DNA of 64,000 nucleotides from an uncultured Candidatus Saccharibacteria bacterium. GTDB lineage: Bacteria; Patescibacteriota; Saccharimonadia; Saccharimonadales; JACDBH01. A program made the translations under genes and the position numbers. Below, one piece after another: positions 1-64,000 of the stretch. Where the stretch lies: positions 3,216-67,215 of the forward strand of contig CAZBAF010000005.1 of assembly GCA_964490245.1 (NCBI GenBank), in the 5' to 3' direction. The notes under the pieces were generated by a model that was not told where the DNA came from, did not search any database, and was given only the letters and a program-made list of their open reading frames with translations. How positions within the stretch are numbered: the first letter of the stretch is position 1; each line of letters begins with the position of its first letter.

Positions 1-66
1 TATGTTTTTATCCGGACAGGTTCCCTCTCAGACCGTAACTTCAGGCCGGGCTTGCATGTACTATTT

Positions 67-80
67 TGGCTCCTCCCAGA
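67..80 (-). repeat. 14-nt copy of the tRNA-Phe 3' end
   Basis: tggctcctcccaga equals the T-stem/acceptor 3' end of the intact tRNA-Phe at 413-488. No other tRNA parts lie around it. Confidence 0.6.
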
Positions 81-238
81 ATACTCCTGCGCGCCGAGAA
101 ACTATTTTCTCGGGCTTAGGATATAGCCGTTTGGCCGGAAAACTGACCGGCCAAGCCGTTATTGAACCGCCGACAGGCAGCGGTTCAGGTTGGCAATAAC
201 GACCACGAAAAAACCCGCCACAGGGGCGGGTGCTTTCG

Positions 239-256
239 TGGTGGCTCCTCCCAGAC
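239..256 (-). repeat. 18-nt copy of the tRNA-Phe 3' end including CCA
   Basis: tggtggctcctcccagac is identical to 413-430. On the minus strand it is followed by a hairpin (cccgcc/ggcggg, 214-230) and a T-run, like the intact gene. Confidence 0.7.
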
Positions 257-380
257 AGCGGTCTTTGACCTTCTCCAGCCAAAAGGGTCGAAAGCAAGCT
301 TTCGCGTTCCTTTTGGCTTCCGCCGAACTGACCCGCCAATCGGCGGATCCCAGTTCGAGCCTGCAAAGATATCAGCCAAG
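257..380 (-). repeat. right-type structured tRNA-flank module (Phe locus)
   Basis: Read on the minus strand it has an anti-T-loop-like ggctcgaactggg, a ccgcc-gatt-ggcgg hairpin, a 9-bp gccaaaagg/ccttttggc stem, and ends gagaaggtc before the 3' fragment. The order of elements matches the module at 1597-1699. Confidence 0.45.
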
Positions 381-411
381 TAAAAACCCCACGCGCAGGT
401 GGGGGTTTTAC
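381..411 (-). terminator. rho-independent terminator after tRNA-Phe
   Basis: The minus strand reads aaaacccccac-ctgcgc-gtggggttttt directly after the CCA end. Confidence 0.7.
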
Positions 412-412
412 T

Positions 413-488
413 TGGTGGCTCCTCCCAGACTCGAACTGGGGACACAAGGCTCTTCAGGCCTCTGCTCTACCAACTGAGCTAAAGAGCC
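413..488 (-). tRNA. tRNA-Phe (anticodon GAA), CCA encoded
   Basis: The reverse complement ggctctttagctcagttggtagagcagaggcctgaagagccttgtgtccccagttcgagtctgggaggagccacca folds as a cloverleaf with anticodon loop CTGAAGA. Confidence 0.92.
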
Positions 489-620
489 GAATTTAATCGA
501 TCTATGAAGTTGATTGTAAATGCCCTCGTCGCGCTAAAGGCTCTAACGCTCGGTGTTAATAAATTGTAACACCTCGCTACCTTGTCAAGCCGTAAAGGCT
601 TGACCGGCGTCAGGCCATTA

Positions 621-644
621 CTCTACCAACTGAGCTAAAGAGCC
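621..644 (-). pseudogene. tRNA-Phe 5' fragment (acceptor 5' strand plus D-arm)
   Basis: ggctctttagctcagttggtagag is identical to the first 24 nt of the intact tRNA-Phe. It then diverges into 132 nt of hairpin-rich spacer. Confidence 0.7.
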
Positions 645-721
645 GCAAATTACGGATTAGCACGACGCCGCTTATTTTACTGCAGAACGGGGAATTTCTC
701 AAGGTGACTTTATGGGTACGG

Positions 722-1078
722 CTAGGCCATCATGGCCAGGCTTTTTGACAGCTCGCTCAGATCTGCAATCTGCTTGTCTATGTCGACAAACTTCATATCG
801 GCTTCGCCCTGGGCTGCAGTAATGTCCCGTTCGAGCTGCTTGATCTCGTCATCCAGGCGACGCACCTGTGTGTCAAACTGTACTCGTTCGAGCTCGTTCT
901 GGGTCCGGGCCTGCTGCTGGCGAATGATGTTCTGTTGCGATTTAAGTTCGTTTATTTGCTGCATCATCTCATTCTTGCGCGCATCTGTTTGCTCTTTGAC
1001 TTGCTGACGCAGGAGCCTCAGATCATCGGTGGCGCGCAGAATATTGGTAGCGGCGGTCTGTAGGTGAACATTTGGCAT
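722..1078 (-). CDS. hypothetical coiled-coil protein (118 aa)
   Basis: The ORF has a Q/E/R/L-rich heptad-like composition, an aaaggatcatcctc sequence before the ATG, and its own promoter at 1188-1217. Confidence 0.6.
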   Translation of the reverse strand: MPNVHLQTAATNILRATDDLRLLRQQVKEQTDARKNEMMQQINELKSQQNIIRQQQARTQNELERVQFDTQVRRLDDEIKQLERDITAAQGEADMKFVDIDKQIADLSELSKSLAMMA

Positions 1079-1187
1079 GAGGATGATCCTTTATTAATTA
1101 AGGCATCTTAAAGTATAAAAAGAGGAAGCGGTCAGTGTCTGTAAGAAAGATTACAGCGCATTGCACGAAAAATGACCCTATCTTCTT

Positions 1188-1217
1188 ATTATAGCACAGA
1201 TTACGTATGTTTGTCAA
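1188..1217 (-). promoter_or_regulatory. sigma70-type promoter P1 (TTGACA-N18-TGcTATAAT) with conserved leader
   Basis: The minus strand reads cttgacaaacatacgtaatctgtgctataat followed by aagaagatagggtc. It is a member of the 3-copy motif family (see 16615 and 48451). Confidence 0.65.
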
Positions 1218-1277
1218 GTCTCGGCTAAAATTCTTTGCTTATCTCTGTTGATATGATATTATTCTTTGGATAATTCC

Positions 1278-1330
1278 GGGTTGTTAGCTCAGTTGGCCCT
1301 GGTCTCTCGTTTACACCGAGAGGGTCGGGG
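1278..1330 (+). pseudogene. tRNA-Val 5' part (positions 1 to the 5' strand of the T-stem), decayed D-arm
   Basis: The first 19 nt and a further 26 nt (tctcgtttacaccgagagggtcgggg, including the TAC anticodon loop) are identical to the intact tRNA-Val at 1477-1553. It is interrupted right after gtcgggg. Confidence 0.75.
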
Positions 1331-1452
1331 TGAGAACTGCCAGTGGCTCCGCTGAAGAGCGGATCGCAAGGGAATCTTCCGATGCAAGCTGTGCTTGCAA
1401 TCGCGAAGTTCCGGGCCCGCCGGAGGTGGGTCGAGTCCTGGACTCGAACCCC
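1331..1452 (+). repeat. left-type structured module V (122 nt)
   Basis: It starts tgagaactgccagtgg, contains tcgcaagg, a long hairpin at 1371-1412, and a terminal near-palindrome ggtcgagtcc-tg-gactcgaacc. It is collinear with 24143-24262. Confidence 0.6.
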
Positions 1453-1476
1453 AATTAGTTTTACAATTACAAACAA

Positions 1477-1553
1477 GGGTTGTTAGCTCAGTTGGCTAGA
1501 GCATCTCGTTTACACCGAGAGGGTCGGGGGTTCGAGTCCCTCACAACCCACCA
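1477..1553 (+). tRNA. tRNA-Val (anticodon TAC), CCA encoded
   Basis: gggttgttagctcagttggctagagcatctcgtttacaccgagagggtcgggggttcgagtccctcacaacccacca forms a 77-nt cloverleaf. Confidence 0.92.
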
Positions 1554-1555
1554 TG

Positions 1556-1586
1556 AAAAAAGCCGTCACTTGTGACGGCTTTTTTC
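1556..1586 (+). terminator. rho-independent terminator after tRNA-Val
   Basis: aaaaaagccgtca-cttg-tgacggctttttt. Confidence 0.8.
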
Positions 1587-1596
1587 ATGGTATGAT

Positions 1597-1699
1597 CCGG
1601 GGACTCGAACGGGAATGTCCAGTGGACATTCCCCGCCCTTGGCTTTTCGGCTGTGCTGAAAAGTTTCTGTAGCAAAAGTAAGTTTCTTTTGCGCAGGAA
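1597..1699 (+). repeat. right-type structured module V2 (103 nt)
   Basis: ggggactcgaac (complement of a T-loop), hairpin ggaatgtcc-agt-ggacattcc, hairpin cttttc-ggctgtgct-gaaaag, ending gcaggaag. Confidence 0.55.
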
Positions 1700-1723
1700 G
1701 GTCGAGTCCCTCACAACCCACCA
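1700..1723 (+). pseudogene. displaced tRNA-Val 3' part (T-loop to CCA)
   Basis: ggtcgagtccctcacaacccacca matches 1530-1553 of the intact gene at 23 of 24 positions. Confidence 0.75.
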
Positions 1724-1730
1724 ATACAAG

Positions 1731-1758
1731 AGACCCTGCTGCCAAGTAGGGTCTTTTG
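1731..1758 (+). terminator. hairpin plus T-tract after the tRNA-Val 3' fragment
   Basis: agaccct-gctgccaagt-agggtct-tttg. Confidence 0.55.
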
Positions 1759-1878
1759 TACTGACGGATCATAATTCCGCCCGGCGGCAACCTGACAAAA
1801 TGCCGGCAGGCACTATGAAAAAGCAAGCCACAAGTGCTATACTAAAACCATAAACTAACAGGGGAGAGAGACAGAATT

Positions 1879-2445
1879 ATGATGTGGTTACTTATTGTCG
1901 GCGGCGTTGTGTTGCTGCTGGTTATTATTTTTGCAGCAATGTACAACGGCCTGATCAGGCTGAATATTCGTGCCGACGAGGCCTGGAGTGACATAACCGT
2001 TCAGATGAAGCGCCGGCTTGACCTTATCCCAAACCTTATCGAAACAGTCAAGGGATACGCCAAGCACGAAAAGGGCGTGTTTGAAGAAGTTACCCAAGCC
2101 CGTACGGCGATTATGAATGCCCAGGGTCCTGCAGAAACGGGCCGGGCCGAGAACATGCTGGAAGGCGCACTAAAGAGCATTTTTGCAGTTGCCGAGGCAT
2201 ATCCTGATCTGAAGGCTGATGCCAACTTCCGTGATCTGCAAGCCGAGCTGGTTGATACTGAGAACAAAATCCAGGCCTCACGCCGGTTTTATAACGGTGT
2301 AGTACGCGACTTTAACACCAAGCGCCGGGTGTTCCCGACCAATATCTTTGCCAGCATGCTGGGCTTTAAAGCCGACCGCGAGTTCTTTGATGTTGAAGAT
2401 GGCGAACGCGAAGAAGTCAATAAGCCGGTATCGGTCAAATTTTAA
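1879..2445 (+). CDS. lemA: LemA family membrane protein
   Basis: An N-terminal TM helix is followed by YNGLIRL...EAWSDI...RRLDLIPNLIETVKGYAKHE, typical of LemA. Confidence 0.88.
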   Translation: MMWLLIVGGVVLLLVIIFAAMYNGLIRLNIRADEAWSDITVQMKRRLDLIPNLIETVKGYAKHEKGVFEEVTQARTAIMNAQGPAETGRAENMLEGALKSIFAVAEAYPDLKADANFRDLQAELVDTENKIQASRRFYNGVVRDFNTKRRVFPTNIFASMLGFKADREFFDVEDGEREEVNKPVSVKF

Positions 2446-2479
2446 AAGTGTATTTTGTATAGCGTATTACGTATAGCGT

Positions 2480-2854
2480 ATGACTAATCCAATTAACTCA
2501 TTTACGCAGTTGAGGACATGGCAAAAAGCACGCGATTTTGCAGTTGCAGTCTATAAAACTACAGCTGAGTTTCCTGCATCAGGAAAGTACGGGATGTCAT
2601 CACAGTTACGTCGCGCCACCGTTTCGGTTGCGGCAAACATAGCGGAAGGCTTCTCTCGTAACACCGCTAAAGAAAAGTTGAATTTTTATGGAATGAGCCT
2701 CGGTTCACTGACTGAAGTGCAGAGTCATCTATATATCGCACATGATCTTGGGTTTGTCAGCAAATCACAACTTGTGCTGCATATAGACGAGTCGGTAGCT
2801 ATACAGAAGATGATCAATGGTTTAAAGAAAAGTGCGAAAGGGAGAGATACGTAA
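2480..2854 (+). CDS. four-helix-bundle protein (23S rRNA intervening-sequence protein / Avd-like family)
   Basis: TWQKARDFAVAVYKTT..FP....YGMSSQLRRATVSVAANIAEGFSR..........GSLTEVQSHLYIA matches the family pattern. The gene is flanked by ~18-bp inverted repeats. Confidence 0.8.
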   Translation: MTNPINSFTQLRTWQKARDFAVAVYKTTAEFPASGKYGMSSQLRRATVSVAANIAEGFSRNTAKEKLNFYGMSLGSLTEVQSHLYIAHDLGFVSKSQLVLHIDESVAIQKMINGLKKSAKGRDT

Positions 2855-2881
2855 TACGGTATACGTACTACGAGATACGTT

Positions 2882-3763
2882 ATGTATAGTTCAATCACTG
2901 CCAACAAGCGCAAGACCGTCATTATTATGGCGTTCTTTGTGGTGCTGATTGGTGGGCTGGGATGGGTGTTTAGTCAGCTGTATGGCGGCGGGGCGCCCAG
3001 CGTGACGATTGGTGTGCTGATCGGTGCACTGATCTACACGCTGATCAGTTACTACAGTGCGTCAAAGATTGCGCTGGCGGTGAACGGTGCGCAAGAGATC
3101 CAACAAAAGGACAACCCGCGGCTGTACCGGATTGTTGAGAATATTGCCATCACCGAGGGCATGCCTATGCCGAAAGTGTACGTCATGCAGGATGCGGCGC
3201 CGAATGCATTTGCGACCGGCCGCGACCCCAATCATGCGGCTGTCTGTGCAACAACCGGCCTGCTGAAGATTATGGATGACAGCGAGCTGCAGGGCGTCAT
3301 GGCCCACGAGATGGGACATGTGAAGAATTATGATATCCGGGTCAGTATGATTGCCTTTGCTATGGTGGCAGTCATTGGTTTGCTGGCCGATATTCTGCTG
3401 CGCATGACGTTCTTCCGTGACCGCAACAGCAACAACAACCAGATTATGCTGCTGCTGGGTATCGCCGGGGCGATTTTGGCACCGATTGCTGCCATGCTGA
3501 TTCAGCTGGCAATATCGCGGCAGCGTGAATATCTGGCCGATGCCACCGGGGCGCTCAGTACGCGTTACCCAGAGGGGCTGGCCAGTGCGCTCGAAAAAAT
3601 CGGCCAGTACGGATCGGCACTCAAAAGTCACCAAAACTCCAGCACAGCCCATTTGTTTTTTGCCAATCCGCTGAAGGGCAAGAGTATTGCCGCACTGTTT
3701 AGTACCCATCCGCCCATAGAGGAGCGGGTTGCCCGTCTGCGTAGCATGGGGACAAAGGCGTAG
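2882..3763 (+). CDS. htpX: zinc metalloprotease HtpX (M48)
   Basis: HEMGH motif, four TM segments, and a C-terminal STHPPIEERV. Confidence 0.92.
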   Translation: MYSSITANKRKTVIIMAFFVVLIGGLGWVFSQLYGGGAPSVTIGVLIGALIYTLISYYSASKIALAVNGAQEIQQKDNPRLYRIVENIAITEGMPMPKVYVMQDAAPNAFATGRDPNHAAVCATTGLLKIMDDSELQGVMAHEMGHVKNYDIRVSMIAFAMVAVIGLLADILLRMTFFRDRNSNNNQIMLLLGIAGAILAPIAAMLIQLAISRQREYLADATGALSTRYPEGLASALEKIGQYGSALKSHQNSSTAHLFFANPLKGKSIAALFSTHPPIEERVARLRSMGTKA

Positions 3764-3770
3764 CAATCCG

Positions 3771-6739
<2,969 letters not shown>

Positions 6740-6797
6740 AGTCATTGTTTTGCGCTACAATAAGGGTAAACGAGAGGGAGACTGACAAGAGACTGCG

Positions 6798-7376
6798 ATG
6801 ATTGACCTGATTAATCCTGTGGCTAAAGAGGCACTTAGCCAAAGCCTCGATAAATATTTCATGAAGTGGGACGAATATGTCGCGCGCATGGGATTGTATG
6901 GTATTGCCGAAAAGATGCGGCCGGTGGCCGTTGGTTGGAAGGTCGGCAGCCGGGCCGAGTACCGCCGGGTGATGAGCGTGCTGGACAACTATGCGCTGCA
7001 GATCCACAGCGTAACGGTCGGCAAGCGCAAGATTGCTACGGTGGTTTTAAACGAGCCGCTGGCGCGCGGTATTACCGTGATAAAGGTGATCGAGCGGCGC
7101 GAGGGCTCGCGTGATGTGGTGGGGCTGGATCATGTAGATTTTTATCTGCCGATGATTGAGGGTATCGCCGAAATGCTGGAGCGCGGTGAGGCCAATTGGC
7201 GCCGCCAGGGCAGCGGCGAGTACAAGCGCCTGAGCGTGCGTTTTGGGCCCGAATCACTTTACGAGGCCAAAATTATAGATCACACAGTGCTCAATATTGC
7301 CGCTGACGAGCTTAACTACGCCAGCCAGAAAATTCTTAACCCCTCATCAAAACTCAAAAAACCGCACCTGGATTAG
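6798..7376 (+). CDS. hypothetical protein (192 aa)
   Basis: A clean ORF in a coding-dense context. I recognise no motif (possibly a VOC-like fold, unverified). Confidence 0.55.
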   Translation: MIDLINPVAKEALSQSLDKYFMKWDEYVARMGLYGIAEKMRPVAVGWKVGSRAEYRRVMSVLDNYALQIHSVTVGKRKIATVVLNEPLARGITVIKVIERREGSRDVVGLDHVDFYLPMIEGIAEMLERGEANWRRQGSGEYKRLSVRFGPESLYEAKIIDHTVLNIAADELNYASQKILNPSSKLKKPHLD

Positions 7377-7434
7377 GGTTTAAATCTATCGCTGTATCTG
7401 TTATAATTTGCTCCGAGAATTGAAGCTAGTTGAT

Positions 7435-7511
7435 GGGGCTGTAGCTCAGTTGGCTAGAGCGCTTGTATGGCATACAAGAGGTCTGGGGTTCGAGTCCCCA
7501 TAGCTCCACCA
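7435..7511 (+). tRNA. tRNA-Ala (anticodon GGC), CCA encoded
   Basis: ggggctgtagctcagttggctagagcgcttgtatggcatacaagaggtctggggttcgagtccccatagctccacca has a G3:U70 pair. It has no flanking partial copies. Confidence 0.9.
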
Positions 7512-7543
7512 AGTAGTTTCAAACCGGGTTTGCTGCCACTGCA

Positions 7544-8839
7544 GTGGTATACTTAACGGTAATGAAGAATTTCTTAAAAGGTCTCGTTGTTGCCGTTCTG
7601 GGGTGGCAAGTCAGGCGTTTGCGCAAAAAACATCCCATCAAGGTGGTTGGCGTGGTGGGCAGTATCGGCAAAACCAGTACCAAGCTGGCAATTGCCCAGA
7701 CTTTGGGCAAAACCTTGCGGGTGCGGTATCAGGAGGGGAATTATAACGATATTGTCACGGTGCCGCTGATCTTTTTTGGCCAGGAGGCACCGAGTCTGTT
7801 CAATCCATTAGCGTGGCTGAAGGTATTTATCAGTAACCAAAAGCAAATCCGGTCGTATCCGTACGACGTGGTGGTGGTAGAGCTTGGAACAGACGGGCCG
7901 GGGCAGATTGCGGCTTTTGGCAAATATCTGCAGCTGGACATTGCCGTCGTAACCGCAGTCACCCCCGAACATATGGAGTTTTTCGCTGACTTGCAGGCGG
8001 TAGCGGACGAGGAGCTGTCTGTAGCGGCGTATAGCAACCGTGTAATATACAACGCCGATCTGGTCGCCGAAAATTTCCGTACTGCACTGCCCGAGGGTTC
8101 TTTGTCGTACAGCCTCAATACAGCCGGCAGTGATTTTTACCTGGCTAATACGTTTCATTCAGCCGCAGGGTATGAGGGCGATATAAAGCATGGCGGCGAA
8201 ATCTATCTGCATGTCAGCCACGAGGTGGTGTCAAAAGTTCAGTTGTATTCGTTGCTGGCGGCGGTGGTGGTCGGCAAGGAGCTGGGGCTTAAGAACGTGC
8301 AGATTGCCGCCGGACTGGCTGCAATCCGGCCGGTCAGCGGACGGTTTAGGCGTTTGCGCGGTATTAACGGCAGTATGATTATCGATGATACCTATAACTC
8401 CAGTCCTGAGGCGGTCAAAGCCGGTCTGACAACATTATACGAGCTGGATACGCCGCAGCGTATTGCGATCTTAGGCAGCATGAACGAGCTGGGGGCGCTC
8501 TCGCCTGCTGCCCATAAAGAGGTCGGCGAATTTTGTGATCCTGACAAGCTGGCCCTGGTTGCAACCATCGGTACGGAGGCCAACACTTATCTGGCACCTG
8601 CGGCCGAAGCCAAAGGCTGCAGCGTTAAGAAGTTTGATGATCCGCATGCGGCTGGCGAATACATACAAAGCAAGGTAGAGGCAGGGGCGGTGATTTTTGC
8701 AAAAGGGTCGCAAAATGGCGTATTCGCTGAAGAGGCAGTCAAAAAACTGCTGGCCGATCCTGAAGACGCCGGCAAGCTCGTCCGCCAATCGGACTATTGG
8801 CTGGCACAGAAAGCGAAACAATTTAAACGGAAGGTGTAA
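7544..8839 (+). CDS. murF: Mur ligase, MurF-like (UDP-MurNAc-tripeptide--D-Ala-D-Ala ligase)
   Basis: GVVGSIGKTSTK P-loop and a Mur ligase central and C-terminal layout. It is adjacent to ddl. Confidence 0.78.
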   Translation: MVYLTVMKNFLKGLVVAVLGWQVRRLRKKHPIKVVGVVGSIGKTSTKLAIAQTLGKTLRVRYQEGNYNDIVTVPLIFFGQEAPSLFNPLAWLKVFISNQKQIRSYPYDVVVVELGTDGPGQIAAFGKYLQLDIAVVTAVTPEHMEFFADLQAVADEELSVAAYSNRVIYNADLVAENFRTALPEGSLSYSLNTAGSDFYLANTFHSAAGYEGDIKHGGEIYLHVSHEVVSKVQLYSLLAAVVVGKELGLKNVQIAAGLAAIRPVSGRFRRLRGINGSMIIDDTYNSSPEAVKAGLTTLYELDTPQRIAILGSMNELGALSPAAHKEVGEFCDPDKLALVATIGTEANTYLAPAAEAKGCSVKKFDDPHAAGEYIQSKVEAGAVIFAKGSQNGVFAEEAVKKLLADPEDAGKLVRQSDYWLAQKAKQFKRKV

Positions 8840-8840
8840 T

Positions 8841-9761
8841 ATGGCAAAGATATACGAGAAGGTATTCTTTGGTGACAGGTTGATCGGGCTAGATAACGCA
8901 CAGCTTAGTGTGGCCAGTTCGGCGGTTTTGTATGGACTGAGTGTTTATACGGTCTTTCCGCTTTCTATAACAGATGAGGGTGGTTTTGTAGCATTCCGGC
9001 TGGAGGATCACTTTAGGCGGCTGACTGATTCGGCAAAAATCATTGGCATTGATGACTTTGAGAAAAACTGGGATCTTACTAAGTTTACAGACGCTATCAA
9101 AAGGCTGGTGCTGGCAAACAAGCCGGAGGAGTCGGTTTTTGTGCGGGCAACGGTGCACGTTGATGATTTGGTGCCGGGGACCCGGTCGCGTGGCCTGCAC
9201 ACTTCGCTAAGTATTTTTTTGTATGAAGCGACACCGATTTTGCCTAAAAATGGCGCACGGCTTAAGACCAGTGTGTGGCGGCGTATTCCGGACTACGCTA
9301 TTCCGTCGCGCGCAAAAGTGAACGGGGCGTATGTGAACTCTGTGCTGGCTAAGCAGGATGCTATCGACAGCGGTTATGATGACTGTATTTTTCTTGACGC
9401 GCACGGTCATGTTTGCGAACTCAGTGCGGCCAATATTTTTCTGGTGCGCGGCGGCGAGTTGATTACCCCTGATGCGACCAATGACCTGCTCGAGGGCATT
9501 ACGCGGCGGACCGTTATTCAGCTGGCTAAAGATGCAGGCATACCGGTAGTCGAACGTTCAGTTGATTTGACCGAGCTATACATAGCCGATGAGGTATTTG
9601 CCTGCGGTACATCGGCATATCTGACGCCGATTACCGAGATTGATGCGCGCCATATCGGAAAAAACGGCCGCCCCGTTACCCAGAGGTTGCAGGCGCTTTA
9701 TCAGGAAGTCCTGCAGGGCAGCAACGATCACTATGCCCGCTGGTCAACCCGCGTGTCCTGA
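8841..9761 (+). CDS. class IV aminotransferase (D-amino-acid or branched-chain type)
   Basis: The start is moved to the ATG at 8841 (MAKIYEK), just after the murF stop. It has the fold-type IV pattern ...AKVNGAYVNSVLAKQDA...GITR. Its 3' end overlaps ddl convergently by 31 nt. Confidence 0.8.
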   Translation: MAKIYEKVFFGDRLIGLDNAQLSVASSAVLYGLSVYTVFPLSITDEGGFVAFRLEDHFRRLTDSAKIIGIDDFEKNWDLTKFTDAIKRLVLANKPEESVFVRATVHVDDLVPGTRSRGLHTSLSIFLYEATPILPKNGARLKTSVWRRIPDYAIPSRAKVNGAYVNSVLAKQDAIDSGYDDCIFLDAHGHVCELSAANIFLVRGGELITPDATNDLLEGITRRTVIQLAKDAGIPVVERSVDLTELYIADEVFACGTSAYLTPITEIDARHIGKNGRPVTQRLQALYQEVLQGSNDHYARWSTRVS

Positions 9762-10672
9762 AGAGCAAAGCCGAGCAGGCCGTCTATCAGTTGCTCCATA
9801 GAGTAGCCTGCCTGTTTGGCCATGAGCGGAAGCAGGCTTGCATCTGTCAGGCCAGGTATGGTGTTTGTCTCTAGCACGTGCAGATCTTCGTTTTTATCGA
9901 CAATCATGTCAGTGCGCGACATATGTCTGCAGCCGGTCAGGTTATGTATCTGTAATGCGACGTCCTGGGCCTTTCTCTGCACTTTTTCGCTGATATTACG
10001 GGGCGGGCATAGTTCGCGGGTGGAGCCGTTGTATTTGTTTTCGTAATCAAACTCCTTGCCATCGGGCGGTATGATTTCGACGACGGGCAAAGCGATGTCG
10101 CCGAGGATACCGACAGTTATTTCGGCTCCTTCGATAAGCGGTTCAAGCAACATGCCCGCAGGATATTGCTCCAGTAAGCTCATGGCGGCCTCTCTGTCGT
10201 TGTCGGTGGCGTTCCGGGCGATTAGGGTGTCAAGACTGCTGCCGCCCCGATTTGGTTTAAGTACGAACGGTTCTTTAAACTCAGGATGCATAATCTCGTC
10301 AGAAAAATCGTCAAAGACCTCGTGCACAATTGCGCCCCTACTGGCGGGCAGTCCGTTTGCAAGCAGAAGCTGTTTATAATTCCATTTGTTCCAGCACAGC
10401 CTGGAAGCTGCACTGCCGCTGCCCACAAAAGGAATGCCTAGATCTTCGAGCTGGTGTTGCAGAGTACCATCCTCACCGCCCTCTCCGTGCAGGGCAAGAA
10501 ACACTGCGTCAATACCATTTATATATGGTTGGAGGCTGAAGGCTTTATCTGGCGGATCGACTTCTGCGACTGTATGGCCCAGTTGTTCGAGGGCTCTATG
10601 AACCGCCTTACCGGAGCGAATGGAGATTTCGCGCTCGTTAGAATAACCACCGGCGACTAAAAGAATACGCAT
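9731..10672 (-). CDS. ddl: D-alanine--D-alanine ligase
   Basis: MRILLVAGGYSNEREISIRSG... has an ATP-grasp layout, 313 aa. Confidence 0.92.
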   Translation of the reverse strand: MRILLVAGGYSNEREISIRSGKAVHRALEQLGHTVAEVDPPDKAFSLQPYINGIDAVFLALHGEGGEDGTLQHQLEDLGIPFVGSGSAASRLCWNKWNYKQLLLANGLPASRGAIVHEVFDDFSDEIMHPEFKEPFVLKPNRGGSSLDTLIARNATDNDREAAMSLLEQYPAGMLLEPLIEGAEITVGILGDIALPVVEIIPPDGKEFDYENKYNGSTRELCPPRNISEKVQRKAQDVALQIHNLTGCRHMSRTDMIVDKNEDLHVLETNTIPGLTDASLLPLMAKQAGYSMEQLIDGLLGFALQDTRVDQRA

Positions 10673-10798
10673 AGGACAAGTATATCAGGAGCCTTGCTGC
10701 TTTTGCTGCAGCCGTACGGTCGAGGCAGGTTCAGGCAGGTGCAGTATTTAGCTTTTATGTCAGGGCGGTATATAATCTCATGCAAACCAGGAGGCAAG

Positions 10799-11452
10799 AT
10801 GGCTGCATATAATACTGATTTAAGCAAAGACCCGCAACTGGCTGAGGCGTACAGGCCGGGTTGTCATGATATCGATTTGGGCGGCGTAGTGACGATTCAT
10901 CGTGCAGATCCCGAACTCTCCGCAATAGCTTATATCCTGGCCGGGAATAAAGATCAGTGGCTAAAACGTAAGGATTTCTTTGAACGCGATTATGTATCTT
11001 TGGTTGGTCAAGGGAGCGATAATGAGATTGTTGATCGGCTGAAGGTTCGTTTCGGGATCGGCGCAGGTAAGCTGATCGAGCTGAGCGGGGGCATAGTCGA
11101 GTCGTCCGGTCAGCGCGCAAATAAGAAATATCTGCTACCGGGTGCCGTAGAGGTGACGCTTGTGCCTAACGACGTAGCCGGCTGGACAAGTGCCACGGTT
11201 CATATGCCCGAAAAGGTGCAAGAGCCGCCGCAGCAGGAAGCGCCAGACGTCGGTTTGCGATTACGGGTCAGAAACTTTGTCATTCGGGGAGAGGGAGGAT
11301 TGGACGAACTTGCAGAGAGTATTCGCAATGGCGAAGGTGCAGAAGGTATTGCGCGATCAGGACTTCGGGAGGCTTTATGGGAGGACGGATACAGTCATAG
11401 CCCCTCAGCATTGGAGAGGTTTCAGGCAGTCGCTGCAATACTAAAGGGCTAG
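10799..11452 (+). CDS. hypothetical protein (217 aa)
   Basis: The start is moved to the ATG at 10799, preceded by ccaggaggcaag and a TATAAT at 10771. Confidence 0.55.
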   Translation: MAAYNTDLSKDPQLAEAYRPGCHDIDLGGVVTIHRADPELSAIAYILAGNKDQWLKRKDFFERDYVSLVGQGSDNEIVDRLKVRFGIGAGKLIELSGGIVESSGQRANKKYLLPGAVEVTLVPNDVAGWTSATVHMPEKVQEPPQQEAPDVGLRLRVRNFVIRGEGGLDELAESIRNGEGAEGIARSGLREALWEDGYSHSPSALERFQAVAAILKG

Positions 11453-11643
11453 ATGGTGCGGCAGCAGCTTTAGGAGCAGGCCGGTCAGGGGTGCCGGTGT
11501 TTATGGGCTCGACGGATGTGCTATAATAATCTTATGATTTTGCAAAAAGTGTGCAGTTTGCGTCTTCTCGCCCGTTAGGGCAGTTATTCTCTTTCTTTAT
11601 ACTTAGCGCTACACTTAACTAAAGTTTATATAAGGGTTTTTGC

Positions 11644-14076
11644 ATGCAACGATACAATCCAGTAGAAATCGAGCCGAAGTGGCAAAAAATTTGGGACGAA
11701 CGGCAGACATACCGGGCTGACCTGAATAGCGCCAAGCCCAAATATATTGCCATGAGCATGTTTAATTACCCAAGCGGGGCAGGCATTCACATCGGCCACG
11801 CCATGAACTACACCATATCTGACGTTATGGCACGGTATAAGCGTCAGCAGGGGTACGAAAGCTACCACCCGGTGGGTTGGGACGCCTTTGGTCTGCCGGC
11901 CGAGAATTATGCCATCAAAACCGGTGTCAGTCCGCAGGCCAGCATGGCCAAAATTATTCCGGATTACCATGTCCAGTACAAGGCGATGGGCTGGAGCAAT
12001 GACTGGTCTAAAGAGATTTCGACGCACGAGCCGATGTATTACAAGTGGACGCAGTGGATTTTTGCGCAGATGCATAAGCACGGTCTGGCTTATCAGGACG
12101 CGCGCATGCAGTGGTGGTGCGACAAGTGTCAGACCGTGCTTGCCAATGAACAGGTTATAGACGGCAAATGCTGGCGTCATGATGGGCCTGATGACCCGAT
12201 TGTCGAGAAAAAAGAGGTTAAACAGTGGTTCTTTAAGATAACCGAATATGCCGATGAACTGCTGGAAGCCACTGATGCGTTGGATTGGTCCGAGGTGGTC
12301 AAGACCGCGCAGAAGAACTGGATTGGCAAGAGCAAGGGTGCCGAGATTGATTTTGCCGTTGATGGCAGCGACGCAAACATCAAAGTCTTTACTACGCGGC
12401 CGGATACGCTGTTTGGGGCGACCTTTATGGTGCTGGCGCCGGAGCATGACTTGGTAGAAAAAATCACTACCGCTGAGCAAAAGGCAGCCGTTGACGCATA
12501 TGTAAAAGAAGCCACCAAAAAGACAGAGGTAGAGCGCCAGGCTGCCAAAGAAAAAACCGGCGTCTTTACCGGCTCATACGCAATCAATCCAATCAACGGG
12601 GAAAAAATCCCGGTCTGGGTGGCTGATTATGTACTAGCTGGCTATGGCACCGGCGCTATTATGGCCGTCCCGGCGCACGACGAGCGCGACAACGAGTTCG
12701 CCAAAAAGTTCGATTTGCCAATTATTGAGGTTGTAAAAACCGATGAAGACCCTACTAGTGAAGGAGTAATGGTCGGCTCGGGCGAGTATGATGGCATGAA
12801 AAGTTCTGATGCGCGGGAGAAGATAGTGGCGGATCTTGCAGTGAAGGGTCTGGCGACCGCCAAAACTACCTTTAAGATCCGCGATTGGAGCGTCAGCCGA
12901 CAGCGATATTGGGGTGCGCCAATCCCGATCATTAACTGTGAGAAGTGCGGTCCGGTATTGGTGCCGGACGATCAACTGCCGGTGGTGTTGCCAGAGCTCG
13001 AAGACTTTCAACCCAGCGGTGACGGCCGCAGCGCTTTGGCGCGGGCTACCGATTGGCTGGAGGTGGATTGCCCACAGTGCGGGGGACAAGCCGAGCGCGA
13101 GACCGACACGCTGGACACCTATATCTGCAGCAGCTGGTACTTTTTGCGCTACTTTGACCCAACCAACGAAGCAAAGATTTTTGACAGCGCCCGGGCCAAC
13201 AAGTGGATGCCCATAGACTTTTACAACGGCGGTGACCATGCTACCGCGCATATGATTTACGCCCGGTTTGTCACCCGCTTTTTCCATAAACTGGGCCTGG
13301 TGGACGATCCCGAACCGTTTAAGCGGTTTTTGTTTAACGGCAAGGTGACGGCCAGCGACGGCCAGATGTTCAGCAAGAGCAAGGGCAACGGTGTTGATCC
13401 GTTGGATATTATTAATCAGGGGTACGGTGCCGATGCGCTGCGGACTTACCTGATGTTTGCGGCGCCGCTTGATCTGTGGATCCGCTGGGATCCGCAGGGT
13501 GTGCCGGGGGCCTACCGGTTTATAAACCGGGTGTGGAATCTTGTTCAGGAGTACTTAAGCAGCCGACAACAAACGGCGGATGGAAAGCAGTCGGATGGTC
13601 CGCTGCGCGCTATGCATCCGGCGATTCGTAAGGTGACCGAGGATCTGGAAGACCAAAAGTACAATACCGCGATTGCCGCCATGATGAAGGCGACCAATGA
13701 TCTCTACGAACTCAAAGCCAAAGATGGTTTTACAGATAAAGACAGCTGGCAGTCTGCGCTCGAGAGTCTGGTGCAGCTGATTGCGCCGTTTGCGCCGCAC
13801 GCGGCGGACGAGCTGTGGCAGCAACTGGGTCACGAGGACAGTGTTCATATTGACCACTGGCCGGACTGGGAAGAAAAATATCTGGCACAGGATACCATCA
13901 CTATCGCGGTGCAGGTAAATGGCAGGCTGCGCTCTACCCTGCAGCTGCCTGCGGATATTGAAGAAGCTGATGCTATTGAGGCCGCCAAGAACGACGAAAA
14001 AGTAAAAGCCCACCTCAGCGGTGAGCCCAAAAAGGCCATCTACGTACCCAAACGGCTGGTCAATCTAGTGGTCTAG
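11644..14076 (+). CDS. leuS: leucine--tRNA ligase
   Basis: HIGH-type (HIGHAMNY) and KMSKS-type (FSKSKGN) motifs, 810 aa. Confidence 0.96.
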   Translation: MQRYNPVEIEPKWQKIWDERQTYRADLNSAKPKYIAMSMFNYPSGAGIHIGHAMNYTISDVMARYKRQQGYESYHPVGWDAFGLPAENYAIKTGVSPQASMAKIIPDYHVQYKAMGWSNDWSKEISTHEPMYYKWTQWIFAQMHKHGLAYQDARMQWWCDKCQTVLANEQVIDGKCWRHDGPDDPIVEKKEVKQWFFKITEYADELLEATDALDWSEVVKTAQKNWIGKSKGAEIDFAVDGSDANIKVFTTRPDTLFGATFMVLAPEHDLVEKITTAEQKAAVDAYVKEATKKTEVERQAAKEKTGVFTGSYAINPINGEKIPVWVADYVLAGYGTGAIMAVPAHDERDNEFAKKFDLPIIEVVKTDEDPTSEGVMVGSGEYDGMKSSDAREKIVADLAVKGLATAKTTFKIRDWSVSRQRYWGAPIPIINCEKCGPVLVPDDQLPVVLPELEDFQPSGDGRSALARATDWLEVDCPQCGGQAERETDTLDTYICSSWYFLRYFDPTNEAKIFDSARANKWMPIDFYNGGDHATAHMIYARFVTRFFHKLGLVDDPEPFKRFLFNGKVTASDGQMFSKSKGNGVDPLDIINQGYGADALRTYLMFAAPLDLWIRWDPQGVPGAYRFINRVWNLVQEYLSSRQQTADGKQSDGPLRAMHPAIRKVTEDLEDQKYNTAIAAMMKATNDLYELKAKDGFTDKDSWQSALESLVQLIAPFAPHAADELWQQLGHEDSVHIDHWPDWEEKYLAQDTITIAVQVNGRLRSTLQLPADIEEADAIEAAKNDEKVKAHLSGEPKKAIYVPKRLVNLVV

Positions 14077-14410
14077 CAGTCTTTTGGGTAGCTGGCACGT
14101 ACGGCAGGTGCGGGTTTTTAGCTGGCGGGCGGCAGCTCGGGATCTGTCTCGTCCGATATGGCGGGTTGTTGTTCCGTGCGGGCGGGATCTGCATTGCCTG
14201 CCGGCAGGATAGTGACATGGCCAAGCTGTCGGAAGGTGTTGTCCTCGGGCTGATGGCTGGGTTCTTTTCCGGGCCGGTGTAGGCTTTGCTGCAGCAGCGG
14301 GTCAATGGGCGCTTTGTTGCCCGTAGATGATCGTGATGTTTCTATGCAGTTGTTATATACCTAAATATCTGTTTTTGCAAGCACACAGCTGCCCGGGTAT
14401 GATATAGAGA

Positions 14411-14439
14411 TTGAAACAGAGAAGAAAATACGCTATAAT
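14411..14439 (+). promoter_or_regulatory. sigma70-type promoter upstream of rpmF
   Basis: TTGAAA-17 nt-TATAAT. Confidence 0.6.
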
Positions 14440-14476
14440 ACTCTAAAAGAAATAATTTAAGGAGTAATGTTTACTC

Positions 14477-14644
14477 ATGGGTAAGCCCAAGAAGAGGACT
14501 TCACATCGCAAGACCGGCCTGCGCCGGAGCCACCTGGTGGTCAAACTTGCCCGCAGCGTCAACGCAAAGTCGCCGGTCAAGGCCTTTACCACCGTACGCG
14601 AGTCCGGCCGCAGCAAATCCGCTGCTGACACAGCTGTCAAATAA
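14477..14644 (+). CDS. rpmF: 50S ribosomal protein L32 (55 aa, below the ORF-track cutoff)
   Basis: My own translation is MGKPKKRTSHRKTGLRRSHLVVKLARSVNAKSPVKAFTTVRESGRSKSAADTAVK, with the L32 signature K(R/K)RTS..R...RRSH. There is an aaggag RBS-like sequence upstream. Confidence 0.85.
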   Translation: MGKPKKRTSHRKTGLRRSHLVVKLARSVNAKSPVKAFTTVRESGRSKSAADTAVK

Positions 14645-14699
14645 GGTATACTTGTAACGACAAGGTACTATTTAGCGGAAAGTTTAACAAACCAATACT

Positions 14700-15179
14700 A
14701 TGGCTTCAAACCGACACTTAGGACGTATCGTTGCACTGCAGACGCTGTACGAGCAGGATTTTCGTCATGAAGCCGGTGACGCCAGCTTTGAGCTGCCGGA
14801 GGTACTGTCCCGAAATGTTTCGCGCTACCGCGAGACCATCGAGGACACGGAATTTATCGAACAGCTGGTGCGTGGCGTCAGCCAGCGTGCCGGCGAGTTG
14901 GATGCCGTCATCCAGCCGCTTGCGCCCGAGTGGCCGATCTCCCAGATCGCCCGTATGGACCGCGTCGTACTGCGTATTGGTGCGTATGAACTGTTGCATG
15001 CCAAGGATGTGCCGCCTAAAGTGGTCATCAACGAAGCAGTAGAACTTGCCAAAGCCTTTGGCGGCGACAACAGCTCCAAGTTTGTAAACGGTGTGCTGGG
15101 TTCGCTGCTTAGGCAAAAAGAAGGCGTAGCCGACGAAAAGCCCCAGCCGGACAAAGACAAGGCCGACGCTGCACTTTAG
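14700..15179 (+). CDS. nusB: transcription antitermination factor NusB
   Basis: [13 protein letters not shown]...[27 protein letters not shown]. Confidence 0.9.
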
Positions 15180-15216
15180 CTAACTAAGATTAACCTAACT
15201 AAGAATTTCAACTTTT

Positions 15217-15801
15217 GTGAGCTCTGCACAACCTCAATCAAGCCCGAATCCAGGCAAGCCCGAACGGCACAGCAAGCGTGCCAGGATTAAGAATATGATG
15301 AAGCGGCCAACTGCCCCGATCAAGGGGTTTAAGACCTTTATTAACCGTCACCGCCCGGCTATCTCAGAGGTTCTGCGTGAGCCGACTGCCGGCGGTATTG
15401 TGTTTCGCCGTTCCAAAAACGGCAAGGATATCGAATTCCTGCTGATTCAGGATGCCAAAGGACGATGGACCATCCCGAAGGGGCATATCGAAGAGGGCGA
15501 AGAATCCAAAAAAACCGCCGAACGCGAAATCCGCGAAGAAACCGGCCTGCAGGAGATGGAAATCCTCCAGTGGCTGGGCAAAATCAACTTCCGCTACCGC
15601 CGCCAGACCAGTCTGGTGCTGATGACAACCGAGATTTTTCTGGTGCGGGCGCTGGGCGACAGTGACAAGCTGCAGCCCGAGGAGTGGATGAACGGCTGCG
15701 AATGGCTTAAGAGTGCCGACGCGCTGGACAAAATCGAATACGAAGACATCGGCAAGCTTATGCTGGTGGCGCTAAATAAAATACGAAAGGGAAATCTTTA
15801 A
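15217..15801 (+). CDS. NUDIX hydrolase
   Basis: Nudix box GHIEEGEESKKTAEREIREETGL. The start is uncertain: GTG at 15217 or ATG at 15295. Confidence 0.8.
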   Translation: MSSAQPQSSPNPGKPERHSKRARIKNMMKRPTAPIKGFKTFINRHRPAISEVLREPTAGGIVFRRSKNGKDIEFLLIQDAKGRWTIPKGHIEEGEESKKTAEREIREETGLQEMEILQWLGKINFRYRRQTSLVLMTTEIFLVRALGDSDKLQPEEWMNGCEWLKSADALDKIEYEDIGKLMLVALNKIRKGNL

Positions 15802-15807
15802 AAATTT

Positions 15808-16509
15808 ATGGATGTGGCTGCCTATCAGACATTTGCTAAGGATAAGCTTGGCTTTGAATTTAACGATACCGAACTGCTGATTACTGCCCTGACGCACCGC
15901 TCATACCTCAACGAACACCGCAGCACGGTGAAGGAGCACAACGAGCGGCTGGAGTTTTTGGGTGATGCGGTGCTGGAGCTGGTCGTTACCGAATATCTTT
16001 ATAATAACTATGCCGAGCCCGAGGGGATACTGACCAACTGGCGCAGCGCTTTGGTGCGTACCGAGAGCATCAGTGCGGCTGCCAGCGCCCTGGGCCTTGA
16101 GCCGTTGCTGCGTCTGAGCCGGGGCGAAAAGCGCGGCACCGAGCGCGCCCGGGCGCAGATTTTGGCCAACAGTTTTGAAGCCGTCGTTGGCGCCCTGTAC
16201 CTGGATAAGGGATATGATGCCGCCAAGCAGCTTATCGAGCGTATTATCCTGAGCACCTTTGCCAAAATACTCGAGACCGGTTCGTGGCTGGATCCCAAGT
16301 CGCGCCTGCAGGAACTGGCACAGAGCCAGCTGGGCTTTACGCCTTCGTACAAGGTTATGGACGAGGCCGGTCCGGATCATGACAAAACCTTTACCGTCGG
16401 CGTGTATGTAGACAGTCAATTGTTCGGTAAGGGGACGGGGCCGTCCAAGCAGGCTGCCCAGCAGGCCGCCGCCGAGAAGGCACTGGTCAAACTGGCCGCC
16501 ACGGCATAG
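15808..16509 (+). CDS. rnc: ribonuclease III
   Basis: ERLEFLGDAVL catalytic motif and a C-terminal dsRBD. Confidence 0.94.
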   Translation: MDVAAYQTFAKDKLGFEFNDTELLITALTHRSYLNEHRSTVKEHNERLEFLGDAVLELVVTEYLYNNYAEPEGILTNWRSALVRTESISAAASALGLEPLLRLSRGEKRGTERARAQILANSFEAVVGALYLDKGYDAAKQLIERIILSTFAKILETGSWLDPKSRLQELAQSQLGFTPSYKVMDEAGPDHDKTFTVGVYVDSQLFGKGTGPSKQAAQQAAAEKALVKLAATA

Positions 16510-16544
16510 TCAATCCCTACCGCCGATAGCGGGTTGTTCGGTAT

Positions 16545-16608
16545 AAAAATAACCGCCCTTTTTATGTAAAAAAGAGCGGCCGGGGTTTGCTGTTATTTAA
16601 GACCCTAT
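16545..16608 (-). ncRNA. candidate small RNA (~65 nt) bounded by promoter P2 and a terminator
   Basis: Minus-strand promoter P2 at 16615-16643 is followed by the leader gagaagatagggtc, then hairpin ccgctcttttt-tacat-aaaaagggcgg plus ttattttt. No ORF is present. Confidence 0.45.
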
Positions 16609-16614
16609 CTTCTC

Positions 16615-16643
16615 ATTGTAGCACACTTTGTATGGTTTGTCAA
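16615..16643 (-). promoter_or_regulatory. sigma70-type promoter P2 (TTGACA-N17-TGcTACAAT) with conserved leader
   Basis: The minus strand reads cttgacaaaccatacaaagtgtgctacaatgagaagatagggtc. Confidence 0.65.
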
Positions 16644-16772
16644 GAGGGGCATATCACCTCTGTAAACGCCCGATTTGCCAGGGGCTGTGCATAAGTCAAA
16701 TGAATTTGCCTGCACTATCAAGATCGGTGCGTGTACTATTACGCGTAATAGTCAAAGAATAAAAACGCCAAA

Positions 16773-17408
16773 ATGGCCAGCAAAAAACAAAAATCCAAGA
16801 TAGCCGCCGCGTCCGCCCTGACTGCCGTGGTGGTGTGCTGTATTAATATGGCCGGCGCGCTGGTTGCCTATAATCTCTTGTTACCTAAAGACCGCGGCGT
16901 ACAGCAGGCACCGCTTATTTCAAATGAGGCGGCACCGGTGGCCGCCCTGCCGACGCCCGATGCGCCCCAGCCGGCTGCGGCCGGCCCGACCCCGTCATCC
17001 GGTGTAGTCTCAAGTCAGCCGCTCAGGCTGCCGGACGAGCCGCTTAAGGTGGGCCAGACACCGCGCCCGACTGCCGTGGTGACCGACAGTAGCGGCCGGC
17101 AGGTATATCGCTGGTGCAGCGGCTTCAACCCCGACCTGGAGGACGGTGTCTGCCAGGCCATCATGAGCCTGGCCGCCAATCTGACTGAAAGCAATCCGCA
17201 CCTGGGCAAAAAGGCCCGCGAATCGCTGTCGCTGCTGCCCCGTGACGCTTCGTTCGTTATGGACGAAGGCAGCTGGTTGGCGAGCTCGCCAAATGCCGGG
17301 TCGATGATGGTGACCGCCCGAACCAAAGACTATGGTGATGTCCGGCTGAAGATTTTTATGGAAAAGCAAAATAACATTTGGGTACTGAGCGATGGCCAAC
17401 TTGCATAA
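16773..17408 (+). CDS. membrane-anchored hypothetical protein
   Basis: N-terminal TM helix, a proline/alanine-rich linker and a globular C-terminus. Confidence 0.6.
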   Translation: MASKKQKSKIAAASALTAVVVCCINMAGALVAYNLLLPKDRGVQQAPLISNEAAPVAALPTPDAPQPAAAGPTPSSGVVSSQPLRLPDEPLKVGQTPRPTAVVTDSSGRQVYRWCSGFNPDLEDGVCQAIMSLAANLTESNPHLGKKARESLSLLPRDASFVMDEGSWLASSPNAGSMMVTARTKDYGDVRLKIFMEKQNNIWVLSDGQLA

Positions 17409-17688
17409 AACCAGAACGCACCGGCGCGCGCATAAATTATGGAAGTTCTGCAGCGCCTATTACGCGGTGTCGGTCGTGGCGACTATTCTGTTTGTAGTGT
17501 ACGCGTATAAGGATATTCTATCGCTGCGGTTCAGGTCGGAGTTTTTTAGCGGGACGTATGATCACTCTGACGAGCTGGGCCGGCTGCCGCTACTGGGTAT
17601 TTCGGTGGCGGTGCTGATTGGATTGACGCTGCTGACCCAGGCCGGGCTGGTGTTTACGCGCATGGCAATAAGATTATTTAAGGTATAA
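17392..17688 (+). CDS. small membrane protein, hypothetical
   Basis: Two predicted TM helices. It overlaps the upstream gene by 17 nt. Confidence 0.5.
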   Translation: MANLHKTRTHRRAHKLWKFCSAYYAVSVVATILFVVYAYKDILSLRFRSEFFSGTYDHSDELGRLPLLGISVAVLIGLTLLTQAGLVFTRMAIRLFKV

Positions 17689-17701
17689 AAGGGGTAAAAG
17701 A

Positions 17702-18451
17702 ATGAGATCACAAACCAACACACGCGGATTTGCCCATCCTTTGCTGCTGCTGGTGGCACTGGTGGGTATTATGGGGCTGATCGGCTTTGCCGGATGCAAG
17801 GTTATGACCAAAGAAGATCCGGCTCAGCAAGAGGTTGCTGCCACATTGCCCGGTCATATTCTAATTAGCGGCAGCGGCGACAGTACCAGCGCCACCGAGG
17901 ATTCGCCTAGCACCATAACGGTCCGTCGGAGCGGCAGTGCCGCGGCAGAAGCCAGTCAGCAGCAGGCGGCCGGCAACGCCGCCGGTCAGAGCTTGCCCGA
18001 GTCCAAGCAGCTTGAGACAAAATATGATGTCTCAACACCGACCGGATCGCTGGGTCAGCTGATTTATGACGCAAAGGCCAAGCGGTTCAGTAATGTACTG
18101 TACTTTATAACGCCGCGGCTGATGTTCCGGGCTTATGATGTTGTCAGTGCGCAGAACATCGGTGATTTTGCCGCGCAGTGTCAGTCCAACAGCGCCTGCA
18201 AGTCACTGCTCATTACCGATGTATCGGTTGACCGATCACACCTGGATGAAAGCGAATGTTACGGCGAATCTTATAGTGTCGAATGTAAAAAGATCACCAC
18301 AAAAGTCACGCTTAAAGACGGCAAGTTTACCACGCTGTACTATAAGGCGGTCGGCAATGATATTCATCAGGTAACGATCTACATGCTGCGCTCGCCGGGT
18401 GCGCCCAACTGGGTGGTGGACAAGGTGTCGGTGAACGAGTTTACGCTGTAG
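17702..18451 (+). CDS. secreted or anchored hypothetical protein
   Basis: N-terminal hydrophobic segment and a Cys-containing C-terminal domain. Confidence 0.6.
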   Translation: MRSQTNTRGFAHPLLLLVALVGIMGLIGFAGCKVMTKEDPAQQEVAATLPGHILISGSGDSTSATEDSPSTITVRRSGSAAAEASQQQAAGNAAGQSLPESKQLETKYDVSTPTGSLGQLIYDAKAKRFSNVLYFITPRLMFRAYDVVSAQNIGDFAAQCQSNSACKSLLITDVSVDRSHLDESECYGESYSVECKKITTKVTLKDGKFTTLYYKAVGNDIHQVTIYMLRSPGAPNWVVDKVSVNEFTL

Positions 18452-18499
18452 CCTGCGGTCAGGGCGCCGCTCTTTGCCTTAGTGCCAGGGCGGATAGTC

Positions 18500-18528
18500 T
18501 TGACAACAGAGGTGGTTATCTGTAAAAT
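18500..18528 (+). promoter_or_regulatory. sigma70-type promoter upstream of rpsP
   Basis: TTGACA-17 nt-TAAAAT. Confidence 0.6.
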
Positions 18529-18568
18529 AGCCATCTGTATTACATAACTAAGAAGGGATGCAGCAGAA

Positions 18569-18997
18569 ATGCTCGTTATTCGTATGCAACGCATCGGCCG
18601 CAAGGGCCATGCACAATTCCGCGTTGTCGTTCAGGACAGTCGCCGGACCCCTACCAGCGGTAAGCTCGTGGCCATGCTTGGCAGCCACAACCCGCACAGC
18701 AAACAAACAGTTATCGACAAAGAAAAGGCCCAGTTCTATCTGGATCATGGCGCGCAGCCAACCAGCCGGACAGCTATGCTGTTAAAGGCTGAGGGTGTTA
18801 AGCTGCCTGACTGGGTCAAGATTGATACCGGCAAGCAGCGGGCTGTGCGCAACGCTGACAAGCGCCGCAGCACCCGACCGGCGGAAGAAGTCGCCGAAGA
18901 AACTCCGGCAGAGCCGGCCGAATCAGCCGAAGCACCGGCAGAGTCTGAGGCACCGGTTGCCGAAGAGGCGCCAGCTGAAGCCGCTGAAGCAGAATAA
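18569..18997 (+). CDS. rpsP: 30S ribosomal protein S16 with an Ala/Glu-rich C-terminal extension
   Basis: MLVIRMQRIGRKGHAQFRVVV... Confidence 0.93.
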   Translation: MLVIRMQRIGRKGHAQFRVVVQDSRRTPTSGKLVAMLGSHNPHSKQTVIDKEKAQFYLDHGAQPTSRTAMLLKAEGVKLPDWVKIDTGKQRAVRNADKRRSTRPAEEVAEETPAEPAESAEAPAESEAPVAEEAPAEAAEAE

Positions 18998-19092
18998 ACG
19001 CGTCGTCTAAAAAACATAAGCATTTTCATTGCCCCGCCGCTGAGGGTTCTTGTATAATGGACTCAGGAAATTAACACCCAGGGAGACCGTAC

Positions 19093-19515
19093 ATGAGCAA
19101 CAGTATCGACCAGCAATTCATAGAATATATCGTTAAGTCCCTAGTCGGAAAACCGGATGAAGTGGTGGTAGAGCGCCGTATCGACGAGAAAGGCGTTTTA
19201 TTGGAGCTGACTGTTGATCCCGAGGATCTGGGGCGGGTAATTGGCAAGCGCGGGGCGACTGCACAGTCTTTGCGGACGCTATTGCGGGCTTTGGGCACCA
19301 AGAACGATGCCCGTTATAATCTTAAGATTGTTGATAACGGCGCACCTGCAGAGGACCGCGGCAACGGAGACGGCTGGGCCAGCAGGCCGGATGCCGCTGA
19401 TGTATCTGCCGATGATACGGAAGACGCTGCACCGGATGAAGACAGCGATGATCGCAGTGCGGTTGTGTCCAAGACTCGTAAAGAGCTCGAAGACCTCGAC
19501 GACCTGGATATTTAG
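19093..19515 (+). CDS. KH-domain RNA-binding protein (YlqC/UPF0109-like) with an acidic tail
   Basis: GRVIGKRGATAQSLRTLL KH motif, in the conserved position between rpsP and trmD. Confidence 0.85.
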   Translation: MSNSIDQQFIEYIVKSLVGKPDEVVVERRIDEKGVLLELTVDPEDLGRVIGKRGATAQSLRTLLRALGTKNDARYNLKIVDNGAPAEDRGNGDGWASRPDAADVSADDTEDAAPDEDSDDRSAVVSKTRKELEDLDDLDI

Positions 19516-19622
19516 TCTTTTTCCTGGTGGCTGATAGTCGGAATGCCCGGTGTGGCGGGGTGTTGTGCATCATAGATGACTTGTAGATGTAAATACAAAA
19601 CAATGGTATAATATAAAAATCC

Positions 19623-20264
19623 ATGAAAATTCAAGTCATTACGCTTTTCCCTGAGGTGGTTGCGCCCTATCTTGGCGCCAGCATGCTTTGGAAGGCATCA
19701 GACAAGGGCATTGCCGAATACAGTGTCATAGATCTGCGTCAGTTTGGTCTCGGTGCGCGCAAGACGGTTGATGATACGCCCTATGGCGGCGGTGACGGCA
19801 TGCTGCTTAAACCCGAACCGGTAGTGGCGGCTATTGAGCACGCCAAAACAATCGACCCGGATGCGCTGGTGCTGCTGCCGACCCCGCGCGGAAAGTTATA
19901 TAAACAATCCGATGCCAAACGTTTGGCAGGCCTAAAGCGGGGGCTGATAATCGTCTGTCCGCGCTACGAGGGCTATGACGAGCGTATTACCAATTGGGTG
20001 GATGAGCAGATTTGTATTGGCAACTATGTGCTGACGGGCGGTGAGCTGCCGGCGCTGACAATTATTGATAGTGTGGTGCGGCTGCTGCCCGGAGTGCTTG
20101 GCGGCGAAACATCGGCAGATATAGAATCATTCCAGGCTGATGACCAGACGGTCGAGTTCCCGCAGTATACCCGCCCGGATGAATTCCGCGGCCATAAAGT
20201 ACCCGAAGTGCTGCGTAATGGCAATCATGCCGAAATTGCCAAGTGGCGCAAGGAAAACGTATGA
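19623..20264 (+). CDS. trmD: tRNA (guanine37-N1)-methyltransferase
   Basis: ITLFPE....YL..S....A.......DLR........VDD.PYGGG.GM. Confidence 0.93.
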   Translation: MKIQVITLFPEVVAPYLGASMLWKASDKGIAEYSVIDLRQFGLGARKTVDDTPYGGGDGMLLKPEPVVAAIEHAKTIDPDALVLLPTPRGKLYKQSDAKRLAGLKRGLIIVCPRYEGYDERITNWVDEQICIGNYVLTGGELPALTIIDSVVRLLPGVLGGETSADIESFQADDQTVEFPQYTRPDEFRGHKVPEVLRNGNHAEIAKWRKENV

Positions 20265-20314
20265 AGTTGAAGACAAGCAGGGACGAAGGGAAAAGAGCAG
20301 CCGGAGCGGCGGGC

Positions 20315-20419
20315 TATGCCCGCGCACCGCGCGTTGAGAAAAACCGTAGGTTTGTCTCAAACGGCGAAGCCGCTGATAACCACGCCGAAATCGCCAAGTG
20401 GCGCAAGGAAAACGTATGA
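20315..20419 (+). pseudogene. remnant of a second trmD 3' end
   Basis: In-frame translation gives YARAPRVEKNRRFVSNGEAADNHAEIAKWRKENV*. The last 42 nt match 20223-20264 at 39 of 42 positions, and the differences are synonymous. Confidence 0.7.
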
Positions 20420-21231
20420 GCGAATTCTTTCCCGGAGATTTATCATCGCACGAATCCCGCTACGATCCACAAGAGTGGCAGAAGGAGTTCAAAGACGTTG
20501 TTGAGATAGTCGGTAATGCCCTTGGCAGTTCCGGGGCAATGTTGGCGAAATATGCCCACATCAGACTAGTTAGTGGCGACGAAGCTTTTTCGCCATTTCC
20601 GGATTTTAAGTTCATCGATAATAACGAGATTGAAGTAACCTGTAATACTGAAGCGTTTGAAGAATGGGAACGCGCAATCGGGCATGTGCCCGGCGTGGGC
20701 TACGCTGGTACAAGGCGCCTGTATTTGGCTGCGGCTGCCGCGCCGGTAGAACTGGCATTTGCAGCCAAGACAGCCAATGTTGAGCGTAATTTCGTTTCGC
20801 GTAGCCGGTCGATGAGGCGGTCCAAAGAAATAATGGAGAAACTCGATACAAAAGAAGAGCTCCTGCATCGGGCGTGGATTCTCGAATCAGAGCACGGTTT
20901 CGTGGGTGCGAGGGAAGCCATAGAATCGAACCTAAATGAAAGGCAAGTAGTAGAACTTAACTTGCTGCGCTACGGTCTTGGCGTTGCCTTCTATGCGCTG
21001 GAAATCGAACCAGAGTTGCAAGCGGATATAACAGAAGCTTTTAGGCAGACTCTGAAGGCAGAGCTGGAGAATTATGAAGAGACATTAATGGAATTCATGA
21101 TTGCATTTGCCCAGAGATATCCTTATGACGATATTGTTGAGAAGTACAAAACAGCCAAAAGAAACGCTTTTCCAGAGTTTCTGTTCGCGGGTACTATTCC
21201 GTTGGGCTACGATGGTGGCGCCAGCCGTTGA
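20416..21231 (+). CDS. hypothetical protein (271 aa)
   Basis: Its ATG overlaps the stop of the trmD remnant (ATGA). No motif recognised. Confidence 0.6.
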   Translation: MSEFFPGDLSSHESRYDPQEWQKEFKDVVEIVGNALGSSGAMLAKYAHIRLVSGDEAFSPFPDFKFIDNNEIEVTCNTEAFEEWERAIGHVPGVGYAGTRRLYLAAAAAPVELAFAAKTANVERNFVSRSRSMRRSKEIMEKLDTKEELLHRAWILESEHGFVGAREAIESNLNERQVVELNLLRYGLGVAFYALEIEPELQADITEAFRQTLKAELENYEETLMEFMIAFAQRYPYDDIVEKYKTAKRNAFPEFLFAGTIPLGYDGGASR

Positions 21232-21233
21232 GA

Positions 21234-22277
21234 TTATTTTGACGACATATCGGCAAGGACTTTTTCGTAAGCTGCTACGTATTGCTCGGACATAATCTTG
21301 TAATTAAACTTTTCGCGGAAGCTTCTAGCCACTATGGCACGGTCGAGCTTGAAACATTCCTCTAACCGGTGGAAGCCTTCCATAAAATCTTCAACCAGTA
21401 TGCCCGTCTTGCTGTCTTTAATAAGTTCTGGTAGTGCGCCGCGGGCGATGGCTAGCGTTGGTGTGCCGCAATATGCGGCCTCTAACACATTTAGTCCAAA
21501 AGGTTCCCGGAAGGTGGTGGGGTGCAGATTGCACTTTGCGTTGCTGAGCAGCTTTATCTTTTCCTCGAATCCGAGCTCGCCCAAGTATTCTACGAGCGGA
21601 TGTTTGAAGTAGGGCTCGATTTCTTTCTTGAAGTATTCTTCGCCCTTGAAGTCTATTTTCCCAGCCAGTTTGATCTTTATTTTTGCTGCCAGCGCTAGTT
21701 GGATGGCAAGATGAGGGTTTTTGTCCCGATCGAACCGGCCCAAGAAACAGACATAATTTTTTGGCTTGGCCACAAAGGGGAATTTATTCGGATCCTCACC
21801 GTTATATACATTGGCAACATAATTCAGCGAAGGAAATGATTTTTGCTGGTTGTGTGAGATTGATATATAGGGCAAAGCTTTTCGCTTGACGTAATACCCG
21901 ATCTGTCCGAACTCAAAAGGATTATGCAGTGTGGTGAGGTTTGGGAAGTCCCGGAATCCCCACATGTCAAAACCGTGCGAATGGATAATGTCAATGCGGG
22001 GCAGAAGCTCTCGCAATTTGTGGGCGATTACTTTGTTGATCCGTTTCAGGGCAGCTTCGTATGCGGGCACTTCGCTGCTGGTACGAGGGAAAAAGAGGTG
22101 GGTTTTTGCAATGGGGATAATTTCGCAATCAATAGTAGAGTCCGCCGTTCCAAGCAGTATGGGTTCATGCCCCATTTCCTTGAGTCCGGTGATAAGATGA
22201 TAAATTACTTGTTCGGTACCACCATATTTGACTGGTGGAATAGGTAAGCAAGGCGCAGCTACAACACCGACACGCAC
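21234..22277 (-). CDS. glycosyltransferase family 4
   Basis: The C-terminal EPFGLNVLEAAYCGTPTLA motif of GT4/GT-B enzymes. Confidence 0.85.
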   Translation of the reverse strand: MRVGVVAAPCLPIPPVKYGGTEQVIYHLITGLKEMGHEPILLGTADSTIDCEIIPIAKTHLFFPRTSSEVPAYEAALKRINKVIAHKLRELLPRIDIIHSHGFDMWGFRDFPNLTTLHNPFEFGQIGYYVKRKALPYISISHNQQKSFPSLNYVANVYNGEDPNKFPFVAKPKNYVCFLGRFDRDKNPHLAIQLALAAKIKIKLAGKIDFKGEEYFKKEIEPYFKHPLVEYLGELGFEEKIKLLSNAKCNLHPTTFREPFGLNVLEAAYCGTPTLAIARGALPELIKDSKTGILVEDFMEGFHRLEECFKLDRAIVARSFREKFNYKIMSEQYVAAYEKVLADMSSK

Positions 22278-22364
22278 ACACTAACTCCTCTGTCACACAT
22301 AAAGTGATATATACTACTATACTATACCACGGCAGGCCCGTGTGAATTATGCGGTGAAGTTGGC

Positions 22365-23951
22365 CTATTTATTCTTCTCTTGGCGGTTGAGGCGGTAGTG
22401 GTAAGTGGGGTAGCGTGAGCCTAATGTAAATGGATTGATGTATACATTTACCCGCGGCATTACGGCAAGCATTTTTGCTTCTAGCTGTTTTGTCCACGCT
22501 TGCCGCTGGCCGCGGTTTTTTGGCAGCAAGTCTACCCGCAGCGGTTTCGAGAGGATTGCCATTATCGCCGAGACAGTCCATGCCTGAATACGCTCTGGTT
22601 TGTTGGTGCTATTGACTTCTATAACATTCCCGTGGGAATGCTTAACTGGTTGCTTGGTGAGAACCCGGCCGTTTTTGTCCACGAACACAAATTCTTGGTA
22701 ATGCCGGCTCTTGAGGAACACGTTCAATAGGCGGCTCTCCAGTTGTGCCGCCAGCTTTGGAAAGCCCTGGCGTCTTAAACCTTTGGCGATGTCGTATGTT
22801 TCTTTGGGCCAAGATACGAAGGATCCATGATAATCCCAGTGGCCAACAAGATCTGCGGCTTCCAATGAGCGGCTGCGGATACCTGCACGGGTAAGAAAGT
22901 TACTACTTAGTATGTGCTCCACAATTCCCGTAACATACAGCTTCTTGTCTTTTTGGGGCAGACCGTCAAAGAAACCAGTATCCAAGAGTGCGGCCGGGTT
23001 GGCGGTAGTGGTCTGGATAATGCGTAGCTTTCCGTCTGGTCCATAATCGGTACCGAGTGCAAAGTAATTAGCTTCGGGTTGCCAAAGCAATTCTATCGTC
23101 CGGTCACGGACTTTTTGCGCGGCGGCCTGGTAATCTTCTGCTTTTTCGGGGAACAATTTAGCTGCGGTTTGCAGGGCATCGTATGTCAGGCCCTGCACCT
23201 CGATTGATGCGATAGGTGCGTTGTGATTCACGGGCTGTTTATCGGCGTGGATGTAGAATTCGTCAGAATCTTTCCATACTTGATTGAGTATGCTGTGCGG
23301 GTTTTGGTGTTGGAACTCTAATAAGCCAGAACGGGATTCTGCAAGGCGGGAGAAAAGCCAATCTACCGAAGCTTGGGCGGCTTCGGCCATGGTGTAGCCC
23401 ATTCCGTCGTAGCGGATGACAAGGCTTTGCAAGATACGCTTACCGTATAAGTCTACATAACAGCCAAGTGTTCTTAGGAATTGCGGTGTGGCATCAATGG
23501 ATCCGTAGTATCTTAGCTCGTCGTCGGTGCCGCCCCATTTGTCGCTGAGCTCTTTGAATATTTTGCGAGAGGCGTCATTGATTGGCTTTTTATCTACCAA
23601 AGTAGTACGGTATTCGTGGATTATTTTTCCTGGTTCTTCCTCGTTATCTTTGCGGTTTTCGGCTCCTTGCAAACTGGCAAGCGTCATAAGGATATTGCGG
23701 GCCAGCCGCGGTTTGATCCGCATAAGATCCTCGGCAACTTCTAGCGAGTCGCGGCCAAAAACTGCTCCTTTGTACAAAATATCAGAGCTAGCATAGACGC
23801 CTAGACCGGACTTAGAAGTGACACTCCGAAGGGCAAGGGTAGGTATAACTAACGCATTCTCTGGCTGTGTTAAGCCGGCAATAATCGCTTTGACCATAAG
23901 GGCATTATACCTCTCTAAAGTTTTTGTAAAAGTTAAACGGGGCTCTACCAA
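22365..23951 (-). CDS. amylo-alpha-1,6-glucosidase / glycogen-debranching-type (alpha/alpha)6 hydrolase
   Basis: GKIIHEYR...YYGSIDATPQFL pattern. The start is either TTG at 23951 or ATG at 23897. Confidence 0.7.
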   Translation of the reverse strand: MVEPRLTFTKTLERYNALMVKAIIAGLTQPENALVIPTLALRSVTSKSGLGVYASSDILYKGAVFGRDSLEVAEDLMRIKPRLARNILMTLASLQGAENRKDNEEEPGKIIHEYRTTLVDKKPINDASRKIFKELSDKWGGTDDELRYYGSIDATPQFLRTLGCYVDLYGKRILQSLVIRYDGMGYTMAEAAQASVDWLFSRLAESRSGLLEFQHQNPHSILNQVWKDSDEFYIHADKQPVNHNAPIASIEVQGLTYDALQTAAKLFPEKAEDYQAAAQKVRDRTIELLWQPEANYFALGTDYGPDGKLRIIQTTTANPAALLDTGFFDGLPQKDKKLYVTGIVEHILSSNFLTRAGIRSRSLEAADLVGHWDYHGSFVSWPKETYDIAKGLRRQGFPKLAAQLESRLLNVFLKSRHYQEFVFVDKNGRVLTKQPVKHSHGNVIEVNSTNKPERIQAWTVSAIMAILSKPLRVDLLPKNRGQRQAWTKQLEAKMLAVMPRVNVYINPFTLGSRYPTYHYRLNRQEKNK

Positions 23952-23994
23952 GAAACGCCGTTATCTGTTAAAATAGGGCAGTTCCAAAAAATAC

Positions 23995-24142
23995 TGGGGA
24001 TTGGCCATTCGCTGGCTAGCGAAGGTAAGGCAACGGTGAGAACTGCCAGTGGCAGTTTGGAAACGAACCTTCTCTTGAGAACTTGTTTTCAAAGTTGAAG
24101 TTCGGGGGTCGCGGAACGTGACTCTAGGTCCCGTGATCGGGG
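23995..24142 (+). pseudogene. mosaic tRNA-Gln 5' part: three exact tRNA pieces separated by insertions in the D-loop and anticodon loop
   Basis: Pieces 23995-24007, 24024-24036 and 24127-24142 are identical to the intact tRNA-Gln. A 16-nt hairpin (24008-24023) replaces agt, and a 90-nt module (24037-24126) replaces gttct of the anticodon loop. Confidence 0.75.
24037..24126 (+). repeat. structured module I2 (90 nt) in the anticodon-loop position
   Basis: It starts tgagaactgccagtggcagtt and has a long hairpin at 24064-24104 and a small hairpin gtcgcg-gaa-cgtgac. It is a paralogue of 24143-24262. Confidence 0.6.
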
Positions 24143-24262
24143 AGAGACATGCCACTGGCATGTCGCAAGGACATCAACTCTTGAGAACTATGTTCTCAAA
24201 GATGTTGTGTCGGGGTCGCAGGATGTGACGGCGGAACGTCGGTCGAATCCGGGTTCGAACCC
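24143..24262 (+). repeat. left-type structured module I3 (120 nt) in the T-loop position
   Basis: agagacatgccactggcatgtcgcaagg, a long hairpin at 24171-24210, gtcgca-gga-tgtgac, and a terminal ggtcgaa-tccggg-ttcgaacc. It is collinear with 1331-1452. Confidence 0.6.
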
Positions 24263-24289
24263 TTTGTATGTTAAAATCAGAGTAATTAT

Positions 24290-24363
24290 TGGGGATTGGC
24301 CAAGTGGTAAGGCAACGGGTTCTGGTCCCGTGATCGGGGGTTCGAATCCCTCATCCCCAGCCA
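24290..24363 (+). tRNA. tRNA-Gln (anticodon CTG), CCA encoded
   Basis: tggggattggccaagtggtaaggcaacgggttctggtcccgtgatcgggggttcgaatccctcatccccagcca. Confidence 0.9.
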
Positions 24364-24381
24364 AGCATAAGCACTATGAAA
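24358..24381 (+). repeat. 24-bp direct repeat DR1 (tRNA-Gln 3' end plus flank)
   Basis: cagccaagcataagcactatgaaa is identical to 26625-26648. Both copies are followed by a gacttc/gaagtc-type hairpin. Confidence 0.85.
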
Positions 24382-24406
24382 GACTTCCATCAGAGAAGTC
24401 TTTTTG
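24381..24406 (+). terminator. terminator hairpin after tRNA-Gln
   Basis: agacttc-catcaga-gaagtct-tttt. Confidence 0.7.
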
Positions 24407-24423
24407 TTTGTTATGATAATCCT

Positions 24424-24903
24424 ATGTCTTATTCTCAAAAATATTGTTTAGTCTCATTTATTAACCCAATTGGTACTAATACCGAGTTTGATATGACTGA
24501 TTGGCCATTACACGTTACATTGGCTGATGTGTTTGCAATAGATCTTCGCAAAACCAAAATTGAAGCTAAGCTAGAAAAACTATTATCAAGCCATCATCCA
24601 ATTAAAACGCTTGCAGGTATTGAAGCTACTCTAGGAACCACGGAAGTAATCTTGTTAGATAAAACCAAGGAGCTTGATGCTCTACATTCTAGTACGGTTG
24701 ATCTACTTGAGGATAACGGTGCACAATTTAATACTCCGGAATTCACAAGAGGGGGATTTGTGCCTCATTGCACCATTCAGAAGGTGGAGAGGCTACTTAT
24801 GGGTGATGAAGTGATTATTAGAAACATAGCACTCGTTGATATGTTCCCTAATGAAAATTGGCAGCAAAGAAAGATCATTAACATATTCAGATTACAGGAT
24901 TAG
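24424..24903 (+). CDS. 2H phosphoesterase superfamily protein (LigT / 2'-5' RNA ligase-like)
   Basis: Two H-x-T-x motifs (LHVTL and PHCTI) lie about 85 aa apart. The start is moved to the ATG at 24424, past the terminator hairpin. The sequence is AT-rich. Confidence 0.65.
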   Translation: MSYSQKYCLVSFINPIGTNTEFDMTDWPLHVTLADVFAIDLRKTKIEAKLEKLLSSHHPIKTLAGIEATLGTTEVILLDKTKELDALHSSTVDLLEDNGAQFNTPEFTRGGFVPHCTIQKVERLLMGDEVIIRNIALVDMFPNENWQQRKIINIFRLQD

Positions 24904-24949
24904 GCTTAAACTCTGTGATATAGATAGAGTTGCGAAGTACGTCACGTAA

Positions 24950-25012
24950 CCCCAGCCAGCAGCAAATTGAACTAATAGGTTCGAATGAAAGACTTCTTCG
25001 GAAGTCTTTTTT
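24950..25012 (+). repeat. middle att-like unit: ccccagcca (tRNA-Gln end) plus ggttcgaat plus terminator hairpin
   Basis: ccccagcca at 24950-24958, then atgaaagacttc-ttcg-gaagtcttttt, which resembles the segment after DR1. Confidence 0.6.
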
Positions 25013-25042
25013 ATTTGATTGACATAGGTTACATTACTTCAT

Positions 25043-26584
25043 ATGCCCTCTCTCTACATTAATCAGCAAACTGAAGCCGAGAAGGACGATTACTTATTCG
25101 ATTGCTTTCACGACACAGGCGTCATTTCGGAATTGGTTCATTCAAGGTATACAATTTTGGCAGGCCGTAAAGGCATGGGAAAATCAGCAGTCGCAAGATA
25201 TCTTGAAAAGAATGCTGAAAAATACGATCTTGATTTTGTTTTCAAGTTATCGATCCGCAATTTTAACATAAAGCGGTTTGATACTGAAAAGAACACTCTT
25301 GACTCTATTCTGTACTATGTAGTGGTCAAGTCTATACAGAAAATGCTTAATGTTAATTATTTTTCTAATGAAGCAGCCAAATACTGGAAGGACTTTTTAC
25401 TAGATAATGGCCTACAGCAGCTAGCCGATTATGAATCTTTTGTGACCACAAAAAAATCCCGAAAAACTGGGTTTTCTATAAAAGCAGTAGCTTCCTACCT
25501 ATTTGCTAAAGGCGAAGGCAGCACAAAGTTGAATTTCGAAACTGAAAAGCAACGTGCCGAAATTGCCGACTCACCATCTTCTCTATTTGATTCTCTTCGA
25601 CAGAGTATTAATCCTAAACATAAAGTAATCATTTTTATTGATGATATTAGCGATTACCTAGACGAATCTGACAGAAACGTATTATTAAAAGATCTTGCTA
25701 TCATTCAAAACCTTCTATTAAATTTGCAAACCTATAACCTTAATTTTGCAGAGGAGGAGCTGAATCTTCGTTTTGTATCATTGGTTAGAGACGACATCTT
25801 TGAGTACATGGAAGGCTCGAATGTAAATAAATTAAAAACGGATAGCTTGAAACTTGTTTGGGATGAAAAGGCTTTTGCAAGTTTGCTTATTCGACGAATG
25901 CCCTATTTTGCCGACAAGCTAGATGAGGCGCTTGAAAACCCAGTGACTTCACTTAAGGAACGTTTTCCCGATGATATATTTACGGACTTCCTAAAGTCAT
26001 TCTCGACAAACCGATACGGCAGTAACTTCTATGCATACATGGCGGCAATATCATTCAACAGACCCCGTGATTTCCTTCAGTTTTGCTATGCGTTGCGTAA
26101 TCGTTTAAGTTTACGCCACCCTGCAACATTTGAGAACATTGATGCCGCAGAAATCGAATATTCCAATTATTTTATACAGGAACTGCGTGACGAACTATAC
26201 GTAGCTAGCAGGGTTTTTGATTATGACTTTAGTCAGGAGCGCATCGATCACTTAGTAGATATATTGAGTAAGAATGACATGTTTAACTCATCCCAATTAA
26301 AAACAGATCTCTCTGCCTTTATAGGCACAAAGACCAGCATCGGAAATAAAAAAATTGAAGCCTTACTCGCAGAGTTGTGGAGATACGGGGTAATAGGTGT
26401 TTCCGAAAAACCTACTAAATCTATAAAGCCAGCCAAAAAGACTACTCCCGAGAAAACAGAAAAATTAATACTTTTTAAGTATTTATCTGATTCAGCGGTC
26501 TTCACATCAGAGAAAATAAAAAACTACACATTTTACCTACATCGAGGCTTGTGGTGGTTTGCTAAAAAGAGACGAAACGATTAA
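25043..26584 (+). CDS. P-loop NTPase, uncharacterised (513 aa)
   Basis: Walker A GRKGMGKS, Walker B-like VIIFIDDISD, a later RPRD motif, and a long helical C-terminal region. The sequence is AT-rich. Confidence 0.7.
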   Translation: MPSLYINQQTEAEKDDYLFDCFHDTGVISELVHSRYTILAGRKGMGKSAVARYLEKNAEKYDLDFVFKLSIRNFNIKRFDTEKNTLDSILYYVVVKSIQKMLNVNYFSNEAAKYWKDFLLDNGLQQLADYESFVTTKKSRKTGFSIKAVASYLFAKGEGSTKLNFETEKQRAEIADSPSSLFDSLRQSINPKHKVIIFIDDISDYLDESDRNVLLKDLAIIQNLLLNLQTYNLNFAEEELNLRFVSLVRDDIFEYMEGSNVNKLKTDSLKLVWDEKAFASLLIRRMPYFADKLDEALENPVTSLKERFPDDIFTDFLKSFSTNRYGSNFYAYMAAISFNRPRDFLQFCYALRNRLSLRHPATFENIDAAEIEYSNYFIQELRDELYVASRVFDYDFSQERIDHLVDILSKNDMFNSSQLKTDLSAFIGTKTSIGNKKIEALLAELWRYGVIGVSEKPTKSIKPAKKTTPEKTEKLILFKYLSDSAVFTSEKIKNYTFYLHRGLWWFAKKRRND

Positions 26585-26624
26585 GCCAGACTTAAAACTT
26601 GGTTCTAATATTGTCGCTGATGCT

Positions 26625-26648
26625 CAGCCAAGCATAAGCACTATGAAA
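26625..26648 (+). repeat. 24-bp direct repeat DR2
   Basis: Identical to 24358-24381. It is followed by a degenerate hairpin aaaaactt-ttccgg-aagtcttt. Confidence 0.85.
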
Positions 26649-26711
26649 AACTTTTCCGGAAGTCTTTCATTTTATGCTTGTTTATAAAATTATAAATTCT
26701 AGTATGTCGGT

Positions 26712-27119
26712 ATGAGGCCGAGTGTGACCCAGAAGCTGGATTATGGATGTGGTGTTGCCTGCTTTGCCTTTATCTGTGATATGACATTTGAGCAGGCGGT
26801 AGAGTTCTTGGGTAAAGAGTATAGCGTTAAGCATGGCTGGCGCCCAAGTGATCTAGTGATTAAATTGAATGAAAGAGGCTATAAATACAAGAACCGCTAT
26901 GTTCGCAAAAAACCAAACATTACTTTTCCTATCGGAACCATCGTTTTAATTGAGAGGTCAGCAAAGTATCCTGTCGGGCACTACTTGGCTTTGGGCGAAG
27001 GTGGCTGGATGGACCCTTGGATTAATTTGCCTATTTCGAATAATTTATCATTTGCAAAATCAGGGTTTAGGGAAAAACTTCCGGGCAAGGCTATATACGC
27101 CCTTATACCAATTCCATAG
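26712..27119 (+). CDS. papain-fold cysteine peptidase-like protein (C39-like)
   Basis: Q-x5-GCGVAC (oxyanion Gln plus catalytic Cys context), then GHYLAL and a later DPW, which is the order seen in C39-type peptidases. 135 aa. Confidence 0.5.
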   Translation: MRPSVTQKLDYGCGVACFAFICDMTFEQAVEFLGKEYSVKHGWRPSDLVIKLNERGYKYKNRYVRKKPNITFPIGTIVLIERSAKYPVGHYLALGEGGWMDPWINLPISNNLSFAKSGFREKLPGKAIYALIPIP

Positions 27120-27240
27120 CTGAAAGTTGCGAAGTACGTCTACTAAGGGCGGCCAAGTTAAGTGCCCGCTTTCGAGCGGGCTTTTAACTTGGTGCGGATC
27201 AAAGAGCAAGCTGCTTTGCCTTTAGGGTTTCGGCTCGTAA

Positions 27241-27265
27241 GTCGAATCCCCTTATCCGGTGCCGC
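27241..27265 (+). pseudogene. possible degenerate tRNA-Gln 3' part (T-loop to acceptor)
   Basis: gtcgaatccccttatccggtgccg against gttcgaatccc-tcatccccagcca gives a 9-mer plus 8 of 13 matches. It is preceded by a gcaagctgctttgc hairpin like the module hairpins, and it overlaps the last codons of the FMN reductase gene. Confidence 0.3.
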
Positions 27266-27833
27266 GTAGCCTGCGGGTCCATACGCCGAGCGCTCGCATG
27301 AGTTCACTGATTCTTTCCAGGGTAGGCTCGTCGGCCAGTTTGCCGTTATCCATCTTTTCGTGCACGGATGACACCATAACTTCCGGCTTGTTGAGGAGGT
27401 GAACGTTGAGCGATACGCAGACTTGCCGCAGTATGTACTGGGCCCTTGCGCCACCGAACATGCCTGGCGAGGCGCTCATGATAGCACCGGGCTTGTCATC
27501 AAGACTATTGTCTCCGGCGGGCCGGCTTGCCCAATCGAGAACGTTTTTTAAAAAGCCGGGGATTGCATAGTTGTATTCGGGCGTTACGATGAGGATGGCG
27601 CCGGCTGACTGTATCTTTTGTTTAAAATCCTTGACTGCGCTTGGCATTTCCTGTTCCAGTTCCTGGTTGTATAAGGGGAAATCGCCAATCTTGTCATAGA
27701 TTTCTAAAGACATGTCGTCGGGACAGATGTCGGATGATGCCTGAAGTAAGCAGCTTGTCTCTAGCAGGGTTTGATTAAAGGACTCTTCCCGCAAACTGCC
27801 GCCAAACCCTAAAATACGCACCACATCATTCAT
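27252..27833 (-). CDS. NAD(P)H-dependent FMN reductase family oxidoreductase
   Basis: ILGFGGSLREESFN...ILIVTPEYNYAIPGFLKNVLDWASRP. Confidence 0.85.
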   Translation of the reverse strand: MNDVVRILGFGGSLREESFNQTLLETSCLLQASSDICPDDMSLEIYDKIGDFPLYNQELEQEMPSAVKDFKQKIQSAGAILIVTPEYNYAIPGFLKNVLDWASRPAGDNSLDDKPGAIMSASPGMFGGARAQYILRQVCVSLNVHLLNKPEVMVSSVHEKMDNGKLADEPTLERISELMRALGVWTRRLRGTG

Positions 27834-27851
27834 AAACGCTCCGCGTGCTGC

Positions 27852-28610
27852 TCATTGCGCCAGATACCCTCCGTCGACAGGATAGTATGATCCTGTGACG
27901 AAAGAAGATTGGCCGGTGCTGAGCCAAAAGATAGTTTGGGCTACCTCTGAGGCTTCGCCGAGCCGGCCGAGCGGATGCAGTGCGACGAGCTCGTCCATGG
28001 CTTCTTTGCCCAGGCCTTCCCGCACAAGCGGTGTGTTTATATAGCCCGGGCCAACGGCATTAATGCGGATTTGCCGGTCGGCGTATTCCAGCGCCGCAGC
28101 TTTTGTGAGGCCGACAACCCCGTGCTTGGCTGCTATGTATGCGGGTGAATTTTTAGTACCGACTGCCCCTAATATTGAAGCAACATTAACGATGCAGCCC
28201 CCGCCGCTTTTTAGAAGCGCGGGGATTTGATAACGCATGCCATAAAAGACACCTGAGAGATTAATTGCAATTACCTTATCCCAGTCATCCAAAGGGTAAT
28301 CGGCGACAGGTGCCAATTGGCCGCCGATACCTGCATTGTTGCAGGCCACATGCAAACCGCCGAACTGTTCGACTGTTTGCCGCACCAGTTCTTCTACCTG
28401 GTGATGATCGGCGGTGTCGGCCTTAATAAACGAAGCTTCACCTTCGTTGCCGGTTATCTCGTCTTTGACCTTTTGGCCGGCCGTCTCATCAATATCTGAC
28501 ACCACTACCCGTGCACCTGCCTGAGCATATAAAAGCGCAACTTCCCGGCCAATCCCCGACCCTGCGCCAGTTACAATAGCAACCTTGTTTTCGAGTTCTT
28601 TCATAGCCAA
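27852..28610 (-). CDS. short-chain dehydrogenase/reductase (SDR)
   Basis: TGAGSGIG cofactor motif and a YxxxK (YIAAK) active site. Confidence 0.9.
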   Translation of the reverse strand: MAMKELENKVAIVTGAGSGIGREVALLYAQAGARVVVSDIDETAGQKVKDEITGNEGEASFIKADTADHHQVEELVRQTVEQFGGLHVACNNAGIGGQLAPVADYPLDDWDKVIAINLSGVFYGMRYQIPALLKSGGGCIVNVASILGAVGTKNSPAYIAAKHGVVGLTKAAALEYADRQIRINAVGPGYINTPLVREGLGKEAMDELVALHPLGRLGEASEVAQTIFWLSTGQSSFVTGSYYPVDGGYLAQ

Positions 28611-28854
28611 GCCTCTTATGACGAGTCGTTAATTTACTGCCCCTCTGCAGGTAGCTGCATAATACTGCCAGCTGGCCGCCATGTCAGTAATATAATTTAC
28701 AGTATCTTAGGTCTGCCGAGCGTTGCCGTGGACATTCGGCTATGGTCAGGGTGCGCGAATTCGAATGTTTTTCTTGGCAAAATATTTCAGGAACAGGCGT
28801 GAAGTACGCCACTATTTTGTAAAGACAGCCATGTTTTTATGAGATAATGCCATC

Positions 28855-29283
28855 ATGAAAGAAATGCGGTTCGCGGTTGACATACATGCTACCAAAGAAA
28901 AAGTCTGGGACACATTGTGGCAGGACGAAACGTTTCGGGAGTGGGCAGGCATCATAGATCCGGGTACGCATTTAGTCGGTGATTTAAAGGTTGGCGGCGA
29001 GGTGCAGTTTATCTCTGCGAACGGCTATGGGGTGACCAGTCTGGTTGAGGAGTTGGTAATGAACGAGTTTTTACTGCTGAGGCACCAGGCCGATACTCAA
29101 GAGTACGGCCAGCAGGGGCGCGAAAAGGAATGGACAGGCGGCGCCGAAAGCTACACACTGACAGAAAAGGATGGCATGACCACCCTGACGGTTGCGTTCG
29201 GTGTCCCGCCGGACCTTGAAGAGTATTTTAAGATTAACTATCCCATAGCCTTAGCAAGAATCAAGCAGCTGGCCGAGCAATAA
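28855..29283 (+). CDS. SRPBCC (AHSA1/START-like) domain protein
   Basis: The pattern ...KEKVWDTLWQDETFREW... and the length (142 aa) are typical of the family. Confidence 0.7.
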   Translation: MKEMRFAVDIHATKEKVWDTLWQDETFREWAGIIDPGTHLVGDLKVGGEVQFISANGYGVTSLVEELVMNEFLLLRHQADTQEYGQQGREKEWTGGAESYTLTEKDGMTTLTVAFGVPPDLEEYFKINYPIALARIKQLAEQ

Positions 29284-29452
29284 TTAAAGTTGGCGTTTTG
29301 GCGCGGTTTGATGTATCGGCCGACGGCTGCCAAGCATAATCAGGACTTTGTTTGCTGCCACGCGGACCGATGACTCTGCTTAATATTATTGCGGGTATTG
29401 TAAGATTTTTTACAGTAACAAAGCGTTTTAACGCTGTAGAGTGGTCGATAGG

Positions 29453-31225
29453 ATGAATATCAGGAAAGTACTTCGGCTGACGCACCGCGAGCTGACGGCA
29501 AGCCCAATGGTGCCCGCGGTTTTGGTGTTCTTGACGTTTTTAGTATTGATTGCCTCGGGTTGGCGGACGGCGTATGTCGATATAGACAATACGCGCGACA
29601 GGCTGGTGGGTGAACGGGCAATATTGAACGAGAATAACGTGCTTCAACAGGTGCACTCGTACGAGAATGCACTGCTTGCAGCACGCGGCCTAATGCTTAG
29701 CAGTGATGAAGTGAATCGCGAGGAGTGGACGAGTTTTGTGGGCGCGCTGAGATTGGGCGAGCGGCGGCGGGGCATGCTTGGATTGGGGTATGCTGAATTT
29801 GTTGCTGCTGACAATCTTGACCGGTACGAACGCACGGTGCGCGCCGACGGGGCGACGGGTTTTCGCATTTGGCCGAAAGAACCGCGGCGTGATGCCTATA
29901 CAACCATTAAATACATTGAGCCTTTCAATAATATCAACCGCTCGGCACTTGGTTATGACATGTACTCTGAACCAACCCGCCGCAAAGCTATGGACCGCGC
30001 AGCCGAAACCGGGCAGCCGGCTATGACCTCAAAATTACTGCTGGTGCAGGGCGGCGAAAACCGGATGGTAGGTCTGAACCTGTATCAGGCTTTGTATCGA
30101 GAGGGAGTGCCGCTTGAGACGGAAGAACAGCGGCGGGCAGCCGTTAAAGGTTTTGTCTACGCTCCGTTTATAACCGAGCAGCTGTTCTCGAGCGTGTTTG
30201 AAGAGCGTGATCAGCGTTATAATGTCCGGGTTTATGACGGGCTTGAAGCCAATCCGGATAATCTGCTTTATGCCCAGCACGAAAGCGACCATGGCTATAG
30301 CTGGGTTCGCACCGATACCGTGGGGGTGGCTGGAGCGCACTGGACCTTTGAGTTTGGTATAAGCGATACGGCCATACCAAAAGCTATTCGCGATCGTCCG
30401 CGCAATGTGCTGGGCGGCGGCCTTATCCTGGCCTTTGGTGTGGCGACATTGGTCTATCTGCTTTTGCAGCGCCGTATGAAAAGTCTGGCCGAGAAAGAAG
30501 AGCGCCGGGTGCAAAAGGCTAAGGACAGTATGCTCTCGTTGGCTTCGCACCAGCTCCGCACACCGGCGACCGGCGTCAAGCAGTATGTCGGCATGGTGCT
30601 GGAGGGCTTTACCGGCGATCTGTCCCCCGAACAGCAGGCTATGCTGCAGAAAGCCTACGACAGCAATGAACGGCAGCTGCGTATCATCAACGAGTTTCTA
30701 TACCTGGCCAAGACAGAGGCCGACAGAATTATCGTGACGCCGCAGCGGTTTGAGCTGCGGCCGCTGGTGCAGGATGTGCTGGACACCATGCAGGACGAAA
30801 TTCGGGAGGCCGGCCATACCGTCCGGCTTATGTCGCCTAAAAGGCGCGTTTATGTGGCTGCAGATATTCACAGTACCCGGATGATAATCGAAAATCTTAT
30901 CAGCAATGCAGTTAAGTACACGCCGCCAGGTGGCAAAATTGATATTACGATTAAAGATAAAAGGGGCGAGGTGCAGGTTGTTGTCAAAGATTCGGGCGTG
31001 GGCATAGCAGAGAAGGATTTTCCAAAACTTTTCCGTCAGTTTTCGCGTATTCCCAACGAGCTGACCAAGCAAACGCCGGGCAGCGGCATCGGACTGTACC
31101 TGGCCTGCCAGCTGGCCATAAGAAATAAGGGTTCTATCACGGTCGCTTCGGAGCAGGGTAAAGGTTCTGAGTTTACTCTGCATCTGACAGCGAAAACAGT
31201 AAGAAATTTTACAGAAAACCAGTGA
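29453..31225 (+). CDS. sensor histidine kinase with an extracytoplasmic CHASE domain
   Basis: CHASE-like segment (YTTIKYIEPFNNINRSALGYDMYSEPTRR), a second TM helix, a HisKA H-box SHQLRTP and an HATPase_c domain. An alternative GTG start lies at 29441. Confidence 0.85.
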   Translation: MNIRKVLRLTHRELTASPMVPAVLVFLTFLVLIASGWRTAYVDIDNTRDRLVGERAILNENNVLQQVHSYENALLAARGLMLSSDEVNREEWTSFVGALRLGERRRGMLGLGYAEFVAADNLDRYERTVRADGATGFRIWPKEPRRDAYTTIKYIEPFNNINRSALGYDMYSEPTRRKAMDRAAETGQPAMTSKLLLVQGGENRMVGLNLYQALYREGVPLETEEQRRAAVKGFVYAPFITEQLFSSVFEERDQRYNVRVYDGLEANPDNLLYAQHESDHGYSWVRTDTVGVAGAHWTFEFGISDTAIPKAIRDRPRNVLGGGLILAFGVATLVYLLLQRRMKSLAEKEERRVQKAKDSMLSLASHQLRTPATGVKQYVGMVLEGFTGDLSPEQQAMLQKAYDSNERQLRIINEFLYLAKTEADRIIVTPQRFELRPLVQDVLDTMQDEIREAGHTVRLMSPKRRVYVAADIHSTRMIIENLISNAVKYTPPGGKIDITIKDKRGEVQVVVKDSGVGIAEKDFPKLFRQFSRIPNELTKQTPGSGIGLYLACQLAIRNKGSITVASEQGKGSEFTLHLTAKTVRNFTENQ

Positions 31226-31248
31226 TCGGAATCAGTAGGATTATATAA

Positions 31249-31617
31249 ATGAGTCACAAGAAAATTTTGGTGGTTGAAGACGAAAAAACACTAAACAGCG
31301 CTTATCAAGCCATACTCGAAAAGGCCGGCTATATTGTAGAGGTCGCTTATGATGGCAGCGAGGCGCTGGAGGTTCTTAAAAATTTTCAACCCGATATTAT
31401 TCTGCTTGATTTAAAAATGCCGACACTTGACGGCATAGGATTTCTTAAAGAGTATCAGGCGCTGGAGACCGGACCGCGCAGTAAGATAATTCTGTTTAGC
31501 AATTACGATTTGCAGCAGGAAATCGACGAGGCATATAATCTCGGCGCCGACAAGTACGTGCTCAAAGCATGGGCTTCGCCCAAAGATCTGCTGAAGATTA
31601 TTGAAGACATCGATTAG
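31249..31617 (+). CDS. single-domain response regulator (receiver only)
   Basis: KILVVEDE...DIILLDLKMP...K, 122 aa. Confidence 0.9.
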   Translation: MSHKKILVVEDEKTLNSAYQAILEKAGYIVEVAYDGSEALEVLKNFQPDIILLDLKMPTLDGIGFLKEYQALETGPRSKIILFSNYDLQQEIDEAYNLGADKYVLKAWASPKDLLKIIEDID

Positions 31618-32255
31618 CTGACAAAATTGCTGGTGATTTCCCTGCCGACTGTTTTCATGAGTAGTGACCTGTCAACCACATAATGTTTGCGGCGGTGCAT
31701 AATGACATTGGCTTTTTTAAGCTTGCTCATTTCGCCTGCGACTGTTTCACGGGTCAGGCCAAGATTGTCGGCGATGAACTGATGGGTAACCGGCAGGCCA
31801 AGACTGAGCAATCCATTGCCCTTTGTCTGGCCATGACGCATCGCGAGATAAAAAAGAAAATAGAGAATCTTGTTGGTGGCGTGTGACTGTTGAAGCGCTA
31901 AATTTCTGATCAGCGAACTGGCTGATTCGCGCGACATAAATGCGTGCAGATGTTCAAAAAGATCCTGATCTTCGCACTCGGACTTTAAAATTGGTATAAG
32001 TACAGAATCTTCGAGAGTTTCGTGATAGAACATGGCAGACTTGCTTGCTCCGGTAAGCCAGTCAACCGGGAAAATGTCACCTTTTGAGTATGCCCCCACT
32101 ACTTTTTGGTTGCCGTCATTATCAATCGCATACACCTTTAGGCAGCCTTTGCGGACCAGAAAGCCATAGCGCGGCACCTCACCCTGAAACAGTACTACGC
32201 TGGCTTTAGGATAACGAACGGAAGAGATTTTTCCTTTGTAGCTGGGTAGTTTCAT
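31614..32255 (-). CDS. Crp/Fnr family transcriptional regulator
   Basis: A cNMP-binding beta-barrel is followed by a C-terminal HTH (FIADNLGLTRETVAGEMSKLKK). Confidence 0.85.
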   Translation of the reverse strand: MKLPSYKGKISSVRYPKASVVLFQGEVPRYGFLVRKGCLKVYAIDNDGNQKVVGAYSKGDIFPVDWLTGASKSAMFYHETLEDSVLIPILKSECEDQDLFEHLHAFMSRESASSLIRNLALQQSHATNKILYFLFYLAMRHGQTKGNGLLSLGLPVTHQFIADNLGLTRETVAGEMSKLKKANVIMHRRKHYVVDRSLLMKTVGREITSNFVS

Positions 32256-32441
32256 ATGCTTACAGTGTACGTTTTGTAAGTATTTTTACAAAATTGATGT
32301 TGGACAGGTTACAGAACAGGACGGACAGCTGTCCTATGATGGACGTAATCGTTTAGCGATAAACGATTAATCAACCAAAGGGTACTTTAAAAATTCAGCA
32401 TCCAACAAAGTCATTAATTAACTTCAAAAAAGGAGGAGATT

Positions 32442-32528
32442 ATGAAACAGCCACCCGCAAATGTAGACACCATGATCAGGCATTTCCTGAAGCGGAAGTT
32501 CGAGCAGTTTCCGGAATTAACTGAATAG
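32442..32528 (+). CDS. possible 28-aa small protein
   Basis: A strong aaaggaggag RBS lies 5 nt before the ATG. Translation: MKQPPANVDTMIRHFLKRKFEQFPELTE. It is not in the ORF track. Confidence 0.3.
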   Translation: MKQPPANVDTMIRHFLKRKFEQFPELTE

Positions 32529-32560
32529 TCTAGGCCATAGCCAGGCAAAAAGGAGGCATT

Positions 32561-32956
32561 ATGGCAGAAACATATCGTAAAGTATCACGCTACCGCGAAC
32601 CGGTCGAAGATCGTAATGCGGTAGTGGAAGAAGAAAATTTGGCAGTTGCAGATGCGAACCCGGGGGTAACACGGGCACAGATGATTGTGCGCTTCGTGCT
32701 TGGAGTTTTGCTCAGCCTGCTTGCTCTGCGCTTTATATTGGCGCTTTTTGGAGCAAACCAGGCAAACGGTTTTGTGAACCTGGTATACGACGTGACCTCT
32801 CCGTTGGTGGCGCCGTTCCGGGGCCTGTTTAACCTGGAGGCCTCATCCGGAGTTGCGCGCTTTGAGACAGAAACCCTCGTTGCCGCATTTGTGTATATGC
32901 TGATTGGGATTGGCATTATCCGCCTCTTGGATATTTTCAGACAGCGGAGTGTCTAG
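32561..32956 (+). CDS. membrane protein, YggT-like
   Basis: aaaggagg RBS. Two TM helices follow a charged N-terminus, with the pattern ...LLALRFILALFGAN..N.F...VY..T.PL..PF. Confidence 0.5.
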   Translation: MAETYRKVSRYREPVEDRNAVVEEENLAVADANPGVTRAQMIVRFVLGVLLSLLALRFILALFGANQANGFVNLVYDVTSPLVAPFRGLFNLEASSGVARFETETLVAAFVYMLIGIGIIRLLDIFRQRSV

Positions 32957-32995
32957 GCGGCGGAGTAGGTAATCAAAGAAAGGAAGGAGGAGTAC

Positions 32996-33253
32996 ATGAG
33001 TATACTCGCATGGATCGTATTAGGGGCATTAGCCGGATGGATTGCTTCCATCTTCATGAATACTAATGAAGAGCAGGGGGCGCTGGCTAATATTCTGGTA
33101 GGTATATTTGGTGCCGTTATCGGCGGACTGATTATGGGATTCTTTGGCGCAGAAGGCGTCAGCGGACTCAACCTGTATAGTCTTCTGGTAGCCACTGGTG
33201 GCGCCGTCGTCTTAATCGCTGTATACCGTGCGCTGCGCGGTCACGCAAGATAG
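32996..33253 (+). CDS. GlsB/YeaQ/YmgE (transglycosylase-associated) stress membrane protein
   Basis: ILAWIVLGALAGWIA......G....ILVGIFGAVIGG. Confidence 0.85.
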   Translation: MSILAWIVLGALAGWIASIFMNTNEEQGALANILVGIFGAVIGGLIMGFFGAEGVSGLNLYSLLVATGGAVVLIAVYRALRGHAR

Positions 33254-33262
33254 GACTGGCAT

Positions 33263-33493
33263 ATGAGTGAGGGCTTTTTCATATTCGCAGGCCAGGCCTC
33301 AATGGTGGTCGGTGCGCTCATGGCCGGGCTTATTTACGGCAGTGTTCTGGTACTAAGGGTTGTAGAGCTGGTGTACACCAAGCTGCACGAACTTATGTAC
33401 ACAGGCTCTAACCGGGTTAAGACATATAAAAAGCAGGTGCTGGCGCATAAGCCGGCACCAATACTCAACAAGTCTAAGGTAATAGGAGCATAA
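33263..33493 (+). CDS. small membrane protein, hypothetical
   Basis: One or two hydrophobic helices, in an operon with stress-type small proteins. Confidence 0.45.
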   Translation: MSEGFFIFAGQASMVVGALMAGLIYGSVLVLRVVELVYTKLHELMYTGSNRVKTYKKQVLAHKPAPILNKSKVIGA

Positions 33494-33494
33494 T

Positions 33495-33752
33495 ATGGCA
33501 TTAGCAACCTCTAACAAAGTGTTACTCGCAGGTGTACTCGGGTTTGCGGCAGGTATTCTGTACGCACCGAGGAAGGGAAGCGAAACCCAGGCAAAGCTAA
33601 AGGAGCGGATGGAGGGAATGAAATCAGAAGTAGAGACAAAGGCCAAGCGGGCAAAGTCCAAGTTTGAGGACATGAGGAAGAATAAAGGCGATAAGGAGAT
33701 GGACAAAGTTGATCGCGAGATTAACGAAACTGCTGATACTCTTCTTCCTTAA
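33495..33752 (+). CDS. YtxH domain protein
   Basis: GFAAGILYAPRKGSETQAKLKE. Confidence 0.8.
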   Translation: MALATSNKVLLAGVLGFAAGILYAPRKGSETQAKLKERMEGMKSEVETKAKRAKSKFEDMRKNKGDKEMDKVDREINETADTLLP

Positions 33753-33787
33753 ACGGCTGTTGCAGCGTGGCTTTGCCGGCACCAGGA

Positions 33788-33814
33788 GACGCGGTTAGGA
33801 GGCCGCGTCTTTTT
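33788..33814 (+). terminator. rho-independent terminator
   Basis: gacgcgg-ttaggagg-ccgcgtc-ttttt. Confidence 0.75.
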
Positions 33815-33876
33815 GGCGTCTGCGTTTGTTTAGGGACGGTTTTGAGGGCTGGCCTCAGCGCCGCGTCCCGCGCCGG

Positions 33877-34341
33877 TTAGTACTTTTGTCTGTCCGGTTT
33901 TTGCACCCACTCCTGCATGATGGCCTGCACCTGGTCGCTGGCAACTTTTATAAACGGTATGCTGCGTGCTTCTGCCGGTTTGGCGGTTTCGGTATAAATA
34001 AAAGCGTCGTCAAAGCCGATAGCGGCGGCGTCACTGGCGGTGGCGGCATAATAGACTTTTTGCGGCCGGGCCCAGTAAATCGCGCCGAGACACATGGGGC
34101 ATGGTTCACACGAGACGTATATCTCGCAGTCGGACAGGTCAAAGCGCCCCAGCTTATTGGCGGCCTGGCGGATGGCAACAATTTCGGCATGGGCAGTCGG
34201 GTCCTGGCTAGAGAGCACCTGGTTGTTGCCTTCGGCAATGATTTCGCCGTTTCGCACCACCACAGCACCAAACGGCCCGCCCATGCCGGTATCCATGCCA
34301 TACTTTGCCAGTTGGACGGCGCGGTTCATAAAATCTGTCAT
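33877..34341 (-). CDS. CDA-fold nucleoside/guanine deaminase
   Basis: HAE...CEPCPMC zinc-binding motifs, 154 aa, with a guanine-deaminase-like C-terminus. Confidence 0.85.
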   Translation of the reverse strand: MTDFMNRAVQLAKYGMDTGMGGPFGAVVVRNGEIIAEGNNQVLSSQDPTAHAEIVAIRQAANKLGRFDLSDCEIYVSCEPCPMCLGAIYWARPQKVYYAATASDAAAIGFDDAFIYTETAKPAEARSIPFIKVASDQVQAIMQEWVQKPDRQKY

Positions 34342-34400
34342 AGGTATAATATATCCTGATTAAATTGATGTTTTAACGAAGCCGCCTACTAAAAGTGACA

Positions 34401-34715
34401 CTACTCCGCGACCCTGAGACCGATAATGCAGATAACAATCCCCGCCACCAGCAGTATTTTAATAAGTGAGGCCGTCTCAGCACCGGTAAACATTGCATAT
34501 GCAACAGTCAGCGCACTGCCGACGCCTACCCATACGGCGTATGAAGTGCCGGTGGGCAGCGTACGCAGGGCGTAGGCCAGACCCGCCATGCTGGCAGCAA
34601 GGGCTGCAAAAAAGATCAGGCTGGGTGATAGTCTTGTCAGACCATCAGATTTACCGAGCGCAGTGGCCCAGACCGCCTCTAAAACACCTGACAGAACCAG
34701 AATAACCCATGCCAT
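34401..34715 (-). CDS. sugE: SMR-family small multidrug/guanidinium exporter (SugE/Gdx-like)
   Basis: MAWVILVLSGVLEAVWATALK-like N-terminus with the conserved Glu, four TM helices, 104 aa. Confidence 0.85.
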   Translation of the reverse strand: MAWVILVLSGVLEAVWATALGKSDGLTRLSPSLIFFAALAASMAGLAYALRTLPTGTSYAVWVGVGSALTVAYAMFTGAETASLIKILLVAGIVICIIGLRVAE

Positions 34716-34806
34716 AAGCCCTCCTTAATAAATATGTCTTTCTTGATGCCCGGTACGAGGATTGTCCGGTGCAATACCAAAGTCAATCTCATTTTAGCAT
34801 AAGCTA

Positions 34807-34840
34807 AAACGAGGCTCTTTGCAGGCGAGCCTCGTTTTTG
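34807..34840. terminator. bidirectional-looking terminator hairpin
   Basis: aaacgaggctc-tttgcaggc-gagcctcgttt is flanked by A-runs and T-runs. It lies downstream of the minus-strand DUF1801 gene. Confidence 0.6.
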
Positions 34841-34867
34841 GTTTTGATTTGTAGTTTCAGCGGTTGG

Positions 34868-35239
34868 CTAGCTTACGGCCATTTTGGCGATCTCAGCAAT
34901 TTTTTGCTCTGTTGCCGCGTTGAGATCGGTAAAGAACCAGGCGCACGGCATGAGCAGATCACTGGCGCCGGTCTCAGGTTTGAGGTTGACTGCTTCAGTC
35001 AGTCCGAATGTCATGTACTTTTCATCCTCACGGAAAAAGCACAGCACTGCGCTGTCTTTGGTTTTGGCGTAGCCGGGCATGCCGTACCACAGGCGCGGAT
35101 GCAGCTCGGGTGCGGCCTCCATAATGACGGCATGGATCCGCTCGGCTAACGATTGATTGCGCTCAGAAAACTGAGCAATTTTGTCCAGTACCTCTGCCTG
35201 CATCTCGGCACTAGACATATTCCTTTTATTGGCAGCCAT
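34868..35239 (-). CDS. DUF1801 (YdhG-like) domain protein
   Basis: ...RIHAVIMEAAPELHPRLWYGMPGY... pattern. Confidence 0.7.
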   Translation of the reverse strand: MAANKRNMSSAEMQAEVLDKIAQFSERNQSLAERIHAVIMEAAPELHPRLWYGMPGYAKTKDSAVLCFFREDEKYMTFGLTEAVNLKPETGASDLLMPCAWFFTDLNAATEQKIAEIAKMAVS

Positions 35240-35400
35240 AAAATAGCTCCTTATTGTTTAAAGTTTATGTGTAGTGTGGATCAGGATGAGACAGCTCAAC
35301 TTAATCAGTGTTCTTAGTACATTAAAAGTGACAATGAAGTCAAACAGACAGACGTTAGCGTCCGGATGTTTTAGTAGCGGATGCGATTAAGAGGTGCGGT

Positions 35401-37119
35401 TCAGGCGGCGTTTTCGGCTGCGAGCTGTCGGCCGGCGGGCTCGGTTTGTGGTGGTGCTTGTTCAGTCTGCGGTTGTGATGCGTCCAGCGGCAAGGTCAGG
35501 ATAAAGGTCGAGCCGGCTCCTGCCTCGCTTTCGACCTCCAAAGAACCACCCAAAGTTTGGCTTAACTGCCGTGAGATGAACAGCCCCAGGCCGGAACCTC
35601 CCGTGTCACGGGTTTCATAGTCCTGCGCTTGATTGAAGGGTTTGAATATCCTTTGCTGGTCGGCTCGCGCAATGCCTTTGCCGGTGTCTTTTACGTACAA
35701 CTGCAGCGTGCGGTCGCTGGAGGTAAGGCTGATCTGTATCCCGCCCTCATCGGTATGTTCAATTGCATTCTCGATCAAATGCCTGAGAATCTCGCCTATA
35801 TACAGCGCGCGGGTTGGGTAGCTGAGCAGGCGTTCATCGTGATCTCCGGCATCAATACGAAAGTCAAGACCCTTGCTTTGGGCAGCGGGCTCAAACTTTT
35901 GTTTTAACTCCTCCAGAAGCTGGTATAAATTGAGTCTGGTTTGATCCCGGCCGTTGTCGGGCTGATCGCCAACCTCTAAAAACATGCTGAAGTTGTTGAT
36001 AATGCGGGAGAGGTTCATGATTTGGTTGTGCGCCTGATCGGCAGCGGCAACGGTTTTTGGGGAGGCATCCTGTTCGTTAAGCAGCAGTTTTATGGTGGAC
36101 AGGTCGGCCTCTGCGGTAGTCAGCGGTGTCCTTAGTTCATGCGACATCACCGATACAAAGACGCGCCGTTGTTCCTCAAGAGATTTTTCCTGAGTGATAT
36201 CACGTATGATAAGAACACTGTTTTCGTGGTCGGCATGGCTTTCGGTGTGAACTCCGGCGACTGCGAGGTAAATATGAATTTTTTCCTCATTGCCATACAT
36301 AAGCCACAGGTCGCTTGTCTGATAACGCTCCTTGCCTTTTGCAAGCAGTGAGTCAAGCGGCACGGTCGCCTCGTTTGCGTCCACAAAACGGACAAATGAT
36401 TCGAGTCGTTTCCGGTTCAGTCGCTCGCCACTGTCAACGCCTAAGAGGTTTAGTGCGGATGTGTTATGGAAAGTGATTGACCCCTGCTGATCGATACCTA
36501 TGACTGCTTCTTCCATGCTGTTAACCAGCGAATTGATGCGCTCTTCCTCGAATTCTGCTTTCTCGAGACTGCTGATCAGCATTTTTCGGTCTTCTTCACT
36601 GATGCTTAAAGTATCGATAAAAAACAGACACAACGCCAGAAAGAATAAATACTGGCCGATGCCATAAAGATAATCTTCATTATTAGTGATGTGTTCAATG
36701 TAGGTTGCAAAACTTAGAAACAGACTGAGAGAGGCCAAGCCGATAATAATCAGGGCGCCCTTCCTGCCATAATAGAAGCTTGCTAGAAACAACGGCACCA
36801 GCCAGATAAAAAACCAGAACCCGCGAATATCTGTCAGGTAGGTAATGGCATAGAACGTAATAATAGAGTAGAGCGCAATGGCGATAATCGGCTTGCGGTT
36901 TAGAATTGATTGCGGCCGCAACCGGAAAACACCGATTATCATATAGGCGGCTACACAGCAGAGGACAAGAATCTTCCCTCTGGTATCAAAATAGGGCTCC
37001 CACAACACATCCAGAAGCGCTGCAATCCCGATTGCAAAGTGGGATGCAATAATACTGTTACGGACAATCACCCGTTGCAGACGCTCGGTTAAAAGATTAG
37101 GATAGCGCGACATGACCAT
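35401..37119 (-). CDS. multi-pass membrane sensor histidine kinase (PAS plus HisKA plus HATPase_c)
   Basis: About 6 N-terminal TM helices, an H-box SHELRTPLT and a G-box GGSGLGL. Confidence 0.88.
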   Translation of the reverse strand: MVMSRYPNLLTERLQRVIVRNSIIASHFAIGIAALLDVLWEPYFDTRGKILVLCCVAAYMIIGVFRLRPQSILNRKPIIAIALYSIITFYAITYLTDIRGFWFFIWLVPLFLASFYYGRKGALIIIGLASLSLFLSFATYIEHITNNEDYLYGIGQYLFFLALCLFFIDTLSISEEDRKMLISSLEKAEFEEERINSLVNSMEEAVIGIDQQGSITFHNTSALNLLGVDSGERLNRKRLESFVRFVDANEATVPLDSLLAKGKERYQTSDLWLMYGNEEKIHIYLAVAGVHTESHADHENSVLIIRDITQEKSLEEQRRVFVSVMSHELRTPLTTAEADLSTIKLLLNEQDASPKTVAAADQAHNQIMNLSRIINNFSMFLEVGDQPDNGRDQTRLNLYQLLEELKQKFEPAAQSKGLDFRIDAGDHDERLLSYPTRALYIGEILRHLIENAIEHTDEGGIQISLTSSDRTLQLYVKDTGKGIARADQQRIFKPFNQAQDYETRDTGGSGLGLFISRQLSQTLGGSLEVESEAGAGSTFILTLPLDASQPQTEQAPPQTEPAGRQLAAENAA

Positions 37120-37239
37120 ATGCCCCTCAGTATAGCATCGTATGCCGAGCGCCAGAGAGAGGCAGCTCGAAAGCGTTCTGCTATTGGTTGTCAGCCCGCG
37201 CTGGCACTTATGCCGGATGTCGGCTTATACTTAAGGGTA

Positions 37240-38475
37240 ATGGAACTCAAACAGCATCGCTATAGTCAGGCGGTAAAGCGCAAGAGACGCATAGGCTGGC
37301 TGCATCTTCTTGTGGCCGGTATATTTATGCTGACTGCCGGATACACCACCCTGGCTCTGACGGCGCCCGTAGACGGACTGCGTGTTGCGCTGGAAGCGCC
37401 GTATACAAGCGAGCCTGAGCCTGTGCCGATCAGCTGGCCCCGGCAGGGTGCAGCCGCAGTGGGCAGTGCTGATCAGGGCGTATTAGCTACATCCGAAAAC
37501 GCCCAAACGCCTCTGCCGATTGCCAGCATGACAAAAGTTGTGACCGCATTGGCTGTTATGGAGCGCGCGCCTTATCGGCTCGGCGAAACGGGCCGGATGT
37601 TTACGCTGGATGCCGACGATGCGCAGCTTTGGCGTTCGTACCTTGCCCGGGGCGGCTCGGTGTTCCCGGTGCATGCCGGCCAGACGCTTACCCAGCAGCA
37701 GGCTCTGGAGGCGCTGTTGGTGATCTCGGGTAATAATATTGCCGATAGTCTGGCGATAAAACTGTTTGGATCGCTTGATGAATATGTGGCGTTTGCCAAT
37801 AAACTGGTCAGCCAGATCTATGGCTTGCAGCATACAACCATCACAGATGCCAGCGGGTTTTCGCAGGATACGGTCAGTACGCCCGGCGATATGATTCTGA
37901 TTGGTCAAAAGCTGCTTGAGCAGCCCGTGCTGGCGGCAATTGTAGCCAAGCGCCAGGTGAGTCTGCCTGGTATAGGCGTTGTCACCAATACGAACCGCCT
38001 GCTGGCTGATGAGGGTGTGATTGGTGTCAAAACAGGTACGACATATGCGGCGGGTTACTGTCTTTTATTTGCAGCCGACCACGTAGTTGAGGAGGGGGAG
38101 TCAGTCAGGATCATCGGCGTCGTCATGGGCAGCGTGTCTGCGAATGGCCTGCTGGCCGACGCACGTCAGCTGCTTGCCAGCGCCAAACAGGGCTTTGGCC
38201 GGATTGAGGTGGTGCCGGCGGGTGCCAGGTTTGGTTCGGCGCACAGTGAATGGGATCAGTCTGCCTCTTTGGTGACCAAAGAACCGCTGGCAATATTTGG
38301 CTGGAAGGCCGACGCCTATGAGGCTGTCGCCGAGACGGAGGTATTGATGCCGGCAACGCTTGAGTCCGGTCAGCCGGTTGGGCTGGTTCGTGCGCATGGC
38401 ACTACCGTGCAGCTTGTCAGTGACGATGCAGTTACGCGGCCGTCGATTTGGTGGCGTTTGACCAACTATTTTTAA
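37240..38475 (+). CDS. serine-type D-Ala-D-Ala carboxypeptidase (S11, PBP5/DacB-like)
   Basis: SMTK (SxxK) and SGN motifs. The start is moved to the ATG at 37240, before the TM anchor. Confidence 0.8.
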   Translation: MELKQHRYSQAVKRKRRIGWLHLLVAGIFMLTAGYTTLALTAPVDGLRVALEAPYTSEPEPVPISWPRQGAAAVGSADQGVLATSENAQTPLPIASMTKVVTALAVMERAPYRLGETGRMFTLDADDAQLWRSYLARGGSVFPVHAGQTLTQQQALEALLVISGNNIADSLAIKLFGSLDEYVAFANKLVSQIYGLQHTTITDASGFSQDTVSTPGDMILIGQKLLEQPVLAAIVAKRQVSLPGIGVVTNTNRLLADEGVIGVKTGTTYAAGYCLLFAADHVVEEGESVRIIGVVMGSVSANGLLADARQLLASAKQGFGRIEVVPAGARFGSAHSEWDQSASLVTKEPLAIFGWKADAYEAVAETEVLMPATLESGQPVGLVRAHGTTVQLVSDDAVTRPSIWWRLTNYF

Positions 38476-38522
38476 TATGCTTGACGCGCATAATCCGCCT
38501 ATGGTTAGATTGGGTTGTAATT

Positions 38523-39080
38523 ATGGCAAAACAAAAAATTCAAAATAATCCCCTTCAGCACCTTGTGCTGCGTCTAACGCGGGTGCATTTTTTGTACGTT
38601 GCTGCCTATATGCTGGCAATTATTATATTTGACTCGTGGAATCTGCTGGCTCACGAGGCGGTGGTGCAGCGCTGGACATTAGTGGCAGGCCTGCTGTTCG
38701 TTAATATTGCTATATGGTACGCCAGCCGTCTGAAAGTTTCCAATCAGGCTTTTTGTAAGGCGCTGCTTATTACGCTGCTGACAGCTGACATAATTTTTGC
38801 CGCTGTTAATGTGTACTGGCAGCGGGGTATGGCCAGCAAAGAGGTGATGCTGTTTGTGGTGCCGATTATTGCCGCCGGCCTGGCAAGAAGCCGCAGTTTG
38901 CTGCTGGGCGTGACGGCACTGTCGGTCGGAGCATACTCGCTAGCCGCGGTAAAATATTTTCACGAAAATTACGGTCAGGGCTTTCGGGTGCAACTGTATG
39001 GAGAAATATTCTTCTATGGCGCGCTGATGTTTGTGCTGGCTTACATGATGATGATAGGGTTTCGATCGGCAAAAGAGTAG
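38523..39080 (+). CDS. polytopic membrane protein, hypothetical
   Basis: Five or six hydrophobic helices. The start is moved to the ATG at 38523. Confidence 0.55.
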   Translation: MAKQKIQNNPLQHLVLRLTRVHFLYVAAYMLAIIIFDSWNLLAHEAVVQRWTLVAGLLFVNIAIWYASRLKVSNQAFCKALLITLLTADIIFAAVNVYWQRGMASKEVMLFVVPIIAAGLARSRSLLLGVTALSVGAYSLAAVKYFHENYGQGFRVQLYGEIFFYGALMFVLAYMMMIGFRSAKE

Positions 39081-39189
39081 CGGCATAATCAGGGCGCGTT
39101 ACCGCACTGGATATAAGACTGATAAATTTTTCAAGAAAATGTACGTTCCGGTGGTAATCAAAATTGCCGCCTCTGCAGCGCCGATGCTG

Positions 39190-40374
39190 TCACGCAAACA
39201 GATCTAGATCGGCTAAGGCTTCCGGCAAAAATCCCTGCTCATGCTGGAAGCCTGCCTGCCACTGATAGTCTTTACCGTGTCCAAGCTCTTTCATGAGTTT
39301 GGTCGGCGCGTTGCGAAGATGCAGGGGTACGGGCACATCCTGATGCTGTTCGGCTGCTGCTAGAGCCTTGTTCATGGCATCTGTTACTACCCGCGATTTC
39401 CGGGCTTTGGCCAGCACCAGCGCGCAGTGAAACAGGTTGTATTGACACTCCGGCATGCCAATGCGCTCGACTGCCAGAAAGGTGCTGACGGCCAGGTTGA
39501 GCGCCGGCGAGGCCGCAATGCCAACGTCTTCGCTGGCAAAAATAACCATACGGCGTGCAATGAACTTGGGGTCTTCGCCGGCACGCAGCATGCGCGCCAG
39601 ATAGTAGAGCGCGGCATTTGCATCGCTGCCGCGCATGGACTTTATGAAGGCGCTGATAACGTCGTAATGCATGTCGCCCTGTTTGTCATAGCCGGGCAGG
39701 CGTTTTTGGGCCGCTGCCTGAACGACCTCTTTAGTAATCGGACGGCCGCCGCTTAGCTGCAGCGCCAGCTCAAGGGTGCCGAGCGCAACCCGGGCATCAC
39801 CGCCCGAAAGTTCGGCCAACATGTCTAGCGACACTTTGGGCAGGCGTGACTGCCGGATGCCCTCTTGCTTGAGTGCGCGTTTTAAAATAGCCGCTACATT
39901 ATCTTTAGAAAGCGCGTCAAGCACTACCACGCGGCTTCGGCTGAGCAGCGGGTTGATGATTTCAAAGCTTGGGTTTTCGGTAGTCGCCCCAATCAGGGTG
40001 ATGAGACCGCTCTCAACGTGCGGCAAAAAAGCATCCTGCTGAGCTTTGTTAAAGCGGTGAATCTCGTCAACGAACAGCACGGTACGCTGGCCCAGGCGCT
40101 GATTAACACGCGCATCTTCGATGACTTTGACGACATCTTTTTTACCGGCGGTTACCGCGCTCAGCTCAATGAACTCGGCCTCTATTTCCTGGGCGATAAT
40201 CCGCGCCAGTGTGGTCTTGCCGCTGCCGGGCGGCCCCCAAAAGATTAGCGAAAACGGCTGTTTGCTGGCGACCAGTTCGTGCAGCAGCGTGCCTTTTGCC
40301 AGTATATGCTCCTGGCCGACCACTTCCTCGAGTGTCCGGGGCCGCATCCGCTCCGCCAAAGGCATATAACTCAT
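39190..40374 (-). CDS. rarA: replication-associated recombination protein A (AAA+ ATPase)
   Basis: GPPGSGKTT, DEIHRFNK and a MgsA C-terminal domain. Confidence 0.93.
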   Translation of the reverse strand: MSYMPLAERMRPRTLEEVVGQEHILAKGTLLHELVASKQPFSLIFWGPPGSGKTTLARIIAQEIEAEFIELSAVTAGKKDVVKVIEDARVNQRLGQRTVLFVDEIHRFNKAQQDAFLPHVESGLITLIGATTENPSFEIINPLLSRSRVVVLDALSKDNVAAILKRALKQEGIRQSRLPKVSLDMLAELSGGDARVALGTLELALQLSGGRPITKEVVQAAAQKRLPGYDKQGDMHYDVISAFIKSMRGSDANAALYYLARMLRAGEDPKFIARRMVIFASEDVGIAASPALNLAVSTFLAVERIGMPECQYNLFHCALVLAKARKSRVVTDAMNKALAAAEQHQDVPVPLHLRNAPTKLMKELGHGKDYQWQAGFQHEQGFLPEALADLDLFA

Positions 40375-40404
40375 GCCTTTAGTATAGCTTAAGAGCAGGG
40401 CTGT

Positions 40405-41154
40405 CTAGTTGCCAAACGAGCCGAAGCCGCTAAAGTCCGGCATGTCAACCACGGGGGAAGGTTCGGTAATAGGCGCGACCTGATATTCAAAAGTTATGTC
40501 ACTGCTGCCGGCAGAGCTGGTGACGCCTATGCGGCGCAGGCGGTATTCGCTGTCGTCGAACCAGAGCGTGGTGACTTCGTCAGGCGCGCTTGAGTCAGTT
40601 ATGGTGTATTTAAAGCAGGTCAGGTTACCGCAGGCTTCTTTGCCGTCTTTGGTAAGAGTGGTCGTGTCTTTGGCGGCTTCAGACTCGAAATCAAAATCCA
40701 TTCCTATTTCTTCTGACGGGTCAGAAAGAATATCCTCGCTGGTGTCACTAGTAGACTTCATCCAGCTGCCGTCTTCAACATTCTTCATGTAACTGGTGTT
40801 GCCGATGGAGATAAAACCGGACTCTTCGGCGCCGTCGCGGGTGGTGACCATGCGCGTGTTTCCATTCCCGTCTGTTTCCATTACGGTGACAGAATTAACA
40901 TCGCTTGAACGGATGGTCATCTTTTGTTCACCGCCGTACGTCCAGCTACTGGCAAAGCGGCAAAAGTCTTTATCATTAAAGTGCTTTTCACACTCAGACT
41001 GCGCGGCAGTGTTTCGGACGGTCGTACCGTTGTCTGACTTATCCTTATTGCGGTTGAGGACATAGTACCCGGCGCCGGCAATGCCCAACAGCAGCACCAG
41101 AATAATCACTATTTCAACGACGCCAAGCCCGCGTTGGTTTTTGTGTAATTTCAT
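40405..41154 (-). CDS. type IV pilin-like (prepilin-type N-terminus) protein
   Basis: The N-terminus KNQRGLGVVEIVIILVLLLGIAG has a Gly and then a Glu at +5, followed by a hydrophobic helix. Confidence 0.6.
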   Translation of the reverse strand: MKLHKNQRGLGVVEIVIILVLLLGIAGAGYYVLNRNKDKSDNGTTVRNTAAQSECEKHFNDKDFCRFASSWTYGGEQKMTIRSSDVNSVTVMETDGNGNTRMVTTRDGAEESGFISIGNTSYMKNVEDGSWMKSTSDTSEDILSDPSEEIGMDFDFESEAAKDTTTLTKDGKEACGNLTCFKYTITDSSAPDEVTTLWFDDSEYRLRRIGVTSSAGSSDITFEYQVAPITEPSPVVDMPDFSGFGSFGN

Positions 41155-41271
41155 AACACCCCCTAGTTTATGCTTATGGTTGAGCCCATTATCTGGCTTT
41201 GCTTTTGGTAAGTCAATGACGTTTGTGTTTTTACGTCCGCTTCGTTATAGTGAAAGTGCTTAACAACCTAA

Positions 41272-41384
41272 ATATCAAGAGTGCAGCGAGAGTCCTAGCT
41301 CTGTGACCTGCCAGCAACCTGCTTAATAAGGCGAAGCCGTAAGTAAGGTGCTTCATCTAGCCGCCTGTATGGGTGGAAAGATAT
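41272..41384 (+). promoter_or_regulatory. SAM riboswitch (SAM-I clan) upstream of metK
   Basis: aUAUCAAGAG...GAGAG...GCAACC...AAGGUGC...aaGAUAU, with P1 pairing auauc/gauau. The downstream hairpin tatcctttc/gaaaggata plus T-run (41394-41429) covers the RBS. Confidence 0.65.
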
Positions 41385-41429
41385 GTTTTCTCGTATCCTT
41401 TCAGCTATATAGGCAGAAAGGATATTTTT

Positions 41430-42419
41430 ATGTCAAAACCAATTTACAGAACTGCAGAGTCGGTAAGTCCAAGGCACCCGGACAAAATCTGCGATCAACT
41501 ATCGGATGCGATTTTGGACGCATACCTGGCAGAAGATCCTGATGCGCGTGTGGCTGTCGAGGCTGTCGGCGGACACGGCAAAGTATTTGTGACGGGTGAG
41601 GTGACTAGCATTGCACATCCGAACATAGAGCCCATCATCAAGCGCATCGCAGGCGAGAATATTGAAGCAGAAGTGCGGTTGGTCAGGCAGAGTCCGGAGA
41701 TTGCGCAGGGCGTTGACATAGGCGGCGCTGGCGACCAAGGCATAATGGTAGGCTATGCTACGGATGAGACTCCGGAACTTTTGCCGCTTGAAGTTGTGCT
41801 AAGTAGAAAACTCAACCAACACCTTTACAGTATCTGGCCGCATGACGGCAAAACGCAGGTAACGCTCAAGAATGGCATTATCCAATCGGCTGTTGCCAGC
41901 TTTCAGCACGCGTCAGGACGTGAGCTGAGGAAAGCGGTTGCCAGGTGGCTAGAGGAAAACGGGTATGACCCCGGCAACGTTGAAATACACGCCAACCCGG
42001 CGGGCGATTGGCAGCAGGGCGGGTTTGACGCTGATACTGGCCTGACTGGACGTAAACTGGTGGTTGATAATTATGGTCCCCGGGTCCCAATTGGGGGTGG
42101 CTGTTTCAGCGGCAAAGACCCGAGCAAAGTCGACCGTTCGGCAGCCTACATGGCGCGTAAGGTTGCGGTAGATTACTTGAAAAAGCATGACGCCAAAGAA
42201 GTCTTTGTATACCTTGCCTATGCCATCGGCTACGCCCAGCCGCTTGAGGCGACGGTCATTATTGACGGCAGGCACGAAGAAATCAAGGGCTATGATTTGA
42301 CGCCGCGCGGGATAATCCAGGCCCTGGAACTGAGGCGCCCGATTTACGAACAGACTGCCAGGTACGGGCATTTTGGGCACGCCGGGTTACCGTGGGAGGA
42401 TGCTATACTCAAAGCATGA
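41430..42419 (+). CDS. metK: S-adenosylmethionine synthetase (short, 329 aa)
   Basis: [22 protein letters not shown]...[12 protein letters not shown]...[19 protein letters not shown]. Confidence 0.9.
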
Positions 42420-43318
42420 GCAAAGACACCAGCCTCGTTATCGAGGTTAAAAATTTAGTTAAAACTTTTGGAAAAACAAAGGCGTTGGACGGGCTGGACC
42501 TGGCAGTCGTACCGGGCGAGGTGCACGGCTTTTTGGGGCCAAACGGCTCCGGTAAATCCACTACCATCCGCGTGCTTTTGGGTCTGCTTCAAAAAACCAG
42601 CGGGCATGCTGTCCTGATGGGCGGTGATCCGTGGAAAGACGCGGTAAAGCTTCACAGAAACCTGGCGTATGTGCCGGGGGATGTAAATCTGTGGCCAAAC
42701 CTCACGGGCGGCGAGTCAATTGATTTGCTGGGCAGTTTGCGCGGGGGGTTGGATAAAAAGCGGCGGGCCGACCTGCTAAAACGGTTCCAGTTGGATCCGC
42801 GTAAGAAATTCCGCACCTACAGCAAAGGCAACCGGCAGAAAGTGGCGCTAGTTGCGGCGCTGGCAAGCGACGTCGATCTGTATATTTTGGACGAGCCAAC
42901 CTCGGGGCTTGACCCGCTGATGGAGGCGGTGTTTCAGGATTGTATCCGTGAGCTAAAAGCGCGCGGTAAGACAGTACTGCTTTCAAGTCATATCCTCGCT
43001 GAAGTGGAGGCTCTATGTGACCGCGTGACCATCATCCGGAATGGCAAGAATATCCAATCGGGCTCGCTTGACGACCTGCGCAAGCTGCACAGGACGGCGT
43101 TTAAAGTCCAGACCGAGAAGAAAATGCCGCACCTTAAGACCAAAGGCATCTCAAACTTCACGATTACCAATGACGGGTTCGGGGCGGAATTTGATGCGGA
43201 GAGCGAGGCTTTGGACGTGGTGCTGGCAGAACTGACAAAACTGAACGTGCGCGCGCTCACCAGCCATCCGCCGACACTTGAGGAATTATTCCTCTCGCAT
43301 TACGAGGATAAAAAATGA
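42416..43318 (+). CDS. ABC transporter ATP-binding protein (ABC-2/DrrA-like)
   Basis: Walker [10 protein letters not shown], signature YSKGNRQK and Walker [13 protein letters not shown]. The start overlaps the metK stop (ATGA). Confidence 0.9.
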
Positions 43319-43349
43319 CGGGTCTGTCGGCAGTAATGGGAGTCAAGCG

Positions 43350-44981
43350 ATGAATGCATTCACCGGCATGTGGCGATTGCTGCGTTTGGCTATTCGGCGC
43401 GACCGTGTCAAATTAGCTGTCATACTATTAGTTTTGACGGCGATATTCGCTTCGTCTGTTTCGGCAACCATTGATTTTTACGGCAAAAGCCAGGAAGACA
43501 CTGTCAAGTACGTTATGACTGCTGCGCCAAGTGTGGTTTCGCGTGTCTTTAGCGGACCGATCGGCGGGGCAAATATAGGCGCAGTGGTCCTGAATGAAAC
43601 ATTTGTGATGATGATAATTGCTACCTCATTCACGAGCACCATGGCGGTGGTTAGGCATACGCGGCAAAACGAAGAGCAGGGACGGTCAGAGCTGATTGAA
43701 TCAGGCGTGACCGGGCGATACGCCAGTATCAGCGCGGCGCTGATTACGGCACTCATTTTCAACCTGCTTGTTGCGGCAATGATGGCTGCGGTTCTGATTG
43801 GCTATAAGTTGCCTGTATCTGGTTCGCTTGCGGCCGGAGCGGCTGTGGCGGCAACCGGGATGGTCTTTGCCGGGATTGCCGCCGTCGCGTCTCAGTTGGC
43901 TGATAGCGCACGCGGCGCCAATGCCTACAGTGCGCTTGCCATCGGGGCTGCCTTCATAGTGCGCGCCATCGGTGATGTCGGCGGTTCGCTTGCGCCGGAC
44001 GGGTTGTCGGTTTCAAGCTCTTTTCTATCCTGGCTCAGCCCCTTTGGCTGGGCGCAGCAGATATTCCCTTTCAACGCCTTAAGGGTTTGGATTTTCTGGC
44101 TGTTCGCCGGTTTGTTTATTGTGGCGGTGGCGACAGCGGTGGCGCTGATGTCGAAGCGAGATATCGGTATGGGTATGATATCCACCCGCCCGGGTCCGGC
44201 GGCAGCAAAGCCGTCATTACTCAGCCTTTTCGGGCTTGCGCGGCGGTTGCAGCGCGGCATTTTGCGTGGCTGGGCGATTGCGATTGTGGTGTTCAGCGCA
44301 TTGTTTGGCATTACGGTGAAGGAATTCGAAAGTTTCCTGGCGGAAAACGAAGACATGAAAGCCGCCTTAAGCCAGTTCGGCACCGGTAATAACTATCATG
44401 ATATTTTTCTGGCGGTGCTTATCAGTATGATGGCGATACTTATTTCCGGATATGCGGTGCAGGCGTTACTGAGGATGCGCAGCGAAGAATCAGGCGGGCA
44501 ACTGGAGTCGGTTTTGGCCGGCAGCGCGAGCCGGTATCGCTGGCTCTTGAGTCATATCGGCTACATATTTGGCGGTGTCGTAGTGCTATTGGTATTAATG
44601 TCACTTAGCATGGGTTTGTCATATATGATATCGGTCGGCGCTTCAATAGGTGAGCTGTGGCGTATCATCGGCGCGGCGATAGTGCAGGGTGCAGCGATTG
44701 TTGCCTTCAGCGGCTTTGTGGTAGCTGTCTTTGCAGTGTTGCCGCGTGCCGCGGTTGCCGTGGCGTGGGGTGGCTTGGCTGCGAGTCTTATGATTGTGCA
44801 ATTGGGATCGCTTTTAAAGCTGCCGCAATGGTTTATGAATATATCACCGTTTATACATTTGCCTGCCATGCCGGCCAGCGACTTTAAGCTAGCGCCCGTA
44901 ATCTGGCTGCTCGCTATCGGGCTGGGCTTATTGGCTGGCGGTTTAGTCTGGTTAGGGCGCAGGGACATAGCGACAGGGTAA
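43350..44981 (+). CDS. ABC-2 type exporter permease (12-TM, fused)
   Basis: A highly hydrophobic 543-aa protein directly after the ATPase gene. Confidence 0.75.
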   Translation: MNAFTGMWRLLRLAIRRDRVKLAVILLVLTAIFASSVSATIDFYGKSQEDTVKYVMTAAPSVVSRVFSGPIGGANIGAVVLNETFVMMIIATSFTSTMAVVRHTRQNEEQGRSELIESGVTGRYASISAALITALIFNLLVAAMMAAVLIGYKLPVSGSLAAGAAVAATGMVFAGIAAVASQLADSARGANAYSALAIGAAFIVRAIGDVGGSLAPDGLSVSSSFLSWLSPFGWAQQIFPFNALRVWIFWLFAGLFIVAVATAVALMSKRDIGMGMISTRPGPAAAKPSLLSLFGLARRLQRGILRGWAIAIVVFSALFGITVKEFESFLAENEDMKAALSQFGTGNNYHDIFLAVLISMMAILISGYAVQALLRMRSEESGGQLESVLAGSASRYRWLLSHIGYIFGGVVVLLVLMSLSMGLSYMISVGASIGELWRIIGAAIVQGAAIVAFSGFVVAVFAVLPRAAVAVAWGGLAASLMIVQLGSLLKLPQWFMNISPFIHLPAMPASDFKLAPVIWLLAIGLGLLAGGLVWLGRRDIATG

Positions 44982-45052
44982 TTTCTCTCCCTCTATCAGG
45001 TATGGTTATCCATGTCCGTTGAGTAAATCTTTCAAAGGGGCATAATGGAGGT

Positions 45053-45613
45053 ATGTCTAAAAGCCGTATAGACGAAGCGTTTAAAGCAGTGCCAAGAGCG
45101 GCGTTTCTGCCGGACGATAGGCGGCATCTGGCCTCTGCAGACTTGCCGATCGGGATCGGGTTCGGCCAAACCAACAGCCAGCCTACAACTGTCAGGATGA
45201 TGCTTGAGTGGTTGGATGTGCGTCCGGGTGACAATGTGCTTGATGTCGGGTCAGGTTCCGGCTGGACGACGGCGCTGCTCGGCTACCTGACGGGCAGTAA
45301 GGGCAAGGTGACGGCCGTTGAGGTCATTCCTGAGCTTCTGGAGTTTGGCAGGAAGAATTGCGAACAGTTGGGTATTAAGAATGTCGAATTCCGCCAGCCG
45401 GGCGATTGCTTCGGCTGGCCTGACAATGCGCCGTACGACCGCATACTCGTCAGTGCCGCCGCGAGAGAACTGCCGCCCGGACTGGGCCGGCAGCTGGCAC
45501 CCGGTGGCCGCGCGGTTATACCTGTAAAGTCGAGTATTTGGATATTGAATAAGACCAAAAAAGGGCTTACCGGACAGGAGATGCCCGGCTTTGCTTTTGT
45601 GCCGCTTAAATAA
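45053..45613 (+). CDS. pcm: protein-L-isoaspartate O-methyltransferase
   Basis: VLDVGSGSGW SAM motif and the ...QPTTVRMMLE... pattern. Confidence 0.8.
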   Translation: MSKSRIDEAFKAVPRAAFLPDDRRHLASADLPIGIGFGQTNSQPTTVRMMLEWLDVRPGDNVLDVGSGSGWTTALLGYLTGSKGKVTAVEVIPELLEFGRKNCEQLGIKNVEFRQPGDCFGWPDNAPYDRILVSAAARELPPGLGRQLAPGGRAVIPVKSSIWILNKTKKGLTGQEMPGFAFVPLK

Positions 45614-45724
45614 CGGACTATCTAAAGAAAACCAGGCTGGGAACATAAATTTTTTGCCTATACTCAGCGATTATGCTAAAATATGTTCAAGATTCTAGCA
45701 AATAATCACGAAGGACAGGCGGGC

Positions 45725-45787
45725 TATGGCTTCGCACGTGCAGGATTCCGGTAAAATTCGAAACATTGCAGTTATCGCCCATGTTGA
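45725..45787 (+). pseudogene. remnant of a second typA 5' end
   Basis: It encodes MASHVQDSGKIRNIAVIAHVE, against MAVSVQDPSKIRNIAVIAHVD for the real typA. Nucleotide differences are largely synonymous, and the frame breaks after the AHV codons. Confidence 0.65.
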
Positions 45788-45877
45788 GCGCATTGCTTTT
45801 GAGACACCCCTTCGGGGTTTCTCAACGCGCCGGCAAAATGAAATACATTTTGTCGGGCTGCTCTTCCCGACAGGAGT

Positions 45878-47713
45878 ATGGCTGTGAGTGTCCAAGACCC
45901 ATCCAAGATACGTAATATTGCAGTTATAGCTCATGTTGATCATGGCAAGACGACGCTTGTTGATGGCCTGCTCAAGCAGTCCCAGACTTTCCGCGACAAT
46001 CAGGCAGAGATGGGCCAGGAGCTCCTGATGGACAGCGACGATCAGGAGCGAGAACGCGGTATTACGATTACCGCCAAAGTAACAGCTGTACAGCATGGCG
46101 AGTATCGTATCAATATTATTGACACGCCAGGCCACGCTGACTTTAGCGGCGAGGTCGAGCGCACCCTCAATATGGCTGACGGCTGTTTGCTAATTGTTGA
46201 TGCGCAGGAGGGTCCGATGCCTCAGACCAAGTTTGTGCTGTCAAAGGCGCTTGGTGCCGGACTGCAGCCCATCGTTATTATCAATAAAATAGACAAACCA
46301 GGCGCCCGCATTAAAGCGGTCGAAGACGAGCTGTCGGATCTCTTTTTGGAGCTGGCAATACATGAGGATCAGTTGCGCTATCCGGTCTACTATGCAGTCG
46401 GCCGGCTTGGCAAAGCCTGGTCCATAGCGCCGCAGGATTTTGAGCAGCAGGCTGATTTTGGGCCGATTTTTGATGCCATAGTCACGCAGATTCCGGCGCC
46501 CCGGGTCGAGCTTGAAAAGCCGTTTCAGATGCTGGTCACCGCACTGGCGTGGGATAATTTTAAAGGTAAGTACGCAATCGGACGGATTGCGCGCGGTCAG
46601 GTTAAGGCGGGCGATCACGTCGCTTTATGCAGGAAGGATGGATCCGTCCTCAAGACCAAAGTTGACACAGTGTATATGAGCCGCGGCCTTAACAGGTTTG
46701 AGGTTGATGGCGGAATCGCCGGTGACATTGTTCAGCTAACCGGCATTGCCGAGGCACAGATTGGTGAGACGCTTGCCGATGCAAATATGCCTGAGGCGTT
46801 GCCGGTGCTGGAGGTTGAAGCCCCGACGCTCAGGATTTATCTTGGCCCCAACACCAGCCCGCTTAAGGGCAAAGAGGGCGAGTTTACCACTTCGCGGCAA
46901 ATCAGCGAGCGCCTGCAAAAAGAGCTTGAGACCAATGTCGGCCTGCGGGTAGAAGAGGACGGCATCGGCTTTTTAGTGTCGGGCCGCGGTGAGCTGCACC
47001 TCAGCGTCCTGATCGAGACCATGCGCCGCGAAGGCTTTGAGATGGAAGTCGGCCGCCCGCAGGTGGTAACACGTGAAGAAAACGGGCAGACAGTGGAACC
47101 GGTCGAAGAAGTCATTGCCGAGGTGCCGGCCGAGCATGTCGGTGCGGTTCAGATGGAGCTGGGCCGCCGCCGCGCCGAACTGGTCGAACAGTTCAGTTCG
47201 CCCAAAGGTGTCACCAGACTGGTGTATAAAATGCCGACCCGCGCCTTGCTGGGTGCGCGCAACATCCTGCTGACGGCCACAAAGGGCACCATTATCATGA
47301 ACAGTTTGCTGGATTCGTACGCGCCACTGGGTACGCCGCTCGAGCAGTTGCGCAATGGTGTGCTGATTGCCTGGGAGGCCGGTGTCAGCACCCCTTATGC
47401 GCTGCAAAATGCCGAAGAGCGCGGCATCCTGTTTGTCGGTCCGGGCGAACCTATCTATGCCGGGCAGATTGTCGGTCTGAACGGCCGCAATGACGATCTT
47501 GAGGTTAATGTCTGTAAAGAAAAACACCTCACCAATATGCGCAGCAAATCATCGGACGGCGTCGTGCAGCTGACCCCGCCGACCATACTTAGTCTGGAGC
47601 AGTGTCTGGACTTTATCGAAAACGACGAGCTGCTGGAGGTGACACCAAAGTCACTGCGCCTCAGAAAGCGCGAGCTCGATCACAACAAGCGCAAGCGCGC
47701 CGCCAAAGGCTAG
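45878..47713 (+). CDS. typA: translational GTPase TypA/BipA
   Basis: AHVDHGKTT, DTPGH, NKID, 611 aa. Confidence 0.95.
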   Translation: MAVSVQDPSKIRNIAVIAHVDHGKTTLVDGLLKQSQTFRDNQAEMGQELLMDSDDQERERGITITAKVTAVQHGEYRINIIDTPGHADFSGEVERTLNMADGCLLIVDAQEGPMPQTKFVLSKALGAGLQPIVIINKIDKPGARIKAVEDELSDLFLELAIHEDQLRYPVYYAVGRLGKAWSIAPQDFEQQADFGPIFDAIVTQIPAPRVELEKPFQMLVTALAWDNFKGKYAIGRIARGQVKAGDHVALCRKDGSVLKTKVDTVYMSRGLNRFEVDGGIAGDIVQLTGIAEAQIGETLADANMPEALPVLEVEAPTLRIYLGPNTSPLKGKEGEFTTSRQISERLQKELETNVGLRVEEDGIGFLVSGRGELHLSVLIETMRREGFEMEVGRPQVVTREENGQTVEPVEEVIAEVPAEHVGAVQMELGRRRAELVEQFSSPKGVTRLVYKMPTRALLGARNILLTATKGTIIMNSLLDSYAPLGTPLEQLRNGVLIAWEAGVSTPYALQNAEERGILFVGPGEPIYAGQIVGLNGRNDDLEVNVCKEKHLTNMRSKSSDGVVQLTPPTILSLEQCLDFIENDELLEVTPKSLRLRKRELDHNKRKRAAKG

Positions 47714-47975
47714 GATCATCCTGTGTGCCGGGCCAAACCCGTCAGATTTCTCTATCAGACTTTCAAAAACGCGCTCTCTTAGGCGCAGCGGCAGTTATGG
47801 GCGGATATCCCGCCTGTGTTTTTATGTCCCTGCCGATATCCTGAATGCATTTCAGGGCATCGGTAGAGTGCAGAGTAAATGAAGGGTCAGGTGGTGCGGG
47901 GCGGGGTTGCGGCAAAAGCCATGAACATCCGGCCTTTGCCAGCAACCCCTCGGCACCCTCGGACCTGCCTGCGGC

Positions 47976-48272
47976 TCAAACGTGCACCGCCGGCTCGAAG
48001 CCGTAGCTTTCCCGCAGCGCCCGCAGCAGACGCTGCGCATCTTCGGCGCTGCGGGCCTGGAAGTACAGGCTCACGTCGCTTTCGTTTGCGAACATGACGT
48101 CCTTGTCTCCAAAGAACCGGCCATGCAGGCCGAGCTCATAGGCGATCAGCTTGACACGAGTGGCGTGCTGGTAGGTCTCGCGGGACGCTCGCCCCGGGAG
48201 GCGCACCAACACCAGGTTGGGCAGGCCCGCCTTCGAAAGGCGGATCTCACGGGGCAGGGTGAGCGTAGTCAT
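47976..48272 (-). CDS. hypothetical protein (98 aa) in a locally GC-rich patch
   Basis: An agaggtg RBS lies 5 nt before the ATG. No motif recognised. Confidence 0.5.
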   Translation of the reverse strand: MTTLTLPREIRLSKAGLPNLVLVRLPGRASRETYQHATRVKLIAYELGLHGRFFGDKDVMFANESDVSLYFQARSAEDAQRLLRALRESYGFEPAVHV

Positions 48273-48450
48273 TTGACCACCTCTTTCTTTTATGTTTTTA
48301 AGGTCATTTACTCTGCAAATGCGACGCTAATTCAAGCAACGCAAGTGCTAATTATACAAAAAAACTATAAAAATGTCAATAGATACTGTCCAGTAAACTG
48401 GTCTGGCCGCCTCAGGCAAAGACAGCCTAAACAGAAGTTCGATTAGGCTA

Positions 48451-48479
48451 TTGACAAAACATAAGCGCTATGCTATAAT
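48451..48479 (+). promoter_or_regulatory. sigma70-type promoter P3 (TTGACA-N17-TGcTATAAT) with conserved leader
   Basis: ttgacaaaacataagcgctatgctataat is followed by gagaagatagggcc (48480-48493). Confidence 0.7.
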
Positions 48480-48526
48480 GAGAAGATAGGGCCTCTTTAG
48501 TCACTTCTCTTGATACAATACATTTT

Positions 48527-49186
48527 ATGCTTAAAACACCGCTACGGCTCAAGCAACTTCTTGCCCGGCACGGGGATGGTTTCGTTGCCTGCGGGTTGTT
48601 GTTTGTCGCTTTTGTGCTGATTAACCATGTCTCTATCCAAAGCTACCGACAGTATTTTATCGATCAAAACACTGCCGATGTGCCCGAGGTGGCGGTCGTC
48701 TTGGGTGGCGGTATTTCCGGCGGCAAACCGCGGCCGCTTTTAAAAGGGCGGCTGGATACGGCGGCGGCTTTGTACGAACAGGGCGTGGTCAGTAGAATAC
48801 TAGTCTCAGGTGATAATCGTTATGAGAATTACAACGAACCGGCTGTAATGAACCGGTATCTTGTTGAAGAAAAGAACCTCCCGGACAACGTTATCCACCA
48901 GGACATGGCCGGCCGCAGTACGTATGAAACCTGCGAACGCGCCAGCAAGATTTTTCAGCTGGATAGGATAGTGTTGGTATCAGAACGGACGCATTTGCCG
49001 CGGGCAATTTACCTTTGCCGCAGCTTTGGGCTTGAGGCTTACGGCGCACCCAGCCAGGCCGAGGCGGCATCCGGTCTGCGGCTCGGGCAGCGCTGGCGTG
49101 AGCTTCTGGCGAGTCAAAAAGCTTTTGTCAACGTATATGTTAAGGGCGAGGATACGGTGCTTGGCGAACCTTTGCCCATACAATAA
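48527..49186 (+). CDS. DUF218 / SanA-YdcF family protein
   Basis: N-terminal TM helix, then VAVVLGGGI....P...L..RLD.A..LY......ILVSGDN. Confidence 0.8.
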   Translation: MLKTPLRLKQLLARHGDGFVACGLLFVAFVLINHVSIQSYRQYFIDQNTADVPEVAVVLGGGISGGKPRPLLKGRLDTAAALYEQGVVSRILVSGDNRYENYNEPAVMNRYLVEEKNLPDNVIHQDMAGRSTYETCERASKIFQLDRIVLVSERTHLPRAIYLCRSFGLEAYGAPSQAEAASGLRLGQRWRELLASQKAFVNVYVKGEDTVLGEPLPIQ

Positions 49187-49216
49187 GCCGCCAGTATTGT
49201 CAGCCGGCGGCTTATT
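49182..49216. terminator. hairpin between the convergent sanA-like and hsp20 genes
   Basis: aataagccgcc-13 nt-ggcggcttatt. Confidence 0.5.
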
Positions 49217-49237
49217 ATGGCTTTTGTGACGGCCGTG

Positions 49238-49666
49238 TTATTTATTCTTGGCCTTGATGGCAATCTTTTTGGGCTGCGGCAGCTCTTTAAACGGCACCGT
49301 TACCTTTAGTACGCCGTCCTCCATATGGGCATTAATATTGTCGGCGTCAGCCCGCTCCGGCAGGTGGATGCGCCGGTAAAAGCTGCTGGCGCTTTCGCGT
49401 ACGACATATTTCTTTTTCTTGTCTTCCTCTTTTTCGTGGCGCTCGGCCGAGATAACCAGCGAGCCGTCGTCGAGATGGATGTCGATATCATCCTGTTCGT
49501 AATTAGGCAGATGAGCCTCGACCACCAGCTCTTTGTCATCATTGGTATAAACATCGGTGGTCGGGATAGCCAGTCCTTTGAGCGGCGTAAAGAAATCATC
49601 GCCAAAGAACTGACGCTGCAGAGCATTCAGCTCTGCAAAAGGGTCAAATCTTGTTAATTTGTTCAT
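49238..49666 (-). CDS. Hsp20 / alpha-crystallin small heat-shock protein
   Basis: ACD pattern ...TDVYTNDDKELVVEAHLPN.....IDI.......L.I.A.......F.R...LP...D...I.A....GVL.V..P. The start is at the ATG at 49666, with an aaggagagg RBS. Confidence 0.9.
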   Translation of the reverse strand: MNKLTRFDPFAELNALQRQFFGDDFFTPLKGLAIPTTDVYTNDDKELVVEAHLPNYEQDDIDIHLDDGSLVISAERHEKEEDKKKKYVVRESASSFYRRIHLPERADADNINAHMEDGVLKVTVPFKELPQPKKIAIKAKNK

Positions 49667-49791
49667 AGTACCTCTCCTTTCTTTACTTTGCGATACGCAC
49701 GTTGAAGTTTGAAGAAGCATATGCTTCCTTTTATAGTGTAGAAAATTAGCACTCACTTGTCAAGACTGCTAATACCGCTTATACTGGCTGT

Positions 49792-50175
49792 ATGCTTGAT
49801 GTTACAGATAAGGCGTTTAATGACCTGATTGCCGAAGCGCTTGACGAGTTGCCGCCGGAATACACCAGCCGGCTGAATAATGTGCTTATAACCTATGAGG
49901 ATGAACCGTCGCCTGAGCAGCGGACCCGGCTCCGGCTGCATCATGGCCAGACTTTGTTTGGACTGTACGAGGGTGTGCCGCTGACAAAACGCGGTAATGG
50001 GTACAATATGGTGCTGCCCGACAGGATAACCATTTTTAAGCGTCCCATGCTGCATACGGCGGCGGATATGCCCGGATTGAAGGCTCAGGTTAAGCATACG
50101 TTATGGCACGAAATCGCTCACTACTTTGGGCTGGATCATGACCGCATCCATGAGATAGAGGCGCGCTGGCAGTAA
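49792..50175 (+). CDS. zinicin-like metallopeptidase family protein (DUF1025-type)
   Basis: C-terminal HEIAHYFG motif, 127 aa. Confidence 0.7.
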   Translation: MLDVTDKAFNDLIAEALDELPPEYTSRLNNVLITYEDEPSPEQRTRLRLHHGQTLFGLYEGVPLTKRGNGYNMVLPDRITIFKRPMLHTAADMPGLKAQVKHTLWHEIAHYFGLDHDRIHEIEARWQ

Positions 50176-50182
50176 GCGAGCG

Positions 50183-52258
50183 TTAATCCTGGGCGGCAAA
50201 GCGGGACAGCAGGTCAGTGCGCGTAATCACCAGATAACCCGTTGTCAGGACGCTGAGTACGATAAGGAAGGTAGGGTTAAACCCGTTTGTCGCGGGTGCG
50301 CTGGCGGATGCTGCGCTGGCGGCGGATTCGGCAGGCTGGCTTGGGGCGGCCGGACCAATCTCGTAAGCGCTGGCCAGCACGGCGTTGCCATCGTCATCGG
50401 CATTAAAACTGACTGCAAAGGTTCGTACTGCGCTGACTGCGGGCCGCCTGGCCGTTAATGACGGGCTGCCCATACCCATGCCGCCGGCTGGTCTGACGGG
50501 CTGCGGTCCGGACGGGGCAGGTCCTGCTGCGACAGAATTGCCATAGGGCGTGTTCGTGCCAAAGCTGCCGTACCAGTTTCCAAAAATGTTGATAAAGAGC
50601 AGGCCGAACCAGCCGTTAAGCGAAAAGTGATTGCCGGCGATGTTGCCGATATTGACGCCGGCATAGGCATTGCCGGATCGGGCGCTGCCCGCCTGTGTAT
50701 TGTTGCTGACTTCGGCATCGCCGCTGTATGCGCCGACGTTAACGTTGTTATGTATGGCCGCGGTTGTGTTTATGTCGTACGAAGCGTTGCCGCCGGCCGG
50801 ATTGTAGCTAGTCAGACCGCCGCCGAGAGCCGCAGCGGTTGCACCCTGCGGTGCATTGGTAATAAAACCAATCCACTCGCCTGAGACATTCACAAAGACC
50901 AGCAAAGCATCACGTCCCACCACGCTGTGTCCGGTCAGGTTAAAGACCGTTACATTTGTCTCGGCGCTGCCGGATGCGGCGCCGCCGGCAATGGTGTTGC
51001 CCGCCACTGTGGCCGAACCGCTGGCTGCAGTAGCGTTGACATTATTTGTAATGGTGGTGTCTGAATTGATATCAGCCAGGGCATCGCCGCAGGCGCACGG
51101 ACCGATGTCCACTGTCGGCACGTTGGCGGCAATTAATGTGTCCACAACCTCTTGCGGCATCAGTACATCGCCTTCGTAATTGCCGTGGATGTTCAGCACG
51201 CCTATAAAAGATTGGCCGGCGGTTATCGAGCTGTTGATCATATTAATAATATTGGCAACCGCAGTCGCGTCGCCGGTGGTGGCATCACCGGCTTTTGTGT
51301 TGGCGCTGACGGTGGCGTCACCGCTTTGCGCCAGCAGATCAACGGTATTATTGATGTTGCCATCGACACTGGCATTGACGCTCAGCTCGCCGCAGGCACA
51401 GTCCTGCGATCCCGTCCCGCCGAACAGCGTGGGATCAATCAATATATCGCCATAGTAATCGCCCTGAATAGTCGAGGTGTAGATTTCAGGCAGCAAGCCC
51501 TGCCAGCCAAAGTTGGATTGAAGCATATTCATAACAGTGGCCATTGCTGTTGCATCACCGGAAGCAGCACTGCCGGCAACGGTGTTTTGCAGCACGGCGG
51601 CATTGCCGCTTATGGCTGATGAGGAAAGGCCGGTATTAAGACTCGCATCTACGTCCACGTTGAGCGTGGTGCCGCCGTTTTGACCAGGCAAGATGCTGTT
51701 ATGGGTTTGTCCGGATACAGTCGGCAGGAGGGCTGAGCCAGAGGTTGTCGGCGCGATACTGTCATTCGAATCTGTTTGATCGGCACCAGATGGTACAGAT
51801 GGTGTAGTGGTATTGTTATTGTCGGACGGGTTGTCCTGAGGTGTATTCTCAGCCGGGGGTGCAGGCTGCACCACGGGTGCATAGGTGCTCGTTATCTCGT
51901 AGGCGTAAGCACCGCGCGGGGCGTGATATACCCATTCGTATACCTCCCAGCGGTTGAGTTCGGCGTTAAAGCGGTGTTCTGGTGTGTATTTTGGTATGGC
52001 GGTGCCGGCGGCCGAATCCCAGGTGTAATAGGCATTCTGCCAGGCATTGATGGTGCAATCATAGGTATAGGTGTGGGCGGCAGAGCCGGTTGGCCGGCGG
52101 GCAGTGTCCGGTGCCACACAGACAGGCTCGGGCTCAGGCGGTGCGGCCTCTTGGGCCAGCGCGCGCGAAGCCAGCGGAAGTGATAAAACCAGGCAGTAGG
52201 CTGCAGTGATCAAGCAGATTACCGATGATTTGATGGCGTTTACCGCGCTAACTTTCAT
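50183..52258 (-). CDS. large secreted repeat protein with a C-terminal TM anchor
   Basis: Signal peptide and a gaggagg RBS. At least four repeats of C-x-C-G ... SG(D/N/S)A-x-V-x-x-NT-x-AG-x-A-x-(S/T)G-x-A. Pro/Ala-rich stalk and a final hydrophobic helix. Confidence 0.75.
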   Translation of the reverse strand: MKVSAVNAIKSSVICLITAAYCLVLSLPLASRALAQEAAPPEPEPVCVAPDTARRPTGSAAHTYTYDCTINAWQNAYYTWDSAAGTAIPKYTPEHRFNAELNRWEVYEWVYHAPRGAYAYEITSTYAPVVQPAPPAENTPQDNPSDNNNTTTPSVPSGADQTDSNDSIAPTTSGSALLPTVSGQTHNSILPGQNGGTTLNVDVDASLNTGLSSSAISGNAAVLQNTVAGSAASGDATAMATVMNMLQSNFGWQGLLPEIYTSTIQGDYYGDILIDPTLFGGTGSQDCACGELSVNASVDGNINNTVDLLAQSGDATVSANTKAGDATTGDATAVANIINMINSSITAGQSFIGVLNIHGNYEGDVLMPQEVVDTLIAANVPTVDIGPCACGDALADINSDTTITNNVNATAASGSATVAGNTIAGGAASGSAETNVTVFNLTGHSVVGRDALLVFVNVSGEWIGFITNAPQGATAAALGGGLTSYNPAGGNASYDINTTAAIHNNVNVGAYSGDAEVSNNTQAGSARSGNAYAGVNIGNIAGNHFSLNGWFGLLFINIFGNWYGSFGTNTPYGNSVAAGPAPSGPQPVRPAGGMGMGSPSLTARRPAVSAVRTFAVSFNADDDGNAVLASAYEIGPAAPSQPAESAASAASASAPATNGFNPTFLIVLSVLTTGYLVITRTDLLSRFAAQD

Positions 52259-52433
52259 AAAAAATTGCCTCCTCAATTACCCCGCTTTCGCGGCAAGAGT
52301 GAGAGCAGACCTTTGCTCACTCTTGCCGCATGTTGACGTCCGCCTGGGGCCTCTCTGTCCATCACGTTAACGTAAAAGTGAGTGATGCCGTCGGCTCCCG
52401 GTCGGTTATCAAAAAGCTGCTAAAGTACGAACC

Positions 52434-53021
52434 TTAGTTTGTGACCGATAGACTGAATACCACGCTGCTGGTGTTGGTGGCGCTGCCGGTGGAGGCGTCA
52501 CCGCCGGTGGTGTTACCCCAGACTTTGGCATCGCCGCTGCTGGCGTTCTGATCGACGTCAACATCCACATCGACATCGGTGTCGTTATCAACGCGCACTG
52601 ATGACTCGTTCTTAAAGTGGACACGGTTATCCGAGCTTTGTCCGGTGGTGTCGATGCTGGCCTCATGATCGCCGCCGTTCACACAGCCGCAGGTCAATGC
52701 GTCAGATGACGAACCGCTGTTGTCGATTGTCAGCGCCGCTTCTATCTCTGACTCGTTTGTTGCGTCACCGGTTTCGGCATCACCGCCGGTTGTATTGGCA
52801 GACATGCGGGCATCGCCGCTGTCGGCATCCTGGTCGAGATCTACATCGAACTCTACGTCCGTTCTGTTATCCAGGTAGACCTCTGACTCGCTCTCCCAGA
52901 CGATGTCATTATCCGACCCCTGGCCCGTGTTTTCGATGGACCCCGTTGCGGCTGCTGCCATGCCGCCCGTAACCCCCATGCTTACGAGCACTGCGGCAAA
53001 CAACCGTAGTAACTTTCTCAT
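52434..53021 (-). CDS. small secreted repeat protein (two ~85-aa repeats)
   Basis: Signal peptide, then two copies of SI-x-(N/T)TGQ-x-SDN...DN-x-TDV...SGDA-x-x-x-x-NTTGGDA-x-TG-x-ATN. It shares the SGDA/NT..G.A..G.A core with the large protein. Confidence 0.75.
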   Translation of the reverse strand: MRKLLRLFAAVLVSMGVTGGMAAAATGSIENTGQGSDNDIVWESESEVYLDNRTDVEFDVDLDQDADSGDARMSANTTGGDAETGDATNESEIEAALTIDNSGSSSDALTCGCVNGGDHEASIDTTGQSSDNRVHFKNESSVRVDNDTDVDVDVDVDQNASSGDAKVWGNTTGGDASTGSATNTSSVVFSLSVTN

Positions 53022-53134
53022 AAGTTTCCCTCCTTTATTATTTAGTTAATTATTGTTGTCTCGGACACCTCGTCCGACCGCGGCCAGGCATGCGGATGAT
53101 AAGCCTGGCCCTGGCCGGACGATGTTCCGGCCAG

Positions 53135-53719
53135 TCAGTCCGCCTCCATGTTCATTTTGGAGTCGGTCGAAATAGTAATATTGGCGCCGCTGCCAGCGTC
53201 GATGCGGCCGCGAATACGGGTGCTGCTGTGCTCGTCTTCCAGATCCTGCTTGACCCGCCCATTCTCTGGCAGGTCAACCGGCTGGCCGTTAACGGTCAGG
53301 GACGGCTGCACTGCTTCACCGCTGGCTGTGCCCTCGGTATTGGTGGTCATTTCTATATGCAGGGAGGCCCTGGACTGGTTCGTCTGCTGCGGCTCGTCAG
53401 GTTTTTCGTTGTTGGCCGGCGGCGTAACAGCTGCATCGTCGGGGTCATGATTATCGGGTTTCAGGCTGGCGGCAGGTTGCGGACTGGCGACGGCAGGGGT
53501 CAGGGTGGTTAGTTCCGGCGGCTCGTCAACTGGTGCCAGCGAGCCGTACATAAGCGCAGGTACTGAATAAACGATTAATAAAAATCCTGCTACTAAAGCA
53601 ATGGCACCTGCGGTGCGTGCGGCGCCGGGCACGGTGTCTTTTGTCCTGATTGTCTTCGTTTCAAGTGTATTTGTGTGTGTTTGGTGTTGTTTGTTGCCGA
53701 TATGCTTGGCAATTTTCAT
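53135..53719 (-). CDS. membrane-anchored extracytoplasmic protein, first gene of the repeat-protein locus
   Basis: The start is at the ATG at 53719 with a gggagg RBS. One TM helix, a Pro-rich linker and a small beta-rich C-terminus. Confidence 0.6.
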   Translation of the reverse strand: MKIAKHIGNKQHQTHTNTLETKTIRTKDTVPGAARTAGAIALVAGFLLIVYSVPALMYGSLAPVDEPPELTTLTPAVASPQPAASLKPDNHDPDDAAVTPPANNEKPDEPQQTNQSRASLHIEMTTNTEGTASGEAVQPSLTVNGQPVDLPENGRVKQDLEDEHSSTRIRGRIDAGSGANITISTDSKMNMEAD

Positions 53720-54009
53720 AACAAAACCTCCCACTTGTTGATAACGAATGTGCGTTAAGCCTCCCAAAAAGCTTACGTTTTCATGATGTGCCTTAAACTA
53801 TGCATTGTCAATAGAAAATGCATAAGCACTATGTGGATAAGTTTTGCTAACCCCTATATTTTTGTAGTGTAGCGATCCTCTATTACGTTCTTAAGTAAGA
53901 TAATAGCATGAGCATAATTTAATATGCAAGACCATAAGCGTTCGCTTTCTCAATCCCGTGGCTGCAGGGCCAAAATCACAATCTGCTACAATAAATTCTT
54001 AGAGAAAGG

Positions 54010-54336
54010 GTGCGGATGAGATCAGCCAAAAAATCAGGAATAGTGCGCAGGCCTCTCGAGTACCTGTTACTCACGGTGGTCGGGCTGCTGATTGCCGTAC
54101 TGGTGTATGCGAACATGGTGATAGGTCGGGACGAAGGACTGCTGTCAGATGCCGTCTCGGCCCCGGCGCAGCAGTATACCGGCACGCCGCAGGAAATTGA
54201 CAGCTTGACCCAGGCCGACCTTTTATCAGAGGCCGCTTTGCTAAAAACCGGCGATCAAACCGAGCTGACTGCAGCCGATCAGGCGGCAGCAGCGGCAGAC
54301 CATATCAGCGGAGTTTATGATGAATCGCTTTACTAG
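54010..54336 (+). CDS. small membrane-anchored protein, hypothetical
   Basis: One TM helix. It overlaps the next ORF by 20 nt. Confidence 0.45.
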   Translation: MRMRSAKKSGIVRRPLEYLLLTVVGLLIAVLVYANMVIGRDEGLLSDAVSAPAQQYTGTPQEIDSLTQADLLSEAALLKTGDQTELTAADQAAAAADHISGVYDESLY

Positions 54337-55069
54337 ATTGCTTGCAGTGCTGGTTATGGCCTGTGTTTTACTGACGCAGCTGCCGGTGCCGGCGGTGGCC
54401 CAGGATACGACCGATCACCCCGGGGATATCTGTCAGGTTGTGGCGGACAGGCGCGGCGGCGTTGAAGGGGAGTTTGCCGAGCGGGTGGCCCGGTACCGCC
54501 AGGTCGACGAGTCGGCCGCCGACAGAGTTGCGCGCCAGCGCGAAACACTTAACGATAAGGTTGCTGCTGCACGCCAAAAGGCCGATGCCGCCCGGGCAGA
54601 GGCATTTAAACTTATGCTGGACAGACAGTCAGATCCGGAAGCAGCCGGTGCGGTTGAAACATACCGTCAGGCAGTTGAGCAGGCGGTAACGGCGCGGCGG
54701 CAGGCGGATGATGCCGCCCGTGACAACTTCAGGCAGCAGATTGATACTATCAGGAATAATCGGCGTGCCGAGATCGAGGCCCGCACGGACCGGTTCCGCA
54801 CGGCCGCTCTTGAGGCTCTCAGTTCGGCGGCTGCCGTCTGCCGCAGAGGCCGTCCGGACCAGGCTGCTATTCGCAGCGCGGTGCGCTCCGGCTTGCAGAG
54901 CGCCCGACTGGAGTTTGGTGATTATCGCCGCACCGTAGGTCTGCCCTCAGAGCAGATTAAGGCTTTTATAGCTGAACGCGATAAAGCCCTGGAGTCGTCA
55001 CGGGCCGCTTTTGAGCAGGCAATGCAGGCGGCCCGCCACCAGCTTATGCTCAGCGGATTTGCAGATTAG
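54317..55069 (+). CDS. secreted alpha-helical Ala/Arg/Gln-rich protein, hypothetical
   Basis: A signal peptide ending PAVAQD, then low-complexity helical sequence. Confidence 0.55.
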   Translation: MMNRFTRLLAVLVMACVLLTQLPVPAVAQDTTDHPGDICQVVADRRGGVEGEFAERVARYRQVDESAADRVARQRETLNDKVAAARQKADAARAEAFKLMLDRQSDPEAAGAVETYRQAVEQAVTARRQADDAARDNFRQQIDTIRNNRRAEIEARTDRFRTAALEALSSAAAVCRRGRPDQAAIRSAVRSGLQSARLEFGDYRRTVGLPSEQIKAFIAERDKALESSRAAFEQAMQAARHQLMLSGFAD

Positions 55070-55473
55070 CGGCAGCGCGCGCAGATGCCGCTAATCTCCA
55101 GTGAATGATTTTGCGCCGTAAAGCCGCCTTTGGCTGCTATTTCATTAATGGTGTTTTCGAAATCTGCCGGCTCGGTAAAGCTGACCACGCGGCCGCAGAC
55201 AGTGCAGACCAGGTGGTGATGATGAGGCGAAAATTTGTCGCTGAGCTCTATCTTGTATTTCCATCCCTGTTGAACGCGCACCACAATGCCGAGCTCTTCG
55301 AACAGGCTGACCGTGCGGTAGATGCTTGCGCGGTCAATAACACTGGCCAGATCCAGGATAAGTTCACGCATGCTGCGGGGCACACCTGCCTGCAGAGCGC
55401 TGAAAACCGCCTGGCGGGGTTTTGTCAGGCTGTAACCGTGCGCTTTGAGGGTTTTTGCCAGCTCATCTTGCAT
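55066..55473 (-). CDS. Fur-family metalloregulator (Zur-like)
   Basis: Winged-helix N-terminus, an HHHH..C..C motif and a C-terminal C..C. It is divergent from the ZIP transporter gene. The start is moved to the ATG at 55473. Confidence 0.85.
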   Translation of the reverse strand: MQDELAKTLKAHGYSLTKPRQAVFSALQAGVPRSMRELILDLASVIDRASIYRTVSLFEELGIVVRVQQGWKYKIELSDKFSPHHHHLVCTVCGRVVSFTEPADFENTINEIAAKGGFTAQNHSLEISGICARCR

Positions 55474-55627
55474 GGCGCAATAGTAACATAAATTGCGACA
55501 AATTTGCAAAAATAATTCTGTCTCAAATAAAATAAACAACATAATGCTGCAAACAGGGAAACGTACGTAAAATCCCCCTGCAGTTCAGGGGTACTATCGA
55601 TGCACTAAATACAAAAGGAAAGGGTTT

Positions 55628-56545
55628 ATGACTGAATATCTCCAACTGATCGGATTAACGCTTATTGGCGGGGTTCTCTCGCTTATTGGTGCCGTCCTGC
55701 TGCTCAAGCGCAAAGATACCGCACGGATATTGGCCAAATATGCCACACCGTTTGCGGCCGGAGCGCTGCTGGCGGCGGTTTTTTTGGATCTGTTACAGGA
55801 CGGAATCGAGCATTCTTCTGCTGACCGGGTGCTGTTGGCGACTCTTGTAGGTATGGTGCTCTTCTTTTTGGGCGAGCGTTTTCTGCGCTGGTTTCATCAT
55901 CATAATCATGGTGTTGAAGAAGCTCATGCCGACAAGCCCCTGATAATTATCGGTGATACCGTACATAATGCACTGGACGGTGTGGCAATTGCAGCAGCTT
56001 TTTTGGTTAATCCGGCGACCGGACTGGTGACCGCAATAGCTGTAGCCGCGCACGAGATTCCGCAAGAGATTGGTGATTTTGGACTGCTGCTGAGCCGGGG
56101 GATGTCACGCGGCAAGGTACTTTTAGTAAATGTGCTGAGTGCGCTTGCGACCACTGCAGCTGCCCTGATAGTGTTTGCGCTGGGCAGCGCAGATGTGCTG
56201 CCGATTGGCGTGATTCTGGGCCTGAGTGCCGGCTTTTTGTTGTACATTGCCGCCAGTGATATTATCCCGGATATCCATGATCAGGCGCCCAAGCATAAAC
56301 TGTTCGATTGGCCGGTGGTTATGCTGCTGTCAGGCGTAATACTCGTTGGGCTGGTTATCCAGGTGGCGCACCGCTACATTCATACATCGCACGATCATAA
56401 GGCAGAACATCATCTGTCTGAACATCATCATGAGCACGGACATACCGAATGCGTAGCACCGGCACCCGGTACCGAATTGCCGCCTGTCTGTGCGGAAGAA
56501 GCGCACGGTCACGAAAACGATGGCGAGCACCAGCACGAACACTGA
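55628..56545 (+). CDS. ZIP-family metal (zinc) transporter with a His-rich C-terminal tail
   Basis: HNALDGVAIA and HEIPQEIGDF motifs. The tail contains many His residues (HDHKAEHHLSEHHHEHGH...). Confidence 0.88.
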   Translation: MTEYLQLIGLTLIGGVLSLIGAVLLLKRKDTARILAKYATPFAAGALLAAVFLDLLQDGIEHSSADRVLLATLVGMVLFFLGERFLRWFHHHNHGVEEAHADKPLIIIGDTVHNALDGVAIAAAFLVNPATGLVTAIAVAAHEIPQEIGDFGLLLSRGMSRGKVLLVNVLSALATTAAALIVFALGSADVLPIGVILGLSAGFLLYIAASDIIPDIHDQAPKHKLFDWPVVMLLSGVILVGLVIQVAHRYIHTSHDHKAEHHLSEHHHEHGHTECVAPAPGTELPPVCAEEAHGHENDGEHQHEH

Positions 56546-56563
56546 TCTGCTACAATAAACCAT

Positions 56564-57622
56564 ATGCTTATAGCAGTAATTGTGCTTGGGGTGATTTGTC
56601 TGGTGCTGGGTGCGCTGGTGTTTAAGAATGCCCAAAAGCCGCCGGCCGACAAAGAAAGCACACTGATGCTCAAACAGGATTTGGTGACTATTAACGAGCA
56701 AATGCTGGCTCTGCGCGAAGGGCTGCAGGGGCACTTGACGCAGCGCCTGGATAAAAACCAGGAGAGCATGAGCAAACAGCTGGCGGCCAGTGCGCAGCTG
56801 ATTAAAGATGTCACCGAACGGCTGACCAAGCTGGATGACACCAATAAACGGGTGGTTGACGTGGCGGACGAGCTCAAGCAGCTGCAGAATGTCTTGCAAA
56901 ACCCTAAACAGCGCGGGGTGCTGGGCGAATTCTATCTGGAGCAGATTCTTCAAAATCTGCTGCCGCCGGGCAGTTATATCTTACAGCATCGTCTGGCCGA
57001 GGGGCTGGTGGTGGATGCTGCAATCAAGCTTGACGGCAAGGTGCTGCCGATTGACAGCAAATTCTCGCTCGAAAATTACAATCGTCTGATGGAGACAAAG
57101 GGTGAGGCGCGTGTGGTGCTGGAGCGCCAGTTTAAGGAAGATCTCAAAAAACGCATAGACGAGACAGCCAAATATATCCAACCCAAAAAAGGCACACTTG
57201 AGCAGGCGCTGATGTTTATTCCGTCTGAGGCGATTTACTATGATCTGCTGGCAAACAAAGTTGGCGCCGGCGGGGTAAACGGGCGCGACCTAATGCAATA
57301 TGCGGCTGTTGACAAGCATGTCACGATAGTTGGCCCCAGTACACTCAGCGCCATGCTGCAGGTGATTGTACAGGGTCTGCGCAGCCTTGAGATTCAAAAA
57401 GACACCGAGGTAATCCGCAAAAACGTTGAACAGCTGACGCGGCATCTGGTTAGTTATGATGGCTATTTTAAAAAGCTTGGTGTCAGCCTGGGTGCTACGG
57501 TGGGTCACTATAATAATGCCAGCAAAGAGCTGGGCCGCATCGATAAAGATATTGTCAAAATCGCGGGCAGCGAGTCCGTTCTGGAGCCGCTTTTGCTTGA
57601 CCGGCCGCAGTCCGAGGATTAG
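56564..57622 (+). CDS. rmuC: DNA recombination protein RmuC
   Basis: N-terminal TM helix plus coiled coil, and a C-terminal RmuC nuclease-like region (...GVLGEFYLEQIL...MFIPSEAIY). Confidence 0.85.
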   Translation: MLIAVIVLGVICLVLGALVFKNAQKPPADKESTLMLKQDLVTINEQMLALREGLQGHLTQRLDKNQESMSKQLAASAQLIKDVTERLTKLDDTNKRVVDVADELKQLQNVLQNPKQRGVLGEFYLEQILQNLLPPGSYILQHRLAEGLVVDAAIKLDGKVLPIDSKFSLENYNRLMETKGEARVVLERQFKEDLKKRIDETAKYIQPKKGTLEQALMFIPSEAIYYDLLANKVGAGGVNGRDLMQYAAVDKHVTIVGPSTLSAMLQVIVQGLRSLEIQKDTEVIRKNVEQLTRHLVSYDGYFKKLGVSLGATVGHYNNASKELGRIDKDIVKIAGSESVLEPLLLDRPQSED

Positions 57623-57634
57623 TCTAGTCATTTA

Positions 57635-57868
57635 ATGGCAGAGATTTTTCCCGGCGAGAATCAGGAGGATATTTGGGTTGGTGCAGATATCTTCTGTAAA
57701 TACGGCAGTTATGTATTTGACAGGTTCATAGAATTTTGTGAACTTGGCCTGGATGAGCACCAAGCTGCTGTCGAAATCTATAGTACCGACGGTAAAAAGC
57801 CGTCCGAAAGGGAGCAGCACTTCGCTCATATTATTAAGGATTTAGAAAAAAGCCAGGGAAGAATATGA
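57635..57868 (+). CDS. hypothetical protein (77 aa)
   Basis: Preferred over the antisense 65-aa ORF on composition and operon direction. Confidence 0.4.
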   Translation: MAEIFPGENQEDIWVGADIFCKYGSYVFDRFIEFCELGLDEHQAAVEIYSTDGKKPSEREQHFAHIIKDLEKSQGRI

Positions 57869-57876
57869 ACCGGAAC

Positions 57877-59226
57877 CTAAGGACGCGATCTCTTTAGTAG
57901 GTCAATTGTCAGCGCCGCGGTCCAGGCAAAGTTGGCCGCACCCAGGCCCCTTCCGTCTATCGGATCAAAGTATTCGTAGGGGCCGGAATTGTGTACGACG
58001 TCTATGGTGCGCTCGCGCAGTTCGCGCGCCACATCCATAAAGCCGTAGCGTTCCAGGCCGTCAATAATCAGCCAGTTGGTGTTGACCCAGGATGGTCCCT
58101 GCCAATAGCGGTCTGAATCAAAGAACTTACTGTTCAGCGGCACGCTTGGCACCGGGTGATGCAGCCAGAAAGTCCGGTGATCCTTCAGAAGCTCAACCAG
58201 CTCGGCTGCACGTGCTTTGCTGATGCTGCCCGCGTACAGCGGCATAAAGGTGCCGATGGTGGGTTCGGCAATCAGCTTGTGGGTAATAAAATCGCGTGAG
58301 AAATACTGGCCGCTGGACGGGTCATAGAGCTTCTCCAGCGCTTCTTCGGAATATTTCATCTTATCCACCAGATCTTTTGGTAATTTGCGGCGCAGCGTCG
58401 TGGCAATTGCCTGAAGCTGCGTGTTATTGCGCACCAGGATGCTGTTAAACGTTATGTCCTGGGTACAGAACAGTGAGCGGTGCAGGATTTTGTCGATGTC
58501 GTAGCGCTTGCGGCGCAGTCGGCGCACCACGTCCCACAGCAACAGTGCTTCGAGGCTGCTGATACGCTGACCGGGGTTGACGCGGCGGGTGTCGCGGCGC
58601 AGCCAGTTGACGACTTTTTGCAGCCGTAATTTTTCGATCAGCGCAATCCACCAGGGCCGGCTGTGCTCATACAGCTGGTGAACCCAGGGCGGTGTATTGT
58701 CGAGGCCGACTTCGTATGGGTGGATGAGCAGGGCCAGACCTTCGTTGTGCGGGTCGCGTTCGGCGTAAATCCACTTGTGGTATGCCACCAGCGGTTCGTA
58801 CATGGACCGGTAGAGGGCGAGCTGTTCATCTTTTTGCAGCTTTTCGCCCACTTTGACCACAGCATCTGCAACCATCGGCGGCTGGGTAATACCGCTGGTA
58901 GCAACCGAGTCAGGCGCAAACGGACTAAGCCAGCTGCGCCATGCTTCGCGCTCAAACCGGTATGCCCGGCCCGCACTGAAAATCATGTTGGGCATCATGC
59001 CGTTGGCCCATTGGCCGCGCAGCAGGCTGGTCAACTCTTTAACAGCCCGCTTGCTATCGAGATGGCGCAGGCCGATAGCTATGAATGCACTGTCCCATAG
59101 CCATTGGTGCGGGTAGAGCAGCGCCGGCGAGGTGTGGGTGCCGCGGTCATTCTCTTTCAAAACTGCGGCCATATGCTCAATCATATCGGCGCGATCAAGC
59201 GTCTTTTCGGTCAATTGTTCTGTCAT
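57877..59226 (-). CDS. GH63/MGH1-like (alpha/alpha)6 glycoside hydrolase
   Basis: LYPHQWLWDSAFIAIG motif. The start is moved to the ATG at 59226 to clear yajQ. Confidence 0.75.
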   Translation of the reverse strand: MTEQLTEKTLDRADMIEHMAAVLKENDRGTHTSPALLYPHQWLWDSAFIAIGLRHLDSKRAVKELTSLLRGQWANGMMPNMIFSAGRAYRFEREAWRSWLSPFAPDSVATSGITQPPMVADAVVKVGEKLQKDEQLALYRSMYEPLVAYHKWIYAERDPHNEGLALLIHPYEVGLDNTPPWVHQLYEHSRPWWIALIEKLRLQKVVNWLRRDTRRVNPGQRISSLEALLLWDVVRRLRRKRYDIDKILHRSLFCTQDITFNSILVRNNTQLQAIATTLRRKLPKDLVDKMKYSEEALEKLYDPSSGQYFSRDFITHKLIAEPTIGTFMPLYAGSISKARAAELVELLKDHRTFWLHHPVPSVPLNSKFFDSDRYWQGPSWVNTNWLIIDGLERYGFMDVARELRERTIDVVHNSGPYEYFDPIDGRGLGAANFAWTAALTIDLLKRSRP

Positions 59227-59338
59227 TATCTTAAGTATAGCGTATATGCTTGCGATGTCATCCGACGGAGGATATTCTTTAGGAAAGACGAGGAGGTTGG
59301 CGTGACGACACGGACAGGCTGCTATCGGACTTGGCTGG

Positions 59339-59836
59339 CTAACGGTAATTGATGAACTGCAGCGGGAAGTCAAAGTCCTGCTCACGCAGGAGCTGAATGA
59401 CAGCCTGCAGTTCGTCCTTGCTGCCGCTTGAAACGCGGACTTCCTGGCCCTGAATCTGGGTTTTGACTTTAGGTATTTTGTCCCGAATAAGCGAGGTAAT
59501 CTTTTTGGCCTTTTCCTGATCGAGCCCTTTTTTGAACGGCACTTCTTTGGTGGTCTTTAGATTAGAGGCAATCGGCTCCTTAGTGGTATCCAGGATTTTC
59601 TGGCTTTGGTTACGGGCAGCCAGTTTTTTACGCACGATATCTAAAATAGCGTCAATCTGCCAGTCGGAATTACCGGTAATTTTAAGCCCGGTTTTGTCAT
59701 CATCAAGCCACTCAACCGCCGCGGGCGTGCCTTTAAAGTCGTAGCGGTTCTGCAGCTCGCGCTGCGTCTGATCAAAGACATTATTAAGCTCTGCTTTGTC
59801 GTAGTCCGAGACAATGTCAAAAGAAAAATTTGCCAT
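59339..59836 (-). CDS. yajQ: YajQ family nucleotide-binding protein (UPF0234)
   Basis: FDIVS..D..E..NA..Q...E...R.DFKG. Confidence 0.88.
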   Translation of the reverse strand: MANFSFDIVSDYDKAELNNVFDQTQRELQNRYDFKGTPAAVEWLDDDKTGLKITGNSDWQIDAILDIVRKKLAARNQSQKILDTTKEPIASNLKTTKEVPFKKGLDQEKAKKITSLIRDKIPKVKTQIQGQEVRVSSGSKDELQAVIQLLREQDFDFPLQFINYR

Positions 59837-59841
59837 AAGTA

Positions 59842-60291
59842 TTATATGTTTAGCGGTATACCAAGGTTTTTAGAAGCTTTTTGAGCCCAGCTTATGATTT
59901 CTGTCACAATCCGTTTGGCTTCCTCTTTTTCTTCGGGTGTGATGCTGGCGCCTCTTTTTTCGAGCTCATCCAATCTGTCAAGTATGTTTGATATGTCACT
60001 GACTTGCGCACGCTGTTCGTTGGATATGCGCCTAACGCCTTCTTTTAGTTCGGTTAAATCCTGACCATGCGAGCTTAGGGTAGAATTCATAACCCTTAAT
60101 TCTCCTTCAATATTGTCAAACCGCTCATCTATTTTCTCAAATCGCTGATCTATACTCGTAAATCGCTGATCTATCCCCGTAAATCGCTGATCTATCCGCG
60201 TAAATTGTTCGCTTGAAATTTGCATACTCTCTTGCAGAAGCTCCAGAATATCTTCGTTGGTGACCGGCTTATTCATATCTGTATTATACAT
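59842..60291 (-). CDS. coiled-coil protein with heptad tandem repeats (IDQRFTx)
   Basis: RIDQRFTGIDQRFTSIDQRFEKIDERF is encoded by 21-bp tandem repeats. The start is uncertain (ATG at 60291 or 60276). Confidence 0.55.
   Translation of the reverse strand: MYNTDMNKPVTNEDILELLQESMQISSEQFTRIDQRFTGIDQRFTSIDQRFEKIDERFDNIEGELRVMNSTLSSHGQDLTELKEGVRRISNEQRAQVSDISNILDRLDELEKRGASITPEEKEEAKRIVTEIISWAQKASKNLGIPLNI
60117..60205. repeat. about four tandem copies of a 21-bp unit (coding)
   Basis: aaatcgctgatctatNcNcgt occurs three times exactly in phase, with one degenerate copy. Confidence 0.85.
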
Positions 60292-60317
60292 GGTTTGCTT
60301 GATATAATGCGTGCAAG

Positions 60318-61346
60318 ATGAGTTACCAGAACCAAGACATAGCCCGCGTGGCGGGGGAGCTGAAAGGCAAACTTGACACGCTTGATGACAAGCGGGCAAT
60401 TATGCGCGACCCGGCACTGAAAGGTCTGTTCGAGCAAATCAAGACCCTGCCGCCAGAGCAGCGCGGCGCTTTCGGTAAAGAAGTAAACCAGCTTCGCCAG
60501 GAGCTGCAGCAGCTGGTGGCGAGCTCGCAGGCTGCATTAGAGATATTGCCGCCGATTGACATAACCGCGCCGTTTGACGCCAACGTACCTGCCGATAAGC
60601 GGCCGGCGTTCTTTCCGGTTGACCAGGCCAGCCTGCATCCGTTAACACAAGAGATTGCCCGGATAACGGACATTTTCTGCCGCATGGGTTTTACGGTCGA
60701 AGAGTCGCGCGAAATCGACGACGATTTCCACATGTTCGAAAGCCTCAACTTCCCAGAGGGGCATCCCGCCCGGGACGATTGGGATACTTTCATGACTGAC
60801 GAGGGGCTTATTGCACCCGCGCACACCAGCACCATGCAGAACCGCGTGCTGCAAAAATACAAGCCAAACTTAGAGAATGGCGAACCGATAGCTGTAGTGG
60901 TGCCGGACCGCGTGTTCCGTAACGAAGATCTGGACGCCACGCATGAGCACACGTTCTACCAGGTGGAAGGCGTTTTTGTGGGCAGGGGTGTGAATGTGGG
61001 GAACCTGATTGCGACATTGCGGGCGTACATGAGCGAGTTCTTTGGCCAGGAGCTTAATGTCAAAATCCAGCCGTTTTACTTCCCCTTTACCGAACCAAGT
61101 TTTGAATTTGCCGTAGAGCGGCCCGATGCACTTAAAAAGGACGATTCAGAAGAGCAGAAGTGGTTAGAGATCGGCGGCTGCGGCATGATTCATCCCAACG
61201 TATTAAAGATGGCTGACATTGACCCGACAGTGTACACCGGCTTTGCCTGGGGTTTTGGGGTCGAGCGTATGGTGATGCTGCGTAATGGCATCGAGGATAT
61301 CCGCCATTTCGAGAGCGCCAATCTAAAGTTTTTGAGGCAGTTTTAA
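60318..61346 (+). CDS. pheS: phenylalanine--tRNA ligase alpha subunit
   Basis: Class II aaRS motifs (...FRNEDLDATHEHTFYQVEG..., GFAWGFGVERM). TGaTATAAT at 60300-60308 lies only ~10 nt before the ATG. Confidence 0.94.
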   Translation: MSYQNQDIARVAGELKGKLDTLDDKRAIMRDPALKGLFEQIKTLPPEQRGAFGKEVNQLRQELQQLVASSQAALEILPPIDITAPFDANVPADKRPAFFPVDQASLHPLTQEIARITDIFCRMGFTVEESREIDDDFHMFESLNFPEGHPARDDWDTFMTDEGLIAPAHTSTMQNRVLQKYKPNLENGEPIAVVVPDRVFRNEDLDATHEHTFYQVEGVFVGRGVNVGNLIATLRAYMSEFFGQELNVKIQPFYFPFTEPSFEFAVERPDALKKDDSEEQKWLEIGGCGMIHPNVLKMADIDPTVYTGFAWGFGVERMVMLRNGIEDIRHFESANLKFLRQF

Positions 61347-61347
61347 T

Positions 61348-61761
61348 ATGAAACCGAAATACAACCGGCTGGAAGACAGCAAAATCTGGAAAAACGTTTT
61401 TGAAATAAGCAAGCAGGTACAGGGCGAGTACGAGGCTCTGCATGCCGACGATAAATTTCCGTATGAGTATGACCTTAAGCACGATGCGATTTCTTGCGTT
61501 AAATATGCCGCCGAAGCAGCCGGTTCGCTTGATCCGCGTGATTGCACCTGGCAGCTGGGCTTGCTGCGTTCTCGCTTGTTTGCAGTCAAAAGCACGCTCA
61601 AGATGGTTTACGGCTCCAAGCTACTGGATGTGAATGTCGAGCTCATGGTACTGATAGACAAGACGATCAAGTTAATAGACGCCGAAGCCAGCGGTCTGCC
61701 TGCCGAGATAAAGCACTGGCAAAAATCCTTCGAAACCCCAAAAAGGAACGAAACCGTATGA
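61348..61761 (+). CDS. hypothetical helical protein inserted between pheS and pheT (possibly a distant four-helix-bundle/IVS-type protein)
   Basis: Tightly coupled (TAAtATG upstream, ATGA downstream). The helical pattern K.W...F.....V is loosely like 2480-2854. Confidence 0.5.
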   Translation: MKPKYNRLEDSKIWKNVFEISKQVQGEYEALHADDKFPYEYDLKHDAISCVKYAAEAAGSLDPRDCTWQLGLLRSRLFAVKSTLKMVYGSKLLDVNVELMVLIDKTIKLIDAEASGLPAEIKHWQKSFETPKRNETV

Positions 61762-64000
61762 AAGTCAGTCTGAATTTAGCGCAAGAATACAGTAATGTTG
61801 ATCTGAAATCTATTCCTCGTGAAGAGTTGCTCAGGCGTATTGGCGCACAGCTGGGTGCAGTTGAGGATATCACTGATTGGGCGCCGAAGTTTGAGGGTGC
61901 GGTTATCGTAAGGGTCGCAAGCTGCGAAAAGCATCCAAATGCGGACAAGCTCAGTGTCTGCCGGGTTGATGACGGCGGCAAGAACCAGCATGTCGAGCGC
62001 GGCGAGGACGGACTTATTCAGGTTGTGTGCGGTGCGCCAAATGTGCGTGCGGATATGTTTGCTGTCTGGCTGGCACCGGGTGTAACAGTACCGAGCAGCC
62101 GCGACAAGGATCCGTTCGTACTGGAGGCGCGCGAGATCCGCGGTGTTGTGTCGGGCGGCATGCTGGCCAGCGCCAGCGAACTTGGAATCAGTGATGATCA
62201 CTCAGGCATTGTTGACGTTACAACAGAAGCAGCTGGTAAAGAACCCATTGCTGGCGCACCTTTGACCGATTATTTTGGCCTGGATGATTTCGTAATCGAT
62301 TGCGAAAACAAGATGTTCACGCACCGGCCGGACTGCTTTGGGGTATTGGGCGTGGCACGCGAGCTGGCCGGTATCAGCGGACTTACTTTCAAAAGTCCGG
62401 ATTGGTATCTGAATCCGCCGCAGTTTGAAGATAAGCAGGAACTTCCTATCGGGGTAAAGAACGAGGCGCCGGATCTGGTGCCGCGCTTTATGGCCGTTGC
62501 CATGAGCGGTATCACCGTCAGGCCCAGCCCGCTGTGGCTACAGGCGCTTCTGACCAGAGTTGGTATCAAACCAGTCAACAATGTTGTTGATGCGACAAAT
62601 TATGTCATGCACTTGACCGGTCAGCCGCTGCATGCCTTTGACTATGACAAGATAAAGGCCCGCGCCGAAGCGCCGGGCATCTTCCCGCGTCTCAGTAAAA
62701 AGGGCGAGAAACTCATTCTGCTCGGTCAAAAAGAAGTTGAACTGACAGGCGAGGAAATTGTTATCAGCACCGATAGGCAAGCAGTAGCAATGGCGGGTGT
62801 GATGGGCGGACACGAGACAGAAGTGGATGAGACAACAAAAAGCATCATCATCGAATGTGCAACATTCGACATGTACAGCGTCCGTCGCACCAGCATGCGC
62901 CACGGGTTGTTTACCGACGCCGTGACACGCTATACCAAGGGCCAAAGTCCGCTGCAGAACCCCTCAGTGCTGGCTTTTGCCATGAAGATGATGTCCGAGT
63001 TAACAGGCGCTGTGCAAGCCAGCAGCGTCGCTGATGTGCAGTCAAGGAACGACCGAAAGCACATAGTCGAAACCAGTACGGACTTTATTAATTCGCGACT
63101 TGGCTCGCAGCTTGGAACGGAAGAGATCAAAAAGTTGCTGGAATCTACAGAAGTCAGCGTGGAAGCGCAGGACGATACATTGCGCGTCATGCCACCGTTT
63201 TGGCGCATGGATTTGGAAATTCCGGAAGATATTGTTGAAGAAGTCGGCCGGCTGTACGGTTACGATAAATTGCCGGTTGTTTTGCCGGCGCGCAGCTCAA
63301 AGCCGACGCCAATAAATGCCTTAGTTGACTTCAAGCAGCAGCTGAGGTGCAAATTGAAAGAGGCTGGCGTTAACGAAGTGCTGACATACAGCTTTGTACA
63401 CGGCGACCTGATGCGTAAGACCGGCACTGATCCGGACCAGTGGGCATATCACATTCGTAATGCGATCAGTCCCGACCTGCAGTACTACCGGACTTCACTG
63501 ATGCCTAGTCTGCTGGCTAAAGTGCATCCGAACATTAAGGCGCAGGCTGGCGATACGGATAACCAGTTTGCTTTGTTCGAGATCGGCAAGGCACATGTGA
63601 AAGATCAGAAAGAAAACGGTTTACCCTCACAAATGGAGCGGCTTGCCCTGCTTGTCGCTGCCGATGATAAGACGGCGAAAGCCCGCCAGGCGGGTGCGGC
63701 ATACTATCTGGCAAAGAAATACCTGGACCGTGTCACGGACAATCAGGCGGTATATGAGCCGCTTGACGATACCAGGTTTCCGATAACCGCCCCGTACCAG
63801 CCGGGCCGTAGCGCCATGATCGTGGTTGGCGGCGAGGTCCTGGGCGCAATCGGCGAATTTACATCAATAGTCCGCAGTAATTTGAAGTTGCCGGAGTTTG
63901 CGGCCGGCTTTGAGCTGGATATTGCGGCTCTGCAGAAGTACCTGCAGCCGCGCCGTTACCGATCTTTGCCGCAATACCCTTCTGTCCAGCAGGACTTAAC
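61758..64000 (+). CDS. pheT: phenylalanine--tRNA ligase beta subunit (3'-truncated by the window end)
   Basis: My own translation starts MKVSLNLAQEYSNVDLKSIPREELLRRIGAQLGAVEDI...CEKHPNADKLSVCRVDDGG (tRNA-binding domain). The frame stays open to position 64000, so it is absent from the ORF track. Confidence 0.9.
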   Translation, partial: MKVSLNLAQEYSNVDLKSIPREELLRRIGAQLGAVEDITDWAPKFEGAVIVRVASCEKHPNADKLSVCRVDDGGKNQHVERGEDGLIQVVCGAPNVRADMFAVWLAPGVTVPSSRDKDPFVLEAREIRGVVSGGMLASASELGISDDHSGIVDVTTEAAGKEPIAGAPLTDYFGLDDFVIDCENKMFTHRPDCFGVLGVARELAGISGLTFKSPDWYLNPPQFEDKQELPIGVKNEAPDLVPRFMAVAMSGITVRPSPLWLQALLTRVGIKPVNNVVDATNYVMHLTGQPLHAFDYDKIKARAEAPGIFPRLSKKGEKLILLGQKEVELTGEEIVISTDRQAVAMAGVMGGHETEVDETTKSIIIECATFDMYSVRRTSMRHGLFTDAVTRYTKGQSPLQNPSVLAFAMKMMSELTGAVQASSVADVQSRNDRKHIVETSTDFINSRLGSQLGTEEIKKLLESTEVSVEAQDDTLRVMPPFWRMDLEIPEDIVEEVGRLYGYDKLPVVLPARSSKPTPINALVDFKQQLRCKLKEAGVNEVLTYSFVHGDLMRKTGTDPDQWAYHIRNAISPDLQYYRTSLMPSLLAKVHPNIKAQAGDTDNQFALFEIGKAHVKDQKENGLPSQMERLALLVAADDKTAKARQAGAAYYLAKKYLDRVTDNQAVYEPLDDTRFPITAPYQPGRSAMIVVGGEVLGAIGEFTSIVRSNLKLPEFAAGFELDIAALQKYLQPRRYRSLPQYPSVQQDL

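Follow-up and report, generated by a model that had tools for sequence, protein, structure and literature searches.

We are inclined, with modest confidence, to read the tRNA-Gln region on contig CAZBAF010000005.1 (GCA_964490245.1) of an uncultured Candidatus Saccharibacteria bacterium as an integration hot spot built by several separate events rather than as a single 3.1-kb element. Three small foreign genes seem to have been added one by one 3′ of the tRNA gene, a leftover tRNA end marking each addition. The stretch analysed, here called the window, comprises 64,000 nt (positions 3,216-67,215 of the contig, forward strand). Within it a dead tRNA-Gln copy (23996-24250) is interrupted at three points, once by a 16-nt palindrome and twice by an 88-nt three-hairpin module, and an intact tRNA-Gln comes directly after it. 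At its 3′ end the intact gene gives way to an AT-rich block of 2.78 kb containing three single-gene cassettes. Downstream of the intact tRNA-Gln and its flank there are four further boundaries, b, c, d and e. Copies of the tRNA-Gln 3′ end are present at three of them (11 nt at b, ~30 nt plus flank at c and 24 nt at e), while the fourth, d, resembles only b. A terminator hairpin follows b, c and d. All tRNA-derived pieces have the orientation of tRNA-Gln, with b, c and e on the + strand. A GH-like gene and tRNA-Gln lie at one border of the array, an FMN reductase gene and an SDR at the other.

The initial annotation had tentatively placed one cargo-bearing element at 24143-27265, with its right edge at the return to higher G+C. 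A drop in G+C does occur inside this segment, as do the three AT-rich single-gene cassettes described there. However, the best change points were found at 27146 on the right and at 24366, rather than 24143, on the left (G+C 0.38 between them versus 0.52 for the window). The AT-rich cargo occupies 24364-27146, not 24143-27265: it begins where the intact tRNA-Gln stops on its 3′ side and runs to boundary d, its right edge lying ~95 nt to the left of fragment e.

The 5′ part of the dead tRNA-Gln (23996-24142, + strand) extends to G52, and 23996-24008, 24025-24036 and 24127-24142 match the intact gene. It is interrupted by I1, a 16-nt palindrome read from the sequence in the D-loop (24009-24024), and by I2 in the anticodon stem (24037-24124; covariance model R2, 95.6 bits). 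I2 is one copy of the 88-nt three-hairpin I-module; the second, I3, sits in the T-arm (24143-24231, + strand; R2, 103.6 bits). Among four copies of the I-module, compensatory changes were found in 16 of 32 pairs. No Rfam family matched the module, the search covering 23900-27400 and 1-1900 at E ≤ 5. I3 had been taken as part of the enclosed element; it is instead a self-contained 88-nt three-hairpin insert, with its own tRNA T-loop remainder coming next at 24242. This remainder (G|GTCGAATCC, 24241-24250) is followed by the palindromic, T-arm-like GGGTTCGAACCC, and the tail of the whole piece (24241-24262, + strand) resembles the T-arm (p = 0.002). The same arrangement was seen in L031, where an I3-type module lies within a tRNA-Gln-like gene and the full tRNA-Gln-like 3′ part comes directly after the module. 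An AT-rich spacer with the motif tgttaaaat (24263-24289, + strand), resembling the stretch upstream of the dead copy, separates the dead copy from the intact tRNA-Gln(CTG) (24290-24363, + strand; ARAGORN; Rfam tRNA, 61.7 bits). The motif is likely the promoter of the intact gene and is also present upstream of tRNAs in L021 and L004; a consensus promoter scan did not flag the spacer.

All boundaries lie on the + strand. Boundary a (24364-24410) consists of the 3′ flank agcataagcactatgaaa and a terminator hairpin (24378-24404), and contains the left G+C change point. Boundary b (24928-25015) contains AGTTGCGAAGTACGTC, aaccccagcca (24948-24958), ggttcgaat and a terminator (24987-25010); aaccccagcca matches the tRNA 3′ end at 10 of 11 positions (p = 0.006 for the tRNA-only piece). 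Boundary c (26601-26675) reads ggttctaat-attg-tcgctgatgctcagcca, a copy of tRNA-Gln from the T-loop to the 3′ end, and continues into flank and terminator. The tRNA copy in c (26601-26630) scored 61 against the tRNA-Gln 3′ part (p < 0.0005), the flank is identical to that of a at 23 of 23 positions (agccaagcataagcactatgaaa), and the similarity of a and c, 88% over 40 nt, runs on through the terminator. Boundary d (27125-27192) holds the 16-mer AGTTGCGAAGTACGTC, ..gggcggcca and a G+C-rich terminator (27164-27181), and contains the right change point. It matches b exactly over 16 nt and at 77% over 31 nt; taken alone, its likeness to a tRNA is not significant. The ORF1 and ORF3 cassettes have both ends in common (a with c, b with d) around different genes and would therefore be members of a single cassette family. 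Terminators of the same family (atgaaagacttc..gaagtcttt) are also found behind tRNA-Trp (L001) and tRNA-Asn (L007), so the likeness of a, b and c could partly reflect a generic tRNA 3′ flank and not a cassette end.

All three cassette genes lie on the + strand. ORF1 (24424-24903; G+C 0.37) encodes a member of the 2H phosphoesterase/2′-5′ RNA ligase superfamily (PF13563, E = 3.9e-10) and ORF2 (25043-26584; G+C 0.375) a P-loop ATPase of the Sll1717 family (NF047389, 169 bits; phrog_13260; AAA_16 weak). ORF3 (26712-27119; G+C 0.43) encodes a 135-aa protein of a family without known function, with 231 representative proteins at E ≤ 0.001 and no match in Pfam, NCBIfam, PHROG or PADLOC. Using Pfam, NCBIfam, PHROGs and PADLOC, no integrase or recombinase domain was detected in ORF1, ORF2 or ORF3. 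Nor was a recombinase found among 10 further ORFs, of roughly 70 in the window, scanned against Pfam, and no window ORF resembles the serine recombinase of L032. Homologues of ORF2 on other contigs are 80-91% identical, compared with best identities of 61-79% for the housekeeping genes near ORF2, and additional relatives carry the names of other Patescibacteria lineages. The homologues occur directly 3′ of a tRNA-Gln-like end (L031), right behind tRNA-Gly, accompanied by a duplicated 5′ fragment and by a T-arm copy in inverted orientation (L036), next to tRNA-Asn and a 13-nt fragment within a TIR/Fic cluster (L033), and between two decayed tRNA-Gln-3′-like pieces (L035). This identity, above that of the housekeeping neighbors, and the varied tRNA-linked contexts argue that ORF2 is horizontally mobile. 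One homologue (L038) lies away from any tRNA, which counts against a tRNA-anchored reading.

The outermost boundary, fragment e, is a 24-nt decayed tRNA-Gln copy from G|T55 to the 3′ end (27241-27264, + strand). Its sequence, gtcgaatccccttatccggtgccg, is present at 27241 as first described and ends at 27264, not 27265. Of the displaced fragments it is the outermost and probably the oldest. The 48-nt spacer before it (27193-27240, + strand) has normal G+C and contains no inverted T-arm copy, no CCAGTGG hairpin and no R1 or R2 match; its end, ..tttcggctcgtaa, resembles other module ends and the I3 end (15/19). A G|TCGA start is shared by fragment e, the Val fragment, as the initial annotation had noted, and fragments in relatives. 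The lead-in had been given as ..aag|g, with one g counted twice, and is actually ..cgtaa|g. In a Smith-Waterman scan fragment e scored 20 with the tRNA-Gln 3′ 26-mer (local p ~0.009), and comparison with the tRNA part gave p = 0.002-0.007, with or without flank. The match is as weak as originally stated: the start, GTCGAATCC, is exact, and the 13-14-nt tail agrees at 8 of 13 positions with one indel (p ~0.03), compared with 23 of 23 for the Val fragment. We consider it unlikely that the match of fragment e is due to chance or to a peculiar 3′ end of the FMN reductase gene, that the foreign DNA ends at d (27146), and that the dead copy arose by local tandem duplication of promoter and tRNA-Gln followed by decay and module insertions. 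Such an explanation would fit the compositional edge at 27146 rather than 27241, the similar promoter-like stretches upstream of both tRNA-Gln copies, the poor tail of the degenerate fragment and its score of 20, which is equalled at one unrelated window site (60731). FMN reductase C-terminal tails are also variable anyway, differing among 16 homologues. However, GTCGARTCC occurs exactly four times in the 64-kb window, all on the + strand (0.46 expected; 0 of 100 shuffles reach four), only beside Val and Gln and in pairs matched to each tRNA: GTCGAGTCC at 1430 and 1701 around tRNA-Val, and GTCGAATCC at 24242 and 27241 around tRNA-Gln. In addition, the G|TCGA start is accompanied by a purine-rich lead-in here as at Val and in L020 and L021. 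The NADPH-dependent FMN reductase gene (27252-27833, − strand; PF03358, E = 1e-36, residues 6-158 of 193) overlaps fragment e as had been noted, its last four codons and stop (TAA, 27252-27254) being the complement of the fragment; the overlap stays outside the Pfam domain. The same FMN reductase 3′ end in relatives, with no tRNA-Gln nearby, had been named as evidence against the proposal, and it was not seen: the closest relative's protein ends RRLQQ*, and the DNA homology of the gene between the window and L001 stops at 27268, 3 nt beyond the end of fragment e. These comparisons support the assignment of the DNA to about 27264 to the tRNA-Gln locus and not to the ancestral FMN reductase gene. 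We take fragment e to be real, a chance origin being unlikely.

The original proposal was that one 3.1-kb element, a cargo-bearing copy of the Val type with I3 as left arm, the replacement tRNA-Gln, three cargo genes and a degenerate right arm, entered the T-loop of the old tRNA-Gln in a single insertion, leaving the old 5′ part ending at 24142 and the 3′ part starting at 27241. We regard this as improbable, although the 5′ part ends at G52 in the dead Val and dead Gln copies alike, a left arm starting (t/a)gaga..CCA(G/C)TGG after G52 is present (R2 matches at 1331-1432 and 24143-24231), the far end bears a G|TCGAATCC fragment, and the FMN reductase homology stops just past it. With filters off, the right-arm covariance model R1 found only 1591-1713 and nothing in 27120-27265, a result that the initial annotation itself had said would refute the element; R2 also found nothing there. 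Pairwise comparisons of arms with the candidate right end were at chance level (p 0.15-0.66), and the reported resemblance to the module hairpin (gcaagctgctttgc versus gcaagctgtgcttgc) was not significant (Val left arm against 27120-27270, p = 0.41). A terminator-to-terminator match with one Phe arm was the exception among the arm comparisons (p = 0.04). The single insertion is also at odds with the T-loop remainder that I3 has of its own, as in L031, with a low-G+C span from 24366 to 27146, with inner boundaries of which two bear tRNA-Gln 3′ copies, and with the independent recurrence of ORF2 beside other tRNAs. Finally, right arms occur in L020 and L021 without any left arm: G|TCGA.. fragment ends lie after tRNA-Val and tRNA-Arg with no 5′ fragment upstream (after tRNA-His in L021 the fragment starts G|TCCC), so units of this kind can enter on their own. 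A displaced 3′ part had been expected downstream of tRNA-Gln, and a decayed tRNA 3′ fragment does end the locus, but not as the right end of a single element. We also give little credence to a scenario in which homologous or illegitimate recombination brought the cassettes into an intergenic region that varies, and the repeats are copies of a terminator module common after tRNA genes in the lineage. The terminators after tRNA-Trp and tRNA-Asn elsewhere, the lack of a recombinase among the ORFs tested and the non-tRNA site in L038 are compatible with it. However, what boundary c repeats is the tRNA-Gln-specific 3′ part, beginning in the T-loop, and not the terminator alone; ccccagcca in b lies upstream of the b terminator; a second end common to ORF1 and ORF3 (the 16-mer) is not a terminator; and every piece is oriented like the tRNA. 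Neither an empty site nor an intermediate allele turned up, the relatives of the flanking genes being too distant or not syntenic: L001 keeps SDR-FMN reductase with tRNA-Trp at that place, L004 keeps the GH gene and tRNA-Gln with a different region downstream, and L022 and L024 are not syntenic.

The best reading is that units accreted serially and site-specifically at one tRNA gene. Each unit would have entered by site-specific recombination with the tRNA-Gln functional at that time, with the crossover in the T-loop for c and e and within the final 9-17 nt of the gene for b and d. With each arrival the gene would have received another 3′ end along with the terminator of the incoming unit, while the prior 3′ end and flank were displaced outward. 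Under the standard tDNA-island mechanism the newest unit is therefore nearest the tRNA gene, and from this we infer the order of arrival. A gene-less mini-unit (terminator d plus 27193-27240) would have come first, leaving e, followed by the ORF3 cassette, leaving d, the ORF2 unit, leaving c, and the ORF1 cassette, leaving b. Since no recombinase is present among the three cassette genes, the enzyme must act in trans.

The locus seems to be of a familiar type of tRNA insertion hot spot, but unusually small and integrase-free. Tyrosine integrases have known sublocation classes for their crossovers at tRNA genes, among them the T-loop and positions close to the 3′ end, and the crossovers proposed here fall in these classes. 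The comparison with tDNA islands draws on the Islander paper (PMC4383910) and on Williams 2002, cited there. As in tDNA islands, an intact tRNA lies at one end with cognate displaced 3′ fragments further out in the same orientation and DNA of foreign composition between, the incoming DNA restores the tRNA gene, and several units are stacked at one tDNA. The Islander criteria call for an intact tRNA gene and a cognate fragment in the same orientation on one replicon, a tyrosine recombinase integrase gene inside an island of 2-200 kb, a fragment that leaves the conserved domain of any coding gene untouched, and foreign origin shown by the uninterrupted site in a relative (PMC4383910). The whole block (2.8-2.9 kb) falls within 2-200 kb, and the single units (~0.1, 0.5, 0.6 and 1.7 kb) are below it. 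Unlike tDNA islands, the three genes of the block include no integrase, the units of 0.1-1.7 kb carry one gene or none and are under the 2-kb Islander filter, each unit has its own terminator, two units share ends with different cargo, and the host is a CPR bacterium. Like an array of integron cassettes, the locus has single-gene units lined up in one orientation, recognizable repeated boundaries, the same ends around different cargo and no recombinase within a unit. Unlike an integron, it is tied to a tRNA gene, neither an attI site nor a Pc promoter was seen, nor IntI among the ORFs tested, and its boundaries, by eye, are tRNA 3′-end copies plus terminator hairpins rather than attC-type imperfect inverted repeats. 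Integrase-less mobilisable islets, such as cis-mobilisable elements and MGI-type islands, borrow the integrase of a helper. Like them, the window units are att-flanked, lack their own recombinase and are presumably moved in trans; unlike them, they are much smaller, no helper or matching integrase was identified for them, and they show no sign of moving today. As structured insertions in tRNA genes of the same phylum, the I-modules recall group I introns. We rejected this assignment, as 88 nt is too small and there is no Rfam match; unlike those introns, the I-modules lie in the T-arm or anticodon stem instead of the anticodon loop, and in dead-looking tRNA copies next to an intact copy.

A wider possibility, which we put forward as tentative and rather doubtful, is that Saccharibacteria and other Patescibacteria have a tRNA-gene-anchored cassette system. 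It would comprise single-gene units sharing attachment sequences derived from the tRNA 3′ end, such as the ORF1 and ORF3 cassettes; gene-less mini-units, represented by the conserved ‘right arms’ whose outer stem would come from the neighboring tRNA's own T-arm; and the 88-nt three-hairpin module landing inside tRNA genes. A single unlinked recombinase, recognizing the T-loop or the 3′ end, would move all of them in trans. If true, this cassette system would be a functional analogue of the integron, with tRNA genes as the attachment site.

The DNA of the window is chromosomal and belongs to Candidatus Saccharibacteria (CPR/Patescibacteria), and ARAGORN and Rfam placed four tRNA genes in it: Phe, Val, Ala and Gln(CTG), the last at 24290-24363. 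To the left of the tRNA-Gln locus lies a gene for a 528-aa GH-like protein, whose best named relatives are Saccharibacteria MAGs at 54-61% identity and whose identity to any relative did not exceed 63%. The FMN reductase gene on the right flank (27252-27833, minus strand) has one relative at 79% identity, in the related contig locus L001, and recurs unchanged in another assembly (L003). No uninterrupted junction was found in L001 and L002, related through FMN reductase, or in L004-L007 and L022-L024, related through the GH gene; none of these has both flanks. Downstream of the FMN reductase gene L001 carries tRNA-Trp(CCA), not tRNA-Gln (1677-1791), and the terminator of this tRNA (atgaaagacttcctcggaagtctttt) is almost identical to that at window boundary b, described below.

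The initial annotation had proposed a single 3.1-kb cargo-bearing element at 24143-27265, of the type that splits tRNA-Val, with its right edge at the return to higher G+C. The drop in G+C is genuine (0.38 versus 0.52), but its right edge falls at 27146, 95 nt short of the outermost tRNA-Gln 3′ fragment (fragment e, 27241-27264). Change points estimated by maximum likelihood were 24366 and 27146. AT-rich DNA begins right at the 3′ terminus of the intact tRNA-Gln and finishes at boundary d; G+C is normal in module I3 plus the tRNA (24143-24363) and in 27147-27240. The AT-rich block is not uniform. It contains four junctions, a to d from the inside outward, built on one common plan, with three single-gene cassettes between them on the plus strand: ORF1 (24424-24903), ORF2 (25043-26584) and ORF3 (26712-27119). 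At boundary a, the tRNA-Gln 3′ end is followed by agcataagcactatgaaa and a terminator. Boundary b (24928-25015) consists of AGTTGCGAAGTACGTC, aaccccagcca (10/11 to the tRNA end) and a terminator, and boundary c (26601-26675) of ggttctaat-attg-tcgctgatgctcagcca, a flank identical to that of a (23/23) and a terminator. Boundary d (27125-27192) has the same 16-mer as b, then ..gggcggcca and a G+C-rich terminator. Compared with the tRNA-Gln 3′ part plus flank, boundary c scored 61 (p < 0.0005) and boundary b 34 (p < 0.0005; p = 0.006 for the tRNA-only piece), while d showed no significant similarity to the tRNA-Gln 3′ part and resembled b only. The terminator family of the boundaries also occurs after other tRNAs in relatives, so the similarity among a, b and c could be inflated. 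Since a resembles c on the left and b resembles d on the right, the ORF1 and ORF3 units share both ends, and the genes between these ends are unrelated.

Module I3 had been taken as the left arm of the 3-kb element. It belongs to a family of three-hairpin I-modules, each roughly 88 nt long, comprising I2 (24037-24124) and I3 (24143-24231), both in a dead tRNA-Gln copy at 23996-24250, the tRNA-Val insert (1331-1432) and a copy in L031; compensatory changes occur at 16 of 32 predicted pairs. I3 is followed in the window by cg and then GTCGAATCC, which is what remains of the T-loop of the dead tRNA-Gln, and the L031 module by a whole tRNA-like 3′ part. Because the dead gene's own T-loop remainder adjoins it, and because of the arrangement in L031, I3 is an insertion within the old gene and not the left arm of a 3-kb element. 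The dead copy also has a 16-nt palindrome, TTCGCTGGCTAGCGAA (24009-24024), in place of AGT in its D-loop.

The right arm of the tRNA-Val type was the other part of the proposed element. When metagenomes were scanned for the hairpin of this arm, the scan returned L020 (1032-1270, tRNA-Val) and L021 (4290-4403 and 3671-3772, tRNA-Arg and, at the same locus, tRNA-His), and the same arm is present in L004 (9536-9649, tRNA-Gln). In these Saccharibacteria the arm is about 110 nt long and runs from the tRNA through a terminator, an inverted copy of the tRNA's own T-arm/3′ part, a CCAGTGG-centred hairpin, two further hairpins and a purine-rich lead-in to a direct tRNA copy. The direct copy begins at T55 (G/TCGA..) after Val and Arg and at G/TCCC after His, and is decayed in L004. 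Pairing over 9-13 bp is possible between the inverted and direct copies. The outer stem consists of T-arm sequence of the neighbouring tRNA itself; the first hairpin keeps its CCAGTGG centre and has compensatory changes in its stem. No 5′ fragment lies upstream in L020 or L021, so a right arm is an independent unit and not half of a composite. Inverted T-arm copies were seen both at arm starts and right after the T-loop remainders of the dead genes, at 1439-1450 and 24251-24262.

Covariance models of the right arm (R1) and of the I-module (R2) were run over 234 kb of sequence and matched only their own seed sequences: for R1 the arms of four relatives and window 1591-1713, for R2 the four family copies. 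With filters off, R1 scored nothing in 27120-27265, and pairwise comparisons agree; this is the outcome that the initial annotation had named as refuting the idea of the same element with cargo. Neither the right arm nor the I-module has an Rfam match, and at a permissive threshold Rfam gave no family for modules or boundaries. In a scan of viral contigs the right-arm hairpin had 0 exact matches, and the 16-mers of the left arm and of b/d had chance matches only, in unrelated coding DNA.

Fragment e was proposed as the displaced 3′ part of tRNA-Gln overlapping the stop region of the FMN reductase gene, and it does cover the TAA (27252-27254). A fragment is probably present at 27241-27264, but it is decayed and its match to tRNA-Gln is modest: the Smith-Waterman score of 20 to the tRNA-Gln 3′ part is equalled by one unrelated window site (local p = 0.002-0.009), and in the tail beyond TCGAATCCC the agreement is 8/13, one indel included (p about 0.03). 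The distribution of GTCGARTCC is a stronger point for fragment e than this match. The motif has 4 copies in 64 kb versus 0.46 expected, a count reached in 0/100 shuffles, and it occurs only beside tRNA-Val and tRNA-Gln. GTCGAGTCC stands at 1430 and 1701, one on each side of tRNA-Val, and GTCGAATCC at 24242 and 27241, one on each side of tRNA-Gln. In the alignment with L001, homology of the FMN reductase DNA extends to 27268 and the sequence past that point is unrelated; the protein ends in RRLQQ-stop in L001 versus RRLRGTG-stop in the window, where the tail is read from the complement of fragment e. The C-terminal tails differ across 16/16 aligned homologues. From the motif counts, the modest tRNA-Gln match and the break in L001 homology, we take fragment e as probably real, though decayed.

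Two similarities claimed for its surroundings were not borne out: the lead-in is ..cgtaa/g and not ..aag/g as in Val, and the hairpin gcaagctg.. before it resembles the Val module hairpin only at chance level. The possibility that 27193-27264 is an entire tRNA in decay found no Rfam tRNA match at E ≤ 5, and manual folding gave only part of an acceptor pairing. As a remnant of tRNA-Trp, the tRNA found there in L001, fragment e aligned slightly more poorly than with Gln (8 versus 10). Its partner, if any, is the 9-mer at 24242, and its source may be the dead copy, as first suggested, or the lineage of the live copy. A 14-nt sequence, CTGCTTTGCCTTTA, is present without mismatch both in ORF3 (26759-26772) and in the spacer between d and e (27211-27224); the expected number of such repeats in 3.5 kb is about 0.02.

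We also examined the cassette genes. ORF1 encodes a 2H phosphoesterase (PF13563), ORF2 a P-loop ATPase of the Sll1717 family (NF047389, 169 bits; phrog_13260) and ORF3 a member of a 135-aa family without known function, in which 231 representative proteins were matched at E ≤ 0.001. PADLOC found no defence-system match for the three proteins. Homologues of ORF2 in other contigs have 91, 86, 84, 83, 81 and 80% identity, while housekeeping neighbours reach at best 61-79%, and further relatives carry names of other Patescibacteria lineages. In L031 (91%) the contig begins within an I3-like module, followed by ggccgaatccatccgtcccagtca, a tRNA-Gln-like stretch from T-loop to 3′ end (17/24), 170 AT-rich nt and the homologue. 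The L036 homologue (83%) is preceded by tRNA-Gly(GCC), the terminator of this tRNA and 22 nt of inverted tRNA copy. The L035 homologue (80%) lies between two decayed tRNA-Gln-3′-like pieces without an intact tRNA, and that of L033 (81%) in a TIR/VbhA-Fic cluster adjoining tRNA-Asn, whose T-loop region recurs after the gene as a 13-nt copy. In L032 (2353-3684 and 4270-4350) the homologue (84%) is in a phage-like stretch that also has genes for a large serine recombinase, a ParB-methylase and a terminase. The L038 homologue (74%) follows a ribosomal protein operon without a tRNA, so ORF2 is not always tRNA-linked. Judged from these comparisons, ORF2 is independently mobile. In L036 (2480-2810) a 21-nt 5′ fragment of tRNA-Gly(GCC) is duplicated 105 nt upstream of the tRNA, and the inverted copy, directly 5′ of the ORF2 homologue, corresponds to tRNA positions about 40-60. 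A nearby non-coding stretch of L032 has ggtatcgaatttcc joined to agacactggcatgtcagtg, similar to the I3-start junction of gatcgggg with agagacatgccactggcatgtcg.

The other tRNA loci of the window were inspected as well. At the tRNA-Val locus (1278-1722), a dead 5′ part to G52 is followed by the I-module (1331-1432) and GGTCGAGTCC, to which an inverted T-arm copy (1439-1450) is directly joined. A promoter-like spacer separates this copy from the intact tRNA-Val; beyond the tRNA lie a terminator, a canonical right arm (1591-1713) and 23 nt of perfectly matching 3′ fragment. Where this I-module ends (ccgggcccgccggaggtgg before gtcgag), it has 91% identity to the end of the L020 right-arm region. 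The tRNA-Phe locus (1-720, minus strand) is decorated like those of tRNA-Gln and tRNA-Val: a 24-nt 5′ fragment (644-621) and 132 nt precede the intact tRNA-Phe (488-413), after which come a terminator, an arm with an inverted T-arm copy at its start and a 17-nt 3′ fragment (258-242) at its end, and then a second terminator, an arm and a 14-nt fragment (84-71). The Rfam tRNA model scored 18.6 bits, below threshold, at 538-644 (minus strand). Directly after tRNA-Ala is a palindrome, gctgccactgcagtggta (7512-7560), with CCACTG/CAGTGG as in the module hairpins and no tRNA fragments nearby. Elsewhere, a SAM riboswitch (RF00162, 54.7 bits; 41269-41387) lies directly 5′ of the S-adenosylmethionine synthetase gene (41373-42419).

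DNA that integrates into a tRNA gene brings along its own version of the gene's 3′ part and so restores the gene, while the original 3′ part and the adjoining flank are pushed outward (PMC4383910). The simplest account of the array would be this known behaviour. An outer boundary at fragment e is plausible; a single 3-kb element is not supported. Working from the outside in, the stages would be e (T55 through the 3′ end) with unit 27147-27240, which has no gene, d with ORF3, c with ORF2 and b with ORF1, and under such staged displacement each displaced piece would have the preceding stage's flank and terminator. An excised circle would have a junction such as ..agttgcgaagtacgtcacgtaa-ccccagcca-agcataagcactatgaaa.. 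The existence, orientation and similarity of the pieces are observed, as is the composition. From these observations we infer the order of events, a site-specific mechanism and a recombinase acting in trans. No recombinase was found in ORF1-ORF3. Among roughly 70 ORFs in the window, 10 further ones of integrase-like size gave no recombinase in Pfam (9 belong to housekeeping families, 1 to none), and phmmer with the L032 large serine recombinase matched none of the window ORFs.

The locus works like a tandem array of tDNA islands, but it lacks the on-board integrase by which tDNA islands are recognized, and most of its units are too small for the usual size filter. Single-gene units with common ends are a feature that it shares with integron arrays; however, no IntI or attI was seen and the boundaries are not attC-like by eye. 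The I-modules, which have no Rfam match, are not group I introns such as those described in Patescibacteria tRNAs (PMC13011429). The distinctive features are the integrase-free mini-cassettes and two uncatalogued families of structured modules.

For annotation, dead, module-interrupted tRNA copies can adjoin live ones, and the last codons of a neighbouring gene can come from a tRNA fragment. If serial accretion is true, tRNA genes are integration hot spots even in very small CPR genomes, with units (0-1 gene, without integrase, under the 2-kb filter) far below the islands reported by standard tools. The conserved right arms, the 88-nt I-module with its strong covariation and the common ends of the ORF1/ORF3 cassettes are all absent from Rfam. 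These three families would provide concrete handles toward the responsible recombinase, and they could help to follow accessory genes moving among Patescibacteria, such as the Sll1717-type ATPase, the 2H phosphoesterase and the TIR and Fic genes beside ORF2 homologues in relatives.

Follow-up and report, generated by a model that had tools for sequence, protein, structure and literature searches.

The window, a stretch of 64,000 nucleotides of saccharibacterial DNA, harbors three foreign cassettes of low GC content in tandem, the first of which begins directly behind the terminal CCA of a tRNA-Gln gene (Table 1). The GC content between positions 24350 and 27050 amounts to 0.34–0.40 compared to about 0.51–0.57 in the flanks, and each cassette consists of a terminator hairpin, a -10-like box, a single open reading frame (ORF) and a terminal repeat, which we term junction. 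The tRNA anchors the array and provides the left half of its attachment site. We consider it likely that the region constitutes a three-unit cassette array, which has formed by site-specific recombination at the tRNA-Gln CCA end through a family of large serine recombinases (LSRs).

Table 1. Features of the cassette array and its borders. Positions refer to the window.
Feature	Position	Strand	Basis
tRNA-Gln(CTG) with encoded CCA	24290..24363	+	ARAGORN; Rfam tRNA 61.7 bits
Core CAGCCA, final 6 nt of tRNA-Gln, common to every junction	24358-24363	+	
Cassette 1, 595 bp	24364..24958	+	GC 0.36-0.40; left bound tRNA CCA, right bound junction 1
'X' repeat (AGCATAAGCAC..), outer stem of compound hairpin	24366..24415	+	fold -14.7 kcal/mol, z -2.6
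Extended -10-like box TGTTATGAT	24409-24417	+	ends 6 nt 5' of ATG 24424
ORF1, 159 aa, 2H phosphoesterase / 2'-5' RNA ligase-like	24424..24903	+	PF13563, E 3.9e-10
Junction 1: AGTTGCGAAGTACGTC-ACGTAA-CCC-CAGCCA	24928..24958	+	repeat match; nhmmer junction model E 1e-4
Cassette 2, 1672 bp	24959..26630	+	low GC; between junctions 1 and 2
Terminator-like hairpin GAAAGACTTC-TTCG-GAAGTCTTTT, then T run	24987..25010	+	pattern, terminator scan, fold
ORF2, 513 aa, P-loop ATPase, Sll1717 family	25043..26584	+	NCBIfam NF047389, E 1.5e-49
Junction 2, diverged: GGTTCTAATATTGTCGCTGATGCT-CAGCCA	26601..26630	+	abuts CAGCCA/AGCATAAGCA boundary
Second 'X' copy (AGCATAAGCAC..), long compound hairpin with ..TTATGCTTG	26629..26680	+	fold -18 kcal/mol, z -2.8
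Cassette 3, 525 bp	26631..27155	+	ends at junction 3
ORF3, 135 aa, C39-like papain-fold protein	26712..27119	+	homologues
Junction 3: AGTTGCGAAGTACGTC-TACTAA-GGG-CGGCCA	27125..27155	+	repeat match; nhmmer E 9e-10
GC-rich trailer/terminator of host composition (CCAAGTTAAG-GCCCGC..GCGGGC-CTTAACTTGG)	27156..27195	+	terminator scan; fold -28.4 kcal/mol, z -6.5
Degenerate copy of tRNA-Gln 3' end (..GTCGAATCCCCTTATCCGGTGCC)	27231..27262	+	repeat search

A first-pass annotation of the region had proposed a 2H phosphoesterase and a P-loop NTPase as products of the first two genes, and both identities are confirmed by the matches of ORF1 and ORF2 to the respective families. Translation of ORF1 most likely starts at 24424 rather than at an ATG within the hairpin at 24376. 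The match of ORF2 to NF047389 reaches 169 bits at a cutoff of 75; that to AAA_16 is weak, and a PADLOC search with this protein gave no match. The assignment of ORF3 as C39-like peptidase is plausible, since a few of its 284 homologues, most of which originate from Saccharibacteria or Patescibacteria, carry a Peptidase_C39 domain (PF03412), although a Pfam scan of ORF3 itself found no direct match. Diverged copies of cassette 3 are present in two other arrays (L129 and L132, 81% and 76% amino acid identity). The region 26670-27157 aligns to positions 7958-8447 of L129 with 71% nucleotide identity up to the junction, where the alignment stops. In L129, an array at tRNA-Gln, this relative occupies approximately the fifth position and has different neighbors.

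The repeats that delimit the cassettes had initially been described as two distinct elements. One of them, the 24-nt sequence CAGCCAAGCATAAGCACTATGAAA, is found exactly at 24358-24381 and 26625-26648 as part of a 40-nt match at 88% and is local to these two places; an 18-nt portion located 3' of the tRNA occurs at only these two sites in 64 kb, compared to an expectation of 0.04 (with up to three mismatches). The other, AGTTGCGAAGTACGTC, is present in exact form at 24928 and 27125 and at no other site of the window, and it is part of a 31-nt match at 77% that ends in ..GCCA. Instead of being separate repeats, both are the two sides of a single type of junction, with AGTTGCGAAGTACGTC-nnnnnn-SSS-CAGCCA on the left and AGCATAAGCA followed by a hairpin on the right. 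The shorter third unit proposed at 24950-25012 is likewise present, with a hairpin copy at 24985. The second repeat indeed closes the first and third units as had been stated, but the second unit is closed as well, by the diverged junction 2.

In antisense direction, direct translation of junction 1 yields W L G L R D V L R N, and junction 3, which forms the distal end of the array, yields W P P L V D V L R N. Judged by this sequence, junction 1 is the scar of an LSR tail, as detailed below. Junction 2, which begins 17 nt 3' of the stop codon of ORF2, translates to W L S I S D N I R T, resembling the tail pattern WLGLVDDSRTL of an LSR from another locus (L108), and it shares 20 of 30 positions with the variant junction AGTTCTAACTTCGTCCAGAATGGTCTGCCA of array L072 in a position-by-position count. 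We grade it as the probable scar of another LSR-tail subtype, since it is too diverged to be detected by the nhmmer junction model.

Hairpins of the type ATGAAAGACTTC..GAAGTCTTT are located at the start of each unit, with copies matching the pattern at 24985 and 26643, where none would be expected by chance, and a third copy with a longer loop at 24376. All three fold as predicted and two of them (24378-24404 and 24987-25010) pass a terminator scan, which agrees with the initial description of a terminator-type hairpin followed by one low-GC ORF per unit. In the first unit, the terminator-like stretch, which is followed by a T run, forms the inner part of a compound hairpin, and the adjacent -10-like box would, by its sequence, serve as promoter. 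Beyond the array, an earlier integration event of another type has probably left the degenerate copy of the tRNA-Gln 3' end behind as its scar. Partial 3'-end copies are also found after tRNA-Val and tRNA-Phe of the window, and the architecture of the GC-rich trailer equals that of the trailers of the same two tRNAs.

The origin of the junction becomes apparent from its antisense strand, which in its general form encodes W-L-P-L-V-D-V-L-R-N. This sequence is the C-terminal tail of an LSR gene that spans its own attP. Full-length LSR genes encoding Resolvase, Recombinase and Zn_ribbon_recom domains were found at four loci (L094, L023, L108 and L032), and the LSRs of L126–L128 likewise combine Resolvase, Recombinase and zinc-ribbon domains. 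The wider family comprises 1280 proteins, and the best matches in phage and plasmid collections are at most 32% identical. Members of the family end in ..KKPFDTMAFCxxNxNW, followed either by L-P-L/I-V-D-V/A-L-R-N or, in the integrated form, by a sequence encoded by the antisense strand of a tRNA, such as LGMRDSNPRSRDQNPLPYHLANP, which equals the tRNA-Gln of the window read antisense.

Complete elements are found at tRNA-Gln or tRNA-Asn in the order tRNA, LSR, rolling-circle Rep, cargo and junction. The element of L126 (5371 bp) contains, after tRNA-Gln, the LSR, a Rep protein (PF23343), SMODS and other genes and the junction, and that of L094 (8187 bp) is its counterpart at tRNA-Asn; REP_ORF2-G2P (PF23343) is located upstream of the LSR in L126, L127 and L128. 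When the ends of the L126 and L094 elements are joined, an open LSR frame with the tail WLPLVDVLRN is restored. In L126 and L023 the junction is directly followed by the 3' end of another LSR gene and these elements thus insert in tandem. Dyad symmetry in five LSR-type attP sites is highest when centered between positions -6 and -5 (matches at 49 of 120 positions), which provides weak support, and no consistent dyad was detected across 119 junctions or in LSR-less junctions generally. The window itself does not contain an autonomous Rep+LSR element; in accordance with the initial impression that no integrase is in view, tblastn with the LSR family and a Pfam scan of 20 of the larger ORFs of the window did not identify a recombinase.

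A metagenome scan has located the junction in more than 120 contigs, and L002, a Saccharibacteria MAG in synteny with the window, contains it as well. On contigs where the tRNA is visible, the junction is found always downstream and on the same strand of tRNA-Asn (16 loci), tRNA-Gln (15) or tRNA-Trp (6). The 213 junctions in 110 loci delimit arrays of up to about 10 units, whose internal members (n=103) have a median length of 674 bp and in 70 cases exactly one ORF. The ORFs are predominantly co-oriented with the tRNA (117/143), with a median of 15.5 nt between stop codon and junction. Since loci were chosen for at least one exact junction, the fixed positions of the search pattern are conserved by construction; the free positions are conserved too (CACTAG, 66–97%, four of six above 90%). 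For 64 pairs of a junction and the tRNA of its contig, agreement with the anchor tRNA amounted to 94–100% in the final 6 nt of the junction and to no more than 52% at positions -7 and beyond. To the right of GCCA, junctions are heterogeneous in sequence, and two pairs of contigs that are 99.5% identical part exactly after GCCA. The proposal of the first-pass annotation, a tandem accretion of mini-islands or an integron-like array next to a tRNA, is thus supported by junctions that bound mostly single-gene units after tRNAs in more than 100 other Saccharibacteria contigs and by near-identical contigs differing exactly at this site. The cargo encompasses 73 Pfam families in 116 ORFs, including GNAT, glyoxalase/bleomycin resistance, NUDIX, HAD and aminoglycoside-modifying enzymes, and homologous cargo genes are found in arrays anchored at all three tRNAs alike. 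Cassette circles or empty sites were not recovered among the contigs examined. The ends of a single contig (L131) match as in a circle, which is explained by the assembly breaking at repeats. We did not find a published description of this type of array.

The LSR gene runs antisense to the tRNA, with its TGG codon (Trp) as the complement of the tRNA CCA and the following codons (L-P-L-V-D-V-L-R-N) corresponding to AGTTGCGAAGTACGTC read backwards. These features suggest a mechanism in which, upon integration, the body of the element would be joined to the tRNA and the tail codons of the LSR would stay at the far end as scar, the junction hence consisting of LSR tail and 6-nt core. The crossover most likely would occur in the dinucleotide at acceptor positions 71-72, which is CA in tRNA-Gln, GA in tRNA-Asn and CT in tRNA-Trp. 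New units would enter beside the tRNA regardless of the downstream sequence and therefore push older units outward, leaving tail and core followed by the next unit as internal boundary. With every unit, the tRNA or the gene before it would gain a fresh trailer or terminator hairpin, and the one gene of the unit would come with its own -10-like promoter. LSRs of the canonical type require two half-sites and do not enter an attL. The arrays, however, do not follow a strict attP x attB directionality, as entry beside the same tRNA is repeated and the right-side sequence is unrelated, and in light of this heterogeneity, which counts against the proposed mechanism, the LSR family would have to be unusually tolerant.

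The units of the window would in this mechanism be LSR-less cassettes, inserted and possibly excised by an LSR acting in trans from an autonomous Rep+LSR element. Such movement in trans is favored over pure decay by the fact that most array units lack an LSR remnant. We tentatively propose, with confidence that falls somewhat short of even, that Saccharibacteria and perhaps other CPR bacteria have independently evolved a functional analogue of the integron. Single-gene cassettes with their own promoters would be captured, stacked and released at the CCA end of tRNA-Gln, -Asn or -Trp by the LSR of a small rolling-circle replicon. The enzyme would mainly recognize the left half-sites, namely the T-arm and acceptor of the tRNA and the tail of its own gene, and consequently ignore the right side and enter occupied sites.

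Alternatively, the arrays could reflect accretion and decay only, with units being the stumps of full Rep+LSR elements that had integrated at the tRNA and were then deprived of LSR, Rep and most cargo through deletions, and LSR-less units never having been mobile themselves. That full elements insert in tandem, that the window is devoid of an LSR and that junctions have diverged in the window (junction 2) and in L072 would all be compatible with this account, and decay does contribute, as arrays contain N-terminally truncated or very short LSR fragments (a 211-aa C-terminal piece at the distal end of L072 and pieces of 27–44 aa in L031 and L051). We nevertheless regard it as rather unlikely as the full explanation, because recognizable LSR-coding remnants follow only 2 of 185 junctions, at 104 of which stop codons are encountered within 16 codons of the Trp codon. 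The left ends of units are thus precise, unlike the outcome of random deletion. The units begin exactly after GCCA with an ordered succession of hairpin, -10 box and ORF, and they are small and uniform in size. Random deletions would not hit the core precisely each time.

A replacement island, in which junction and trailer serve as homology arms for the recombination of transformed genes and no dedicated recombinase is involved, appears improbable. Saccharibacteria are reported to be naturally competent and the shared ends of 30–50 nt are near-identical between unrelated cassettes, but 31 nt are short for efficient exchange, the breakpoints share a single location immediately behind GCCA, the 6-nt core varies together with the anchor tRNA, and the junction is the tail of a recombinase gene whose frame is restored in complete elements.

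The similarity to integrons is pronounced: in both cases, small, mostly single-gene and co-oriented cassettes follow a single fixed chromosomal entry site, a conserved site for recombination terminates every cassette, the cargo is diverse and of the same flavor (GNAT, glyoxalase/bleomycin resistance, NUDIX, HAD and aminoglycoside-modifying enzymes), and arrays often lack a nearby recombinase, as in CALINs. Still, a true integron with an IntI tyrosine recombinase, attI and cassettes bounded by attC is contradicted by the data and can be practically dismissed. No intI was found in the window among 20 of its larger ORFs scanned with Pfam, a motif screen of all loci for tyrosine recombinases, albeit a crude test, was empty, and in clustering and Pfam analysis the only recurrent recombinase is the LSR. 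The junction, which starts with AGTTGCGA, does not by direct reading fit GTTRRRY and does not contain an attC-type imperfect palindrome. Since it is the split 3' end of an LSR gene, the array is integron-like in layout and not a true integron. Accordingly, a tRNA CCA end takes the place of attI, a 31-nt site from the tail of the recombinase gene that of the structured attC hairpin, and an LSR that of the tyrosine recombinase; the cassettes do not rely on a Pc promoter but each bring a terminator and a -10-like box, and the recombinase resides on a Rep-encoding element and not adjacent to the array. Equally negligible is the view of the repeats as ordinary terminators, REP-like elements or local duplications unlinked to mobility, since the hairpins do resemble intrinsic terminators, but the repeats occur nowhere else in the 64 kb, the base composition of the region is foreign, strains differ exactly at the junction and the same junction recurs in over 100 further genomes, where it invariably follows one of three particular tRNAs.

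The proposed integron analogue shares individual traits with other systems. In SCC elements (SCCmec, with CcrAB or CcrC), LSRs insert at the 3' end of the conserved gene rlmH. They also form tandem arrays at this site and include recombinase-less units with the same short repeats that are thought to be moved in trans. In contrast, the elements described here target tRNA-Gln, tRNA-Asn or tRNA-Trp at the 3' end, and the units are single genes of about 0.7 kb instead of tens of kb; SCC further lacks a rolling-circle Rep and its attachment site is located outside the recombinase gene. An attP inside the coding sequence of the element, where integration alters the C-terminus of a protein, is known from SSV1-type integrases and the integration-dependent immunity of mycobacteriophages. 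There, a tyrosine integrase or a repressor is split, whereas here it is the tail of an LSR, which is replaced by residues encoded antisense to the tRNA. The tycheposons of Prochlorococcus, in which a large serine recombinase was found in 27 of 937 cases, are multi-gene elements with mostly tyrosine recombinases that are flanked by partial tRNA repeats, and their islands contain degenerated elements, fragmented integrases and partial tRNAs (bioRxiv 10.1101/2020.12.28.424599). Both systems use integration at tRNA genes of a streamlined genome, with successive entries pushing older elements outward. They differ in recombinase class and unit size, and in the arrays described here the equivalent of a partial tRNA is a core of only 6 nt, the scar is the recombinase's own tail and most units are single genes without a recombinase remnant.

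Collectively, our study points to a dedicated and widespread gene-collecting site in Saccharibacteria, which is defined by a 31-nt junction, an LSR family with about 1300 public members and three tRNA targets. An LSR that is aimed at the CCA end of a tRNA and tolerates any right flank could also be of interest for genome engineering. In the ultra-small, episymbiotic Saccharibacteria, whose genomes measure about 1 Mb, the gain of accessory genes is poorly understood. If their LSR-less cassettes move in trans, the junction would offer a simple sequence tag to mine thousands of CPR accessory genes from metagenomes, and the integron principle would have been invented a second time by an independent mechanism.

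The 24-nt sequence CAGCCAAGCATAAGCACTATGAAA, which the first-pass annotation had reported as an exact repeat, is found by repeat comparison of the window in identical copies at 24358-24381 and 26625-26648, and its 18-nt part past the tRNA has no occurrence besides these two in the 64 kb, for which chance predicts 0.04. Equally exact is a second repeat, AGTTGCGAAGTACGTC, which had been described as closing the first and third units and which is found at 24928 and 27125 and nowhere else in the window. The three terminator-type hairpins of the GACTTC/GAAGTC type are located at 24376, 24985 and 26643, with all copies folding and two of them being positive in a terminator scan. When aligned, all four boundaries give one layout, where AGTTGCGAAGTACGTC, 6 nt, 3 nt and CAGCCA are followed across the boundary by AGCATAAGCA with a hairpin, a T run, a -10-like box and an ATG. 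Where the tRNA forms the boundary, its T-arm and acceptor stand in for the left part. The two repeat types are the two sides of one junction and, since the four boundaries share one architecture, the array consists of three units, which are listed in the table together with related features. The GC content across 24350-27050 is 0.34-0.40 compared to about 0.51-0.57 in the flanks. The trailer directly beyond the array shows the CCA-pairing hairpin design found in the tRNA-Phe and tRNA-Val trailers of the window, and Rfam detects no family besides tRNA in the array region.

Location and organization of tRNA-linked units in the window and of elements in other contigs (L094, L126, L129)
Feature	Position or length	Organization
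tRNA-Gln(CTG)	24290-24363	encoded CCA; ARAGORN and Rfam
Unit 1	24364-24958	between tRNA CCA and first junction
Unit 2	24959-26630	closed by diverged left part, 26601-26630
Unit 3	26631-27155	
GC-rich trailer	27156-27195	host composition; directly beyond array
ORF-less unit, degenerate	27231-27262	beyond array
ORF-less unit	1554-1723	after tRNA-Val
ORF-less units, two in succession	64-83 and 239-263	after tRNA-Phe, minus strand
ORF-less unit, L129	5149-5319	between tRNA-Gln and LSR-type array
L126 element	5371 bp	tRNA-Gln; LSR antisense, stop codon inside tRNA; rolling-circle Rep (PF23343); SMODS protein and small ORFs; junction
L094 element	8187 bp	tRNA-Asn counterpart of L126

Several other features were observed beside tRNAs. 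Just upstream of the real tRNA-Gln, the region 23996-24270 resembles the 5' part of a tRNA-Gln that is broken by three inserts, which measure about 16, 88 and 110 nt and lie in the D-loop, the anticodon stem and the T-arm, respectively. It reads TCTAGG in the anticodon region and lacks a 3' acceptor strand. Two of the inserts share a repeat of about 50 nt with the hairpin TTGAGAAC..GTTCTCAA (24069-24122 and 24175-24229). ARAGORN and Rfam make no call for this copy, and a comparable one with a T-arm insert precedes the tRNA-Gln of two related loci (L091, L097). Another type of accretion beside tRNAs involves ORF-less units of about 150 nt. These start with a terminator hairpin, contain the hairpin GAATGTCCAGTGGACATTC and finish with a partial tRNA 3' end of 14-22 nt that begins in the T-loop, such as GGTCGAGTCCCTCACAACCCACCA. 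Elsewhere in the window, a SAM riboswitch (Rfam RF00162, 54.7 bits, 41269-41387) is located directly upstream of the S-adenosylmethionine synthetase gene (41373-42419), which is an ordinary arrangement.

The assignment of the three cargo genes was borne out for ORF1, a 2H/2'-5' RNA ligase-family protein (PF13563), and for ORF2, a Sll1717-family P-loop ATPase (NF047389, E 1.5e-49). The proposed C39-like peptidase rests on Peptidase_C39 matches in some of the 284 homologues of ORF3, which itself has no direct Pfam match and to which the homologue P0121 is 99% identical. PADLOC assigned none of the three proteins to a defence family. In public assemblies, the search for the window proteins found one 1084-bp contig (L001) identical to the window and no entry for ORF2, ORF3 or the left-flank protein. 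Across related loci, 116 ORFs cover 73 Pfam families, including NUDIX, GNAT, HAD, glyoxalase, APH, ANT(2''), NERD and signal peptidase.

The left-flank protein shares 54-61% identity with proteins of four Candidatus Saccharibacteria/Saccharimonadia MAGs. A MAG syntenic with the window (L002) has a single-gene unit of 1 kb after the same tRNA-Gln, and this unit ends in AGTTGCGAAGTATGTC-CACTAG-CCCCAGCCA. Among the matches listed in a metagenome scan, at least 120 contigs contain the pattern AGTTGCGAAGTAYGTC-N11-GCCA, with a maximum of four exact copies in one contig. The pattern-free junction positions CACTAG are conserved at 66-97%, with four of the six exceeding 90%. An iterated nhmmer model detected 213 junctions in 110 non-redundant loci, with a maximum of eight per contig and about ten in L072 if diverged copies are counted by eye; the contigs surveyed are short and the loci were picked by the presence of an exact junction, so that counts of variants and recombinases apply within this selection and do not reflect prevalence. 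In each locus with a visible tRNA, the junction is found 3' of it on the same strand, the anchor being tRNA-Asn(GTT), tRNA-Gln or tRNA-Trp (16, 15 and 6 loci, respectively). The median internal unit (n=103) is 674 bp long, with an interquartile range of 493-1145, and a single ORF of at least 70 aa is present in 70 of these units. Co-orientation with the tRNA is found for 117 of 143 ORFs, and the median distance of stop codons upstream of the junction is 15.5 nt.

Clustering of ORFs over all loci revealed one recurrent recombinase. It has about 500 aa, combines Resolvase, Recombinase and zinc-ribbon domains and is a large serine recombinase (LSR). The reverse complement of the junction, TGG-CTN-CCN-CTA-GTG-GAC-GTA-CTT-CGC-AAC, encodes W-L-P-L-V-D-V-L-R-N, which is the C-terminus of the LSR in L023 (..SWLPRVDVLRNF..) and in the proteins P0072 and P0092. 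In variant junctions of L072, the differences are codon-style and preserve W-[LQ]-x-[LI]-x-D-x-[LV]-R-[NT], and this motif has therefore evolved as coding sequence; the junctions of the window read WLGLRDVLRN, WLSISDNIRT and WPPLVDVLRN in antisense. The 1280 members of the LSR family (E <= 1e-20) all end in ..KKPFDTMAFCxxNxNW, beyond which most continue with residues from the antisense strand of a tRNA, such as LRRLDSNQRPRS or LGMRDSNPRSRDQNPLPYHLANP, the latter of which is the peptide encoded in antisense by the tRNA-Gln of the window. Such LSRs are integrated copies. At the C-terminus, integration swaps about the last 10 or more residues (..W-LPLVDVLRN..) for antisense-tRNA residues (..W-LRRLDSNQRPRS), and free and integrated LSR therefore differ in this region.

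Complete elements carry the LSR together with a rolling-circle replication protein (Rep). If the right end of either the L126 or the L094 element is joined to its own left end, the LSR frame becomes continuous again and has the tail ..NWLPLVDVLRNF.., and attP therefore lies within the 3' end of the LSR gene. The same arrangement is contiguous in L127, which contains Rep and LSR and no tRNA. In L126 and L023, the 3' end of a second LSR directly follows a junction, and elements therefore enter beside an already occupied tRNA. At 5977-6115 of L126 (in tRNA orientation), the right-end junction of the element abuts this second gene, thus placing two autonomous elements in tandem at one tRNA-Gln; the cargo of the element includes a SMODS gene (CBASS-type nucleotidyltransferase). 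In phage and plasmid collections, the best identity to the LSR does not exceed 32%, and IMG/VR viral contigs contain neither the junction pattern nor relatives detected by LSR protein or profile. The Rep- and LSR-containing elements are not catalogued as viruses. Although integrons show a similar layout and cargo, the arrays differ from their definition in enzyme class, entry site and cassette-end site. The closest mechanistic parallels are SCC elements, which have an LSR, tandem units and recombinase-less units in common, and tycheposons, which share tRNA-anchored accretion. A full-text search that covered few subscription journals gave no account of LSR cassette arrays, either for Saccharibacteria or for CPR bacteria at large.

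In folding, the outer stem of a compound trailer hairpin consists of AGCATAAGCA paired with ..TTATGCT.., which lies beside the -10-like box. The equivalent hairpin of full elements resides within the LSR codons KKPFDTMAF, and any unit landing after CCA thus supplies a new tRNA terminator. An origin of AGCATAAGCA as LSR coding remnant was rejected, as the frame is not kept among variants and LSR-like codons follow the junction in only 2 of 185 cases, with early stop codons in that frame counted 104 times.

Two contig pairs, independent of each other and drawn from different samples (L058/L066 and L063/L085), show polymorphism at junctions: they are 99.5-99.6% identical through GCCA and unrelated directly after. 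Moreover, cassette 3 of the window has a diverged copy with 71% nucleotide identity from promoter region to junction in L129, a 1.1-Mb Saccharimonadales contig, where it has different neighbours and ranks about fifth among the units of a tRNA-Gln array; L132 has a related copy. With these breakpoints and copies, the array reading of the first-pass annotation stands, as does its statement that no integrase is visible: the window contains no LSR and, of its larger ORFs, 20 represent housekeeping genes. LSR-less units could be stumps of decayed elements, and decay clearly also happens, since LSR fragments are found in arrays of L072, L031 and L051. The units start exactly after GCCA with an organized hairpin and -10-like box, and because left ends this precise would not result if LSR and Rep had been deleted at random, we favour cassettes that would be inserted and excised in trans. 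In full LSR elements, no internal copies were found of the repeat starting cassette-type units, through which a precise loss of the LSR could occur. The loci examined yielded neither circles nor empty sites, and the matching ends of L131, the only candidate for a circular contig, are explained by repeats. Separately, a 1.1-kb insertion/deletion distinguishes L057 (500-1621) from L010, two contigs of 94-97% identity. The insert has a cassette-type left end (..TCAGCCA, then GGCATAAGCGCC, a hairpin and TATAAT) and no recognizable right junction. It is located where a gene other than a tRNA ends, possibly at a secondary insertion site.

The mechanistic steps beyond this anatomy are all what we infer. 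In 64 pairs made of a junction and a tRNA that share a contig, agreement is 94-100% over the last 6 nt, 52% at the next position to the left and 17-48% farther left, the shared cores being CAGCCA (Gln), GAGCCA (Asn) and CTGCCA (Trp). An inverted repeat of attP, with GAAGT from the tail repeat and ACTTC from the hairpin as its arms, was rejected: just 8 of 119 junctions have this arrangement, and the junctions show no general dyad symmetry. The sequence to the right of junctions is heterogeneous which, together with the tandem entry of elements, suggests that the LSR family would rely mainly on left half-sites. In five related LSR-type attP sequences, dyad symmetry is highest between positions -6 and -5, which weakly supports a crossover there, and the crossover dinucleotide would be CA, GA or CT, which, if true, would also account for the target specificity.
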